This document shows positions 1-60,112 of a stretch of 60,112 nucleotides of DNA, piece after piece. Under the pieces are notes generated by a model, which did not search any database, was not told the DNA's origin, and worked only from the letters and a program-made list of their open reading frames with translations. Source of the stretch: a candidate division WOR-3 bacterium (GTDB lineage Bacteria; Hydrothermota; Tepidihabitantia; Tepidihabitantales; Tepidihabitantaceae); contig CBFGJV010000016.1 in the NCBI GenBank assembly GCA_965649205.1, positions 1 to 60,112 on the forward strand. Reading direction: 5' to 3'. Both the position numbers and the translations under genes were made by a program. Within the stretch, counting starts at the first letter, position 1. Every line of letters starts with the position of its first letter.

Positions 1-377
1 TGTGGTGTGTGGGGAGGATAGCAAGGGAAGTACAGGTGGAGTGTGAAGAGAGGTTTGATTAGGGGGTTCAGTTCTGGTTTCAGGGGTGTGGTGAGTGCGG
101 GGTTGAAGCCAGGTTTGAAGTGGGATATGAGCCGGGGGAGGAACAGGTAGGAGAGGTGGGGGTAGAAAGCGGGAGTGGCGATGAGGGTGGTGGGGACAGA
201 GGCGGTGATAGCCGCAGGGACAGCGGATAGGGGCAGGCAGGGTCTCGGGAAGGGTGCATTCTAAAAGGAAGGAGTGCGGTTCTCTTGTCGGCTTGGTATG
301 CTTCAACAGGGTCGTAGTGCCGTCCGGGTTTAGGGGCTGGCTTGACTTGGGAAAAGACAGGTGTATCTTTAGCGCCA

Positions 378-2381
378 GTGAAGCTGCTGGTCACCAGTGC
401 ACTCCCCTATGCTAACGGAGAGATTCATTTTGGGCATCTGGCTGGAGCTTACCTTCCCGCAGACATTTATGTTAAGTACCACCGTCTGAAGGGTTCTGAT
501 GTGGTGTTTGTGTGTGGTTCTGATGAACACGGTGTTCCCATTACTCTAGCTGCCCAGAAGGAAGGAGTGAGTCCGCGTGACATCATTGAGCGATACCATC
601 CTTCCATTCGGAAGTCTTTTGAAGATTTCGGGATTGAGTTTGATAACTACTCGCGCACGTCACTGCCCCTCCATTATCAGACCGCGCAGGATTTCTTTCT
701 CCGCGTGCACGAAAAAGGCTTTCTTATTCCCCGGACCACTACTCAGCTGTTCTGCCCTGCTTGTCAGATGTTTCTCGCCGACAGATATGTGGAAGGTATT
801 TGTCCAGTCTGCGGCAGTGAGGGGGCACGCGGCGACCAGTGCGAAGCATGCGGCAAGTGGATAGAGCCTTCTGACCTCATAGAACCCAAGTGCAAGATGT
901 GCGGGGCTGCTCCAGAGGTGAGGAGCACTACGCACTGGTTTTTTGCTCTTTCCCGGTTGGAGCAGAGGCTGAGGGAATGGATTGCCAGTAAACCACACTG
1001 GAAACCGAATGTTAAACGCTTCTGTGAGGGCTGGTTCGAACGGGGACTTTCGGACCGTGCAGTTACCCGGGATTTATCCTGGGGAGTGCCGGTGCCTCTG
1101 CCCGAGGCAGAGAATAAGGTGATGTATGTGTGGTTTGATGCTCCCATTGGTTACATCTCTGCCACCAAAGAGTGGGCGGAGAAGACGGGCAAGCCGGAAA
1201 GGTGGAAGGAGTACTGGCTGGATGGGAGTACAAGACTGGTGCATTTCATCGGCAAGGACAATATCGTTTTTCACGCTATTGTCTGGCCGGCGATGCTGAT
1301 GGCTCACGGAGATTTCGTGCTGCCGGCAGAGATTCCGGCCAATGAGTTTCTGAATCTGGAAGGTGCCAAGCTTTCTACCTCGCGCAACTGGGCAGTTTGG
1401 CTGCCTGATTACCTGAAGCAGTTTCCACCCGACCCTCTGCGTTATGCGCTGGCAGTGAATTTGCCGGAGAATCGGGACGTAGATTTTACCTGGCGGGATT
1501 TTCATAGTCGCAATAACAATGAGTTGGCTGATGTGTTAGGTAATTTCGTTCATCGCGTGGCTGTTTTTCTGCAGAGAAACTATGCCGGACGGGTGCCGCA
1601 GGAGAACGCTGAGGACAGCGAGAGCCAAGAGGTGCTGAAAACGGTGCAAGAGATGCCGGCCAGAGTCGGAGAAATGATAGAAAGCTTTCAGTTGAAAGAA
1701 GCAGCACGACAGGTGATGACTTTGGCGGCTTTGGGTAATCGGTACTTTGATCATGCTGCGCCCTGGAGGACTTATCGGGTCGACCGCAGGCAATGTGATC
1801 GGACTCTGAATACCTGTATGCGGATCGTTTCTGCTCTGGAGGTGCTTTTATATCCTTTCCTTCCTTTTACCAGCCGGAAGATTGGCCGGATGCTGGGTCT
1901 GGGACCGCGGAGTTGGCAAGAGGCGGGGCGTGCTGAGTTGCCGGTTGAACTGGGGCAGGTGGAGATACTTTTTGAGAAACTGGATGAGTCAGTGATTGAA
2001 TTGCAGACCGCCAAGCTGGGCAAGTCGGCAGCAGCGGTTGGCAAAGAAAGGGAGGACCGATTGATTAGCTATGAGGAATTTCAGAAGGTAGAGTTGCAGG
2101 TTGCCCGGGTAGTGAGTGCAGAGGCGGTGCCTAGTGCCAGCAAGCTTCTGCGGTTGATAGTAGACTTGGGCACGGAGCAGCGGCAAATTGTGGCCGGCAT
2201 CGCTCTAGCGTATAAGCCAGAGGAGTTGGTGGGGAAGGAGGTTATAGTGGTTACTAATCTGCAGCCAGCACGCATCAGAGGTGTAGAATCGAACGGAATG
2301 CTTCTGGCCGCGGTTGACCAGGACCGCATAGCCCTGTTGACTGTAGACCGGCCAGTGGCATCAGGAGCCAGGGTTTCCTAG
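378..2381 (+). CDS. metG: Methionyl-tRNA synthetase with C-terminal tRNA-binding (OB) domain
   Basis: TSALPYANGxxHFGH (HIGH), Zn-knuckle Cys pairs, YVWFDAPIGY, KLSTS (KMSKS), C-terminal EMAP-like domain. GTG at 378 chosen as start. Confidence 0.97.
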   Translation: MKLLVTSALPYANGEIHFGHLAGAYLPADIYVKYHRLKGSDVVFVCGSDEHGVPITLAAQKEGVSPRDIIERYHPSIRKSFEDFGIEFDNYSRTSLPLHYQTAQDFFLRVHEKGFLIPRTTTQLFCPACQMFLADRYVEGICPVCGSEGARGDQCEACGKWIEPSDLIEPKCKMCGAAPEVRSTTHWFFALSRLEQRLREWIASKPHWKPNVKRFCEGWFERGLSDRAVTRDLSWGVPVPLPEAENKVMYVWFDAPIGYISATKEWAEKTGKPERWKEYWLDGSTRLVHFIGKDNIVFHAIVWPAMLMAHGDFVLPAEIPANEFLNLEGAKLSTSRNWAVWLPDYLKQFPPDPLRYALAVNLPENRDVDFTWRDFHSRNNNELADVLGNFVHRVAVFLQRNYAGRVPQENAEDSESQEVLKTVQEMPARVGEMIESFQLKEAARQVMTLAALGNRYFDHAAPWRTYRVDRRQCDRTLNTCMRIVSALEVLLYPFLPFTSRKIGRMLGLGPRSWQEAGRAELPVELGQVEILFEKLDESVIELQTAKLGKSAAAVGKEREDRLISYEEFQKVELQVARVVSAEAVPSASKLLRLIVDLGTEQRQIVAGIALAYKPEELVGKEVIVVTNLQPARIRGVESNGMLLAAVDQDRIALLTVDRPVASGARVS

Positions 2382-3181
2382 TGCGAGCTCGGAAGACGGA
2401 GCAGAATCCGTACGGCTTGGTTATGTTCGATGCGCATTTGCACCTTACTGATGCGCAGTTTGAGCCTGATCGTAAACAGGTGATAAAACGTGCCCAGCAG
2501 GCTGGAGTACGTCAGTTTCTGTTGGCCAGTCAGAGTGTACCGGACAGTCAGGAGGTGATTTCTCTCTGTCGCGAGCTGGATTCAGCCTGTTGTGCTGTAG
2601 GCGTGCATCCCCACGAAGCGGACAGATTCCGCAGTGCGGACATCTTCGCTCTCAAGGAGATGTTTATCGAGCCCTGCGTTAAGGCTGTGGGCGAGATCGG
2701 GCTTGATTTCTTCCGCACTATTTCTACCCGTTCGAATCAGGAAATGGCCTTTGCGGCACAGATTGAGTTGGCGTGCAGCATGGGTATGCCCATGGTGATT
2801 CATACGCGCGATGCCGCCAGTCGTACCCGCCAGATGCTGGAGGACCAGGGCTATTTCAAGGGAGTGATACATTGCTTTTCGGGCGACGCCAAGTTTGCCG
2901 ATTGGGCGGTGGAAAAGGGATTCTATATCTCTTTTGCCGGCAACATTACCTATGATGAGGTTCGTCTGCCTGATGTTGTCAAGGTGGTGCCCAAAGAAAG
3001 GTTGATGGTGGAGACGGACGCACCCTATCTGGCGCCGGTGCCCTATCGGGGAAAACGTAACGAGCCGGCATTTCTGTCCCATACAGTAATCAGGCTGGCT
3101 GAGATTTTGGACCTGACGCCCCAGGAAACGGCCAGTTTGACAAGGGAGAATGCCCGGCGCTGCTTTGGTCTTACTGACTAG
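2381..3181 (+). CDS. tatD: TatD family hydrolase/DNase
   Basis: DAHLH, GVHPH, VGEIGLD, IHCFSG, ETDAPYLAP, RGKRNEP motifs; usual position after metG. Confidence 0.93.
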   Translation: MRARKTEQNPYGLVMFDAHLHLTDAQFEPDRKQVIKRAQQAGVRQFLLASQSVPDSQEVISLCRELDSACCAVGVHPHEADRFRSADIFALKEMFIEPCVKAVGEIGLDFFRTISTRSNQEMAFAAQIELACSMGMPMVIHTRDAASRTRQMLEDQGYFKGVIHCFSGDAKFADWAVEKGFYISFAGNITYDEVRLPDVVKVVPKERLMVETDAPYLAPVPYRGKRNEPAFLSHTVIRLAEILDLTPQETASLTRENARRCFGLTD

Positions 3182-3252
3182 CATCCTGCCTCCGTCACCT
3201 GTCGTCTCATTTCTGACAGTCAATCCAGTTGCTTTTCCGCCCCGTGTTTCGC

Positions 3253-4059
3253 ATGCATGACGAATTCTTTAGGCCACGCAAGTCCCTCGGTCAGTCGTTT
3301 CTGGTTTCCCAGAGGATAGCTGATGCTCTGGTCGCAGCCCTGGAGCCAACCCCCCAGGATACGATTCTGGAGATTGGACCGGGGCACGGAGTTCTGACCG
3401 AAAGGATAGTGGGAAGAGTGGCCCGGCTGGTCGCGGTGGAGTTGGACCGGATACTCGCTCGGCGCCTGGCGCAGAAGTACGGCGGGGCGGTAGAAGTGGT
3501 GGAGGCAGATTTCCTTCGCTTCGATTTCGCGGCACTGGGGACGGTGAAGGTAATAGGGAATTTGCCCTACAACATATCCTCTCAGATTATATTTCGACTG
3601 CTGGAAGAGGGACATAACTGGTCTTTGGCGGTGCTGACTACGCAACGAGAATTTGCCGCGCGCGTACTGGCTTCTCCTGGAAGTAAAGAGTACGCCGCAC
3701 TTTCCGTGCTCTGCGAATGCGTATGTATTAGAGAAAAGCTGTTCAATATTGCGCCGGCGTATTTTCGTCCGCGGCCGCGAGTTGTTTCTACTGCATTTCG
3801 GCTACGCAGGCGCAAAGAGAACCTGATTACCGTGTCCGATCCGGAGGGGTTCAAGCAGTTGGTGAAAGCGTGCTTCAGTCAGCGTCGGAAGACACTGGTC
3901 AATAATCTGGCGCACGTGCTGGGCCTTAGCAAGTCAGAGGTGCTGAGAGTTATGACAGAGGCGCGACTGCCGGCTACGGCGCGTGCGGAGTATTTGACGC
4001 TGGACGATTTTGCCCGGCTCTACGACTGTTTGCGCACGCGTTTCAGGAGTTCTTCGTAG
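3253..4059 (+). CDS. rsmA: 16S rRNA (adenine-N6,N6)-dimethyltransferase
   Basis: KSLGQSFL, LEIGPGxG, GNLPYNIS, F-x-P-x-P-x-V-x-S, QRRKTLxNN. Start may be 3229 or 3253. Confidence 0.95.
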   Translation: MHDEFFRPRKSLGQSFLVSQRIADALVAALEPTPQDTILEIGPGHGVLTERIVGRVARLVAVELDRILARRLAQKYGGAVEVVEADFLRFDFAALGTVKVIGNLPYNISSQIIFRLLEEGHNWSLAVLTTQREFAARVLASPGSKEYAALSVLCECVCIREKLFNIAPAYFRPRPRVVSTAFRLRRRKENLITVSDPEGFKQLVKACFSQRRKTLVNNLAHVLGLSKSEVLRVMTEARLPATARAEYLTLDDFARLYDCLRTRFRSSS

Positions 4060-5249
4060 TAGGCTGCTGTTCGGCGGGCAATGAGGGGCCAGGCGTACTG
4101 CTGAGCTCTGGCCAGACCAGACGCGGCAAGACGACGGCGGAGCTCTGGGTCGGACAAAACTTGAATCAGGGCGGAAGCAAGCTGATCGGGGTCAGCTGGT
4201 GGGACAAGTAGGCCAGAAACCCCGTCTTCTACAGTTTCATCGTATCCGGGAATCCGTGAAGCCACAACCGGTGCTCCCGAGGCCATGGCTTCCAGCAATA
4301 CTATTCCCAGAGTTTCTCCACCAAGAGCCGGGGAGCAGTACACATCGCAGCCGCAATAGTAGCGCCCCAGCTGTTCAGCAGGAACAACACCGGCAAAGAT
4401 AACTGCCCGACTCAGCCCAAGTTTGTGGCAGAGTTTTTCGGCCCGCGTGCGTTCCGGCCCTTTTCCCACCACCACAAGCCGGGCTCCTGGAAAAGCGGAC
4501 AATACCTTCGGAAAAGCGTTGAGGAGAACTGGCAATCCCTTGCGTCGGTCGAGTCGGCCTAAGAAAAGTACAGTAGGACGCGAAGGGTCTTTTTCCGGCA
4601 AGGGGGGCAGTCCTGGTCGGAAACGTTCCAGGTCGACGCCGGAGGGAATGATTCTGGGTTCTCCCGGTACATAGGCGCAGAACGCCTGCCAGGCGCGGCG
4701 GGAAATGGGGACAAGACCGTGAATGCGAGCAAGGTGTTTACGGAACAGCAAACGAAAGACACGGGCACCTGTAGTCCTGATTCTGAATCCGGCCGTAAGA
4801 AAGGTCACCACATGCACCGCTTCGCTGTAACGAATAGCCCAGTACGATATTTCCGGCCAGAACATTCCGTGACAATGAACGATGTCAAACTGGCGGGTCT
4901 GAAAAAACCTCTTTACCTGAGCTGCCAGACGCAGTCCTACTGGTAGAGTGGCGAAGGATTGATTCATGGGCACGAGCAGCGCCTGCCCCAGACGCGTCAC
5001 AGCGAAAGGCGGACTCGCAGCCGGATGATTGGCCGAAGGAAGTGAATAGTTGGTCGTGAGAATCTGAACCTCGTGCCCTAGACGGTGCAGGGAAAGGGCA
5101 AGATTGTGCACATGCTCGCTGACCCCGGAAGGGTAAGGATGGTACGCAGCGGAAACAAGGCAGATACGAAGTGGCATGTGGGTTGGGGAAGGATCAGGCG
5201 ATGCGGGGGTAAACGAGATAGAGTCGTGCAGGCCCTGTGGGGTCGTCAT
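4020..5249 (-). CDS. GT4 glycosyltransferase (PimA-like)
   Basis: GVSEHV N-terminal motif, FLGRLDRRKG, ETLGIVLLEAMASG. Confidence 0.85.
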   Translation of the reverse strand: MTTPQGLHDSISFTPASPDPSPTHMPLRICLVSAAYHPYPSGVSEHVHNLALSLHRLGHEVQILTTNYSLPSANHPAASPPFAVTRLGQALLVPMNQSFATLPVGLRLAAQVKRFFQTRQFDIVHCHGMFWPEISYWAIRYSEAVHVVTFLTAGFRIRTTGARVFRLLFRKHLARIHGLVPISRRAWQAFCAYVPGEPRIIPSGVDLERFRPGLPPLPEKDPSRPTVLFLGRLDRRKGLPVLLNAFPKVLSAFPGARLVVVGKGPERTRAEKLCHKLGLSRAVIFAGVVPAEQLGRYYCGCDVYCSPALGGETLGIVLLEAMASGAPVVASRIPGYDETVEDGVSGLLVPPADPDQLASALIQVLSDPELRRRLAASGLARAQQYAWPLIARRTAAYYEELLKRVRKQS

Positions 5250-6379
5250 TGTTCGGTGAGCGTTCGGTACACCTGTTCAATACGCGCGGCCACGGCTCGC
5301 CAGGAATACTCTTGGGCGTCTGCTAATGCCTGGCGGGAAAGGCTCTCTCGGTAGGTAGATGAAGTAAGTACTTTGAGCAGAACTTCTGTGAGAGCCTCGC
5401 TGTCGCCGGGCGGAAAGAGCAGGCCGTTGCGGCCATGAGTTATGACTTCGTCATAGCCAGGGATGCGAGAGGCAACGACTGGTTTACCGCAGGCCATAGC
5501 CTCGAGGAGAATAATTCCCATGGCTTCCGGTTTCAAAGTAGGAGCACAGAATACAGTGCAGCCCGCATACCACGCGGGAAGGTCTTCAGGAGAGACGAAC
5601 CCGCAGAACCGGACTGCGTTGTCCAGCCCCAGTTTGTGCGTGAGTCTCCGGCAGGCTGATTCCAGCGGTCCGGCGCCGACAACCAGCAGCTTTATTTCCG
5701 GAATTACCCTTTTTACACCGGGCAGAGCCCGCAGGAGAACGGGCAGTCCTTTGCGTTTGTCCAGCCGGCTGACATATAAAATAGACGGTGTTTCGACGCT
5801 TTTAGGAGCCCAGGCGGAGGGGTGGAATTTTTCTGTGTCTACCCCGTTCGGAATTACCGCAATTTCTCCCGGGAACCAACCCTGGGCCCAGCTGGCGCAG
5901 GCCTGCGACACGGCGATGCGACGGGAGACTCTATTGACCAATCGGCGAAAGCAGATTCGAAATGCAGTCTGGAAGGGCGCCGCCACTCGGGGAGAAACGG
6001 TATGAAATGTTACTACAACTGGCACCGTGGCACTGACCGCGGCCCAATAGCAAATCTCAGGGGGGAAAATACCGTGGCAGTGCACCAGGTCTGGCTGATA
6101 TTCGGCTAGATAGTTTTTTACTTGACGAGCAAGGTTCAGCCCGGCAGGAAGAGTGAAGTGGCCGCCGTGGGCTGGCAAGACAAGGGCACGGCCAATTCTT
6201 GTAACCGGAAAGTCGATTTTCTCTGTTTCTGGGTTGTGGCGAGAGAAAGTGGGAAAACAGGTGGTAAGGATGCTTACCTGGTGTCCGCGGTTATGCAGTG
6301 AGAGTGCGAGGTGATGAACGTGCTCACTGACACCGGATAAGTATGGTCGATAGGCGCTTGTTACCAGGCAGATTTTCAT
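5246..6379 (-). CDS. GT4 glycosyltransferase (PimA-like), paralogue of the downstream gene
   Basis: GVSEHV, IPNGVD, SRLDKRKG, EAMGIILLEAMACG. Confidence 0.85.
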   Translation of the reverse strand: MKICLVTSAYRPYLSGVSEHVHHLALSLHNRGHQVSILTTCFPTFSRHNPETEKIDFPVTRIGRALVLPAHGGHFTLPAGLNLARQVKNYLAEYQPDLVHCHGIFPPEICYWAAVSATVPVVVTFHTVSPRVAAPFQTAFRICFRRLVNRVSRRIAVSQACASWAQGWFPGEIAVIPNGVDTEKFHPSAWAPKSVETPSILYVSRLDKRKGLPVLLRALPGVKRVIPEIKLLVVGAGPLESACRRLTHKLGLDNAVRFCGFVSPEDLPAWYAGCTVFCAPTLKPEAMGIILLEAMACGKPVVASRIPGYDEVITHGRNGLLFPPGDSEALTEVLLKVLTSSTYRESLSRQALADAQEYSWRAVAARIEQVYRTLTEQ

Positions 6380-6807
6380 CCCGTAGAGCCAAGGCCGCGT
6401 CGGCCGCGTTTGGTAGCGGAGAGATCAGAGGCACGTTGCAGTCTTACCATCGCTACCTGCTGGAAAACTAGTTGAGCTATTCGCTCGCCTCTGCGCACTT
6501 GGTAATCCTGATCGGAGAAATTGAAAAGGATTACCTTCAGTTCCCCTCTGTAGTCCGGGTCAATTGTGCCCGGGCTATTGAGTACGCCTATGCCATGACT
6601 GGCAGCCAGACCGGAGCGAGGTCGTATCTGAGCTTCCAACTGGCGGGGGAGAGCCAGAGAAACGCCTGTTCTCACCAGGGCAAAACTGCGAGCCGGAATC
6701 AAGGTGCTGTGGGTCGCGGCGAGGTCATAACCCACGGCTCCTTCCGTACTGCGCACAGGCATAATGCCGTGTTTCAGCAGTTTTACGCGGACGCAACGGG
6801 ATTTCAT
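6376..6807 (-). CDS. dut: dUTP diphosphatase
   Basis: GYDL, RPRSGLA, NSPGTIDPDYRGE, RIAQL, RGxxGLGSTG; ATG overlaps the upstream stop (ATGA). Confidence 0.95.
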   Translation of the reverse strand: MKSRCVRVKLLKHGIMPVRSTEGAVGYDLAATHSTLIPARSFALVRTGVSLALPRQLEAQIRPRSGLAASHGIGVLNSPGTIDPDYRGELKVILFNFSDQDYQVRRGERIAQLVFQQVAMVRLQRASDLSATKRGRRGLGSTG

Positions 6808-7676
6808 AACCAGCCGGCGCGAAAAGCAAACCATTGATCCGGATATTGGCTGACTATCTGGTCAAGTCTTGCGGCTATGAGGCGGGTGTAGTTTTCGATG
6901 TCTGCGGTTAAGTTTTCGGTGCGACGCAACTGCAATGGCGGGTGAACCTGGGCATAATAGGGAGGATGCCCGGGACGATTCTGTAACACAAAGTAACCGA
7001 TGAGCACAGGGAGATCGTACTTTAAGGCGTACGCGGCCGGGCCACGAGGAAAGGAGCGCCGGGCGTCGAAGGAGGGACAGATGATGCCGTGACCGGTGAG
7101 GTCGCGGTCTGCCACCAGAGCCAGCAGTCGTTTGCGTTTTATGGCGTCAACAATACCGCTCCGTTCCGGGATGGGTATGGCCTCCATTTCGTCGAGACAG
7201 CGATAGCGATTGAAGGTTTCGGTCCAGCCGGCAGGTATGGGTTCGACTACGGCGGTGAGAGGATAGCCATAGGCGGTTAAGAAAACTGCGGCAAGGTCCC
7301 AATTGCCTATGTGGCCGGTGACCAGGATTGCGCCTCTGTCTTGGCTGAGTCCTTTTTCTATGCTTCCGGGCCGGTATTCAACCCAGTTTTTGAGGCGACG
7401 TTTCAGAATGGGACCACGCATCATGTCCATATAGCAGATGACAAGGTTTTCAAAGGTGCGACGGGCGACTCGGTTCAACTCATTCTGGGAGGCAGCAGGT
7501 CCGAGGATATGGCGTAAGTTTTCTAGCACGTGGGCTCGTTGTCTATGGTTTGTGGCGTACACAATCCGTCCGGCGAAGCGGGCCAGAGGTAGCACCAGCC
7601 AGCGAGGAAGGAAGAACTGCAGGATGGTACCTAAGGGAAGCAGCCAGGTGACGGCTGCGCGACGTCTTTTTTTCAA
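6804..7676 (-). CDS. Lysophospholipid/lipid A acyltransferase family protein (LpxL/PatA-like)
   Basis: GHIGNWD (H-x4-D/E), LVADRD, YPDQW motifs. Confidence 0.85.
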   Translation of the reverse strand: MKKRRRAAVTWLLPLGTILQFFLPRWLVLPLARFAGRIVYATNHRQRAHVLENLRHILGPAASQNELNRVARRTFENLVICYMDMMRGPILKRRLKNWVEYRPGSIEKGLSQDRGAILVTGHIGNWDLAAVFLTAYGYPLTAVVEPIPAGWTETFNRYRCLDEMEAIPIPERSGIVDAIKRKRLLALVADRDLTGHGIICPSFDARRSFPRGPAAYALKYDLPVLIGYFVLQNRPGHPPYYAQVHPPLQLRRTENLTADIENYTRLIAARLDQIVSQYPDQWFAFRAGWL

Positions 7677-7723
7677 GGCAGAAAAAGAAGGTGGTAAGCG
7701 CTTTTGTTGCGGGTCATGACTCG

Positions 7724-8131
7724 CTAGAGCGAAGAGGCGGCAGCACTTGCTGCCTGGGCCAGCTTGTCTGCCGCTCGATTCTGGCCGCGGGGAACCAGCT
7801 TGAGTCTAACTTGAGGAAGACGGGAAAGCATGTTCATACACCGCGCGTGCAATTGTTGCAGTTCTACATCCTTAACCCGGAAGCGACCGGTGGCCTGGTT
7901 GAATACGAGAGCAGAGTCAGTGCGGATTTCTACTTCCTCCCCGGGATATTGGGTTGCTTCTTTGAGTCCGCATAGCAGAGCTTCGTATTCAGCCTGGTTA
8001 TTGGTGCGGGTGCCGAGGTAGCGACTGATTTCCTTGCGGGTCTGCCCATCCGTACCTATTACGCGTACGCCGATTCCGGCTGGGCCGGGGTTGAAACGAG
8101 CAGAGCCGTCTACTTCTATTACGAGTGGCAC
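7724..8131 (-). CDS. rnhA: Ribonuclease HI family protein
   Basis: DGSARFNPGPAGIG, TNNQAEYEAL, TDS, NRAADKLA; GTG start at 8131 inferred. Confidence 0.9.
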   Translation of the reverse strand: MPLVIEVDGSARFNPGPAGIGVRVIGTDGQTRKEISRYLGTRTNNQAEYEALLCGLKEATQYPGEEVEIRTDSALVFNQATGRFRVKDVELQQLHARCMNMLSRLPQVRLKLVPRGQNRAADKLAQAASAAASSL

Positions 8132-8192
8132 GCTATCTTCAGCAGCCGGCCAAATGGCGAAAGAACCGCGGCGAGAACCAGAGTTAGAGCGG

Positions 8193-8900
8193 TCATTTCT
8201 TATCCGGTACCAGAATACGACCACAGGCCTCGCAGGTGAAAATGCGGTCTTGACGTTCTATTTCCAGCAGGCGTTGAGCCGGCACCGGATTGTAGCATCC
8301 ATTACATCTGTCGTTGCGTGTGGTCACTACGGCCAACCCGGCCTTGTTCTTGCGGATACGTTCGTAGAGCGCCAGCACGTTGGGGGGCAAACTGGCGACC
8401 AGAGCAGCCCGCAACTGCTCTCTTTCGGAAATAGCCGCAACGAGTTCTTCTTTCTCTTTCTCCAGCATTGCTACCTTCTGGGCTGTTTCCGCTTCGGTTG
8501 CGGCTACTTCCTTTTCCAGGGTTTGCCTCTTGTTCTCTAGTTCTTCTGCTTCTTCCATCAGGATAATCATGCGATCCTCTATGCGAGACTTTATTTTCTT
8601 CTGGGTGTCGATTTCCTTGAGGAAGGCTTTGTATTGTTCGTTAGTCTTGGCAGAGTAGAGCTGGACCGAGTAGGAGCTTATCTTTTCCTCTGTCGCTTTC
8701 AGCTCCACTTCGGCCAGTTTGTATTCTTTCTTATGCTCTGTAATTGCCTGGCGTACTGTTTCGAGCTGGGAGTGCATATTGCCGGCTTCTTCCTTCAGCC
8801 TGGCAATACGTTTGGGAAGTTCTTCCAGGCGAGCTCGCAGCATGGCTAAATCAGAGTCAGTTTTCTGCAGTTCGGTGAGTTGGGCAAAAACTTGCTTCAT
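8193..8900 (-). CDS. Coiled-coil protein with C4-type zinc ribbon (DUF164-like)
   Basis: Long coiled coil followed by CNGC...CEACGRIL. ATG at 8900, because the longer ORF runs through the tRNA. Confidence 0.9.
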   Translation of the reverse strand: MKQVFAQLTELQKTDSDLAMLRARLEELPKRIARLKEEAGNMHSQLETVRQAITEHKKEYKLAEVELKATEEKISSYSVQLYSAKTNEQYKAFLKEIDTQKKIKSRIEDRMIILMEEAEELENKRQTLEKEVAATEAETAQKVAMLEKEKEELVAAISEREQLRAALVASLPPNVLALYERIRKNKAGLAVVTTRNDRCNGCYNPVPAQRLLEIERQDRIFTCEACGRILVPDKK

Positions 8901-8947
8901 ACTGTATTTACTGTTCTGAAAGCTGCATCGGTGAAAGCCGCCCGCGG

Positions 8948-8983
8948 AAAGAAAAAGGGTGTGCCGGTTTCGCCAGCACACCC
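8948..8983 (-). terminator. Intrinsic terminator-like hairpin downstream of tRNA-Val
   Basis: Minus strand GGGTGTGCTGG-CGAAA-CCGGCACACCC followed by TTTTTCTTT. Confidence 0.7.
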
Positions 8984-9059
8984 AGAAAGGCTGGGAGTAA
9001 AGGCCAGTCTCTTCCCGGACTAAATGCCTGCTTTTCCGATACAGCTGGTTCTGAGAATA

Positions 9060-9135
9060 TGGGCGATACCTGACTTGAACAGGTGACCTCTTCCATGTCA
9101 AGGAAGCGCTCTAACCAAAGCTGAGCTAATCGCCC
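9060..9135 (-). tRNA. tRNA-Val(GAC)
   Basis: GGGCGAT/ATCGCCC acceptor stem, anticodon arm CTTCC-TTGACAT-GGAAG, GTTCAA T-loop. Confidence 0.95.
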
Positions 9136-9188
9136 GGTTGGAATGGAACGGTTCAAGGTATCTGAATATAGCCAGGCCTGGCGGGAAG

Positions 9189-10088
9189 TCAAGCAGGGGG
9201 GTGGGGCTTGGTGCGCGTAGAGATGTGGTACCAGAGCACCCGACAGAGAGCGGTAAGTTCTAGCAGAGGCAAAAGGAAGATAGCTTTCAGCCAGAAGCAA
9301 CGACTGGAATCGTGCTTGGCTAGATAGCGGAAGAGTGAGCGATGCGTTTCCCAGATCATCTTCGTACGCACCTGGCTGGTACTAGCTCCCCGACGATGGA
9401 TTACCCGCGCTGCGGGCACGTACCAGATTTTCCAACCTGCGGAAAGTAGACGCTTGCAGAGGTCAACGTCGTTGTAGAAAATGGGAAAGCTTTCGTCGAA
9501 ACCTCCAAGTTCCTGTAAAACAGCACGTCGCAGCATAAGGCACGAGGCCATCGGCTGTTCCACTTCCGCCGGTTGCGTGTAGTCAAATTTGCTCAGACGC
9601 CATCGTCCCAGGCGGCTGTGAGGAAACAGCCGAGCCAGCCCGGTGAGTTCGGCGAGGATAGTTCCGGGAGTTGGGAGGGAGCGCACAGAGGGTTGATAGG
9701 TTCCGTCCGGATTGAGAAGACAGGGGGCAACCGCAGCGGTATCGGGATGGCTGTCCAGCCATGCTGCCAGAAGGCCAAGCGCGCCCAGTTCTATCCGGGT
9801 GTCGGGGTTCAGCAGCAATACGTATTCTCCCCGCGCTCGACCGAGGGCTTGGTTGTTAGCCCGGGCATATCCGAGATTGCGTTCATTGGTAATAAGGAGA
9901 AGGTGATGCCGTGCTTTGAGTTTCTGCAAAGTCTCATCGGAAGAAGCGTTGTCCACCACCAGTAATTCGAATTCCTGTTCAAAGTTGATGGAGTCGAGGC
10001 AGGCGTCTATGTCCGCAGCGCTGTTCCAGGTGACGATGATGATAGATAGTTTTGGAGAAGAGGGAGTGGTAGGCAGGGTGTGGCTCAC
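9189..10088 (-). CDS. GT2 glycosyltransferase (WbbL/rhamnosyltransferase-like)
   Basis: IIIVTWN, VVDNASSD, NLGYARANN, LLNPD, GGFDE, YNDVDL. Confidence 0.88.
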   Translation of the reverse strand: MSHTLPTTPSSPKLSIIIVTWNSAADIDACLDSINFEQEFELLVVDNASSDETLQKLKARHHLLLITNERNLGYARANNQALGRARGEYVLLLNPDTRIELGALGLLAAWLDSHPDTAAVAPCLLNPDGTYQPSVRSLPTPGTILAELTGLARLFPHSRLGRWRLSKFDYTQPAEVEQPMASCLMLRRAVLQELGGFDESFPIFYNDVDLCKRLLSAGWKIWYVPAARVIHRRGASTSQVRTKMIWETHRSLFRYLAKHDSSRCFWLKAIFLLPLLELTALCRVLWYHISTRTKPHPPA

Positions 10089-11017
10089 AGCCTGCGGTAG
10101 TATTCTAGGAGGTCGGCCAGGGTTTTCTGGAAGGGAATTTCGGGTTTCCAGCCGGTTGTGGTCTGGAACTTGGCCGGACTGCCGGTGAGGAGTGGTATAT
10201 CTTGCTGCCGCACCAGCCCAGGTGACACACTTACGGTTATGGGTTTTCTAGCCAGAGTGCATAGGTAGTCGATCATTTCCCGTAGGAGTATCGGTTTTCC
10301 CGAAGTCACGTTATAGACTTCGCCGCCCTGACAACGAGCGAGGGCCGCCGAGTAGGCTCGCACTATGTCGCGTACGTCACAGTAATCGCGACGTATGTCC
10401 AGATTGCCCAGTTCAACCACTGGCGGTCGCTCGCCTCGTTCGGCCAGAGCAATTGCCTTCGCCACCTTGGGAAAAACAAAGCTGGGTGTCTGACCCGGAC
10501 CGGTGTGACTGAAGGGACGGAGGATGACAATGTCCATTCCGTGGGAGCGGTGGTAATAACGCCCGGCTTCTTCGGCGAGCAGCTTGCTGAGAGCATACGA
10601 ACTTACAGGCAAGGTAGGGTCCGATTCGGACAGGGGCCGTCCTACCGAAGAGCGGCCATAGACGTCTGCCGAGGAGATTAGCAGAATGCGACAGGGGAGG
10701 TTCAGGACTCTGATTGCTTCCAGAAGCTTGATCGTGCCCAATACATTCACTTCGTAAGTGGACAGAACACGTTCTTGGGAAGCGGCAACCGAACTCACGC
10801 CAGCCAGATGGATAATGGAACTGGGCCTAGTTTTCTCCAGAAGAGAAAGGACAGCAGGGTAGTCACAGACGTCGCCCCGGTACAGTTCGGCAGGAAGGGG
10901 TTCTGTGACTGCCGCCCAGTGCAGACCTATAACCTGCCAGCCTTCTTCTGACAATTGTTTGGCCAGATGTTTGCCGACAAAACCTTCGATTCCGGTAATG
11001 AGAACGCGGTTCATCAA
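10085..11017 (-). CDS. NDP-sugar epimerase/reductase (Rmd-like SDR)
   Basis: ITGxxGFVG, HLAG, YALSK, FSHTGPGQ, GNLDIRRDY. Confidence 0.8.
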   Translation of the reverse strand: MMNRVLITGIEGFVGKHLAKQLSEEGWQVIGLHWAAVTEPLPAELYRGDVCDYPAVLSLLEKTRPSSIIHLAGVSSVAASQERVLSTYEVNVLGTIKLLEAIRVLNLPCRILLISSADVYGRSSVGRPLSESDPTLPVSSYALSKLLAEEAGRYYHRSHGMDIVILRPFSHTGPGQTPSFVFPKVAKAIALAERGERPPVVELGNLDIRRDYCDVRDIVRAYSAALARCQGGEVYNVTSGKPILLREMIDYLCTLARKPITVSVSPGLVRQQDIPLLTGSPAKFQTTTGWKPEIPFQKTLADLLEYYRRL

Positions 11018-11036
11018 GAGCCCGGCCGCTCAGGTT

Positions 11037-11990
11037 TCAGACTCGAGCGCGCCAGTAATTCAGCAGGTCCGTAAGGGTCTGTTCCAGCTTGTAGCGTCTG
11101 ACCCAGCCGGTACGTTTTTCCAGCTTGGTCGGGTCTCCTATCAGCAGTTCCACGTCGCTGGGGCGCATTCGTTCCGGATCCTGACGTACCTCGATCTTTC
11201 TGCGGCTCAGACTGAGCAACATTTCAAGAATTTCCCTGATTTTCCATCCTTTGCCGGTAGCCACATTGTAAACCTCGCCTGGTTCTCCTTTTTCAAGAGC
11301 CAAATGGTAGGCCACTACTGTGTCTCGCACGTCGGTGAAGTCGCGCACTGCGTTCAAGTTACCCGTGTAGAGTACAGGCTCCCGTTTCTCGGCTTCGATT
11401 TCTGCTATCTGCTTGGCGAAGTTGGAGGTGGCAAATACTTCCCCACGCCGCGGACCGGTATGGTTGAAGCCGCGGGTGCGTACGACGGGGAGGTGATAAC
11501 TCTGGAAATACTGGTAACCCATCAGGTCCTGAGCTACTTTGGATACTCCGTACGGACTCAGGGGACGTAGTGGGTTTGTCTCCTTGATGGGGGTTTCGTT
11601 GGGCAAAACCATTCCGTACTCTTCGCTGGAGCCGGCTATTTGAACTGGGCAGTCCGGTCGTTCCTGGCGCAGAGCTTCCAGCAGATTTGACTGACAGATG
11701 ATGTTGGTCATCAGGGTTTCAGCCGGAGCCAGCCAGGACATCGGCACATAGCTCTGAGCAGCCAGATGGAAGACGCGGTCGGGCTTTACATTGCGGATAA
11801 GCAATAGAGTACTTGTGGCATCGCGCAGGTCACAGATGTGGAGTCGCAGCCGATTACGAATGTGGTCAATGTTTTCTGTGCGCGAACGCCAGCGGATTGT
11901 GCCATGTACCTCACTGTTCTCGAGGGTAAGCAGGTACTCCGCCAGATGGCTGCCGGCAAAACCTGTAATACCGGTAATCAAGTATTTCAA
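11037..11990 (-). CDS. gmd: GDP-mannose 4,6-dehydratase family protein
   Basis: ITGITGFAGSHL, HLAAQSYV, SSEEYG, SPYGVSK, FNHTGPRRG, RPSDV. Confidence 0.8.
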   Translation of the reverse strand: MKYLITGITGFAGSHLAEYLLTLENSEVHGTIRWRSRTENIDHIRNRLRLHICDLRDATSTLLLIRNVKPDRVFHLAAQSYVPMSWLAPAETLMTNIICQSNLLEALRQERPDCPVQIAGSSEEYGMVLPNETPIKETNPLRPLSPYGVSKVAQDLMGYQYFQSYHLPVVRTRGFNHTGPRRGEVFATSNFAKQIAEIEAEKREPVLYTGNLNAVRDFTDVRDTVVAYHLALEKGEPGEVYNVATGKGWKIREILEMLLSLSRRKIEVRQDPERMRPSDVELLIGDPTKLEKRTGWVRRYKLEQTLTDLLNYWRARV

Positions 11991-12047
11991 GCTACCTCCA
12001 GTGCAAATGCAGGTTCAAAGATTACAGCCTTAGATTATGTAAGAGTT

Positions 12048-12278
12048 CTAGTCTGCAGTGGTCAGCTCCGCGCCTGCGGTTGAGCGGGTTCCGGCCTTTT
12101 CTACTTTACCCGAGCGCAGGCATCTAGTACACACCCACAGCCGTTTACTGGCGCTGCCGGTCTTTACCCGTACGCGCTGAAGGTTGGGTTCCCAGCGGCG
12201 CTTGGTTACGTTGTGTGCGTGGCTGATGTTGGAGCCGACTGAACCTACTTTACCGCAGATTTCACAATGTTTAGCCAA
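12048..12278 (-). CDS. rpmB: 50S ribosomal protein L28 (Zn-binding type)
   Basis: CEICGK...[20 protein letters not shown]...[11 protein letters not shown] start at 12278 preceded by AGGAGG. Confidence 0.95.
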
Positions 12279-12313
12279 GAGTCCTCCTGAAATTATAGCG
12301 CTGTTCTGGCCTG

Positions 12314-12341
12314 AGCATAGCCGAAATCCTTTGAGTGTCAA
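12314..12341 (-). promoter_or_regulatory. sigma70-like promoter for rpmB
   Basis: Minus strand TTGACA-N16-TATGCT; a divergent TTGACA at 12388 faces the next gene. Confidence 0.5.
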
Positions 12342-12440
12342 CCGCAAGCCTTCTTACTGAAAGTGTCACTGTCCCGGTTGGTTTTTCTTGACAGATGCGC
12401 TTCGGTGAGAATATTAGTATGACTAACGCAGGAGGTTTTT

Positions 12441-14021
12441 ATGAAAAAGCTTGTTCTGCTCGTACTGACCGTGGCAGTTCTTGCCAGTGGTGCCAATAAC
12501 GTCAGCATTGAGCGTATTGATGCGGTTCCGGGCAAGATGAATCTGCAAGGCTTTCTTACTACCGCCGAAGGCGTCCCGGTCGACGGTATCCGGGCCATGG
12601 TGTTTCGAATCTATCGCGACAACGTATTACAGTGGGAAGAAAGCCAAGATGTAAATGTGCGTCAGGGGCTTTTCTCGGCTAACTTAGGCACGGTGGTTCC
12701 GATTCCGGCTATCATTTTTTCCAGTGGTTCGCTTCACGAGCTGGAAATACTTGTCACCGGGCAGGCTCTCACGCCGCGCCTGACTCTGACCAGCACAGGG
12801 TTCTCATTCCGTACAGCCGGCTTGGAGCGGCCTTTGACGCCGGCCTTGGCGGAAAACGAGATTGCCGATGGTGCGGTGACTATGGCTAAGATAAATCGTT
12901 CTGGTGCCAATCCGGGACAGGTAATCAAATGGACCGGTTCTGCCTGGGCACCCCGGGATGACAGCGCGGGAGGAGGTGGTGGCGTCAGTTCGGTGGCTCA
13001 GGGTCGCGGTATTGTCTGTGTGCCTAATCCCATAGTTGCTACCGGTACAGTGCGTCTGGATACCTTGTACGTGGACAATCGTTATATCCGTAATCAGTCG
13101 ACAACTGAGCAGGAGGCAGATTTCCTTATCTCCGGTGCAGGTCAGGCTGAGCAGTTTGCCGGTCTCAGCAGTACCGAGGATGTACCTGGAATCTATGGGG
13201 CGGGTGGTCAGTACTGCACCGGTACTTATGGAGAAGCAGAAAGCGGTGACTGGGCTGGGGTCACGGGCGCTAATGAGGTCACAGGCGGAGTAGGGGTGGT
13301 TGGCTTTGGCAGTCTTTTTGGGGTGGCTGGACAGGTGGAAAACGCGAGCGGATGTGCTGTGTTCGGGGGCAATTTCGCCAGAACCGGAACCGGCATCATA
13401 GGCGCAGGTAACAACAGTCCTGGCCAGTATCTGACGGATGGCAGCGGAGGAGCTTTTACCGGCAGCAAGATAGGGGCGTTTGGCTACTGTTCTAATACGT
13501 CCGGTAACCGCGGTGGTGGCTACTTTGCTGAGCCGGGCGGCGGGTTTGCCTGGGTGGCAGCAAATGTAGGAGGGGTGACTTACAAGATAGGCGGTCAGGG
13601 ACAGGTATCGACAACCATGAAGACGCGGGCCGGAGATAAGGCTTTGTTTGCCTCTGAGATGCCTTCTCCATATCTCGAGGATTGCGGTCGTGGTCGGCTG
13701 GAGAATGGCCACTGCCGGGTAGATTTGGAAGACCTGTTTTCAGACTGCGTTACGGTTAGCGAACAGCATCCCTTGCTGGTGTTTATTCAGCTCAATGACG
13801 AATGCAACGGTGTATATGTGAAAACAGACAGTCGGGGTTTTGACGTGTACGAACTGGGCGGGGGACGTAGTTCGGCGGAATTCACTTGGCGAGCCCTGGC
13901 ACGTTGGAAGGGTTATGAAAACATAAGAATGCCCGACGGTCTACCTCGGCTGGAAGTAATGCCGACAGATAGACTTCGGGTCAACAAGGAAGTGAAAACA
14001 GCAACGGAGCGGATACGATGA
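12441..14021 (+). CDS. Secreted fibre/adhesin-like protein with Gly-rich repeats
   Basis: Signal peptide; N-terminal domain (xQGxL...WEE...GLFSxNLG...PR); IADGAVTxAKI and GQVIKWTGSAW fibre-like motifs; GVxG repeats; tail-fibre-like C-terminal domain. Confidence 0.55.
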   Translation: MKKLVLLVLTVAVLASGANNVSIERIDAVPGKMNLQGFLTTAEGVPVDGIRAMVFRIYRDNVLQWEESQDVNVRQGLFSANLGTVVPIPAIIFSSGSLHELEILVTGQALTPRLTLTSTGFSFRTAGLERPLTPALAENEIADGAVTMAKINRSGANPGQVIKWTGSAWAPRDDSAGGGGGVSSVAQGRGIVCVPNPIVATGTVRLDTLYVDNRYIRNQSTTEQEADFLISGAGQAEQFAGLSSTEDVPGIYGAGGQYCTGTYGEAESGDWAGVTGANEVTGGVGVVGFGSLFGVAGQVENASGCAVFGGNFARTGTGIIGAGNNSPGQYLTDGSGGAFTGSKIGAFGYCSNTSGNRGGGYFAEPGGGFAWVAANVGGVTYKIGGQGQVSTTMKTRAGDKALFASEMPSPYLEDCGRGRLENGHCRVDLEDLFSDCVTVSEQHPLLVFIQLNDECNGVYVKTDSRGFDVYELGGGRSSAEFTWRALARWKGYENIRMPDGLPRLEVMPTDRLRVNKEVKTATERIR

Positions 14022-14554
14022 AGCCAATGGTCATTCTTCTGACTGTGTGTCTTATCTGGTCGGGGGGACAAGCTTACCAGTTGCAATCCTATGTGCTTAG
14101 CGGTGGTGGAAATACACACATCTATTCCTCTGGCTACCGCTGTGGGTTGTGTGCTGGTCAGACTGCCGCTTCAGGTCTTCTCAGCAGTTCTTCCTATCGT
14201 GCGGTCATAGGTTTCTGGTGCCGGCCTTATGCGCTGGGCGGTATCTGGGAATCAGAACCTGCATTCGAGAACTGGGGAAGGCTAGCACTTGATCGGTGTC
14301 AGCCCAATCCCTTCAGTGTGCGGGCGGAGCTAAGCTACATTCTGCCGGTCAGTGGCCATGTACGGCTGTCGGTGCTTGACCAAACCGGCAGAGTTGTAGA
14401 GAGACTGGTAAATGGGTACCAAGCGGCTGGCAGATATCGTGTGGTATGGGATGTTGCGCAGTCAACACGGAGACAATTGCCAGCAGGCGTTTACCTGTTA
14501 AAGTTGGAGGCACAAGGGCAGATAGCCTCTCGAAGTGTGGTTATAGCTCGTTGA
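14018..14554 (+). CDS. Small secreted protein with T9SS type A/FlgD-like C-terminal domain
   Basis: Signal peptide; PNPF...LDQTGRVV...WD...LPAGVYLLKL C-terminus; ATGA overlap with the upstream gene. Confidence 0.75.
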   Translation: MKPMVILLTVCLIWSGGQAYQLQSYVLSGGGNTHIYSSGYRCGLCAGQTAASGLLSSSSYRAVIGFWCRPYALGGIWESEPAFENWGRLALDRCQPNPFSVRAELSYILPVSGHVRLSVLDQTGRVVERLVNGYQAAGRYRVVWDVAQSTRRQLPAGVYLLKLEAQGQIASRSVVIAR

Positions 14555-14627
14555 CTTTCTGTCAAAGCTGCACTTTCGGCCTCGGGCTGCGTGTTTTCAT
14601 GATAGGATAGCGGCAACGCTGTACAAC

Positions 14628-16610
14628 TCAGAATCGTGCAACAACCAGCTTCTGAGTTACGAGTTGACTACCGCCGTCGACAGAAACGAAGTATACGCCC
14701 GTAGGTAATGGTCTATTGTGATCGTCACTGAGGTCCCAGGTAAAACGGAGGTCAGGGTTGGCAAAGTCGGGGCTGATTTGCCTTACAGTTTTCCCCGTAG
14801 CGTCGGTAATCCGTATGCGAAGTGGGAGAGTGGACGCGGCCTGGAGTCTCAGATGTACCGAATGTGCAGCAACGCTGGGCCAAAGATTGAGAAAAGGCAA
14901 GGCTGTTGCCGATTCGTGGGGGCGTACATCCGTCTGTATCTGACCCAGATAGCTTATGCCGTCCAGGGCACAGGAGGCAGAATTGGTGATTCTCAGATAA
15001 CGGGCACGGCCCAAACCGACAGCATCCAGGTCAAAACTGGCATTGCCGGTAGCATTCCCCAGCGTATACCAGGGCCCGCGCCAGTCTTCCGCTGCAGCTA
15101 GGGAGTAACTCCCCACAGCAGTGACGGTTATATCGTGGCCTAAGTGGTTGTGTACCGGCTCGTAGGGGTCCACATCGAAAATAACACTGCTTGTGCCTGA
15201 CCCTAGATGATAGAAGTTTCCGTCCGGTTCCCCTAGAGCAGCGATTACCCAGTCGTTGTAAAGGTGGTTGTCGTCGTTTCTTCTTACTGCCACAATCTTT
15301 TGCGCATGCAACCAGGTTTGGTGAGTTTTACGGTTGAGAGGTATGTTAAGCACAACCGGTGTTTCCCCGGTAACTACAATACCGGTGAGGGTACGCGGTT
15401 CATAGCCGCTAGACCAGACACGTAGAGAATACTCTCCGGGGGCAAGCATCTTGTGAAAATCCCCCGCTGGCATATTGGTGTATGTAGTCCAGCGCCAAGG
15501 GGATAAAAACTCAACCCGGGCAAAGACCGGCTGGCCAGTGACGGAATCATAGACAAAACCGCTGATGCCATATCCGGCCAGAAGACAGAAATCAACTAAT
15601 GCCCGGCGATTAACCAGACAGATAGAGTCAATGCGCGGCCGGGTGGAAGGTAAGGCGGTCTCTATGGTCCAAGCCAATCCACCAAAGGCGCCAAAGGTGC
15701 AATCCTGGCAGGAGCCGTGCACTTCGTACCAGTTGTAGCCATTTATTGGCGTGAGGCGAGTGGTAGTTGAGCCATAGGTGGAATCGGCGTAGCGACGGGA
15801 GAGACTGATTATCCACGCTGAGTCAGGCGGGTCTGCCGGATGATTGTCCCACAGGTAATTCACGTATGCCGCAGTGGAGTGATAAGCGAATTCCAGAGTG
15901 GGAATATGAGTTTCGCTGTGGCTAAAAAGGGCGCGAGTTTCGGGTTGCGAATAGGGTTCAGAGTAACTCTGCCATTCATAACCATAGTCGCGGTTTAGGT
16001 CTCGGCCTGCAGCGTTGTAGCGGGAGTTGGAGATGTGTCCGTCCGGGTTGAGAATCGGTATGATCCATACTTCGCGTTCATTGACAATGCGGGTGGCGGC
16101 CGGGTCAAGCTCATAGGCAGAACAGAGGTACTGCAGAAAGGACAGGGTTATTTCTGTAGAGATCTTCTCGTTGCCATGGTGGGCGCCGATGAGCCGGATG
16201 CGCGGTCGGCCGGTGGCCTGGCGGGGTTGATTTGTTACTTTGACTGCGGGAATCCAACGACCGCCGGCAGAGAGCCCCAAAGTCTCCGGTTGACATATGT
16301 GTGGGTATTGCTCGGCCAGTAGGCGGACTATGCTGCACACTTCTGCGTAGGTGTAGTAGGTGGCGAGGTCAAGCGCAGCCTGTTTTCTGGCGTCGGCAAC
16401 CAGAACTGTGACCCGGTATCCGAGCGAGCGCAGTTTCTCTATCGCTTCATCTGAAGCGATGGCGGTGACAAACTCTTTCTGAGCATCGGTGATGCTCAGG
16501 TCTGCAAGACGCGCCAGCTGATAAACCTCGTTGTGGGAAGCCACGTCTATGCGTATCACTCTTTCGGCTGGCAGTACAGAAACCAGGGTAATTACGGCAA
16601 TATAGAACAC
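14628..16610 (-). CDS. Secreted M14 zinc carboxypeptidase with T9SS/FlgD-like CTD
   Basis: HHGNE, NPDG, DLNRD, YHS, TIE motifs; CarboxypepD-like domain; C-terminal DATGKTVR...WD...LPTGVYF...KLVV. Confidence 0.85.
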   Translation of the reverse strand: MFYIAVITLVSVLPAERVIRIDVASHNEVYQLARLADLSITDAQKEFVTAIASDEAIEKLRSLGYRVTVLVADARKQAALDLATYYTYAEVCSIVRLLAEQYPHICQPETLGLSAGGRWIPAVKVTNQPRQATGRPRIRLIGAHHGNEKISTEITLSFLQYLCSAYELDPAATRIVNEREVWIIPILNPDGHISNSRYNAAGRDLNRDYGYEWQSYSEPYSQPETRALFSHSETHIPTLEFAYHSTAAYVNYLWDNHPADPPDSAWIISLSRRYADSTYGSTTTRLTPINGYNWYEVHGSCQDCTFGAFGGLAWTIETALPSTRPRIDSICLVNRRALVDFCLLAGYGISGFVYDSVTGQPVFARVEFLSPWRWTTYTNMPAGDFHKMLAPGEYSLRVWSSGYEPRTLTGIVVTGETPVVLNIPLNRKTHQTWLHAQKIVAVRRNDDNHLYNDWVIAALGEPDGNFYHLGSGTSSVIFDVDPYEPVHNHLGHDITVTAVGSYSLAAAEDWRGPWYTLGNATGNASFDLDAVGLGRARYLRITNSASCALDGISYLGQIQTDVRPHESATALPFLNLWPSVAAHSVHLRLQAASTLPLRIRITDATGKTVRQISPDFANPDLRFTWDLSDDHNRPLPTGVYFVSVDGGSQLVTQKLVVARF

Positions 16611-16767
16611 GAATCATAATACCAAAGAAAGAGCGGCGTTCCAGTGCTGTCTGGTTGACTTGCTGACGAAATCGGCTAGATTTGTGTGCTTTGGCCAGAC
16701 GGGCCAGGCCCAGGTACAAAATTGGAAAGAGGCGGCAGCTTCAAAGCCTATTTGTGAAAGGAGAAAA

Positions 16768-18666
16768 ATGAGCAGGTACGAAGAAATCATGAAATGTTCG
16801 CTGACTGACCCGGATGGATTCTGGGCAGAACAGGCAGAGAAGTTGTTCTGGTACAAGAAGTGGCATAAGGTGCTGGATCGGGAGCGAGAGCCATTTTATC
16901 GTTATTTCACGGGTGGCGAGACCAATATGTGCTATAACGCACTAGACCGTCACGTTGCCGCCGGACTCGGCGACAGGGTGGCGATAATCTGGGAAAGTCC
17001 CGAGACAGGACAAAGTTGTAAGATTACCTATCGTGAGTTGTTGGCCCAGGTGAATGCCTTTGCTGCGTTGCTGCGGGCACAGGGAGTCGGACAGGGTGAT
17101 CGTGTGCTAATCTACCTGCCGATGGTTCCTGAAACTGTTGTCGCCATGTTGGCTTGTTGTCGTATTGGAGCGATTCACTCGGTAGTGTTTGCCGGTTTCA
17201 GCGTTGATGCTGTGGCGGATCGCATCGATGATGCTGGGGTGAAGTTGGTTATCTGTGCCGACGGTTCGAAGCGTAAAGGCAAGGTGGTCGAACTGAAGAC
17301 AATCATAGACAAGGCGCTGCAGGTGGCCCGTAATAAGGTAGCGAAGGTGATCGTGCTGGATAGGGGGATTGTGAACTGGGAAAGGGTTCCGGACCGCGAC
17401 TTGTTGTGGAAGGAAGAAATGGCGAAGTATGCTCAAGCGCAAGTGGAGCCAGTGCCGCTGGCCAGTGACCATCCGCTTTATCTGCTTTATACCTCTGGTA
17501 CTACCGGCCGTCCTAAAGCGGTAGTGCGCGATACGGGCGGTCATATGGTTGCGCTTCATGCTTCCATGTCCCTTATCTACGGTTGCCGTGACGGAGATGT
17601 CTATTGGGCTACTTCTGATTTTGGCTGGACAGTCGGACATAGCTACATCGTGTATGGCCCGCTGCTTGCCGGTCTTACTACAGTTGTGTATGAGGGCACA
17701 CCTGACTATCCCAACCCCGGGGTCTGGTGGGAAGTTTGTGAGAAGCACCGGGTGAACGTGATGTTTTCCTCGCCGACAGCGATGAGGATGTTGCGCAAGT
17801 TTCCTGCCGATTGGTTTACTCAGCATGACCTTTCTGCTCTCCGTTACATCTTCTTGGCGGGAGAGCCGTTGGACGAGCCTACATGGAGGTGGGCAAAAGA
17901 TGCTTTGGGAAAACCAGTGATAGATCATTACTGGCAGACAGAAAGCGGTTGGCCCATGATTTCCAACATGCCTGGTGTGGAGTTGCTGGAGTTCAAGCCC
18001 GGTTCGCCGACTAAACCGGTGTATGGGTGGGATTTGCTGGTTGTGAATCAAAACGGCGAAGAAATAGAGCCTGGTCAGCGCGGACTGCTTGTTTGTCGGC
18101 CGCCCCTTCCGGCCGGCACCTTTCTGGGTATCTGGGGTGACGAGCAGCGGTACTTAGACACTTATTGGCGTCACTTCCAGAACAAGCTGCTTTTCTATAC
18201 CGGTGACTATGCCATCAGAGACAATGATGGTTACTTCTGGGTTCTGGGTAGGGCTGACGAAGTAATAAATGTGGCCGGGCACCGTCTGGGTACGCGCGAG
18301 ATAGAAGAAGTCATATCTGGTCATCCAGCTGTGGCTGAAGCCAGTGCCATAGGAGTAGATGACGAGCTCAAGGGCACGGCAGTGGTCGGTTTTGTGGTGC
18401 TCAAACAGGGGTTCGAGCCTAGCGAGGAGACACGCAAGTCTATCATCGGCCTTGTGCGAGAAAAAATCGGGCCTGTGGCTGCGCCCAAAGACGTTCAGTT
18501 CGTAAAAATGCTGCCTAAGACTCGCTCGGGCAAGGTAATGAGAAGAGTACTGAAAGGCATCTGTGAAGGTGCCAAACTTGGTGACCTGACAACCATTGAG
18601 GACGGCGCGTCAGTGGACGAGATACGTAAAGCAGTCGAGAACATGGGCGTAAACTTGAAGGGTTGA
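16768..18666 (+). CDS. prpE: Propionyl/acetyl-CoA synthetase
   Basis: NMCYNALDRH, LYTSGTTGRPK, DHYWQTESG, VAGHRLGTREIEE, LPKTRSGK; ATG at 16768 with AGGAG RBS. Confidence 0.85.
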   Translation: MSRYEEIMKCSLTDPDGFWAEQAEKLFWYKKWHKVLDREREPFYRYFTGGETNMCYNALDRHVAAGLGDRVAIIWESPETGQSCKITYRELLAQVNAFAALLRAQGVGQGDRVLIYLPMVPETVVAMLACCRIGAIHSVVFAGFSVDAVADRIDDAGVKLVICADGSKRKGKVVELKTIIDKALQVARNKVAKVIVLDRGIVNWERVPDRDLLWKEEMAKYAQAQVEPVPLASDHPLYLLYTSGTTGRPKAVVRDTGGHMVALHASMSLIYGCRDGDVYWATSDFGWTVGHSYIVYGPLLAGLTTVVYEGTPDYPNPGVWWEVCEKHRVNVMFSSPTAMRMLRKFPADWFTQHDLSALRYIFLAGEPLDEPTWRWAKDALGKPVIDHYWQTESGWPMISNMPGVELLEFKPGSPTKPVYGWDLLVVNQNGEEIEPGQRGLLVCRPPLPAGTFLGIWGDEQRYLDTYWRHFQNKLLFYTGDYAIRDNDGYFWVLGRADEVINVAGHRLGTREIEEVISGHPAVAEASAIGVDDELKGTAVVGFVVLKQGFEPSEETRKSIIGLVREKIGPVAAPKDVQFVKMLPKTRSGKVMRRVLKGICEGAKLGDLTTIEDGASVDEIRKAVENMGVNLKG

Positions 18667-18812
18667 ACCGCCAGCGTATGCAGAGTCTACTCAGGTTTCA
18701 GCCTAGCTGCCTAACAACAGGGTAGGCAATAATCAGAGCTGGGTTGACCCGGCAAGGAGAAAGTTTAGAATATCCTTGCCGGAAGAAGCTACCTAACCAA
18801 GGATGGTGATCT

Positions 18813-20228
18813 GTGAGAAGAGAAAAGTTTCTGCTGCTAGTTATCATCTGTCTGCTTTTCACTTCTGGTATAGCCCCGGCTGTTTTACGTGTGGGGGATG
18901 CAGCTCCTGATTTTACCCTGCCGGACACCGCCTGGGTGAACCATTCCCTCAGTGAACTGCGAGGCAAGGTTGTAGCCTTGGCCTTCTGGACCAATACTTG
19001 ACCGAGTTGCCTCGCGGAGTTGCCGCGACTTCAAGCTATATACGAAGACTACGGGGACAATGGTTTTATTTCTCTGGCTGTGAACCTGAACCAGAGCATG
19101 GACATCGTGAAGACCTATGCCAGACTGTATTCATACCATTTCTGGCGTGATAATGGTAGCGTCTGGCCGGTCTATCGTCAGAATGGATATGTTCCCCTAA
19201 ACTATGTAGTAGACGCCGGCGGAGTAATTCGTTACATCGCCGAGGGTTTTAACGAGTCGGCCATGCGGGAGGTGATAAAGCAGCACCTGCCCGACCCGAT
19301 TGACCGTGACGTAGGAACGAAAACAATCCTCGTACCTTCGGGCAGTCTGGATTCCGGTCAGACTGTGGTACCGGCTTGCTCAGTGTATAACTACGGGTTT
19401 TATACCGAGACCTATCCAGTGCGAATGCGTATAGGCGACTTCTACGACGAAGTGGTTACAGTCAGTGCCCATCAGCCTAATACATCCCGGTATGTCGAGT
19501 TTCCCAGCTGGGCAGCTTGGAGGCGGGGGCAGGCAGCAGTTACTTGTTCAACTGAGCTGGACGGCGATGATATCAAAAGCAACAATGCCGCCAGGGCCAC
19601 TGTTATCGTGTATGTTTATGATCTAGCAGTCCTGGAACTACTGGCACCAATAGACAGCGTAGATTCGGGCGCGGTAGTCGTGCCCAGTGCCAGGGTGGCA
19701 AATCTGGGCAACTGGGCCGATTTGGCCAAGGTGAGATTCACGATAGGTACGTTCTATGCAGAAAGCGTGAACGTGGCTTTGCAGCCCGGAAATATCAAGG
19801 CGGCTAATCTCCCTGCCTGGACAGCTACGCAGGTCGGGGAGTTTCCGGTGTCCTGCTCGGTAAGCGGCAGAAAGGACATGATTCTCTCCAACAACCTGCT
19901 TACGAGGACTGTGCGGGTATTGAGAAAAACGGGCGTTAAGGAAGGCAGAGAGGTTTGCCCACTGGGGATGATCACAGCTCACCCAAGTCCTTTCCGGGAC
20001 GCGGTCAGTTTTTCGCTGCCTGTTTCCGGCCCGGCCGAACTAAGAATAATGGATGCGACAGGACGACTTATTCGTGTTCTGCAGGTGCAGAAAAAGGAGA
20101 ATGAAACAGGTTGTGTCGTGTGGGACGGCCGGGACGATCAAGCTGGTGTCGTCCGGCCAGGCGTGTACTATGCGTATCTGGTTCACCCGGAAGGAAGCGT
20201 GTTCTACAAGCTGGTAAAGACCAGATAA
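18813..20228 (+). CDS. Putative selenoprotein: signal peptide + TlpA/AhpC-TSA redoxin domain (U-P-S-C) + two Ig/CARDB-like repeats + T9SS/FlgD-like CTD, 471 aa with Sec at codon 63
   Basis: The 62-aa and 402-aa ORFs are in frame, separated only by TGA (18999-19001) and six sense codons. Read-through gives APDFTL...GKVVALAFWTNT-U-PSCLAELPRLQ...VPLNYVVDAGGVIR, a complete redoxin with TGA at the first Cys of CxxC. Confidence 0.85.
19012..19028 (+). promoter_or_regulatory. Candidate bacterial SECIS hairpin
   Basis: TCGCGG-AGTTG-CCGCGA; loop starts 17 nt after the TGA and has G at loop position 2. Confidence 0.65.
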
Positions 20229-20263
20229 GAGGAATTTCCCTCGGCGAGGGTCGTTACTTGTTT

Positions 20264-23113
20264 CTAGCGCAGAACGCAGAATTTCGCTGATGCGGTCCCG
20301 TGGGTAGTGCGGAGTACAGCTAGATAGAGTCCAGAGGCAACCGGCCGTCCCGCAGCATTGCGGCCGTCCCAGTAAGCACCTACCTGTTCTAACAGCTCAA
20401 GGTTCTGGTAACGGCCCGGGCGGGAAATAGGTGCGGTGAGAAGCGGAATGGTATCAACCAGTGTGCCAGAGATGGAATAGATGGAAATCTGGGCGTCTGG
20501 TGTGGGCCGGGCGAGATACAGGGCAAAATAGATGCGGTTGCTCAGGCCGGAGGCAGTTGGAGTGTTGTTTCCGCCTGCGGTAAAAGGATTCGGGAATGGC
20601 AGGATTTCATCGCGGGGAATACCCTTGACCCCTGGTTCGGGCGGAAAGTGCTTGAAGACCCAGTCGATGCGGGGTACACCATAGCCAAAAGTGCAGCTGG
20701 GAACGGTTCTGCCAGCCGAGGCGAAAAGCACCGCTTTGAGTGACTCTGCATTCCAGTTGGGGTGAGCTTCTTTTATAAGCGCGCAGGCTCCGGCTACAAG
20801 AGCCGTGGCGCAGGAAGTGCCGACAGAGCCTTCCAGCCCATACAAGGAATCTGGGGCGACGACTGCCACCGTATCAGACAGGGCTACCAGTTCTGGTTTT
20901 GTACGGCCATCAGAGGTGGGGCCGGTTCCGGTACCACGCCAGGGGAGAAGGTTTCTCTGTACGCCGCCGACAGCAATAACGCCGTAGGCATCAGCAGGTG
21001 CCGTCAGGTAGGGAAGGGGCCAGGGGTAGTTTGTGGTGTCCCGATTGCCCATGGCTGTGACCACTATCATACCTTTTTGCGCCGCTATACCCGCAGCAAG
21101 GGAAATCGGAGCGGTCTTGCCGTCGAACTGGTTGTCAGCATACCAGCCGCGATAGCCCAGGGAAGTAGAGACTATGTCAGCGCGGCGTGAGGCTGCCCAT
21201 TCCAGGGCGGCGATGTAGGTGTCTTCTTCCATATTGTATTCATAGTAACGTCCGCCAGCGGTCTTGTGGAATTCGGTCTTGGCTACCAGCAGGTCAACGC
21301 CAGGGGCAACGCCGACAAGAGAATAGGGCTGGAAGCCACATATTATGGAAGCCATTCTGGTGCCGTGGTCCGGCTGGTCTGGGGAGAAACGGTAGGAGTC
21401 AACTTCTTCCCAGACTGCGTTTGTGTCTCCTCGCTTCACCCAGGCAGCTAGCAACGGAGGAGCAGTGGCCAGAACTGGTTGACAGGAGAAACCGGTGCTA
21501 TCCAGTATTTGCGGCAGAGACCAGTTTGATCCTGCATCGGTTGAAGAAACCATGTAAAGCAGACCGGCAGATTCGTACAATACCGTCAGCTCGGTTTGAT
21601 GCGAGGCAACGGAAAAACGACCCAGGGTGAGCAGGCTGTCAGCAGCTGGGGTGCGCGGCGTCCAAGTCTCGCCGCGATCAGTGGAAGCAAGCACGAAAAT
21701 CCGGGAAAGAGGAGGATTGATCATATTGCGCAGGAAAAGTAACAGCTCTCCCTGATGGAATGTTACACAGAGGGCTGAGGCCTGGTCGGCTATAACGCGG
21801 GGGGGGGTAAAGGTGGCTCCGCCGTCGGTGGAGCGCGATAGGGAAACCTGGCCGGTATGCTGATCCAGAGCGAATACGTTCACCACGCCGGTACTGTCGG
21901 CCGTGAGTTTCAGGTCTTCGCAGGTTGCAGTTGTACGTAGCGACCGGCTGACAGTCCAACGAGGTGGAAGCGTAGTTAGGGTGGCTTTGCGAAAGAGAAG
22001 GGAGGAATCGGATTCTACGCAACAGAAAAACATCGTATCGGCGACAATTACCAAGTCCGGCCAGCGTCCACTACCTACTCGACTTGCGCCCTGCCAGGTG
22101 CCGTTGACGAAGTAACCTATATAGGCACTGGCTTCAGGACGAGCCCGATAGCGGGAAAGCAGTTCGTTGTAAGCAAGATAGGTGACCGAGTCTTTCTGTA
22201 TCATCCTGAGGTTCTCAAAAGTGTGAGAAGAAATCTGGGAAGCAGGCTGGGAAAGGACGAGAGGAACAGCGGAGGACCAGGTTCGGCCAGCATCATTAGA
22301 GCGGCTGACAAAAATTGCTCTTCTGGGTGCATTGTAGCTGTAGGAGAAACTGTCGGCTACGAAAGTCAGTAGGGCAGTCCCTGCCGGGCTCGTCGTCGTT
22401 ATCAGGCAGGGATCTTTTACCAAACCCATAAAGCGCAGACGGTCGGCAGGCTGGGGCTGAAAAGTTGGGGATGAAGCTGTGTAGAAATTGTCCTGGGACA
22501 GAAAGTCATACTGGTCAGCAATACGAAGTCCAAGTATGCCGGTGTTCTTGAGCTTCAGTCCGGTATCGAATATAGCCAGCCTTACTCCGGAACCGTAGTA
22601 GCCCTGAAAGAAGAGTTCTGGTATACCCATCATGGCAGCCTGGTCATAGGCGGCTCCGTAGAAGCGTCTGGTCATGGCAGTGTCCAAAGCCTGAGATTTG
22701 ACCCGATGACGAGCAGAAACTGGCACCGGGGCGGGGGTTTCGCTGTAGGTGCGTTCGGCTACGGGAAGCATATTGTGCACAAAAGGCAGTTCGGCAATCT
22801 CAGGCAGACACGCTTCGGGAATATCAAAACTGGCCGCATTTAGCCATTGGGAGACGAACCGTAACCGACCTCCCAGTCTCTCCACAGCTTCCAGGTAAGG
22901 TACATGCACAGGCAGGTCGTAGAAGTCACATGAGAGGGAGCCGGTTACGAGCGCAACTCGCCTGAGTGCGGTCTGATACTGAGTTTGGGTTGTGAAGCCT
23001 TTATCGGTAAAGAATACCCATACCGGCCGGCCCTTGGTCTGGGGTAGCGTTTTAAGTACCGGGGGCCTGTAGAGCTCTGGGCCGGCCAGCAACATCAGGT
23101 AAACGAGAAACAT
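20264..23113 (-). CDS. Secreted S8 (subtilase) serine peptidase with BNR-repeat insertion and FlgD/T9SS-like CTD
   Basis: IFDTG, DHGT, AMGN, KPELVA, GTSCA triad motifs; four SxDxGxxW/F repeats; PNPF...WDGRNAAGRPVASGLY. Confidence 0.85.
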   Translation of the reverse strand: MFLVYLMLLAGPELYRPPVLKTLPQTKGRPVWVFFTDKGFTTQTQYQTALRRVALVTGSLSCDFYDLPVHVPYLEAVERLGGRLRFVSQWLNAASFDIPEACLPEIAELPFVHNMLPVAERTYSETPAPVPVSARHRVKSQALDTAMTRRFYGAAYDQAAMMGIPELFFQGYYGSGVRLAIFDTGLKLKNTGILGLRIADQYDFLSQDNFYTASSPTFQPQPADRLRFMGLVKDPCLITTTSPAGTALLTFVADSFSYSYNAPRRAIFVSRSNDAGRTWSSAVPLVLSQPASQISSHTFENLRMIQKDSVTYLAYNELLSRYRARPEASAYIGYFVNGTWQGASRVGSGRWPDLVIVADTMFFCCVESDSSLLFRKATLTTLPPRWTVSRSLRTTATCEDLKLTADSTGVVNVFALDQHTGQVSLSRSTDGGATFTPPRVIADQASALCVTFHQGELLLFLRNMINPPLSRIFVLASTDRGETWTPRTPAADSLLTLGRFSVASHQTELTVLYESAGLLYMVSSTDAGSNWSLPQILDSTGFSCQPVLATAPPLLAAWVKRGDTNAVWEEVDSYRFSPDQPDHGTRMASIICGFQPYSLVGVAPGVDLLVAKTEFHKTAGGRYYEYNMEEDTYIAALEWAASRRADIVSTSLGYRGWYADNQFDGKTAPISLAAGIAAQKGMIVVTAMGNRDTTNYPWPLPYLTAPADAYGVIAVGGVQRNLLPWRGTGTGPTSDGRTKPELVALSDTVAVVAPDSLYGLEGSVGTSCATALVAGACALIKEAHPNWNAESLKAVLFASAGRTVPSCTFGYGVPRIDWVFKHFPPEPGVKGIPRDEILPFPNPFTAGGNNTPTASGLSNRIYFALYLARPTPDAQISIYSISGTLVDTIPLLTAPISRPGRYQNLELLEQVGAYWDGRNAAGRPVASGLYLAVLRTTHGTASAKFCVLR

Positions 23114-23116
23114 CTG

Positions 23117-23422
23117 TCAGTCTCCGAGAGCGGCCAGAATGCCGGTCAGGCTGAGGAAGATGATTACGATGACGAACAGGAAACAGATAGCCAAATTGAT
23201 GACGCCGAGAATCAGACAGATACGGCCTATTCTTTTAGTGCGCGGCGTTAGTCCGCCGGACATGAAGAGTATGCCATATGCCAGGCCGAAAAAAGGGTAG
23301 ATCGCAGAAAACAGATATACAGCAAAAAGTTGCAGCAGATAGAGCATGTCTATCAGAGTGAGCCAGCGCTCATGCTGTTTGGCCGTGGTTTCTGCAGAGG
23401 GTGGGTACTGGGCTTGATTCAT
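23117..23422 (-). CDS. Small membrane protein, unknown function
   Basis: Two to three hydrophobic segments; GGAGG RBS; ends 3 nt before the S8 start. Confidence 0.7.
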   Translation of the reverse strand: MNQAQYPPSAETTAKQHERWLTLIDMLYLLQLFAVYLFSAIYPFFGLAYGILFMSGGLTPRTKRIGRICLILGVINLAICFLFVIVIIFLSLTGILAALGD

Positions 23423-23525
23423 GATTCCTCCAGAGGATTCGGTATGAAATTAGTTTCTGGCAGGAGCGGGTTAGCTTTCTTCTGTCTGCTATTGCTGCTG
23501 CCAGGGGGGCTGCAGTCGATTTTAA

Positions 23526-23599
23526 TACCCTGCGCAGGAATCGAACCTGCAACCTACGGATTAAGAATCCGCCGCTCTGCCTAGTTGAGCTAGCAGGGT
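23526..23599 (-). tRNA. tRNA-Lys(CTT)
   Basis: ACCCTGC/GCAGGGT acceptor stem, GCGGA-TTCTTAA-TCCGT anticodon arm, GGTTCGATTCC T arm. Confidence 0.92.
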
Positions 23600-23621
23600 A
23601 CAATTTCATAAAGTTCTGTAC

Positions 23622-23695
23622 CGCGCCCGGCGCGACTCGAACGCGCAGCCTACGGGTTCGAAGCCCGGCGCTCTGTCCAGTTGAGCTACGGGCGC
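23622..23695 (-). tRNA. tRNA-Arg(TCG)
   Basis: GCGCCCG/CGGGCGC acceptor stem, CGGG-CTTCGAA-CCCG anticodon arm, GTTCGA T-loop. Confidence 0.92.
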
Positions 23696-23805
23696 ATCCA
23701 GCCGGGCACAAATCGCCGCAGTTTAGCCAACTGCTTAGGAAAAGCAACCCCGGCCAAGTTGCCTCCGGCAGCAACGCACTCAAGCCGCACAGAGCTTGCG
23801 AACAG

Positions 23806-23881
23806 GGTGAGTGAGGGGAGTTGAACCCCCAACATCCTGAGCCACAGTCAGGTGCTCTGACCAGGTTGAGCTACACTCACC
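23806..23881 (-). tRNA. tRNA-His(GTG) with encoded G-1
   Basis: G-GTGAGTG/CACTCAC-C acceptor stem, CCTGA-CTGTGGC-TCAGG anticodon arm. Confidence 0.95.
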
Positions 23882-23959
23882 ATTCTGCGAGGTGTAGTAT
23901 AGCCGGAGCGAGCCGGTTGTAAAGTCAACGATGCAAGCGGACCATACCTGTTATGCCGT

Positions 23960-25726
23960 TCACTTCTGCGGCAACATCGGTATATGCATGTTGTTCGCCT
24001 TGGCGATAGCAATCGCTTCCTCGTAACCGGCATCAGCGTGTCGCATTATGCCAGTCCCGGGGTCGTTGGTAAGCACACGCTCTATTCTGCCGTCCATTTC
24101 CCTGGAGCCGTCGCATACCACCACCTGGCCCGCGTGAACCGAGTAACCGATGCCCACGCCACCGCCAGAATGAATGGAAACCCAGGAGGCCCCAGAAGCT
24201 ACGTTCAGCATGGCATTCAACAGAGGCCAGTCAGCTATCGCATCTGAGCCGTCTTTCATTGCCTCGGTTTCCCGGTAAGGAGAAGCAACCGACCCAGTGT
24301 CAAGGTGGTCGCGCCCGATGACAATAGGGGCTTTCAGTCTGCCTTTTCTTACTGCCTGGTTGAAGGCAAGGCCGGCTTTGTGACGTTCTCCGTAACCCAG
24401 CCAGCAAATGCGGGCAGGCAGACCCTGGTAGGGAATCATTGTTTCGGCCTTGGTTATCCAGTTGGCAAGAGAGGGGTCTTCGGGGAAGAGTTCTATAATC
24501 ATCCGGTCTGTTTCCAGAATATCCTTAGGGTCGCCGGAGAGGGCTACCCAGCGGAATGGTCCTTTACCCACACAGAAAAGGGGTCGGATGTAGGCAGGAA
24601 CAAACCCGGGATATTTCCAGGGGCTGGTCCAGGACAAAGCAGCGGATGCTGAATTAGCATGGTGGGCATCCGTAGGCCGTTCTGGTACGTTTCGTATTTC
24701 CTCTTCTCGTAGGAATCCTCCTTCCAGAGCTTTTCCGCGCAGGTTGTTGCCATAGTCGAAGACACTGGCACCTTTGGCCTGCAGTGCGAGCATCAGGCGC
24801 ACATGCTCGGCCATAGTCTGGTAGGACCGCTTCCGATACTCTTCCGGATGTTTCGCGCGCAGCTCCAAAGCCTGCGAGAAACTCATTCCGGTTGGCACAT
24901 AGCCGTTCAGTTCGTCGTGCGCTGAGGTTTGGTCGGTCAATATGTCGGGTACTATGCCCCGTTCGTCAAGCCGGCGCAAAAGATTGACAATGTTTCCGCA
25001 CCAGACAATGCTCAGGGCTTGTTTTTCGTCTCTTGCCTCTAGGGCCCGATCGATCGCCTGGTCCAGGTCTGCAATGCTAAGGTCAAGGTAGCGAGGCTTA
25101 CGGGACTGCAGTCTTCTCTCGATTCGCGCCGGGTCTACTTCCGCCCCGAGATAAGCAGCTCCGGCCATAGTGGCGGCCAAAGGTTGAGCACTGCTCATTC
25201 CTCCCAAGCCACCGGAGACTACCAGTCTGCCGGTAAGGTCTGGAGTGCCAAAGGATTTGCGGCCTGCTGCGACGAATGTTTCATAAGTGCCCTGTAGAAT
25301 ACCCTGACTGCCGATGTAAATCCAGGAACCTGCTGTCATCTGTCCGTACATCATCAAGCCGGCCTGCTCCAATTCGTCAAAGTACGGTTTGGTAGCCCAA
25401 TGCGGAACGAGATTGGTGTTGGCTATTAGAACCCGGGGAGAGTGGGGCCAGGTACGAAATACCCCGACTGGTTTGCCTGACTGAATGAGCAGAGTCTCAT
25501 CATTTTCCAATGTCTTGAGGGTGTTGACTATTGCATAATAGCACTCCCAGTTACGGGCAGCTCGGCCAGTGCCGCCGTAAACCACCAGTTCGGCCGGGTT
25601 TTCTGCTACTGCTTCGTCCAAGTTGTTCTGAAGCATCCTGAGGGCTGCCTCCTGGTGCCATCCGCGACATACCAACCTTGTGCCGGTAGGAGCCTTTATC
25701 GGCTGGTAGGAATGTTTTTCTTTCAT
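23960..25726 (-). CDS. hutU: Urocanate hydratase
   Basis: [58 protein letters not shown]. Confidence 0.97.
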
Positions 25727-26826
25727 TGCTCCTCCTGAGAAAGAATTATTCCCTTGCCTTCGGGTTTACAGACAAGAATTTTGGCGCCCGATACGCTTTC
25801 CAGCATCCGCTGCCAGACTGTTGACAATTTTTCTCGGGCATCGGGTTCACATAGTGCCCAGACCGAGCCCCCTCCGCCTGCTCCGGTAAAACGACCGGCG
25901 CCGCCGACTTTTTCGGCTGCACATATGAGCTGGCTGGCAAGCGGGGAGAAAACTTCCGGCATCACTCTGCGTCTAAGAGCTGTTTCTGCGGCCATGGTTC
26001 TGCAGGCTTCCCGCCAGTCGCGCTTGACAAGACAGACAGAAAAAAGGCGCGTGAGTTCGTTCAACTCCAGCCATTCTTTGCGTCGTTTGCCCTGCATGAA
26101 GTTTTCTACGCAGGAACGGTTGAGCAGACCAGCACTATGATCCAGTCCACAATAAGCTACCAGCAGGCGGCGCTCGAGCTCCGGCAGATGGGCCCGAGGT
26201 ATGAGCAATAAACGTCTGAAGTCAGCCGGCAGGGGAAAGGGTTTCCATTCCCATAGGTTGGCGCCGCCATATGCAGCCGCGGCCTGGTCCTGAATACCAT
26301 TATGGCCGGGTGTGAAGCATCCTTCCAGCAGATGGGCAAGTCGAACTATGTCTTTCCTTTTTATCTTTTTCCCGGCAGCAGCGGAGAAAGCCGCAACCGC
26401 CGCCACTCCGAGCGCGCCCGAACCACCCAGTCCGCTCATGGGCGGGAGGCTTGAACTTATGTCAATCCTTATACCAGAGGCACCGAAGTACTGCGCTGTC
26501 CCGAAGATCAACGCCAGCCTGGTATTGAATCGAAGATTGTCTGCCCGCTGCTCTTCGGCACAACCTAAATCATGCGATACAACCAGAATACGCCCGGGTT
26601 GATAAGGCCTTATTCTGAGAGTTACCCGCAGACTCAGGGCTATATTTACCGTGCAGGGCTGGATATGGTGAAAAGGAAGGCACAAGGCAGGTATGTCCCA
26701 GTGTCCGCCCAAGTCTACCCGGCAGGGTGCAGAAGCAGAAATAGTCCTGCCACTCAGAGGCGGTGTCTTGAGAGGAAAACGTTTCCTCAAGGTAGCAGTT
26801 CGGCGAGAAGGGATTGTTTTTATCAT
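25723..26826 (-). CDS. GHMP-family sugar kinase (HddA/galactokinase-like)
   Basis: [38 protein letters not shown]. Confidence 0.85.
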
Positions 26827-26922
26827 GATGCGTACTCTCTCACTATATCTCTGCCTGCTCGCCAGGTAGCAGAATCCGGCCTACTTCGGACGCGAGGATG
26901 CTACGCGTGGCGCAGACAGACG

Positions 26923-26950
26923 ATTATGTCCTGATATGCTGTTGTGTCAA
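26923..26950 (-). promoter_or_regulatory. sigma70-like promoter, one of a divergent pair
   Basis: Minus strand TTGACA-N16-CATAAT; opposite TTGACA at 26968 on the + strand. Confidence 0.5.
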
Positions 26951-27010
26951 TCCCGCGGTTACGTAGGTTGACAAAGAGACGTCATCGGATATGTTGGTAT
27001 AAGGTCGGTA

Positions 27011-27790
27011 ATGTCGTCGGAAAGTACTCAATCTCCAAGTGGAGAAAAACCACCGTTTCCCTCTCCCTTGGTATTCCGACCTGATCCGCGAAAAATCGCC
27101 CGCCTGGCGTTTATCCGACGAAGTCTAATGTGGGTCGCTCTGGTAGTCCTGGGAGCTGCTATATTCATCCTTATCCGTTATCGGCCGAGGCCGATAGAGA
27201 GCGAACGGCGGGCGACTGAGGTTCTGTTGTCTGATTACGACGGTTTCGCAGCCGGAGAGTCCGCTGACAATAAGGTGGAGGTGAGAGTTGATTCCGTTGC
27301 GTGGTACGTTCAGAAAGTGCGCTCGGACCTGCGTCTTGCGGTCAATCTATGGCAGAGTGTGGTTGAGGTAAAGCCGGTCATACCAATGACCGCGGAGAAT
27401 GCAAAGGAATGTCTGAGTTTGGTGGAGGCCGCTTCTGCGACTTCTGACAGTGCCAGTCAGGCTCTGGCCAGGGCGCGACAGACAAACGACAAGCTGGCGG
27501 TTCTCTCCCGTTCGCTTTCGGCGCGGGAAGCGTACCGGCTCAGCGTTCTACGTGCCCGGCTGGCTGAATACATGGCTTTGTTGGACAAGGACGAGAAAGA
27601 ACACGGCGCCAGGTTTGCGGCTTTGTCTGCTTCGTGTCGGGCGACACTGGCCGGAGATCAGGCGGAGGCGGAGGTGAAGGCGAATGTGGCCACCGGCTAT
27701 CAGCGTAAACTGGAAAGCAGACAGAGGACTATCAAACGGCAGGCTGCCGACCTGGAAGAGATTATTCGTAGATATCTGGCAGAAAGATAG
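27011..27790 (+). CDS. Membrane-anchored helical protein, unknown function
   Basis: Single N-terminal TM segment followed by Ala-rich coiled-coil-like sequence. Confidence 0.7.
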   Translation: MSSESTQSPSGEKPPFPSPLVFRPDPRKIARLAFIRRSLMWVALVVLGAAIFILIRYRPRPIESERRATEVLLSDYDGFAAGESADNKVEVRVDSVAWYVQKVRSDLRLAVNLWQSVVEVKPVIPMTAENAKECLSLVEAASATSDSASQALARARQTNDKLAVLSRSLSAREAYRLSVLRARLAEYMALLDKDEKEHGARFAALSASCRATLAGDQAEAEVKANVATGYQRKLESRQRTIKRQAADLEEIIRRYLAER

Positions 27791-27796
27791 AGCAAA

Positions 27797-28495
27797 ATGA
27801 AAACAGCGACGTATGTATTCCTTTCCTTCGGTCTGCTTCTGGCGTTGAGTTGTGTCCCGGCAAGCGACGTGGTGGGGTCCTTGTGCATAGCTCCAGGTGT
27901 ACCCGGTGATGTGCGACAGTGTCTTGCCCAGCTGTTTGAAGCCGATGGCGACACCGCGGTCTATGTGCAGCGGCCACTGGCCGGGACGAAGCGCGACCGC
28001 GTCAGGTTTAGGTTTCGTAATGTCAGGCCGGACGAATATCATCTGGTAGCCTGGCAGGATATGAACGTAGATGGCATTATAAACGACGGAGACCTGGTTG
28101 GAGTTTACCAAGGGGAATATCAACCACGACACCGAGGCGGCAGATTCAAGGTGGAGAAGGGATTGACCTCTGATGTGGGAGAAATCTGGCTGACGCAGCT
28201 GCGCGAGCCGGTGAAAAGCGTGACCGGGCTGAGGGACAGCAGCAGAACGAAAACCCACTTCAGTTTTGTATTTTACCATGACCTGACGCTTGGTTCTCTG
28301 ACCATCACTTTTCCGGGTTATGGTTCTTACATTGACCCGCTTGCCTGCGGTCCTAAACAGGCAGGACAGACTTACTACTCGCGAGACTGGGAATTCGGCG
28401 GCGCAGAAATGCCAACTGGCGAACACCGGCTGGTGTTTGCCGGAATCATGGATGGCAGATTCTTTGAAGTTGAGTTTGTCGTGCCTATTGAGTGA
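27797..28495 (+). CDS. Putative lipoprotein, unknown function
   Basis: Lipobox LALS-C; DxNxDGxxxxGD Ca-binding-like loop. Confidence 0.7.
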   Translation: MKTATYVFLSFGLLLALSCVPASDVVGSLCIAPGVPGDVRQCLAQLFEADGDTAVYVQRPLAGTKRDRVRFRFRNVRPDEYHLVAWQDMNVDGIINDGDLVGVYQGEYQPRHRGGRFKVEKGLTSDVGEIWLTQLREPVKSVTGLRDSSRTKTHFSFVFYHDLTLGSLTITFPGYGSYIDPLACGPKQAGQTYYSRDWEFGGAEMPTGEHRLVFAGIMDGRFFEVEFVVPIE

Positions 28496-28627
28496 ATTTC
28501 TCCGCAGGGCGAAATTTGCGGCAGGGATGCTCAGAGCCGGGCCGGCATGGTGGCCGCGTTCCCGTTTCTGAAAAGATGAGTCTGCGTTGACAGACACAGC
28601 AGCGCGGATAAGCTGAATGTAGTCTGC

Positions 28628-29863
28628 ATGGCTGAGAAAGCTGCCCGCGTCAACACGCTGGCCTATCTGCTGGAGCAGCATGGCTACATCCCTGAACCGC
28701 AGGTTCTGCACATATTTGTGCAGATTCTGCGCGACTTGGAACAGCACCACAGTCAGGCAGAGCTGCATCTGGACATAAAACCACAGAATATCGTGCGCGG
28801 AGCCGGCGGGGTGTTTCGTCTGACCGGTTACGGCGAGTCTCGTCTGGGCACTCCCAGGTATATGGCCCCTGAGAGATGCCGGCGCGGCAAGCCGGATGCG
28901 CGGTCTGACCTCTACTCGCTTGGCGTGGTTTTGTTTGAGGCGGCTACGGGAAGGCCGCTGTTCGATACCAATCTGAATTACGAGTTGCTGCAGGCACATC
29001 TGACCAAGAGACAGCCTGCTCCTCAGTCGATACGGCCTGAGATATCGGCAGAACTGCAGCGGATAATTCTGACGGCTCTGGCGAAGGATCCCTCCGACCG
29101 ATTTCAGTCTGCCAGAGAGTTTCGTGAGGCGCTGGAGCAGCTGGCGAGGGTGCAAAGTGCAGAGCGAACCCCGGCTTCGGCACGGACAACGACGCAGGTT
29201 TCGGTTGAAAAAGAGAAAGTTCTAACTGAGAGCAGAACCGGTGGGGTTGCCCCTGCCAAGACGGTCGGGGAAGCAAAAATGCCCGACAGTCGTGGCCGCC
29301 GCGCGGCGGTTGTGGTCTGGTTGCTGTCGGCAGTTGTGGTCGTAGTGCTGGGGGGACTGAGTTTTCTCCTGTTCGGAATGGGTACGAAACGACAAGTTCC
29401 TCGTCTGGTCGGTCTGTCTCTCACGGCCGCGGAGAGTCTCGCCCAGAGGCGGAATCTGGTGGTGGCAGTAGCTGGCGAGGAGGACGGGAGTATGGCCGCT
29501 GGCCTTGTGGCCGGGCAAAGTCCCCGGGCCGGAACCAAACTGCGACTCAGAGACACGGTGAAAGTTTGGATAAGTTCGGGCATGGCGAAGATTCCCGCTT
29601 TTGCCAACCGTTCTCTGGAGGAGGCGAGTAAGGAGCTGATGCGTTTGGGTATCGTGGTGAGCAGGGTAGATTCGGTGTATAGTGATGCTGTGCAGCCGGG
29701 TTTTGTGGTGAATACCATTCCACCTACACCGGCGCGGCTGAAGGCAGGTTCTAGTCTGGTAATTGCGGTTGCAGCAGGAAAGGCGACATGTCCCAGTTGC
29801 GGCCTGCGTCGGGAGAAGGGAGCAAAGTTCTGCATTCGCTGCGGATATAAGTACGAACCATGA
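28628..29863 (+). CDS. Ser/Thr kinase-like (C-lobe only) - TM - 2 PASTA - zinc ribbon protein
   Basis: [25 protein letters not shown], KDPxxR; TM; VPRLVG and IPAFAN PASTA starts; CPSC...CIRC. Confidence 0.8.
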
Positions 29864-30930
29864 GACGAGAATCATTACATTCTCCCTTTTCTTTCCTAGG
29901 CAGGCGTGGGAGCGGTCAGAAGCACGCCGTCACGGCGGCGCTGGTCATGCTGACGGTAATCTTCGCCGTCGCCTTGGCGGCCAAGAACTGCCCACGCTGT
30001 GGCACGCAGAATCTGGACAACGCCCGTTTCTGCAAGAACTGTGGCTATGAGTTTCCCCGTCAGGTTATTCCGGTTTTGCCTGCACTTGCGGTTGAAGTTA
30101 GCACGGCGCCGGGACAGGTAAAGATAGTATCAGAGCCCGCAGGTGCCAGTGTTTTTATTGACGGAAAAGCAGTGGGGGTTACGCCCTTTGTCACCGGCGA
30201 GCTGACGCCGGGAAAACATGAGCTGGTGGTCAAGCTCGGTGGTTACCGGGATTATCGCAGTAGTTTCGTCGTGCCGGCGGCGACAGGAGCAATCCGGGTA
30301 CGGACCGTGCCATCCGGGGTGGAGGTGTTGCTGGACGGTGTGTTCCGCGCTACTTCTACGGATACAGGAGTGGTTATTTCTTCTGTGGCTTCCGGCAGTC
30401 ATCAGTTGCTCTTCCGGCGTCGGGGTTACAGAGAGGAAATAAAAACAGTGGAGTTGCGGGCAGGGGAGCTATTGGTGCTGGAGCCGATTACCTTGTTGCC
30501 CCTGCCGGGGTTTCTGGCCGTTACTTCTGAACCGGAGCGGGCCAGAGTCTATGTTGATGGCCGCCTTTTGGGAGAGACCAGATATCTCGGTCAAATGGCG
30601 CCGGCGCGTTACGAGCTGAGGTTGAGCAAACGGGGATTTCAGGACTGGCTTGGTTCTGTGCAGGTGCACGGCGGGGAGACGACTACGGTTGTTGTTACTC
30701 TGGAGCAATTGCGTACTCGCAGGCCGGTTTTTCTGATTGCGGGCCTTACCGGTCTGACGGTAGGCGGGACGGCTGCCGTTCTGGGCGAATTGAGTTATGC
30801 GCGTTATCGTGGGGCAGGGACCGGAGAGGAGGCCAGAAGATACAGGCTAGCTACGCAACGCTGGGATCTGGTTAGAAACATTTTCGCCAGCATCGGTGCA
30901 CTAGGGTTCGGGGCGTATATCATGTTTTGA
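29860..30930 (+). CDS. Zinc ribbon + three PEGA domain protein
   Basis: CPRCGTQN...[42 protein letters not shown]; hydrophobic C-terminus. Confidence 0.8.
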
Positions 30931-30938
30931 GGACATAT

Positions 30939-33900
30939 ATGCGCGTCCACGATTTGCTACGGGGATTTGCTCTGCTGGCTGTGTGTTCTGTTCTTGTGAC
31001 CGGCTGCCGGCAATGGAACAACCCTTTTGACCCGTTGAACCGACCCAAGAACCGGCCGCCGCACCTGCCCACGCGGCCCACACCGGACAGCGGAGCAATG
31101 CAACAGGATACGGGCGTCACTCTGACCTGGAGCGGCGGAGACCCGGATAGTGCTGACAGGGTCACCTACGATGTATTCTTTGGTCCGACTGCTCCACCTC
31201 CTCTGGTCTATTCGCGTCTGGATACTAATCTCTACCGTCCGGGAAGACTGAATTTCCTGGTAACTTACTACTGGAGAGTTATCAGTCGAGACATCGCCGG
31301 CGAGAGTGCGGTGGGACCTGTATGGTGTTTTACCACTCGGGCAGAAAGTCAGGGAAATCGTCCTCCTTATGTGCCTTTTAGTCCGACTCCGGCCAGCGGC
31401 GCGACGGGAGTGGATACTGGTGTGGTGCTTTCCTGGGCCGGCGGAGACCCGGACTCTGGCGACGCGGTGAAGTACGACGTGTATCTGGGTACGGTTTCCT
31501 CACCTCCTCTGGTCCGTAGCGGAAATAGTACCACCAGCTATCGACCGGCTGGCCTTAAGTTTCTTACTAGGTACTACTGGCGCATTGTGGCCAGAGATCA
31601 AGCAAACGATAGTGCAGTAGGACCGGTATGGAGTTTTACCACCCGAGCGCAGAGCGACACGAATCGGCCACCGTACCGGCCTTCCAATCCGGTTCCTGAC
31701 AGCGCAGCAACAGGTCGTTCGGTGAAGACCGTTCTTTCCTGGAGCGGGGGCGATCCGGACCCGGGTGATACTGTGCGCTACGATGTGTATTTTGGCACGA
31801 GTTCTACTCCTCCCAGAATCAGTTACAACCAGTCCGGCCGCACTTATGCGCCGGGCACGCTTGGTTATGGCCTGGTTTATTACTGGCGAATAGTGGCTCG
31901 AGACAGGCGGGGAGCCGAAACGAGCGGGCCTTTGTGGTGGTTTCGGACAGTGAGCGAGGTAAACATAACCGCGCCGGCAGCGGGCGAGAAGTGGCTGGTA
32001 GGAACGAAGCAGGCGATAGAGTGGACCGGCGGCACCATACAAGTGCGGTCCGGACCTGCAATAAGGGCACAGAAGGTAACAGAGGAGGATGGAGAAGGCC
32101 GGGAGTTCCGAGAAGTGCAGACGCAGGCAGTGGACTCCACAGTGGTGTTGTATTCTACCACCGATGGAATAAACTGGACTCGGCTGGGAAGGACAACGCA
32201 ATCGGGAAGATACGAGTGGGCTGTGACCGCCCCGGTCTCTGAGAGCTGCCGGGTACTGGTACGGGTACACACAGGCAAAGATACGGTGCAGGGTCGCAGT
32301 GGCAGGTTCAGAATCTGGAGCGTGCCGTCCAGCATCACCATAACTTCGCCCACGTCTTCTACGCGTTGGAGAGAGGGGTCGTCGCAGACAATCAAATGGA
32401 CGGGCGGAGTGCAGGCCGGAGAGAATGACGGGAAAGTGAATAGACAAGCAATAGCTACCGTCGGCAGCCATGGATTGTATAGTGTTGATTCCACCGTGGT
32501 GTTCTATTCTACGGACGACGGGGCCACGTGGAAAAGGCATGGCCGGGCGCAGACACCTGGGGAGTATGCCTGGGTTGTTCCGGGGCCGGCCTCGGAGCGG
32601 GCTCGGGTGCGGGTGCGAGCATACGCGGTGGACTCGGTGCGTACCGGCACAAGCGAAGCCTATGTGGTCTACGACTCACTTCCGCCATCTCCCATTACGG
32701 TAACTTCGCCGACGACCGGAGCCCGCTGGAGTACAGGGACTGTGCAACTTGTGACCTGGAACGGCGGAACAGATGGCGTAGATTCCTCTGTCATATACTT
32801 CTCTCGCGACGGAGGGAGGTCCTGGGCCAGACAGGACCGGGCGACTATTCCCGGCCAGTTCTCCTGGCTGGTACCCGGGCCGGCTACTGATTCCGCTCGC
32901 ATACAGGTGCGCGCCTACTGTGGTGGGCATACCGTGAGCGGAACAAGCGGACTTTTCCAGATAGTTCTCCGTTATCCCGATTCGGTCATCGCCACCATTG
33001 CGGTGGGCCGCAAGCCGCGAACTCTGTGCTGGAATCCTAATTACAACAAGGTGTACGTGCTGAATCAGGATACGGACACGGTGACTGTCATAGATGGGGC
33101 TGGAGACACAGTAGTGGCTAACATCGCGGTGGGCGATCAGCCGGTGGCAGCTGTGTACAACGCGACGGCAAACAAACTATATGTGGCAAACGCCGGCAGT
33201 GGTAATGTAACAGTGATTGATGGCGTCACCAACAGAGTGCGGAAGACTATCTCGACCGGTTCTTCCCCTACAGCGCTGGCCTGGAATCCGGTGAATAACC
33301 GAGTTTACTGTGCTAATTGGACCGCCAATACTCTTTCGGTAATAGACGGAGAACGGGACTCGGTGCTGAAGAATTTGGCCACAGGGCTGCGACCGGCAGC
33401 GGTCTGTTGGAACAGAGCCGCTAACAAGGTATATGTTCCTTGCACTGGTTCTAATCAGGTGGTTGTGATTGCGGGCAGTGGTGACAGCATTATTACCACC
33501 TTGCCGATTTCCACCGGCCCCTGCTGTGCGGTTGCGGACACTGTGGCCAATCAGGTGTATGTTGCCAGCCAGAGTGCGCACCGGGTAACTGTGATTGACG
33601 GCGTCACCAATATAATGCAGGCAGTAATACCGGTAGGCAGAGGGCCGGGCAGTCTGGCCTGGAATCCACTCAGCCGCAAAGTCTATTCTGCAGGCCGGGA
33701 GGCAGACAGCGTGACCATAATCAATACCCAGAACTACGCGGTGATAGGCATGGCCAAAACAGGGACGCAACCTTGGGAGTTGCTCTGGTTGCCGACTTTC
33801 AACATGCTGTACGTGAGCTGTGCCGTTGGTAACAGCGTTACGGTAATCGGCGGCGATTCCAACCGGCCGGAAAAGACCATACCGGTCGGAAACACGCCTC

Positions 33901-33989
33901 TGGCACTGTGCTGGAACCCGGTCAACAATAAGGTGTACGTGGCCAACCATGCATCTGGAACAGTTACAGTCATAGGTTTGCGGCGATAG
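30939..33989 (+). CDS. Large lipoprotein: 3 FN3-like repeats + 3 Ig-like repeats + YVTN/YncE beta-propeller
   Basis: Lipobox LVTG-C; 3x NRPP...GGDPD...YDVY/F...YYWR...GPxWxF; 3x ITxxxP...WxGG...YST/FSR; repeated WNPxxNKVYV..VTVIDG. Confidence 0.8.
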   Translation: MRVHDLLRGFALLAVCSVLVTGCRQWNNPFDPLNRPKNRPPHLPTRPTPDSGAMQQDTGVTLTWSGGDPDSADRVTYDVFFGPTAPPPLVYSRLDTNLYRPGRLNFLVTYYWRVISRDIAGESAVGPVWCFTTRAESQGNRPPYVPFSPTPASGATGVDTGVVLSWAGGDPDSGDAVKYDVYLGTVSSPPLVRSGNSTTSYRPAGLKFLTRYYWRIVARDQANDSAVGPVWSFTTRAQSDTNRPPYRPSNPVPDSAATGRSVKTVLSWSGGDPDPGDTVRYDVYFGTSSTPPRISYNQSGRTYAPGTLGYGLVYYWRIVARDRRGAETSGPLWWFRTVSEVNITAPAAGEKWLVGTKQAIEWTGGTIQVRSGPAIRAQKVTEEDGEGREFREVQTQAVDSTVVLYSTTDGINWTRLGRTTQSGRYEWAVTAPVSESCRVLVRVHTGKDTVQGRSGRFRIWSVPSSITITSPTSSTRWREGSSQTIKWTGGVQAGENDGKVNRQAIATVGSHGLYSVDSTVVFYSTDDGATWKRHGRAQTPGEYAWVVPGPASERARVRVRAYAVDSVRTGTSEAYVVYDSLPPSPITVTSPTTGARWSTGTVQLVTWNGGTDGVDSSVIYFSRDGGRSWARQDRATIPGQFSWLVPGPATDSARIQVRAYCGGHTVSGTSGLFQIVLRYPDSVIATIAVGRKPRTLCWNPNYNKVYVLNQDTDTVTVIDGAGDTVVANIAVGDQPVAAVYNATANKLYVANAGSGNVTVIDGVTNRVRKTISTGSSPTALAWNPVNNRVYCANWTANTLSVIDGERDSVLKNLATGLRPAAVCWNRAANKVYVPCTGSNQVVVIAGSGDSIITTLPISTGPCCAVADTVANQVYVASQSAHRVTVIDGVTNIMQAVIPVGRGPGSLAWNPLSRKVYSAGREADSVTIINTQNYAVIGMAKTGTQPWELLWLPTFNMLYVSCAVGNSVTVIGGDSNRPEKTIPVGNTPLALCWNPVNNKVYVANHASGTVTVIGLRR
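31050..31950 (+). repeat. Three diverged ~300-bp intragenic repeats (FN3-like)
   Basis: Repeated GGCGGAGACCCGGA / TACTACTGG blocks; boundaries approximate. Confidence 0.75.
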
Positions 33990-33998
33990 GGCTGTCTG

Positions 33999-36650
33999 AT
34001 GCGGTGGTTGCTCTTATGCGGCTTTTTCTGCGGCGTTGCTCTGGCCGGTGAAACCGGAAAACTGGCGGGCCGGGTTTTCGACAGAGCAACCGGCCAGCCG
34101 CTGGCAGGCGCAAACGTGGTGCTTGCTGCCGTGGGGCTTGGGACGGCTACCGACGAACGGGGGAGCTATTTTCTGCTTAATGTTCCTGCCGGCGTTTATA
34201 CAGTGGAAGTTTCGATGATAGGGTATCGGTCATTGACGCTGCAACAGGTGGTGGTGCAGGTCGATAGAACCACCAGGCAGGACTTCGGTCTGGTGCTTGC
34301 CGCAATAGAGATGCCCGGGGTGGTGGTGCAGGCCGAAAGACCTTTTGTCGCAAGGGATATGTTGGCTTCCCGCTACACGGTGAGGGCCGAGCAGATGTTA
34401 TCTTTGCCGGCTGACCGCCTAACGGATGTGCTTTTCTTCTCGGCAGGAGTGGTGAAGACCGAAAGCACTCTGCATGTGCGGGGCGGTCGAGCTGGTGAGG
34501 TTGACTATTTGCTAGACGGAGTGAGCGTCGTCGATCCCCTTTTCGGGAATTTGGGGATTGAGCTTTCCCGCGGCGTGGCAGACGAGGTGGTATTCCTGCC
34601 AGGTGGCTTTTCGGCTGAGTACGGCCGGGCAATGTCCGGTGTCATCAACCTCATAACTTTGAATCCCGCACCGGCATATTCCGGCGCATACCGGGTGAAG
34701 TCAGAAGCGCTCATGCCTGCGTACTACAGTTTTGGGTACACAGGTCAGGGAGTACAGTTGCATCTGCCTGTGTATTCTCGTCTGCGGACGGTGCTCAATC
34801 TGGGGCTCACGGGCACAGACGACTGGGACCCCAGACTGTTCCGTCTGCCGCACAAGTCCAGACAAGACTACTCGCTCTATGGCAAGGGCACATGGGACCT
34901 GGGTGGTAGAACGAAGCTGGTTGTTTCCCTTGCTGGCTCCCGCACCCAGTTTGACCGTTACCAGTCCGAATGGAAGTTAAGGTTGAATGACTATCGCTCT
35001 GATTGGGGCAGAGGCAGGCTGGCGATAGCCAGACTCACCTATATGCCCAGTGGGCGTGCCTACTACCTGCTGGCTGTTTCCCGGTTTGAAAGCAGGCGCG
35101 AGTATGGAGTGAGAAAGTCCGGTCGGGTGGAGTTCTGGCAGGATTTTGTGTTCCGCGACGAAGCTGAATATGCCATACCGGCGATGGATATGGACAATCC
35201 TTGGGGCTGTCCTTACGAACGTTACTGGTTCTTCTACACCCGAGGTACATATGAGGACCTGCGACGGTCCCGTTCTGCAGTACTGGGCTGCAAGCTGACA
35301 GGAAACAGTCAAATTACCGACCACCACCAGCTGGGTTTCGGTGTGACATGGGACAGCTACGATGTGTCCAGTGAGCGGGTGCGTTGGCCCGCTTTTCATC
35401 CTGTCCGGGACAGCTATCGTTTTTTCCCTCTGGCGCTGGGGGTCTACATACAGGATAAAATTGAATACGAGGGATTGTTTGCAGACGTGGGGCTGAGATA
35501 TGACCGGTTCGACCCGGCGGATTCAGTACGCGAGCAGAGCGGGAAATGGAGGAGAGTAAAGCCAGGCCAGCAGCTGTCCCCTCGCCTGGGTATGTCGTTT
35601 CGGATAACAGACTGGCTTTTTTGCCGGGCAAATATAGGTTCCTATTTCCAGATGCCCTGGCTATCAATGTTGTATGATAACACGGTCAAGCCTGTGCGTT
35701 ACCGTACCGTGTATGGCGACTCGGCGAAACTGGTTGTGGGCAATCCAGAACTGAACGCCGAGCGAACTGTCGCCTATGAACTGGGTATGCAGGGCAAACT
35801 TACCAAGTGGCTGGTCCTGACAGTGAATCTGTGGCGCAAGGACGTGCGTGATCTGGTCGGCACACGGGAATTCCCCGTACTTCCTCAGAGCTATGTCACC
35901 TACGTCAATGTGGACTTTGCTCAGTTAACGGGCGTAGAGTTCATCTGGCAGTTGAAAGTAAACTGGTTGGACACCAAGTTTTCCTATACTTTTTCCAGGT
36001 CAGTCGGGTCAAGTTCCTATGCTAACGAGGGTTATGACCGCTATCTGTCCGCAGGTGATTCAAGTGTTCCGGCCAGGGAGTATGTCCTGGATTTTGACCA
36101 GCCGCACCGGGCATTTCTGCAGGTAGGGGCTAATGTACCCGAGAGGGGTACGAGTACGGTGTGGCTGGGACGGACTCTGCAGGGAACTGGCTTTTATCTT
36201 CTGGGATATGTGGGTAACGGATTGCCCTATACGCCGCCCGATTCCAGAGGTGCACCAGTGGTCAGGAACAGTCGCAGAGGGCCGACTCGCTTCAGTCTGG
36301 ATGCACTGATTACCAGAGAACTGAAGCTGGGGCGTTGCCGGTTTTCTCTGGTTGCTGAGGTGTTGAATGTTCTGGACATAAAAGACGTGCTGTTTGTGTA
36401 TCCGGCTACGGGTCTTCCCAACTATGACGGTGTGCACATTGATTACGATGATTTTCAGCGCACCGGAGCCCTGGCCATAAGGTTTGGCGACAGGGACTAT
36501 GACCCCCGTCGAGACTTCAACCAGGACGGATTCCTGACTCAGTACGAGGAGTACAGAAGCACAGCTATGTATCATGCCGCCACGATAGACTGGCCCAACC
36601 ATTATGGACCGCCTCGTCGTGTGCGTCTGGGGGTAGAACTGAAATTCTAG
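33999..36650 (+). CDS. TonB-dependent receptor with N-terminal CarboxypepD-like domain
   Basis: GKLAGRVFD..TGQPL, HVRGGR plug, GGFSAEYGRAMSGVIN, YIQDKIE, GLRYD, SPRLG, GNPELxAE, terminal Phe. Confidence 0.9.
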   Translation: MRWLLLCGFFCGVALAGETGKLAGRVFDRATGQPLAGANVVLAAVGLGTATDERGSYFLLNVPAGVYTVEVSMIGYRSLTLQQVVVQVDRTTRQDFGLVLAAIEMPGVVVQAERPFVARDMLASRYTVRAEQMLSLPADRLTDVLFFSAGVVKTESTLHVRGGRAGEVDYLLDGVSVVDPLFGNLGIELSRGVADEVVFLPGGFSAEYGRAMSGVINLITLNPAPAYSGAYRVKSEALMPAYYSFGYTGQGVQLHLPVYSRLRTVLNLGLTGTDDWDPRLFRLPHKSRQDYSLYGKGTWDLGGRTKLVVSLAGSRTQFDRYQSEWKLRLNDYRSDWGRGRLAIARLTYMPSGRAYYLLAVSRFESRREYGVRKSGRVEFWQDFVFRDEAEYAIPAMDMDNPWGCPYERYWFFYTRGTYEDLRRSRSAVLGCKLTGNSQITDHHQLGFGVTWDSYDVSSERVRWPAFHPVRDSYRFFPLALGVYIQDKIEYEGLFADVGLRYDRFDPADSVREQSGKWRRVKPGQQLSPRLGMSFRITDWLFCRANIGSYFQMPWLSMLYDNTVKPVRYRTVYGDSAKLVVGNPELNAERTVAYELGMQGKLTKWLVLTVNLWRKDVRDLVGTREFPVLPQSYVTYVNVDFAQLTGVEFIWQLKVNWLDTKFSYTFSRSVGSSSYANEGYDRYLSAGDSSVPAREYVLDFDQPHRAFLQVGANVPERGTSTVWLGRTLQGTGFYLLGYVGNGLPYTPPDSRGAPVVRNSRRGPTRFSLDALITRELKLGRCRFSLVAEVLNVLDIKDVLFVYPATGLPNYDGVHIDYDDFQRTGALAIRFGDRDYDPRRDFNQDGFLTQYEEYRSTAMYHAATIDWPNHYGPPRRVRLGVELKF

Positions 36651-37187
36651 TCCGGCTTCGTGAAAGGGGCTGCCAACATCTGGGCGGACAACTGGTTCTG
36701 CAAATCAGGCCCGGACCTGAAGAGTTGGCACGGAAATTGATGGGAGAGTGACTCCCCCATTCGTCCAGGGTGTGAAGACCGGCTCAGTATCTGTGATTAC
36801 CAGCAGTGTAACCTGCTGACGTGACAGGTAGTTTACTCTGTTTGTTACGAACAGAATAGGTTTAGGTGCCAGTATGTGATTTGCCGGCAGGTTGTGCGGG
36901 AGACTGGATGGCAGAGAAATATCTGCGTGAAACTGGGAGTAGATCTGTCGTTTCGGTTGTAGAACAACAGGGCCAGAAGGGAACGTGCAGGCTCTAGGTT
37001 TAAAATCGAATACAGTTCTCTTCGCCCCGGCCGGGATTGCGTCTGACGGAGGATTTTTCTACTTGTATCCCTGGTTATAACCGCCCGTGTAGCAATTTGA
37101 TAACCTGACTGGCCAACGGAAGTCGTATTTGTGTGCCTGGGTTTCAGTGATCGCGATTGCTACTCTGTGCTATGGAGGATTGCATAG

Positions 37188-39137
<1,950 letters not shown>

Positions 39138-39192
39138 TCTTCCGCAACCCCAGTTTTTTCTCAAAACTTAGTGAGATCGGTTCCGCTTGCTT

Positions 39193-40437
39193 TTAACGCG
39201 TGCCGTATCCGCCGCCAGAACCGAAACTGGAAAGAATCGACATATACGGCATCAACACCGCCACAATGAGGAAAATAGCACCCACACCCATGAAAAGTAT
39301 CATGATAGGTTCTATCATGGCTGTAAGGTTCTTAACTGCGTATTCGACTTCGCTGTCGTAGTAGTCTGACACTTGTCTTAACATATCGTCGAGGGCGCCA
39401 GATTCCTCGCCAGTAGCGACCATCTGTACAACCATGGGAGGGAATACCCCGACTTCGCGCATGGGAACCGCAAGCCCACGACCGCGTCTTACACTCTCGG
39501 CAATTTTGTCTATGGCACCGGCAATGTAAACATTGCCTACTGTTTTGGAAACGAGGTTTAAACTCCGCAAAATAGGCAGGCCGGTGCGGTCGAGTGTTTC
39601 GAACATGCGAGCAAAACGGGAAAGAGCTAACTTGTAGGCAATTGGGCCAAATACAGGCAGACGAAGCTTGAGGCGGTCCCACCACAACCTTCCCGCACTG
39701 GTACGAATGAACAGGTAGAAAAGGACGAAAGCACCAGCGACAAGAAGGAACACAATATACCAATATTTGCTCATAAAATTAGTTACCGCGATCAATATTT
39801 GTGTGGGGAGAGGCATTTTGCCACCCACCGTAGTAAGGAGCTGGGTAAATTTGGGTAGAACGAAGGTGGCGAGTACGATAACGGCGATAACGAAGCCTAC
39901 CATCAGAATAATAGGATAACGCATGGCTGAACCGACGTCGCTCCGCAGTTTGCGTTCGTGTTCCAAGAGCTGTGTGAGGCGATCGAGAATTTCATCTAGA
40001 ACTCCACCTGTTTCACCTGCCCAGATGGAGTTTACATACAATTCTGAAAAAATGCGGGGAAACTTGGCCAATGCCGCAGACAGAGACGCACCGCCCATCA
40101 GGTCTTTACGAATGGCGTCCAGCGCTCGCGCTAAGGGTTTAGACTTGGTTTGAGCTTGCAGTGCTCCAATGGCAGATAGCATTGGTAACCCAGCTCTGTG
40201 CAGAGTCACGAATTGACGAGTGAAGTTTATTAGGTCTACCGGTTTAACACGCTCGAAGTAGCCAGCAAGGTTGAAGGAACTGCCTGAAGATACGCCGCCT
40301 TTCTGTTCTTTGATACTTATGGGTACATAGCCATGAACCGTCAGTTTGTCTGCAACTGTGGCTACGTCCGTTCCTTCCAAGGTACCTGATATGACGTTAC
40401 CGTCCTTATCTCTAACTCGGTAGCGAAAAAGCGGCAT
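39193..40437 (-). CDS. pilC: Type IV pilus/T2SS platform protein (PilC/GspF)
   Basis: FTRQ, AGETGG, AMRYP, LPTQ, GEESGALD, IEP motifs. Confidence 0.88.
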   Translation of the reverse strand: MPLFRYRVRDKDGNVISGTLEGTDVATVADKLTVHGYVPISIKEQKGGVSSGSSFNLAGYFERVKPVDLINFTRQFVTLHRAGLPMLSAIGALQAQTKSKPLARALDAIRKDLMGGASLSAALAKFPRIFSELYVNSIWAGETGGVLDEILDRLTQLLEHERKLRSDVGSAMRYPIILMVGFVIAVIVLATFVLPKFTQLLTTVGGKMPLPTQILIAVTNFMSKYWYIVFLLVAGAFVLFYLFIRTSAGRLWWDRLKLRLPVFGPIAYKLALSRFARMFETLDRTGLPILRSLNLVSKTVGNVYIAGAIDKIAESVRRGRGLAVPMREVGVFPPMVVQMVATGEESGALDDMLRQVSDYYDSEVEYAVKNLTAMIEPIMILFMGVGAIFLIVAVLMPYMSILSSFGSGGGYGTR

Positions 40438-40466
40438 CAGTCACCTCCATCTCAAATTGCGCGGAT

Positions 40467-42050
40467 TTACTCAACTCTTTCTGCCTCGGTCATTACCTCT
40501 TCTATCGTGGTGATACCATTGAGTACTTTGGTAATACCATCTTCCCACAGGGTTTTCATTCCATATTCGCGGGCAAGGGCACGGATGGCGCTTGTCGGCG
40601 GTCGAGTAACGATAAGCTCCCTAATACGGTCGTTTACCCTGAGTACTTCAAAAATGCCGATACGCCCGTGATAACCTGTGTTGCGACAACGGTCACAGCC
40701 TCGTCCTTTGTAGAAGACAGTCCCTGGTGGCAGGTCGAGTTCCTCAAGTAGTTTGGCCGGCGGGTCATAAGGTTCCTTACACTTGGGGCAGATTTTACGC
40801 ACCAGTCGTTGTGCTACTGTGCCTTCCATAGCTGAGGCTACAAGGAATGGTTCTATGCCCATATCTATGAGACGAGTAATGGTGCCGGGTGCGTCGTTTG
40901 TGTGTATGGTAGAAAAAACCAGCTGACCAGTGAGGGCGGCACGGATGGCTACGCCAGCAGTTTCGCCGTCGCGGATTTCACCGATCATTATAACATCCGG
41001 GTCCTGACGGAGGATGTGCTTTAGTCCTCGCAGGTAAGTATAACCGGCAAGCTCATTTACCTGTGACTGGGTGATGTTGTCTATGTCGTATTCAACCGGG
41101 TCCTCAATGGTTATGATCTTAGTGTCCGTGCTGCGAATTTCTCCCAGTATGGCATACACGGTAGTTGATTTGCCCGATCCAGTCGGGCCGGTGACAAGCA
41201 CCACGCCATGTGGCCGCGCAATCATTTCTCGCATCAGAGCAAGGTTTTCGTCTACAAAGCCGAGCTCATCAAGGGAGAGCAGTCGCAGTCGGTCAAGGAT
41301 ACGCATTACTACTGTTTCTCCGTAGGTCGAAGGGAAGGTTGAGACCCGGAAGTCTATCTCTCGGCCATCCACGATGGCACCGTAACGTCCGTCTTGGGGC
41401 ACACGCTTTTCAGCGATATTCATCTTTGACATTATCTTGATACGGGATACAACAGCCAACTGCAGTGCTTTCTTGGGTGATATTATGGGATGAAGCAGTC
41501 CGTCGATGCGGAAACGTACCGACAGTCCCTCACGCGTTGGTTCGATGTGGATATCTGAAGCTCTTTCACGGACTGCGCGTATTATCATCTGGTTGACCCA
41601 GCGGACTACCGGGGCCTCGGAAGCTAGTTCCTCTAGTTTTCTAGGCTCAACACCCTGCTCGTCGGCTACTCCTTCTTCCTGCGGCAGGTCGTCGAGACTT
41701 ACCATTTCCGGCTCTTCTGGAAGATCCGGCGTTTCCGGTGCCCGGTAGTACTGATTCAAGGCGGCATAGAGATCGGACAGTCGGCATACCATGGGTTCAA
41801 CCTCCATGCCAGTCATTCTGCGTACCTCATCCAAGTTGTAGATGTTTGTGGGGTCTACAAATGCAACAGCTAAAGTATTGCCAGAACGGAAAAGAGGAAT
41901 TAGTTTGTTGTCGCGTAGAAACTGTTCCGGGAACATCTGCAAGACCTCGGAGTCTACCTTGAAAGTGGAGAGGTCTACAAATGGAACACCGTACTTCTGT
42001 TCCAGAGCAGTTGCAGATTCTTGTTCTTCAGGTGTAGGTATTTCAGCCAT
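40467..42050 (-). CDS. pilB: Type IV pilus/T2SS assembly ATPase (PilB/GspE)
   Basis: ASDIHIEP, PQDGR, GPTGSGKST, EDPVEY, LRQDPD, GEIRD, tetracysteine motif. Confidence 0.9.
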   Translation of the reverse strand: MAEIPTPEEQESATALEQKYGVPFVDLSTFKVDSEVLQMFPEQFLRDNKLIPLFRSGNTLAVAFVDPTNIYNLDEVRRMTGMEVEPMVCRLSDLYAALNQYYRAPETPDLPEEPEMVSLDDLPQEEGVADEQGVEPRKLEELASEAPVVRWVNQMIIRAVRERASDIHIEPTREGLSVRFRIDGLLHPIISPKKALQLAVVSRIKIMSKMNIAEKRVPQDGRYGAIVDGREIDFRVSTFPSTYGETVVMRILDRLRLLSLDELGFVDENLALMREMIARPHGVVLVTGPTGSGKSTTVYAILGEIRSTDTKIITIEDPVEYDIDNITQSQVNELAGYTYLRGLKHILRQDPDVIMIGEIRDGETAGVAIRAALTGQLVFSTIHTNDAPGTITRLIDMGIEPFLVASAMEGTVAQRLVRKICPKCKEPYDPPAKLLEELDLPPGTVFYKGRGCDRCRNTGYHGRIGIFEVLRVNDRIRELIVTRPPTSAIRALAREYGMKTLWEDGITKVLNGITTIEEVMTEAERVE

Positions 42051-42155
42051 GGCAATAGCTCCTCTTCTTATATGGTTGGATGCTTAACCTGCAGTTTCTG
42101 CCTGGACATTTCGTGTACCATAGTTCGGTTATATCTTCTTGTCCAATCTACGAAA

Positions 42156-42184
42156 ATTATATGATAGTGGGTAAAAGGTGTCAA
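42156..42184 (-). promoter_or_regulatory. Consensus sigma70 promoter for pilB-pilC
   Basis: Exact TTGACA-N17-TATAAT on the minus strand. Confidence 0.8.
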
Positions 42185-42342
42185 TGGATTCCAAGCCAGG
42201 ACACTTACGTGGTTGCGATGTTCTGGGTATAGCAACATCAGAAGACTAGATTTGTTTTTGTGCCAGTCTGGAGCGTGTGTATGCGGGTAGCTGCCGCTGA
42301 TTGTGCATATTTTTCTTGATGCCTCGCACTACTTACTCTCGC

Positions 42343-42370
42343 TTGACCTCTAGCAGTCGTATTCTATAAT
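42343..42370 (+). promoter_or_regulatory. sigma70-like promoter for tolB
   Basis: TTGACC-N16-TATAAT; implies the true tolB start lies downstream of 42371. Confidence 0.55.
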
Positions 42371-43735
42371 GTGCAGTTGTTAGTTCCCACCTTGCTTGAC
42401 AAGATTTATGCCAAGGCTGGTGGTTGTGTTCTTGCTGTTTTTCTCTGTATTTGTGTTTGGCACCAGTCGTTCGCACAGCGGTCCCCTTCTGCAGATGAGC
42501 TGTGGCTTAGGATTACTTCCAGGGGCGGTCGCAGGCGCCTCAGCCTGGTTGTTTCTCAGTTTCAGACGGTCGGTAACGTAGGTAATGAAAGTAGAGCAAC
42601 ACTTGATGAAATACAAAAGGTTTTTGAGGCGGACCTTAAGTTTTCCCTGTACTTTACTTTTGAAGCCCCAGAAACAGGTGCTTACTTTCGCTTTGAAACG
42701 GATCCGCGGAGAATCGATCTCAGGAAGTGGGCGACTACCGGGGCCGAGGTACTCATTTGTGGGGACTTGTCTCTGAAGAAAACCGGACAAGCCTTGGAGT
42801 TGCGGATTTATGACCTCGTCTCCGGTCGTAGAATTGCCAGCAAGTCCTATGCGGTTAAGCCTGACTATCGCTGGCTTGCGCATGAGATGGCAGATGATGT
42901 GATTAAATTACTTACAGGCGAAGACGGTGTAAGTCGTACCCGCATAGCTTTTTCTCAGCGTACCGGTCCTGGTGAAAAGGAACTTGCCGTAGTAGATTAT
43001 GATGGCGCTCGATACAGGCAACTTACGTCTGGAGGTAACATAAAGTTATTCCCAGACTGGTCCCCAGACGGTCGTCTTATCGCCTACTGCGCTTATGGTC
43101 GTAGTTCGTTAAATATTTACGCGTTAGATGTTGCCTCGGGTGTGACAAGAATACTGAGCGAGAGACCAGGGTTGAATACGACTCCGGCCTATTCTCCAGA
43201 CGGTCGGCAGATCTGTGTGTCTTTGTCGCACGAAGGGACTTCTGACCTATACCTGATGAGCCCAGATGGAAAGAATTTGCGACGTCTTGTTTCTGGCCCC
43301 GGCATTGAGATATCGCCCAGCTGGTCTCCAAGTGGGCGGCAGCTGGCGTTTGTCTCTGACAGGACCGGAAGTCCCCAGATTTACGTCGTCAACGTTGACG
43401 GTACTGACCTGCGGCGTCTTACGTTTGAAGGTACCTATAATACTTCACCTGCTTGGTCACCGAAAGGAGACTTAATTGCTTTTGTACAGCGTCAGCCCAA
43501 CGGGACAAACCAGATATGCGTGACAAACATAACTGGCGATACTTATGTGCGGTTGACTTCGCAGGGCAATAACGAAGACCCGGCTTGGTCTCCTGATGGT
43601 TTGCATATTGCTTTCGTTTCAAATCGTACGGGACGTGCTGAGATATATACAATGGACTGGAATGGCGCAAACCAAACGCAGATTACATCGACTGGCGGAG
43701 CCTATTCGCCAGCTTGGTCGCCTAGACTGCGCTGA
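42371..43735 (+). CDS. tolB: Tol-Pal beta-propeller protein TolB
   Basis: TolB N-domain (AHEMADD) plus six PxWSPDG (PD40) repeats; start uncertain. Confidence 0.9.
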   Translation: MQLLVPTLLDKIYAKAGGCVLAVFLCICVWHQSFAQRSPSADELWLRITSRGGRRRLSLVVSQFQTVGNVGNESRATLDEIQKVFEADLKFSLYFTFEAPETGAYFRFETDPRRIDLRKWATTGAEVLICGDLSLKKTGQALELRIYDLVSGRRIASKSYAVKPDYRWLAHEMADDVIKLLTGEDGVSRTRIAFSQRTGPGEKELAVVDYDGARYRQLTSGGNIKLFPDWSPDGRLIAYCAYGRSSLNIYALDVASGVTRILSERPGLNTTPAYSPDGRQICVSLSHEGTSDLYLMSPDGKNLRRLVSGPGIEISPSWSPSGRQLAFVSDRTGSPQIYVVNVDGTDLRRLTFEGTYNTSPAWSPKGDLIAFVQRQPNGTNQICVTNITGDTYVRLTSQGNNEDPAWSPDGLHIAFVSNRTGRAEIYTMDWNGANQTQITSTGGAYSPAWSPRLR

Positions 43736-43998
43736 AACGTGCCACTCATGCTGAACTTGCGAGCAGATGTGGTGAGCGGTAAGTTAGAATGCCCGAAGCT
43801 TGACTAATACGATTTTGGAGGGAAAATCTAACAAGATAATCCAAAAAGGAGGAAGCTATAGCGACATAATCGTGGCTGGATGAGAATAGACTCTAAGTTT
43901 AATGTACCGCTGAGGATACCACTCGGTATATTTTTGAAATCGCCAACGGGGCACTGGCGGTTATACTACGTCCGGGGCGAACAACCAACGGAGAAACA

Positions 43999-44877
43999 AT
44001 GTCTCTGAAGATTCTTGATGGTAAGAAAATTAGCAAAGAAGTACGCACGGAACTCAGGCAGAGAGTGGAGCACCTGAGACAATATGGTATCGTCCCAAGC
44101 CTGAGGATTCTCTTGGTGGGCGAGAATCCTGCTTCTGAGTTATACGTAGCAAACAAGGTCAAGGCCGCAGCGGAGGTTGGTATCGAAGCTTTGGTGGTAC
44201 GCAGGCCTTCTAATATTCCAGAAGCAGAAGCACAGGCTGTGGTCCAGGGATGGAATGAGGATTCAACTGTCCACGGCATTATAGTTCAATTGCCGCTTCC
44301 TAAGCACATAAGCGAGCGTAAGCTTTTGGACCTTGTTGTTCCTGCCAAGGATGTTGACGGACTGGGGATGTCCAGTATGGGGGCTTTGGCCTGTGGGCAA
44401 CCAGGTTTTCGTCCGGCAACGCCAGCTGGTATTATTGAACTACTTGTGCGAAACGGAATCGGTTTGTCTGGTAAGCGCGTGGTAATCGTGGGGCGAGGTG
44501 GGCTGGTAGGCAAGCCTTTGGCAATGTTGTTGCTGATGCGTGGCGTGAGAGGCGATGCAACGGTAACTGTGTGTCATTCCCAGACGCGAGATTTGAGTTC
44601 GGTTTGCAAGATTGCGGAAATACTCGTTGCGTCAGCAGGCTGTCCTCGCTTAATAAACGGGGAAATGGTTAGCGAGGGGGTTGTGGTTGTAGATGCTGGT
44701 ACTAATACCGTAGCGGGCAAGCTGGTCGGCGACGTAGACTACGACAGCGTTGCTGCCAAGGCATCGGCAATTACTCCCGTACCAGGTGGCGTTGGACCGA
44801 TGACAGTCGCCATGCTCCTGGCCAATGTTGTGCAGGCAGCAGAACAATATGCTCGAACTAAAGGGTTAGCCCCGTGA
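43999..44877 (+). CDS. folD: Bifunctional methylene-THF dehydrogenase/cyclohydrolase
   Basis: HGIIVQLPLP, KDVDG, GDVD, ITPVPGGVGPMTVAML. Confidence 0.96.
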   Translation: MSLKILDGKKISKEVRTELRQRVEHLRQYGIVPSLRILLVGENPASELYVANKVKAAAEVGIEALVVRRPSNIPEAEAQAVVQGWNEDSTVHGIIVQLPLPKHISERKLLDLVVPAKDVDGLGMSSMGALACGQPGFRPATPAGIIELLVRNGIGLSGKRVVIVGRGGLVGKPLAMLLLMRGVRGDATVTVCHSQTRDLSSVCKIAEILVASAGCPRLINGEMVSEGVVVVDAGTNTVAGKLVGDVDYDSVAAKASAITPVPGGVGPMTVAMLLANVVQAAEQYARTKGLAP

Positions 44878-45791
44878 GGTCACGTATTGAACCATTGAAG
44901 CAGATGGGCAGCCTGCAGCCAGGTTCGCTTTTTGAAGAAGACAGACGCTTGATAGAGATGTGGCTGCAACGGAGTCTTGAGCTGGATTCGGAGGTTCCGT
45001 CGCGCTTGGCTGAGGCAATGCGTTACGCTGTTCTCGGTTCTGGCAAACGGGTACGTTCACTTCTATGCCTACACGCATATCGTGCCGCAAGACTGCAGGA
45101 TGAACGCATAATGTCGGAGGTTACCCAGCAGGAACAAAGTGAGATAGCACCGTTCTGTTGTGGTATAGAAATGATACATGCCTTTTCACTCGCCCACGAT
45201 GACCTGCCCAGTATGGATGACGACGACCTGCGGCGCGGGAAACCTAGCCTTCATCGTCAGTTTGATGAGGCGACAGCGATACTTGCTGCAGATGCCCTGT
45301 TTGCCTATGCTTTTGAAGAATTTGCCCGTAGTGGTGTAGCCGCAGAATGCAAATTGGCGGCCATCAATGAAATAGCGGTGGCGGTTGGACCGAGGGGGAT
45401 GGCGGGAGGACAGATGCTCGACATAATGATAGAGCGTCGACAATCTAACCAGAGTCGTCGACAGCTCAATCGTATTCAAGAGATGAAGACAGCAAAGTTC
45501 ATAGCGGCCTCTATTGTGTGCGGGGCTATTGTCGCAGGTGCACCGGTACGGATACTGAAAAAGCTACGTTCTGCTGGCCTCGCGCTGGGGAGATTGTTCC
45601 AGATTACCGACGACCTCCTTGATGTTTCCGAAGACGGCAAGGCCAATCTGGCTCGAACTTTGAGCAAGACGCGTGTCCGGAGGTATGCAGAAAGAGTAGC
45701 GGGTCAGGCTGAATGCGCCTTCCGTAGTCTAGGGTCTAGCTACGTCCTATTGAGCAAATGGCCTCAGATAATACTGAATAGGCAGACGTAG
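44874..45791 (+). CDS. ispA: Polyprenyl diphosphate synthase
   Basis: GKRVR, HDDLPSMDDDDLRRGKP, GGQMLD, FQITDDLLD. Confidence 0.9.
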   Translation: MRSRIEPLKQMGSLQPGSLFEEDRRLIEMWLQRSLELDSEVPSRLAEAMRYAVLGSGKRVRSLLCLHAYRAARLQDERIMSEVTQQEQSEIAPFCCGIEMIHAFSLAHDDLPSMDDDDLRRGKPSLHRQFDEATAILAADALFAYAFEEFARSGVAAECKLAAINEIAVAVGPRGMAGGQMLDIMIERRQSNQSRRQLNRIQEMKTAKFIAASIVCGAIVAGAPVRILKKLRSAGLALGRLFQITDDLLDVSEDGKANLARTLSKTRVRRYAERVAGQAECAFRSLGSSYVLLSKWPQIILNRQT

Positions 45792-45895
45792 GGGAGGCTT
45801 CGCGGGCGATGGATATAGATTGGGTGAAAGAGGGTCCTTGTGTAGGTGCGGACGAAGGAGCGAAGATTTCTTTTCGGAGCAAAGGAGAAAGGTCA

Positions 45896-47779
45896 GTGCT
45901 TGCTAAGGTGAATACGCCGGAGGATTTGAGGAAGCTTTCGTTGGTCGAACTCGAAAAGTTGGCGGAGGAAATAAGAGAGCTGATTGTACGTACCACTTCG
46001 CAGACTGGGGGACATGTGGCTCCGAACTTGGGTACTGTGGAATTAACTCTGGCACTACATTGCGTGTTTGACACCCCTCGAGACCGAATTTTTTGGGACG
46101 TAGGTCATCAGTGCTATGCGCATAAGATAGTAACGGGCCGCAAGGATAGATTCGGAACCCTGCGCCAGTATAAAGGGATTGCCGGCTTTCCCAAGAGAGC
46201 AGAGAGCGAATACGATGTTCTGGACAGCGGTCATTCCGGAGATTCCATTGGCGCTGCTTTGGGTGCTGCAGTCGGAGATCGATTGCGGGGCAGGCCGGGG
46301 AGGTCGATAGCAGTAATCGGTGATGGATCTATCGTTTCTGGAATGGCTTTTGAGGCTTTGAATCATGCAGGCGAGTTGAAACAGGACTTGGTCGTGGTCT
46401 TGAATGACAACGAAATGTCAATTAGTCGCAGTACAGGGGCGATGGCTGGATATCTGAATCGCATTATTACCGGCAGGTTGTATAACCGCATGAAGGCAGA
46501 CGTATGGAATTTGCTGGGCATTATGCCTAAAGACATAAGCGAAAAAGCGCGGGAGGCTGCCAAGAAGATAGAGGAAGGTTTAAAAAATCTCATCGTACCC
46601 AGTGTTCTGTTTGAAGAGCTTGGATTTCGCTATGTTGGACCGGTTGACGGGCATAACCTTTTGGAGCTTAAGGATACGTTTTACAGGGTAAAGAAACTAC
46701 GGGGGCCGGTGTTGGTACATGTGGTTACAAAGAAGGGAAAAGGATATGAACCGGCCATGCAATTTCCGGAACAGTTTCATGGTACAGGACCTTATGAAGT
46801 CTCGACCGGGAAGCCAGCGATTCAGACTACTACTACCTTTACGCAGACATTCGGGAGCAAGATGTTAGAGCTTGCGGCGCGGGACGAACGGGTAGTAGTC
46901 ATTACCGCAGGAATGTGTTTGGGCACGGGACTCTCTGTTTTTAGAGACAAGTTTCCGAATCGTTTTTTCGATGTGGGCATCTGTGAGCAACACGCGGTAA
47001 CCTTTGCTGCGGGTTTGGCGTTAGGAGGATTGCGTCCTTTTGTAGCCATTTACTCGACGTTCCTGACACGAGCCTTAGACCAGATTACCCAGGATGTATG
47101 CATGCAGAATCTTCCGGTGGTATTAGTGGTGGACAGAGCCGGGCTGGTGGGAGAAGACGGTCCTACGCACCACGGTTCATTTGACCTCTGTTACCTAAAT
47201 ATGCTTCCAGGGATGACCGTTATGGCCCCTGCTTATGAATTGGAGCTGGAGAGAATGCTTGAGTTTGCTTTACAGTACGATGCCGGTCCGACTGCAATCC
47301 GTTATCCGAGAGGAGGGTCAGGGCTGGCCCAATGCGCAGTTTCTAATTTGGCGTGTCAAACTAGTTTGCAATTGGGCAAGGCCGAGGTAGTTCGTGAAGG
47401 CAAAGACGGTTGTATTTTTGCCCTTGGTTCGATGCTGATTCCTGTCTTAGCAGCTGCAGATCAGTTATCTAAAACGGGTCTTTCCTTGACGGTTGTTAAC
47501 GCAAGGTTTGCCAAACCGGTTGATAAGGATATGATTTTAGAAATGGCTGACAGATTTGGAGCTATCGCAACAATCGAGGAAGGTGTTCTGGCCGGGGGAT
47601 TTGGCGCGGCGGTTGCAGGTTTGCTTGAGCAATCGGATAGAAATGTCAGGTTACGTCGCTTTGGACTTTCTGATCGTTTCCTAGAGCACGGATCAAGGGA
47701 GCAGTTACTGGAGCTTGAAGGTCTTTCGGTGTCCGCTCTTGTGCAGAAGTTCTATCAGTTCTTCAGAGGATCGAGATGA
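45896..47779 (+). CDS. dxs: 1-deoxy-D-xylulose-5-phosphate synthase
   Basis: GGHVAPNLG, DVGHQ, GDG...NDNEMSI, DRAGLVGEDGPTHHG; GTG at 45896 after an AAGGAG RBS. Confidence 0.96.
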   Translation: MLAKVNTPEDLRKLSLVELEKLAEEIRELIVRTTSQTGGHVAPNLGTVELTLALHCVFDTPRDRIFWDVGHQCYAHKIVTGRKDRFGTLRQYKGIAGFPKRAESEYDVLDSGHSGDSIGAALGAAVGDRLRGRPGRSIAVIGDGSIVSGMAFEALNHAGELKQDLVVVLNDNEMSISRSTGAMAGYLNRIITGRLYNRMKADVWNLLGIMPKDISEKAREAAKKIEEGLKNLIVPSVLFEELGFRYVGPVDGHNLLELKDTFYRVKKLRGPVLVHVVTKKGKGYEPAMQFPEQFHGTGPYEVSTGKPAIQTTTTFTQTFGSKMLELAARDERVVVITAGMCLGTGLSVFRDKFPNRFFDVGICEQHAVTFAAGLALGGLRPFVAIYSTFLTRALDQITQDVCMQNLPVVLVVDRAGLVGEDGPTHHGSFDLCYLNMLPGMTVMAPAYELELERMLEFALQYDAGPTAIRYPRGGSGLAQCAVSNLACQTSLQLGKAEVVREGKDGCIFALGSMLIPVLAAADQLSKTGLSLTVVNARFAKPVDKDMILEMADRFGAIATIEEGVLAGGFGAAVAGLLEQSDRNVRLRRFGLSDRFLEHGSREQLLELEGLSVSALVQKFYQFFRGSR

Positions 47780-50700
47780 GAAGATTTTTTCTGTACCTTG
47801 TTCTGTTTGTTTCACTCTTATGGGCTTCGTCTCTGGGTGAGCCAGTAAAGTTGATACCTAGGATAGACTACAGGTTGGGAGTTGTGTTTTTGGAAAAATG
47901 GCGGGGAGACTATTTTTTAGGTGTCTCTAGAGTGTTCACGCTGGAGGAATACCTCAGATACCAAATGCAGACTGCGGTTTTGTCTAACTGGAAGCGGGAA
48001 GCGGTGTCGGCTCGGAAGCAGAAGGAGTATTCGTTGGATGCATCGGGATTGATTCCAGACATAGAGCTGCCCAAGTTGCCAGTTTTTGGAGAAGGGTCAA
48101 GAATTGACATATCAGGTCAAGACCGCATAACGCTCGGCGGAAGACAGACAGTCGTAGAAGGTATGGCGACGCCAGGTAGTTCGCGGCTTCTGCCGGAATT
48201 GAAGATGGAACAGCAACTCGCTGTGCGTCTGAACGGGACCATCGGTGAGCGCACCAAGGTAAACATAGACCACGACTCTCAACGTCAGCAGGGGAATAAT
48301 AGGATAAAGCTGATTTATACTGGCACAGAAGACGATTTGGTACAGTCTGTAGAATTGGGTGATACCAAGCTTTCTATTCCTGGTACTGCCTATACTGGTG
48401 ATCTACCGTCACATAAAGGTTTATTTGGCGTGTCAGCTCGTGGCAAATTGGGGGCTATAGATCTCTACGGAATTGCGTCCCGAGAGGAATCGCAGTCGCA
48501 AACGCAGACATTTACTGGTAGAAGAAGAAAATCGGTCGACACAATTTACGCTAAGGATTATGTTGCTCGACGTTTCTACCACCTGCGAGATATTCCGGGT
48601 AATATACTCGCCCTGCGCGTATATGTGGACGACAACATACCCACCAACAACCAGGCTTCCATTAAGGCTATTGCGACCGTATTTCCGAAAAGTCCCGATT
48701 CCATTCCGGTGAGTTGGAGCTGGGATCGGGACGGAGGCGATTTTGACCTGAAGGCACTTGGGGTAGACTATGTCCTTCTGCCCGACAACATACTTGAGTT
48801 TTCTCAACCCCTAAACCCCCAGGATGTAGTCGGCTTAGTGGTTTTTACCGATCGAGACACCCTGGGCGGAACGATGTACAACGATTCCTTGGTGTTGAAG
48901 CTGCTGAAGCCGGAAAGAACCGATTCACTTTCTTTGGCCTGGGATTACGAGATGAGAAATGTATATGCGCTTCGGCAGCGAGAAGTGCAATTGTCCAGCT
49001 TTCGTTTGTATCGCGACGACCCCGTCAGCAATATAGACGCGGAGTACGAAGACAAGGGGCCTAACAGTGGCAGGCTTTTCACTCAACTGCTGGGATTAGA
49101 TCCGGACGGTGATGGCCGTTTGGAGTATCCGGCGTTCGATTCTAAGACAGGTTTGATAAGATTTCCTACCCTTCATCCATTTGCTTCTGATGGTCTGTCG
49201 ATTCGTGACTCGGTCATGTATCGTAAGTACCCTTTGGAGCCGGATGAGGGTAGGAAGTACTACATGGTGGTTGAATATTCCAGTGCAACCGAGTCGTACT
49301 ACTTGGGCCAGGTCGATATTGAGGAGAATTCTGAGCGGGTGAGGGTTGACGGGGTGCTCTGGAATCGCGGTACCGACTACGAAATTAACTATTCAAGTGG
49401 CATATTGACTTTTCGTCGTACCTTGCCGGTTGACGCCAATATCAGCGTTACTTTCGAATATCGCCCTTGGTTTTCCCTTTCTCAGCGAACTCTGCTGGGT
49501 ACGAGGGCCGAATGGCCTTTCGCTGCTAATGGTAAGATAGGTTCCAGCGTGTTCTACCGCACGGAGGGATTGTCCGAGGATAAACCTGTGCTGGGGTCGG
49601 AACCGTCACGCAGGCTCATAGCTGAGGCCGATGCTTCCTACAGTGCTAGTTCGGATGCTGTGACTGCTTTTATTGATCGATTGCCTGTTTTGAGAGCACA
49701 ATCGCCCTCAGCTTTTGCGGTTTCAGCGGAAGGTGCAGTTTCTCTTCCCGACCCTAACACGAGGGGATTGGCCTATCTGGATGATTTTGAAGGTACGACT
49801 ATAACCAGAGATATACCTAATAATGCTATTCTCTGGTCTCATGCCTCGGTACCTGTAGGGAAGGACACAACTCAGTTTTGCCGCGAGCCTCTTTCTTGGT
49901 GGACTCCTACAAGGCCTCAGGAATTAGTGCGGAAAGACAGTGTTTTTGGTCCGGGTTTAGGCGAAGAAGGTAGTGAAACTCACGATTTTCTCCGGGTGAT
50001 CATGCGGCCCGATCCTGGTAGACCCGAATCTTGGGCGGGACTAATGATATGTCCTTCTCAGATTGGTATGAACTTGAAAGATATCAAAAATCTAGAAATG
50101 ATAGTCAGGTCAAAGCGTAATCGAGGCAGGATTCACGTATCGGTCGGGATGAGCATAGACGAAGACGCACCTAGGCGCACGAAAGGTGGAGGTATTGCTG
50201 GATATAATGGCCGCATGGATACAGAGGATCGTAATGGGAACGGAGTGCTTGACGAAGGTCTTGAGGACACAGGGCTTGATGGGATATTTGGGACAGATAC
50301 TAGTTGGAAAGCTGGTTCGGAAGATGATGGAAATGACGACTACGATCCGCTAAGGAACCAGATGGGTACGGAGAACAACGGTCGGCTAGATGGTGAAGAT
50401 CTGGATAATAACGGGTTCTCGCGCTATAACCACTACTTTGAGTGCGGAGTAAGCCTGGACGATCCGAAGTACTCTAGCAGTCTTTATGGAGGCTGGAAGC
50501 TCTACCGCCTTCCGCTTGAAGATACAATGTTATTTCGACGTGTTGGCTCTCCTAAATGGGAAGATATAAGACTTATCCGCCTATGGTTCGATGGATTTGA
50601 TGAGACCGATACGATAGACTTTTACTCCATTCAGTTCGTAGGCAGCCGCTGGCGCAATCCGCGAGTTGTTCAACAGAGCAAATATGAGCAAGGTGGCGGT

Positions 50701-53277
50701 GATTTCTGTTTACCGCCGCAGCAGAGGGTTTGGACGGATACAACAGAACGAGTCTGGGTAGCGCAGATTTCGCGCAAGACAGATACAAGTTATGTATCGC
50801 CGTTTCCGCTGAAAAAAGATATGTACGGAAGAATCGAACAGGAAGCCTCGTTACTCTTCGGCTACGAGGCTCTTTTGCCGGGTTCTCAGGCCCTGGTGGA
50901 AAAAGTGTCGGCCACTAAGGATGATTACCGTGAATATCGGGAACTGCGGATGTATGTACATGAGGATGGAAACGATTTGGATATCTTTTTCCGTTTTGGT
51001 GCCGACTCGGGGAACTACTACGAGTACCGTTCTCGCGCCAGAGACGGCAATCTGGTACCGGGAAGTGATGGGAAATGGTATGAATTCGTCATGAACCTGG
51101 ATTCTTTTCCGATTCTCAAGTACGTGCGTGATTCGTTGAGAAAAAGAGGAGAGTCCTTGCCGGAGGGAAAATACCGTCTTTGCGGCACCCCTTCGCTGGC
51201 AGATGTTAGATATCAGGCAATCGGGATTGTCCAGACACAAGCGTGGAAAGTAAGCGGCGGCGTTTGGTTTAACGATATCAGACTTGCCGGGCCCAGAAGA
51301 GACCCAGGTTATGGATTTCAAGCCCGTACCACGGTAGGTCTTGCAGACTTGGCAAACGCTGGTCTGTCGTTCGTTTATTCAGATCCAAATTTCCGCAGGT
51401 TCAGCGAGGCGCCGGGTGTAAAAACTGGTGGGTACGCCAACAGCATCAATGCCGACCTCAGAGTTAACTTGGATCGTTTGTTACCAGCAGGTTGGGGACT
51501 TTCGATTCCTTTGAGTTATGCTGTGTCCCGGCAGCGAGATGTTGGCAAGTATTCATCAATCTGGCCAGACCTGCGGCTGCCCCAAGGACAGAGTGCTGCA
51601 GAAGCTACAGAGGCAGGGAGCGAGGATGTGTCTGTTACCAATGTGCGTAAGCAGCTTTCTCGTAACAAGTTACTCAATTATACGTTAGAAGCTCTCAGTT
51701 TCTCTTGGCGTAGAAGACAGGCGCAACGGCTGGGGCTTCTGTCGCGAGATTCTAGCTGGAGTCGAATGTTGACTTTGAACTACAACGTCAGTCCGACATT
51801 GGATATTGAACTCTGGGAGGGTAACAGCATTTCGTTGTTTCCGCAGAACATAAAGTTTGGTATTTCCGATGGACAGCTTGCCGAAGTGCGTGCTACGCGA
51901 CAAACAACGGCAGATTCGTTTCGCACCGAGTTGCGACGTGGGCATACCCTTAGCTCAGATTTTTCCACCTCTTACTCTCCCCTCGACGAACTGAATCTGG
52001 AATATAGTGTGGAGACCGAGCGAGATTTGCTCGTATCGCGACCAGACTCGCTTTGGCTAGTGGCTATAGGTACAGAGGTTTCTCGAGAAGAAAACTTCAG
52101 TGCTTCTTATTCATTGGAAATTGGGGATTTTCTCAATCCTTCTGTGGATTTTGACGGTAGTTACTCGGACGAACGTACCAAGCTTGATAATAGGAACTAT
52201 GCTAATCACCGCAACATGGAAAATGCGGGCAATGTAAGTTTTGGTTTGGACATAGACCTACCTGAATTTTTCCGACGGGTAAAGGGACCAGATAAGGGTC
52301 CGTTTTCCGGTGTCAGAAATACCATAGGCAAACTAGGGGAAATATTGGAACCAGTTGATTTAGAATACTCATTTGACCGTTCCAGTGATATGGTAAAAGT
52401 TACCGGTCAGGTCCCTTGGTACTATCGGCTTGGATTGAAGAATTACTTTGATTTCGACACGCTGGAGCCACCTTCAAGTATTAGAAAAGAGTCAGAAAAC
52501 TCATTGCGCGTTTCCTCGGCCGCAAAGTTCAAGGAGTTTAAGGCCGGTATTTCATATGATTGGTCGAGCAGTCGCGAAGAACGTCTGATAGGCAGCACCA
52601 GATTCCCAACTGCAGACGTAAGTATCAGCTGGCCGGACCTAGATTTTTCCTTAGGGGGAATACATAAGTTTCTTGCCAAGTACGCAACAGATTCGCGGTT
52701 GTCAAGTGGGTTTCGCAGACGGACTACTCGTAGCGGTCAGCTGCTGGCTGATTCTCTGGCAACATACGGCCGTACGGAGAGTTGGTCCAATGAGCTGAGT
52801 CCTTTGGTATCTTGGACCACAACGTGGAAAAAGAAGGTTACTAGTACATTGACAGTAAATCATAACTCTTCTGTTACGCAAAACTATCTTAGCGAAAACG
52901 GTCTGACCCGTAGCCGTACCAATACGGATTCAAGAAGTGCGGAGTTATCCCTGTCGTATTCTTTTGCCGCTCCTCAAGGCCTTAAGTTGCCAGGCTTGAA
53001 TAGAGTACGTTTTTCGTATGATTTGCGGCTTACTTGGTCTTTACGGTATGCAATGGATGTGCAGAAGTTTGGGCTAACGTCCAGTGGGGGGCAGGAATGG
53101 AGCGAACCTACTTATCGGCAGCGCGATCGTTCTATTTCCTCGCGTTTGGCCGGTTCCTATAGCTTTTCTCGCTCCATAGAGGCTGGTTCCAATCTCGGTT
53201 ATACCTATACAAAAGGAATCACGGGCATAGGTACTAGGGCCACGGATCTAGACGTCTGGGTGCTATTTCGTTTCTAG
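47776..53277 (+). CDS. sprA: SprA/Sov-like large outer-membrane protein (T9SS translocon homologue)
   Basis: Signal peptide; QQLAVRLNGTIG..IDHDS..NRIKLIYTG.EDD.VQSVELGD, GLFG, G.DY.INY..G, YLDDFEG, WFNDIRL segments recognised as SprA-like; beta-strand-rich, terminal Phe; 1833 aa. Confidence 0.8.
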   Translation: MRRFFLYLVLFVSLLWASSLGEPVKLIPRIDYRLGVVFLEKWRGDYFLGVSRVFTLEEYLRYQMQTAVLSNWKREAVSARKQKEYSLDASGLIPDIELPKLPVFGEGSRIDISGQDRITLGGRQTVVEGMATPGSSRLLPELKMEQQLAVRLNGTIGERTKVNIDHDSQRQQGNNRIKLIYTGTEDDLVQSVELGDTKLSIPGTAYTGDLPSHKGLFGVSARGKLGAIDLYGIASREESQSQTQTFTGRRRKSVDTIYAKDYVARRFYHLRDIPGNILALRVYVDDNIPTNNQASIKAIATVFPKSPDSIPVSWSWDRDGGDFDLKALGVDYVLLPDNILEFSQPLNPQDVVGLVVFTDRDTLGGTMYNDSLVLKLLKPERTDSLSLAWDYEMRNVYALRQREVQLSSFRLYRDDPVSNIDAEYEDKGPNSGRLFTQLLGLDPDGDGRLEYPAFDSKTGLIRFPTLHPFASDGLSIRDSVMYRKYPLEPDEGRKYYMVVEYSSATESYYLGQVDIEENSERVRVDGVLWNRGTDYEINYSSGILTFRRTLPVDANISVTFEYRPWFSLSQRTLLGTRAEWPFAANGKIGSSVFYRTEGLSEDKPVLGSEPSRRLIAEADASYSASSDAVTAFIDRLPVLRAQSPSAFAVSAEGAVSLPDPNTRGLAYLDDFEGTTITRDIPNNAILWSHASVPVGKDTTQFCREPLSWWTPTRPQELVRKDSVFGPGLGEEGSETHDFLRVIMRPDPGRPESWAGLMICPSQIGMNLKDIKNLEMIVRSKRNRGRIHVSVGMSIDEDAPRRTKGGGIAGYNGRMDTEDRNGNGVLDEGLEDTGLDGIFGTDTSWKAGSEDDGNDDYDPLRNQMGTENNGRLDGEDLDNNGFSRYNHYFECGVSLDDPKYSSSLYGGWKLYRLPLEDTMLFRRVGSPKWEDIRLIRLWFDGFDETDTIDFYSIQFVGSRWRNPRVVQQSKYEQGGGDFCLPPQQRVWTDTTERVWVAQISRKTDTSYVSPFPLKKDMYGRIEQEASLLFGYEALLPGSQALVEKVSATKDDYREYRELRMYVHEDGNDLDIFFRFGADSGNYYEYRSRARDGNLVPGSDGKWYEFVMNLDSFPILKYVRDSLRKRGESLPEGKYRLCGTPSLADVRYQAIGIVQTQAWKVSGGVWFNDIRLAGPRRDPGYGFQARTTVGLADLANAGLSFVYSDPNFRRFSEAPGVKTGGYANSINADLRVNLDRLLPAGWGLSIPLSYAVSRQRDVGKYSSIWPDLRLPQGQSAAEATEAGSEDVSVTNVRKQLSRNKLLNYTLEALSFSWRRRQAQRLGLLSRDSSWSRMLTLNYNVSPTLDIELWEGNSISLFPQNIKFGISDGQLAEVRATRQTTADSFRTELRRGHTLSSDFSTSYSPLDELNLEYSVETERDLLVSRPDSLWLVAIGTEVSREENFSASYSLEIGDFLNPSVDFDGSYSDERTKLDNRNYANHRNMENAGNVSFGLDIDLPEFFRRVKGPDKGPFSGVRNTIGKLGEILEPVDLEYSFDRSSDMVKVTGQVPWYYRLGLKNYFDFDTLEPPSSIRKESENSLRVSSAAKFKEFKAGISYDWSSSREERLIGSTRFPTADVSISWPDLDFSLGGIHKFLAKYATDSRLSSGFRRRTTRSGQLLADSLATYGRTESWSNELSPLVSWTTTWKKKVTSTLTVNHNSSVTQNYLSENGLTRSRTNTDSRSAELSLSYSFAAPQGLKLPGLNRVRFSYDLRLTWSLRYAMDVQKFGLTSSGGQEWSEPTYRQRDRSISSRLAGSYSFSRSIEAGSNLGYTYTKGITGIGTRATDLDVWVLFRF

Positions 53278-53693
53278 TGAACCGGCGAGAACAGGCAGCT
53301 ATTGCTTTTCTAGTCACTACATTTCTGATTGGCGCGGGTATAAGTGGTTGGCGCCAGCATTATCGGCGAGGGTCTAGTCAGAATATCGTGGTGGAGAACC
53401 CAGTAGATACTTTGCTTCTTACCAGCGAGCCACTTAGTTTGAATACTGCCCGGAGGTATGAGCTTGAAGCGTTGCCTGGAATAGGACCGAAGTTAGCTGA
53501 ACGCATTATCGCCTATCGCGAGCAAAATAAAGGTTTCAAGAGTTTGGATGAATTGCGTCGAATAAGTGGTATTGGTCCGAAACGTTTCGCTGCCATCAAA
53601 GACATGGTAACAGTGGGTGTTTATAATCCATTGGACACATTTGAGAGAGACAACGCTTCTCTACCCGACACTCACGAACTTCTTGACTACTAG
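53277..53693 (+). CDS. comEA: ComEA-family helix-hairpin-helix DNA-binding protein
   Basis: LNTA..ELEALPGIGPKLAERIIAYR...F.SLDEL..ISGIGPK; N-terminal TM. Confidence 0.88.
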   Translation: MNRREQAAIAFLVTTFLIGAGISGWRQHYRRGSSQNIVVENPVDTLLLTSEPLSLNTARRYELEALPGIGPKLAERIIAYREQNKGFKSLDELRRISGIGPKRFAAIKDMVTVGVYNPLDTFERDNASLPDTHELLDY

Positions 53694-53827
53694 CGCAGTT
53701 ACTACCGGGAGGTTTTCGTTTCATAAGTTCCTGCCTGGGGTGGAGAGATGCCATTTTGAACTGCAATGGAAAGCAGCCGCTTGGGCCTTTTAATAATGGC
53801 GCGTTAGTTCGACGAGGTAACAAAAGA

Positions 53828-53863
53828 TAGCCCGCTTGACTTCAAGTGCGAACGGGCTAGACT
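53828..53863 (+). promoter_or_regulatory. sigma70-like promoter overlapped by an inverted repeat
   Basis: TTGACT-N16-TAGACT inside TAGCCCG...CGGGCTA, with inner CTTGA/TCAAG. Confidence 0.45.
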
Positions 53864-53969
53864 TTAGGCAGTGAGAGTGAAAGGGTTTCTTATCCGCAGA
53901 TCGCCCGGCCCTCTGGTTTGTCTTCTCGGTACATTTCCATCTCAGAAGAAAGGTTAGGTCAAAGGAGAA

Positions 53970-55037
53970 ATGTTCGCAAGCCGAAAGTCTAAAACTGTAG
54001 GGTTATTTTCTGGTGGTCTTGACAGCATACTGGCAGCCAGGCTTATGGTTGAACAAGGAGTTGAGGTAATTGGTCTGCATTTCCGAGTTCCATTTCCATC
54101 GCCGGAGCGTGATTTTACAAATGACCGTTTGATGCGTCTAGCGGAGTCTGCGGGCGTTAGCGCCATTTCGGTTGATGTCACCGACGACTATATGAAGTTG
54201 ATTGAGAAACCGGCTCATGGGTATGCCCGAGGTATGGCTCCATGTTTGGACTGTATGCTTTACATGCTTACAAAAGCCAAGGAGCTTGCGGAACAGGTAA
54301 GCGCTGATTTTATTTTTACTGGGGAAGTAGTGGGTCAAAGGTCTCACTGTCAGAACAAACGTTCGCTCAAGTTGCTGGAGAAGCTCGGAAAGATGGAGGG
54401 AAGGTTGCTGCGACCGCTTTCCGCTAAACTCTTAGAACCTACTATACCCGAGTTGACAGGAATAGTTAGAAGAGAAAGGCTTTTGGAGATTAAAGGTAGA
54501 AGTCGACGTCGTCAGATACGTCTGGCCTCGGAATTTGGCATCCTAGACTATCCTCAACCCGCCGGAGGTTGTTTGCTGACAGATGCTAATTTTGGTTCCA
54601 GAGTAAAAGATGCAATTCAACACGGACAGTTAGATCCGGCGAGTCGCCAACTGTTGATGCTCGGTCGCCACTTTCGATTGGAAAGTGGAGCTAAAGTCAT
54701 AGTAGGACGGAATAAGGGGGAGAATCAGCGTTTAGAGGTCCTTAGTAGGCCTACGGATGTGCTCTGTCGCCCGTTGGTGGTGGTGGGGCCAGTTGCGTTA
54801 CTGATTGGGGCTCCTGTCGGGAAGCAAGATATGGAGCTTGCAGCTAGGATTTGTGCGCGCTATTCAGATGCTCCACGCGGCCAAAAAGTTAAGGTTCAGT
54901 GTGGAGACCAGGTGTTTGAGGTCACAGCTGCACTGGATGAACAGTTGGAAGATTGGCTCATACAGGCAACGCGGCTAATCGAAAGGACGGAAGATGACAC
55001 AGGAAACGAAGGAAAAAATAGCAAAGATTCTGAATGA
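53970..55037 (+). CDS. PP-loop tRNA thiolase-like protein (ThiI/MnmA-related)
   Basis: SGGLDS, CLDC, TGEVVGQR, RPLSAKLL, PAGGCLLTD, GRHFR, VGRN. Confidence 0.75.
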   Translation: MFASRKSKTVGLFSGGLDSILAARLMVEQGVEVIGLHFRVPFPSPERDFTNDRLMRLAESAGVSAISVDVTDDYMKLIEKPAHGYARGMAPCLDCMLYMLTKAKELAEQVSADFIFTGEVVGQRSHCQNKRSLKLLEKLGKMEGRLLRPLSAKLLEPTIPELTGIVRRERLLEIKGRSRRRQIRLASEFGILDYPQPAGGCLLTDANFGSRVKDAIQHGQLDPASRQLLMLGRHFRLESGAKVIVGRNKGENQRLEVLSRPTDVLCRPLVVVGPVALLIGAPVGKQDMELAARICARYSDAPRGQKVKVQCGDQVFEVTAALDEQLEDWLIQATRLIERTEDDTGNEGKNSKDSE

Positions 55038-55233
55038 AAAGGTTCGTCCGCAACTGAGAGCTGATGGTGGAGATGTGGAGCTTGTCGAAGTCACAGACGA
55101 GGGCGTTGCTCGACTTCGCCTCACAGGTGCCTGTGCCGGTTGTCCCTTCGCGTCGATGACTCTGGCTGTCACCGTAGAGCAAGTGTTGAAAAGAGAAGTT
55201 CCAGAATTGGTCAGGATTGAGCCAGTTCCTTAG
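54994..55233 (+). CDS. NifU C-terminal (Nfu) domain protein
   Basis: VRPQLRADGGDVELV...GACAGCP. Confidence 0.9.
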   Translation: MTQETKEKIAKILNEKVRPQLRADGGDVELVEVTDEGVARLRLTGACAGCPFASMTLAVTVEQVLKREVPELVRIEPVP

Positions 55234-55239
55234 TTTCTT

Positions 55240-56478
55240 CTAAGCGACCGGAATTCCCTCTAAGAAATTCTGACGGTAAGCAAAACTGCAAGGGAGTAGA
55301 TGAACGACCGTCGTGTAGAAACCGATGTAGCGCGGTCTCGTCACAAGGCGATTCATTATCGAGTTTACTGAATAGAAACGGTTCATTATCCATGCTGGAT
55401 CGGTGTCCTGAAGGCGAGGTTCATAGGATATCGGTACCAATCTCGGGTTTCCTCGGTCGTCATAAGAGAAGAAGCGTACGCTTATAAGATCTAGGTCTAC
55501 CTTCAACAAAGCTCTAGCGATGCGGTCGTAATTAGTTTGGGTTTCACTGGAAATTTCTAAAAGGAATTGCGCACCCACCAGCATTTTTTTGGAACGGAGT
55601 ATTCTTACCCGTCTATTCAACTCGCGGAGAAGTGCGGAACTACCATCTATTGAAAGCAGTTTTCCTTGCCAAAAGTCGTCGTTTAAGAACACGACCTTTG
55701 TTCCTGCCTTAGCAAGCAGTTTAATAAGGGTAGGAAAATGGAAGAGATTATTCCCGGCCTTGACTGTCCAGTGTCGGCGATAGTTCCAGACCAAATTGAA
55801 CATTTCTTGATAGTAGTCTGGCTCACAGGCAATGTCGTCATCAAGCAAATAGATATGTTTGGCTGGTATCTCCAGTAGCTCACCCACTACTTCCGATGGA
55901 TCACGTTTCAATTTTGCAGGCCCGAAATACAGGTACTCGGGACAAATAAGTCTTGTTGGTTCCGGGCAAGCGCAACCTCGGATGAAGTTAAGTGTGTGGC
56001 GTCTGGTTAGTGGCTCAACGGGGTTCCAGTTTATGTGGGCAGGGAAGTAGTGCGGCTGGTCAGTTGCGCGATAGTATGGTTTCAGTTTACCCGACAGTAA
56101 GTCTTCTCTTATTTGTGCCCATATGTTGAGAATGTCTCCCTCCACACGAGGGACTTCGCCCCACTCTTTGCCTCTTGCCGTTATTGCTGGCCCAAATAAG
56201 AGGAAGGGTAAGCCCGCTTTTTGTAGAACGGTAACTGTCTCGCGAGCACACTCCTCTTCTCCAAAGTCTACTCTGACCAAGCAAAGTTTTTCCTCGCCGG
56301 TGAACTTAATAGAAGACACACGTAGGTCAACATATGAAAACTCGTCGTACTCGCTAATTAGTCCCAGGAGCCGCTCAAACTCCGGGTTGACGTATAGCAG
56401 CGACCTGGCTCCTCTAACCGGGAAACCGGGAACAAAGCGTTGGGCGGGGTGAGCTAACGCCAAACAGAGTACCTTCAC
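55240..56478 (-). CDS. Divergent B12-binding/radical-SAM-like protein
   Basis: GPAIT and VEGD N-domain remnants; RGC, R..SEVVGEL, YLLDDDI, LAKAG; cysteine motif non-canonical. Confidence 0.55.
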   Translation of the reverse strand: MKVLCLALAHPAQRFVPGFPVRGARSLLYVNPEFERLLGLISEYDEFSYVDLRVSSIKFTGEEKLCLVRVDFGEEECARETVTVLQKAGLPFLLFGPAITARGKEWGEVPRVEGDILNIWAQIREDLLSGKLKPYYRATDQPHYFPAHINWNPVEPLTRRHTLNFIRGCACPEPTRLICPEYLYFGPAKLKRDPSEVVGELLEIPAKHIYLLDDDIACEPDYYQEMFNLVWNYRRHWTVKAGNNLFHFPTLIKLLAKAGTKVVFLNDDFWQGKLLSIDGSSALLRELNRRVRILRSKKMLVGAQFLLEISSETQTNYDRIARALLKVDLDLISVRFFSYDDRGNPRLVPISYEPRLQDTDPAWIMNRFYSVNSIMNRLVTRPRYIGFYTTVVHLLPCSFAYRQNFLEGIPVA

Positions 56479-58049
56479 TTGTGTATAAACAGCCGCAGTA
56501 TGTCGTTAAGAAGGGTAAAGAATACCAGCGCTCCAATCAGGAGCCACCCTATATTACCGGCCCAAGATAGTTCTTTCTCAGTCAGGGGACGACGTTTGAT
56601 ACCTTCGACCAGTATCAAAGCGATTCTGCCTCCGTCGAGTACAGGTATGGGTAACATGTTGACCACGAAAAGATTGATGGATAGCAGGGCCCAAAGAGCC
56701 AGGAAGTATTCTGCTCCCCAGCTTGCCCCTTCATAGGCGATTTTGGCTACCATGATGGGACCACCTATTGCCCGACCTGAAATTCGGCGAGTAAGTACTT
56801 GGTAGATGATAGAGAAGGTCTGCGCGACAACTTGGCCGGTTCTAACTACCGATTGTTTGACAGCGGCAGCCACGGTGAGGTGAGTTCTAGGCAGTTCCGC
56901 CCAGATGCCGATGCTGCCACTGCGAAGTCCGGTTAACTGATCTTCTTCGGCAGTAGGTACGATGGTATCGCTGTATGTGGTTCCGTTGCGGCGCCACCTT
57001 ATTTCGGTCTTCATTCCTGTTTGGCGAGAAAGTAACTCAATCAAGTCGTTCCAGCTGTTGATGGAAATGCCGTTCACTGAGATTATAGTGTCGCCGCTGC
57101 GAAGACCGATTCTATCTGCCGGTCCGAGTTTACGTACTTGTCCCACTATTGGTGGTATAAGTGGTTCGATGTGGCGACGCTGGTTCTGTGCCCATATGCC
57201 CAGTTGTCCGATGCGGGTTTTGGTCCTAGGGTCTATTTGTATTGAAGGCACAATTGAGCCGTTGAACAGCTTTCCTTCTCGACGCCAGCCGATCGATATG
57301 CGCCTTCCCGGGTTCATACGTACCGCCAAGACAAGTTCTTCCCAATTGCGGACAGGGACTCCGTTCAGCATAACAATTGTGTCACCGGGTAGGAGGCCGA
57401 GGTTTGCTGCTGGACTGCCGGGTTTGACTCCGCCGACGACCGTATTCATCGTGGCGGGAGTTAGCCAAGTGTCTTTGGGGACCTGATAGACAAGCTCAAA
57501 CTGCTCTGCTCCCCGACGTACGACCAAGGGGAGAGATTGGGAGCTATATCGAGCAATAACTTTTTCGAGAGCCTCAAAACTAGGTATTGTTTCTCCAGCA
57601 GCGAAAATCACCAAATCTCCGGTGCGCAATCCTGCTGACGTCGCAGGCGAATCAGGTTGGGGATCAACAATAGGAGCGAGGTGCTTGAGGCCGAAGATAA
57701 CGTACAGGCATAAGAGTAGAACAAATCCCAGAAGGAGATTCGCTAAAGGGCCAGCCGCAATAACTGCTATCCTGATGCCCAGCGGTTTCTGGTTGAACCC
57801 CTGTATTTCAGTTTGGGCTTGTGTAGTAGGTTCGTTCTCTCCTGCCATCTTGATGTACCCTCCGAGCGGAATGAGAGAAACTCTGTATTCAGTTTCGCCC
57901 AGTTTGCGCTTTAGTATGGCTGGACCAAAGCCAATGGAAAAGGCTTCAACTGGAATTTTGGATAGTTTGGCCATTACGAGATGACCGAATTCATGAATCG
58001 TCACTAGGACCCCTATGAACACAATGACTAGCAGGATAGACGAAACCAT
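56475..58049 (-). CDS. rseP: RIP metalloprotease RseP with three PDZ domains
   Basis: HEFGH, FSIGFGP, IPLGGY, AGPLAN, NMLPIPVLDGG. Confidence 0.93.
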   Translation of the reverse strand: MVSSILLVIVFIGVLVTIHEFGHLVMAKLSKIPVEAFSIGFGPAILKRKLGETEYRVSLIPLGGYIKMAGENEPTTQAQTEIQGFNQKPLGIRIAVIAAGPLANLLLGFVLLLCLYVIFGLKHLAPIVDPQPDSPATSAGLRTGDLVIFAAGETIPSFEALEKVIARYSSQSLPLVVRRGAEQFELVYQVPKDTWLTPATMNTVVGGVKPGSPAANLGLLPGDTIVMLNGVPVRNWEELVLAVRMNPGRRISIGWRREGKLFNGSIVPSIQIDPRTKTRIGQLGIWAQNQRRHIEPLIPPIVGQVRKLGPADRIGLRSGDTIISVNGISINSWNDLIELLSRQTGMKTEIRWRRNGTTYSDTIVPTAEEDQLTGLRSGSIGIWAELPRTHLTVAAAVKQSVVRTGQVVAQTFSIIYQVLTRRISGRAIGGPIMVAKIAYEGASWGAEYFLALWALLSINLFVVNMLPIPVLDGGRIALILVEGIKRRPLTEKELSWAGNIGWLLIGALVFFTLLNDILRLFIHK

Positions 58050-59215
58050 TAGTTGTTCCGACCGTGAAGCATTACTAACTGCTTGGCTCTATTCATTGTC
58101 CACTCTTCAAGACGCAAGAGTGCGGATAGCGAGAGATGGCGCTGTCGCTTGGGTTGTTGGCGCAAAGTGAGAGAGACTATACGCGGGATTGTTCCAAAAG
58201 CAATCCTTCCATTGAGGAATGCTTCTACTGCTACTTGATTGGCCGCATTCAAAACGCAGGTGGCTGCAGTACCCTGTCGCAGCGCACGAAGGGCTAATTT
58301 ATAGCAAGGAAAATTGGCACTGCGAAGCGGAGCAAAATCAAGGCGTTCTATTCGCTCGAGATGTAGCGGCTTTACGAGCGAGCAAGTCCGTTCTGGGTAC
58401 GTAAGACAGTATTGCACGGGTAATCGCATGTCCGGGTTGGACATCTGAGCAAGGATAGCACCGTCTGTGAATTCTACAAGCGCGTGGACTATTGATTGGG
58501 GATGTATAACTGCTTGCACTTGTTCTGGCTTTAGCTGAAAAAGTCGAACAGTTTCGATAACCTCGAGGCCTTTGTTCATCAGGGTAGCAGAGTCGACAGT
58601 TATTTTCTTTCCCATACGCCAAGTCGGATGCGCGAGAACTTGCTGGGGAGTGGCTTGGGCTGGCAGAGGAGAGGGGTAAAAGGGGCCTCCTGACGCAGTA
58701 ATGATTACCTTCCTGACGCTATCTCTGGAGCGACCGTCTAAACACTGATGTAACCCAGCGAGTTCCGAGTCGATGGGAAGCAATCTGCCGTTATGACGGC
58801 GACAGGTTTCCATTATTAGCTCGCCAAAGCCGACTAAGATCTCCTTGGATGCAAGACATACATGTTTGCCGTGTTCAAGCGCCGCGATAACCGGGAGTAA
58901 GCCAGCGGTGCCAGACATCGCCATCACTACTACATCTACCCGCGGCGATGATATAGCCTCCAGCAATGCGGAGGTTTCACAGGTTACTCTTGTTCCTCTC
59001 GGCACCAACCTTTGAGCATCTTCTGCAGCATGTCGGTCGGTCATGAACACTAAAGATGGAGCAAACTCGCAGGCCTGCTTTGCTATTATTCTACTAGAGC
59101 TATGTGCAGCCAGAAGTGATATCGCAAATTGCCCTTTTAGGTGTTTAACAACATCTAGCGTAGCACGTCCAACTGAACCGGTTGAGCCGAGCAGGGCCAG
59201 GTATCTTTTTCTCAT
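58049..59215 (-). CDS. dxr: 1-deoxy-D-xylulose-5-phosphate reductoisomerase
   Basis: LGSTGSVG, LPIDSE, TASGGPF, HPTWRMGKKITVDSATLMNKGLE, PDMRLP. Confidence 0.96.
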   Translation of the reverse strand: MRKRYLALLGSTGSVGRATLDVVKHLKGQFAISLLAAHSSSRIIAKQACEFAPSLVFMTDRHAAEDAQRLVPRGTRVTCETSALLEAISSPRVDVVVMAMSGTAGLLPVIAALEHGKHVCLASKEILVGFGELIMETCRRHNGRLLPIDSELAGLHQCLDGRSRDSVRKVIITASGGPFYPSPLPAQATPQQVLAHPTWRMGKKITVDSATLMNKGLEVIETVRLFQLKPEQVQAVIHPQSIVHALVEFTDGAILAQMSNPDMRLPVQYCLTYPERTCSLVKPLHLERIERLDFAPLRSANFPCYKLALRALRQGTAATCVLNAANQVAVEAFLNGRIAFGTIPRIVSLTLRQQPKRQRHLSLSALLRLEEWTMNRAKQLVMLHGRNN

Positions 59216-59901
59216 GTTAACCTGCGGGCTATGGTCAGATCGTATCTAGTGGTTATTTTGAAGTTGGACCAATGAGCAGGGAGCAAGAGGGGTTTGATAC
59301 CGAGTTTTTCGACAAGATAACAGTCGTCAGGAGCGCTAAGGTCAGCCGTACTGTGGTAGGCTCGTTTGAGAAGTGAAATAGGGAAGAACTGCGGAGTTTG
59401 TACGGCGTAGAGCCCGGCGCGGTTGATGGTCTTCAGTATTCTGTTGCCTGAAACCAATTTCAGTGTGTCCGTTACGGGGAAACCATAGGTTACCGGTCCA
59501 TGTTTGCGGCAATAGTAAAATCCCTGTTCGAGCATGCGTGCGGTGACGAAAGGACGAGCGGCATCGTGTACAGCCGCGTAGCCTAGGGGAGGAAGGTGGT
59601 TCAATCCAGCTAATACGGAAGCAGCTCGCGTTGCTCCTCCTGTCACAACAGCCCTTACTTTTTTGAAACCTGACTTTTTGACTAGCCTGTGGACATACTC
59701 CATCTTGCCAAGGTTAACGGCTACGACAACGCCCTTAACTGGACGTGCTCGCTCGAAAGCTGCCAACGAATAGAAGATCAGGGGTTTCCTACCAAGTAAC
59801 GAAAATTGCTTCAATCCGCCGAACCGACTTCCGCTGCCGGCGGCGACGATGATTCCGTAGCAGGCGTTTTCTTCTTGGCAGGCGTGGGCGTGCTTGCGCA
59901 A
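59212..59901 (-). CDS. ispD: 2-C-methyl-D-erythritol 4-phosphate cytidylyltransferase
   Basis: AAGSGSRFG, KQF, GGATRAASV, VHDAARPF, QTPQ, NFKITT. Confidence 0.93.
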   Translation of the reverse strand: MRKHAHACQEENACYGIIVAAGSGSRFGGLKQFSLLGRKPLIFYSLAAFERARPVKGVVVAVNLGKMEYVHRLVKKSGFKKVRAVVTGGATRAASVLAGLNHLPPLGYAAVHDAARPFVTARMLEQGFYYCRKHGPVTYGFPVTDTLKLVSGNRILKTINRAGLYAVQTPQFFPISLLKRAYHSTADLSAPDDCYLVEKLGIKPLLLPAHWSNFKITTRYDLTIARRLT

Positions 59902-59907
59902 TCTGTT

Positions 59908-60112
59908 TCAGTACTTGGGGTTACTACCGACTATATTACCGGGACGAGAGCTCTTGTAGTCCATTTTCATGGCTTCTCGTACCAGTTTCATAGTTTCGGC
60001 TCCCTCGTTGCGAGCGCGTGCGGTGCCGGTTGCCAAAATATCCCACACTAAGTCGGGATTACGCATGTATTCACTACGTTTTTGTCTGATAGGATCTAGA
60101 AAGCGATTTAGG
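59908..60112 (-). CDS. trpS: 3' end of tryptophanyl-tRNA synthetase (partial, runs off the window)
   Basis: Manual translation LNRFLDPIRQKRSEYMRNPDLVWDILATGTARARNEGAETMKLVREAMKMDY...* resembles the TrpRS C-terminus; absent from the ORF track. Confidence 0.75.
   Translation of the reverse strand, partial: LNRFLDPIRQKRSEYMRNPDLVWDILATGTARARNEGAETMKLVREAMKMDYKSSRPGNIVGSNPKY

Follow-up and report, generated by a model that had tools for sequence, protein, structure and literature searches.

Thioredoxin-fold selenoproteins with selenocysteine in the first position of the active-site motif have already been catalogued, as Table 1 of PMC13188914 includes UxxC selenoproteins of PF00578, PF08534 and cd02966. 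The recoding itself is therefore ordinary, and a first-pass annotation of the DNA studied here, the reading of which is otherwise supported by our analysis, overstated its surprise. That table holds no family tagged by a type IX secretion system (T9SS) or FlgD-like domain, and the term WOR-3 is absent from the article's text in the form available. The cysteine-containing relatives of the same fold, ResA, TlpA and DsbE (CcmG), carry a membrane anchor. A T9SS-exported protein with a thioredoxin motif is described for Porphyromonas gingivalis in the accessible part of PMC2907840: HBP35 has thioredoxin activity, resides on the cell surface, binds hemin and is proposed to maintain the surface redox state. 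SaoB, SaoC and SaoX, finally, are presented in the available text of bioRxiv 10.1101/2022.07.06.499078 as extracellular selenoproteins with signal peptides; they are (lipo)proteins of ABC transport and come mostly from monoderm anaerobes.

The gene analyzed here is located in a contig stretch of 60,112 nucleotides from a WOR-3 bacterium, referred to in the following as the window. Upon translation through an in-frame TGA it specifies a 471-aa product built from a signal peptide, a TlpA/ResA-type redoxin domain with a UxxC motif, two Ig-like repeats and a T9SS-like tail. It shares with the catalogued UxxC redoxins Pfam domains scoring over cut-off, Sec at the first CxxC position and a bacterial SECIS (bSECIS) just downstream, but differs from them by its signal peptide, repeats and tail, as judged from the catalogue's description and not from sequences (PMC13188914). 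In comparison with ResA, TlpA and DsbE, selenocysteine replaces the first cysteine, and a cleavable signal peptide plus a C-terminal tag stand in place of the membrane anchor. HBP35 has the same succession of signal peptide, thioredoxin-type CxxC and C-terminal sorting domain, but uses Cys, binds hemin and stems from a member of the Bacteroidota (PMC2907840, available text). As HBP35 is not among the PDB sequence matches listed for the redoxin domain (best 60 of 66), this likeness is one of architecture and not of orthology. SaoB, SaoC and SaoX likewise are selenoproteins with signal peptides outside of the cytoplasm, as predicted here, but have an unrelated fold and no outer-membrane secretion tag (bioRxiv 10.1101/2022.07.06.499078, available text). 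The literature searched, mostly open literature without supplements, yielded no publication on this family; larger selenoproteome lists may contain it. Of interest are the export-tagged redoxin architecture and the SECIS turnover; the recoded domain is of a known kind. Our preferred reading, for which we estimate a probability of roughly 0.6, is that a single gene with UGA specifying selenocysteine encodes an exported TlpA/ResA-type UxxC oxidoreductase that is likely displayed on the surface via a type IX-like system. The hairpin, signal peptide, Ig-like repeats and tail go beyond the first-pass annotation. The features are as follows.

18744..18771, plus strand: candidate sigma-70-like promoter, TTGACC-16-TAGAAT, 10 of 12 matches
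18799..18808, plus strand: Shine-Dalgarno-like stretch ahead of GTG 18813, seen directly in the sequence
18813..18881, plus strand: predicted cleavable (type I) signal peptide, aa 1-23, ending A-P-A, by inspection
18882..19292, plus strand: TlpA/ResA-type thioredoxin-fold redoxin domain, aa 24-160, from Pfam, PDB sequence matches and model
18999..19001, plus strand: in-frame UGA, inferred selenocysteine 63, first position of UxxC
19008..19010, plus strand: Cys66, second (resolving) residue of UxxC
19012..19028, plus strand: predicted bacterial SECIS hairpin, 6-bp stem, 5-nt loop AGUUG, -9.0 kcal/mol
19302..19619, plus strand: Ig-like (CARDB-like) repeat 1, aa 164-269, all-beta in the model
19620..19922, plus strand: Ig-like (CARDB-like) repeat 2, aa 270-370, from repeat comparison and model
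19932..20225, plus strand: T9SS type-A-like / FlgD_ig C-terminal domain, aa 374-471
20226..20228, plus strand: true stop codon TAA

Promoter-like patterns were found at two sites compared with 1.0 expected in shuffled sequences, and the promoter is therefore a weak candidate. The 62-aa ORF starting at GTG 18813 ends with the TGA at 18999-19001, and the same frame proceeds with CCG AGT TGC CTC GCG GAG TTG and encounters its next stop only at TAA 20226-20228, in agreement with the first-pass annotation, which had joined it to the following 402-aa ORF. That standard gene callers split the gene and that neither half is a complete domain was also correctly anticipated: a standard caller returns 18813-19001 and 19020-20228, while the AhpC-TSA match (PF00578, 60.2 bits, cut-off 26) covers residues 27-141 and straddles the TGA. 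Ten of 16 database matches are fragments that start after the TGA, and the GenBank copy MEO0082452.1 is named solely for its FlgD-like tail. Reading the gene as a whole corrects this systematic annotation error.

The alternative that the TGA is a true stop, be it through a nonsense mutation, an assembly error or the presence of two separate genes, draws on the fact that TGA is the most frequent stop among the long ORFs of the genome (469 of 1099) and that TTG 19020 could start the 402-aa ORF, of the kind found as fragments in databases. The same frequency rules out a genome-wide reassignment of UGA, as the first-pass annotation had concluded. Contigs from two independent public DNA metagenome runs, about 91-93% identical to the window, cover the site and retain the TGA; each differs from the window at eight positions within 18940-19100 and at none within 18949-19036. 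An assembly error is thereby excluded in practice. A separate second ORF would lack signal peptide and active site. Together with the Sec machinery, the covarying hairpin and the 74 of 81 homologous domains that bear TGA with frames intact on both sides, all treated below, these observations leave the true-stop reading very improbable and effectively refuted.

The genome, which is 97.95% complete, contains selA, selB, selC and selD as expected for a SelB/SECIS-decoded selenoprotein gene, and the absence of this machinery, which would have spoken against the first-pass reading, was not encountered. Matches over cut-off were obtained for SelA (497 bits), SelD (342 bits), tRNA-Sec (73 bits) and the SelB winged-helix domain, and selD itself has an in-frame TGA and a hairpin with an AGUUG loop. 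Of the 44 genomes of the taxonomic family, 41 gave a match to selA, 43 to the SelB domain and 39 to tRNA-Sec; in TGA-bearing genomes outside of the family a selB match was found in 11 of 11 tested and exceeded the cut-off in ten. The selB match G059:C176:2155-2823 spans only positions 1-227 and has a TGA, and the redoxin copy of that genome also has one. Further in-frame TGA candidates in the genome studied here (G000) lie at C13:2856(-), C6:78193(+), C4:64850(+), C8:48803(+) and C8:78876(-), four of them in genes that encode the tail (UGGC in two, CU and GU in one each) and one in a redoxin-like gene (UGYC). Insertion of tryptophan or cysteine at the UGA by recoding or leaky read-through has in its favor that three homologues have Cys in the corresponding column. 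However, the only tRNA with a TCA anticodon found in the genome is tRNA-Sec, UGA terminates a large share of long ORFs as stated above, and the geometry of the SECIS is in place; the probability of this reading is negligible.

The bSECIS model given in Fig. 2 and the accessible text of PMC13188914 comprises a loop of 3-9 nt, a stem of 4-16 bp, a G in the first two loop positions, a spacing of 16-37 nt and an MFE <= -7.5. The hairpin at 19012-19028, the loop of which begins 16 nt after the UGA, fits all four constraints of this model (PMC13188914), while the optional N1-N2 loop pair is absent. Folding energy alone is unremarkable (z -0.1 to -1.5) and was dropped as evidence, and a loose genome-wide SECIS scan gave 120 matches that are mostly due to chance and were not counted as support. 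The weight of the hairpin therefore rests on covariation among related sequences. In an alignment of 61 TGA copies (57 distinct), from which 12 copies of a family designated f39 and one frameshifted copy were left out, all 342 of 342 stem cells are paired and two-sided changes occur at four of the six pairs, counts which are inflated by kinship among the copies. None of 500 shuffles reached the covariation score, and slid controls were 25-66% paired. In the clearest pair, the second position of one codon changes in step with a synonymous third position, that of an Arg codon (G-C 35, T-A 23, A-T 1, C-G 1, G-T 1). Furthermore, the Leu codon in the loop is TTG or TTA in 58 of 58 Leu cases, compared with 10% TTR elsewhere in the same genes. 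As far as sequence comparison can tell, the covarying hairpin is a SECIS.

The f39 copies (12 in three genomes) depart from this arrangement. The original stem position is unpaired (41.7% pairing). A new stem, placed about 8 nt further downstream, is 92.9% paired, shows two-sided changes at four of seven pairs and encloses a 4-nt loop, mostly AGGU, at +24. The shifted element occurs at loci L116, L118, L119, L122, L124 and L127-L129 (genomes G256-G258). As the hairpin loop of the f39 selD is still found at about +19, the shift looks gene-specific, and a lineage-wide change in SelB spacing as its cause is unsupported.

Homologues were sought by searching the redoxin domain across 272 genomes of the phylum, and the 81 best matches (E <= 7e-22), among 150 listed and with 244 weaker ones besides, were compared. 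In this set the Sec column reads TGA in 74 cases, TGC (Cys) in three, GAC (Asp) in three and TCA (Ser) in one; close homologues thus do bear TGA, and the in-frame UGA is aligned with their catalytic cysteine as well as with the first of the two cysteines in the CxxC of ResA. Five weaker matches from a family designated f20, picked for having TGA, stand outside this count. The column of Cys66 holds Cys in 73 of the 74 TGA-bearing homologues and Ser in one. A TGA copy is present in 38 of the 41 genomes of the bacterium's family in which the search gave a match, and one of these copies (G028) is frameshifted just past the TGA. At the locus concerned in G028, L123, the frame shifts by one base within the SECIS stem, and L092 (G035) has a TAG upstream of the Sec codon; each may be a pseudogene or an assembly error. 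With the Sec machinery, the TGA in homologues and the covarying SECIS pointing in the same direction, the UGA at 18999-19001 is almost certainly decoded as selenocysteine, and the first-pass assignment of codon 63 stands.

The exceptions at the Sec column are informative about the history of the family. In G014 (92% complete) a Cys copy lacking the hairpin coincides with the absence of any selA, selB or tRNA-Sec match. The genomes hosting the other two Cys copies, G015 and G022, retain selB and tRNA-Sec, and one of these two copies still has an intact hairpin. Two of the three Cys copies thus coexist with selB and tRNA-Sec, so that having Cys does not go hand in hand with losing the machinery, and a strict linkage, true for G014 only, was rejected. 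Asp paralogues (DxxS or DxxC) are found at L097:2137-2196, L105:2265-2324 and L112:1503-1562 (minus strand) and in P0007; the three locus copies stand in tandem with Sec copies, and one of them retains the full hairpin. There are also one UxxS copy (L111) and one SxxC copy (L122). The Asp and Ser paralogues indicate that some copies persist without the nucleophile. In a quick, midpoint-rooted tree with many open forks, the Cys, Asp and Ser copies nest inside TGA clades, which suggests that Sec is the ancestral state of the redoxin family. Long forms account for 28 of the 81 domains, short redoxin-plus-tail forms for 44 and other forms for nine. Fusions at L122 (G257:C6:118500-125800), L129, P0043 and P0092 place the redoxin after larger N-terminal domains or before Kelch repeats and end in the same type of tail, three copies being in tandem in G257.

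The redoxin domain has the motif W-T-N-T-U-P-S-C-L-A-E-L-P, corresponding to the W-x(3)-(C/U)xxC-x-x-E-x-P register of ResA, TlpA and DsbE, and the later proline (Pro128); W59, U63, C66, E69, P71 and P128 are invariant in the 28 long forms when U is read as C. Besides PF00578 it matches PF08534 over cut-off (45.1 vs 26.6 bits), and its PDB sequence matches include ResA and 3hdc. In an AlphaFold model of the 471-aa protein (pLDDT 86.8), a domain with thioredoxin fold is followed by the two repeats, both all-beta, and by a tail that is likewise of beta structure. The modelled redoxin domain matches ResA in Foldseek with a TM of 0.84-0.87 by target length, and U63 aligns with the first CxxC cysteine. 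The equivalog cut-offs of NCBIfam NF002854 (ResA, 62.8/170), NF047696 (TlpA, 30.5/230) and NF041054 (WAxxUGC, 26.8/300) are missed by a wide margin.

An exported selenoprotein of this kind might instead scavenge peroxide or bind soft metals or metalloids at the surface and take no part in protein disulfide exchange. PF00578 does take in peroxiredoxin-like proteins, selenium-metal binding has been proposed for extracellular SAO selenoproteins (bioRxiv 2022.07.06.499078, available text), and the Asp and Ser paralogues and the single UxxS copy could suit a ligand role. However, the peroxiredoxin motif PxxxTxxC/U is absent from the sequence FWTNTUPSC and the PrxU model scores 19.8 vs 270, the nearest structures are those of ResA, TlpA and DsbE, and the resolving cysteine is kept in nearly all TGA copies. 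We consider a peroxide- or metal-related role improbable. A surface disulfide oxidoreductase is the likely function on the basis of sequence.

The predicted signal peptide is apparent by inspection and is conserved, as stand-alone homologues have a basic-hydrophobic-AxA N-terminus at the equivalent place; a T9SS type A cargo is expected to have one. The two Ig-like repeats are 39% identical to each other (E 7e-21). Repeat 1 alone gave no match in Pfam, and the repeat family profile matches 3idu/2kl6 at E 6e-5, structures which we take to be CARDB. There are 103 such repeats in 35 ORFs of the genome. The tail is preceded by a T-G linker, the Gly of which is invariant in the 28 long forms, and has a nearly invariant Lys in its last strand. 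It matches FlgD_ig and Por_Secre_tail just under the cut-offs (TIGR04183, 19.8 vs 23 bits); 17 of 21 homologous tails match the type A CTD (TIGR04183/PF18962) at E <= 0.01, and the family member P0043 exceeds the Por_Secre_tail cut-off. When modelled alone, the tail forms seven strands. In a structural comparison with 48,161 chains, the PorU CTD ranks first (Z 11.4, rmsd 2.6 over 96 aligned positions), on a par with Vpr (11.2), and the CTDs of PorZ (9.4) and mirolase (9.0) score lower. A whole-chain Foldseek ranking of PorU was discarded on account of its rmsd of 24, and the tail-alone model was used in its place. Foldseek on the tail puts FlgD first, and the tail resembles FlgD and generic Ig domains as well. 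The T-G linker resembles the PorU cleavage motif T/E/D/N|G/A/S given in the accessible text of PMC10202324, a likeness in sequence that may lend weak support to cleavage at this site.

A translocon and a shuttle for such cargo are encoded in the genome. An SprA/Sov-like gene is found in the window itself (47905-52278, 475 bits, over cut-off, 1852-codon frame), the PorV family has seven matches over cut-off, and a PorU-like gene reaches 382.6 vs a cut-off of 420. The same tail occurs on 79 ORFs of the genome. GldK gave a sub-cut-off match only, and GldM and GldN gave none in the genome, but as the control searches remained silent everywhere, the absence of these two is not established. The adjoining regions 12441-16610 and 20264-23113 encode secreted proteins. 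An M14 carboxypeptidase, an S8 peptidase bearing BNR repeats and a protein of 178 aa share the tail, and a neighboring 526-aa protein has no Pfam match. A conserved neighbor or donor gene is not apparent across the family; the clusters obtained are confined to subclades or consist of frames antisense to the gene. A cytochrome c maturation context was not seen among the neighbors. On another contig a CcdA/DsbD_TM gene (L137:1417-2675, G000 C11) is followed by one for a thioredoxin-like lipoprotein (CLPC) and preceded by a gene that, from its appearance, we presume to be ArsR-like. CcdA is a candidate periplasmic electron source.

These findings bear on the possibility that the selenoprotein stays in the periplasm, where the tail would be a generic Ig/FlgD-like domain or a docking tag and the redoxin, supplied with electrons by CcdA, would do ResA/TlpA-like work on envelope proteins. 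The CcdA gene next to a thioredoxin-like lipoprotein would solve the problem of the electron donor, the searches found no T9SS motor genes, and the tail remains under the T9SS cut-off. This is countered by the SprA, PorV and PorU-like genes, by the many tail-bearing ORFs including the neighboring peptidases, by the PorU CTD as best fold match of the tail, and by the fact that the protein is without a membrane anchor. We regard a periplasmic location as unlikely.

Under the preferred reading of a surface-displayed enzyme, the sequence of events would be the following. SelB, carrying Sec-tRNA, would recognize the hairpin at 19012-19028, leading to insertion of Sec63; the genes and the hairpin are present, and of the insertion we are nearly certain. 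The signal peptide would very probably carry the chain across the inner membrane. It is fairly probable that the C-terminal Ig domain then routes the chain via SprA and PorV; a PorU-like protease may cut at the T-G linker and anchor the remainder, and the two Ig repeats would act as a spacer. With somewhat less assurance, though still as the probable course, the selenolate of Sec63 would attack disulfides of substrates and Cys66 would resolve the intermediate, so that the protein would work as reductase or isomerase for surface or secreted proteins, the most likely substrates being the many Cys-bearing cargo proteins with Ig repeats. A wider picture is put forward tentatively, and we would sooner doubt than endorse it as a whole: a divergent type IX system without a recognizable motor might display a WOR-3 selenoenzyme on the outer surface, with Sec likely ancestral across five families of the phylum, where it might keep the disulfides of a large Ig-repeat surface proteome through a trans-envelope electron relay, its SECIS moving within the coding sequence.

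The family represents a natural experiment on SECIS design, in which compensatory changes in the stem, decay after Sec-to-Cys or Sec-to-Asp replacement and an 8-nt relocation can be followed side by side. With it, the catalogue of bacterial selenoproteins, in which T9SS-tagged families are missing, gains a redoxin with an export tag. Should the protein reach the surface, the question arises of how a selenoenzyme on the outer face of the cell is re-reduced. In that case the finding would also support the presence of T9SS in a phylum that is not named in the T9SS literature consulted: the available text of PMC11285876 names other FCB phyla as possibly having T9SS, without WOR-3 among them, and that of PMC11205867 does not mention WOR-3 in this context.
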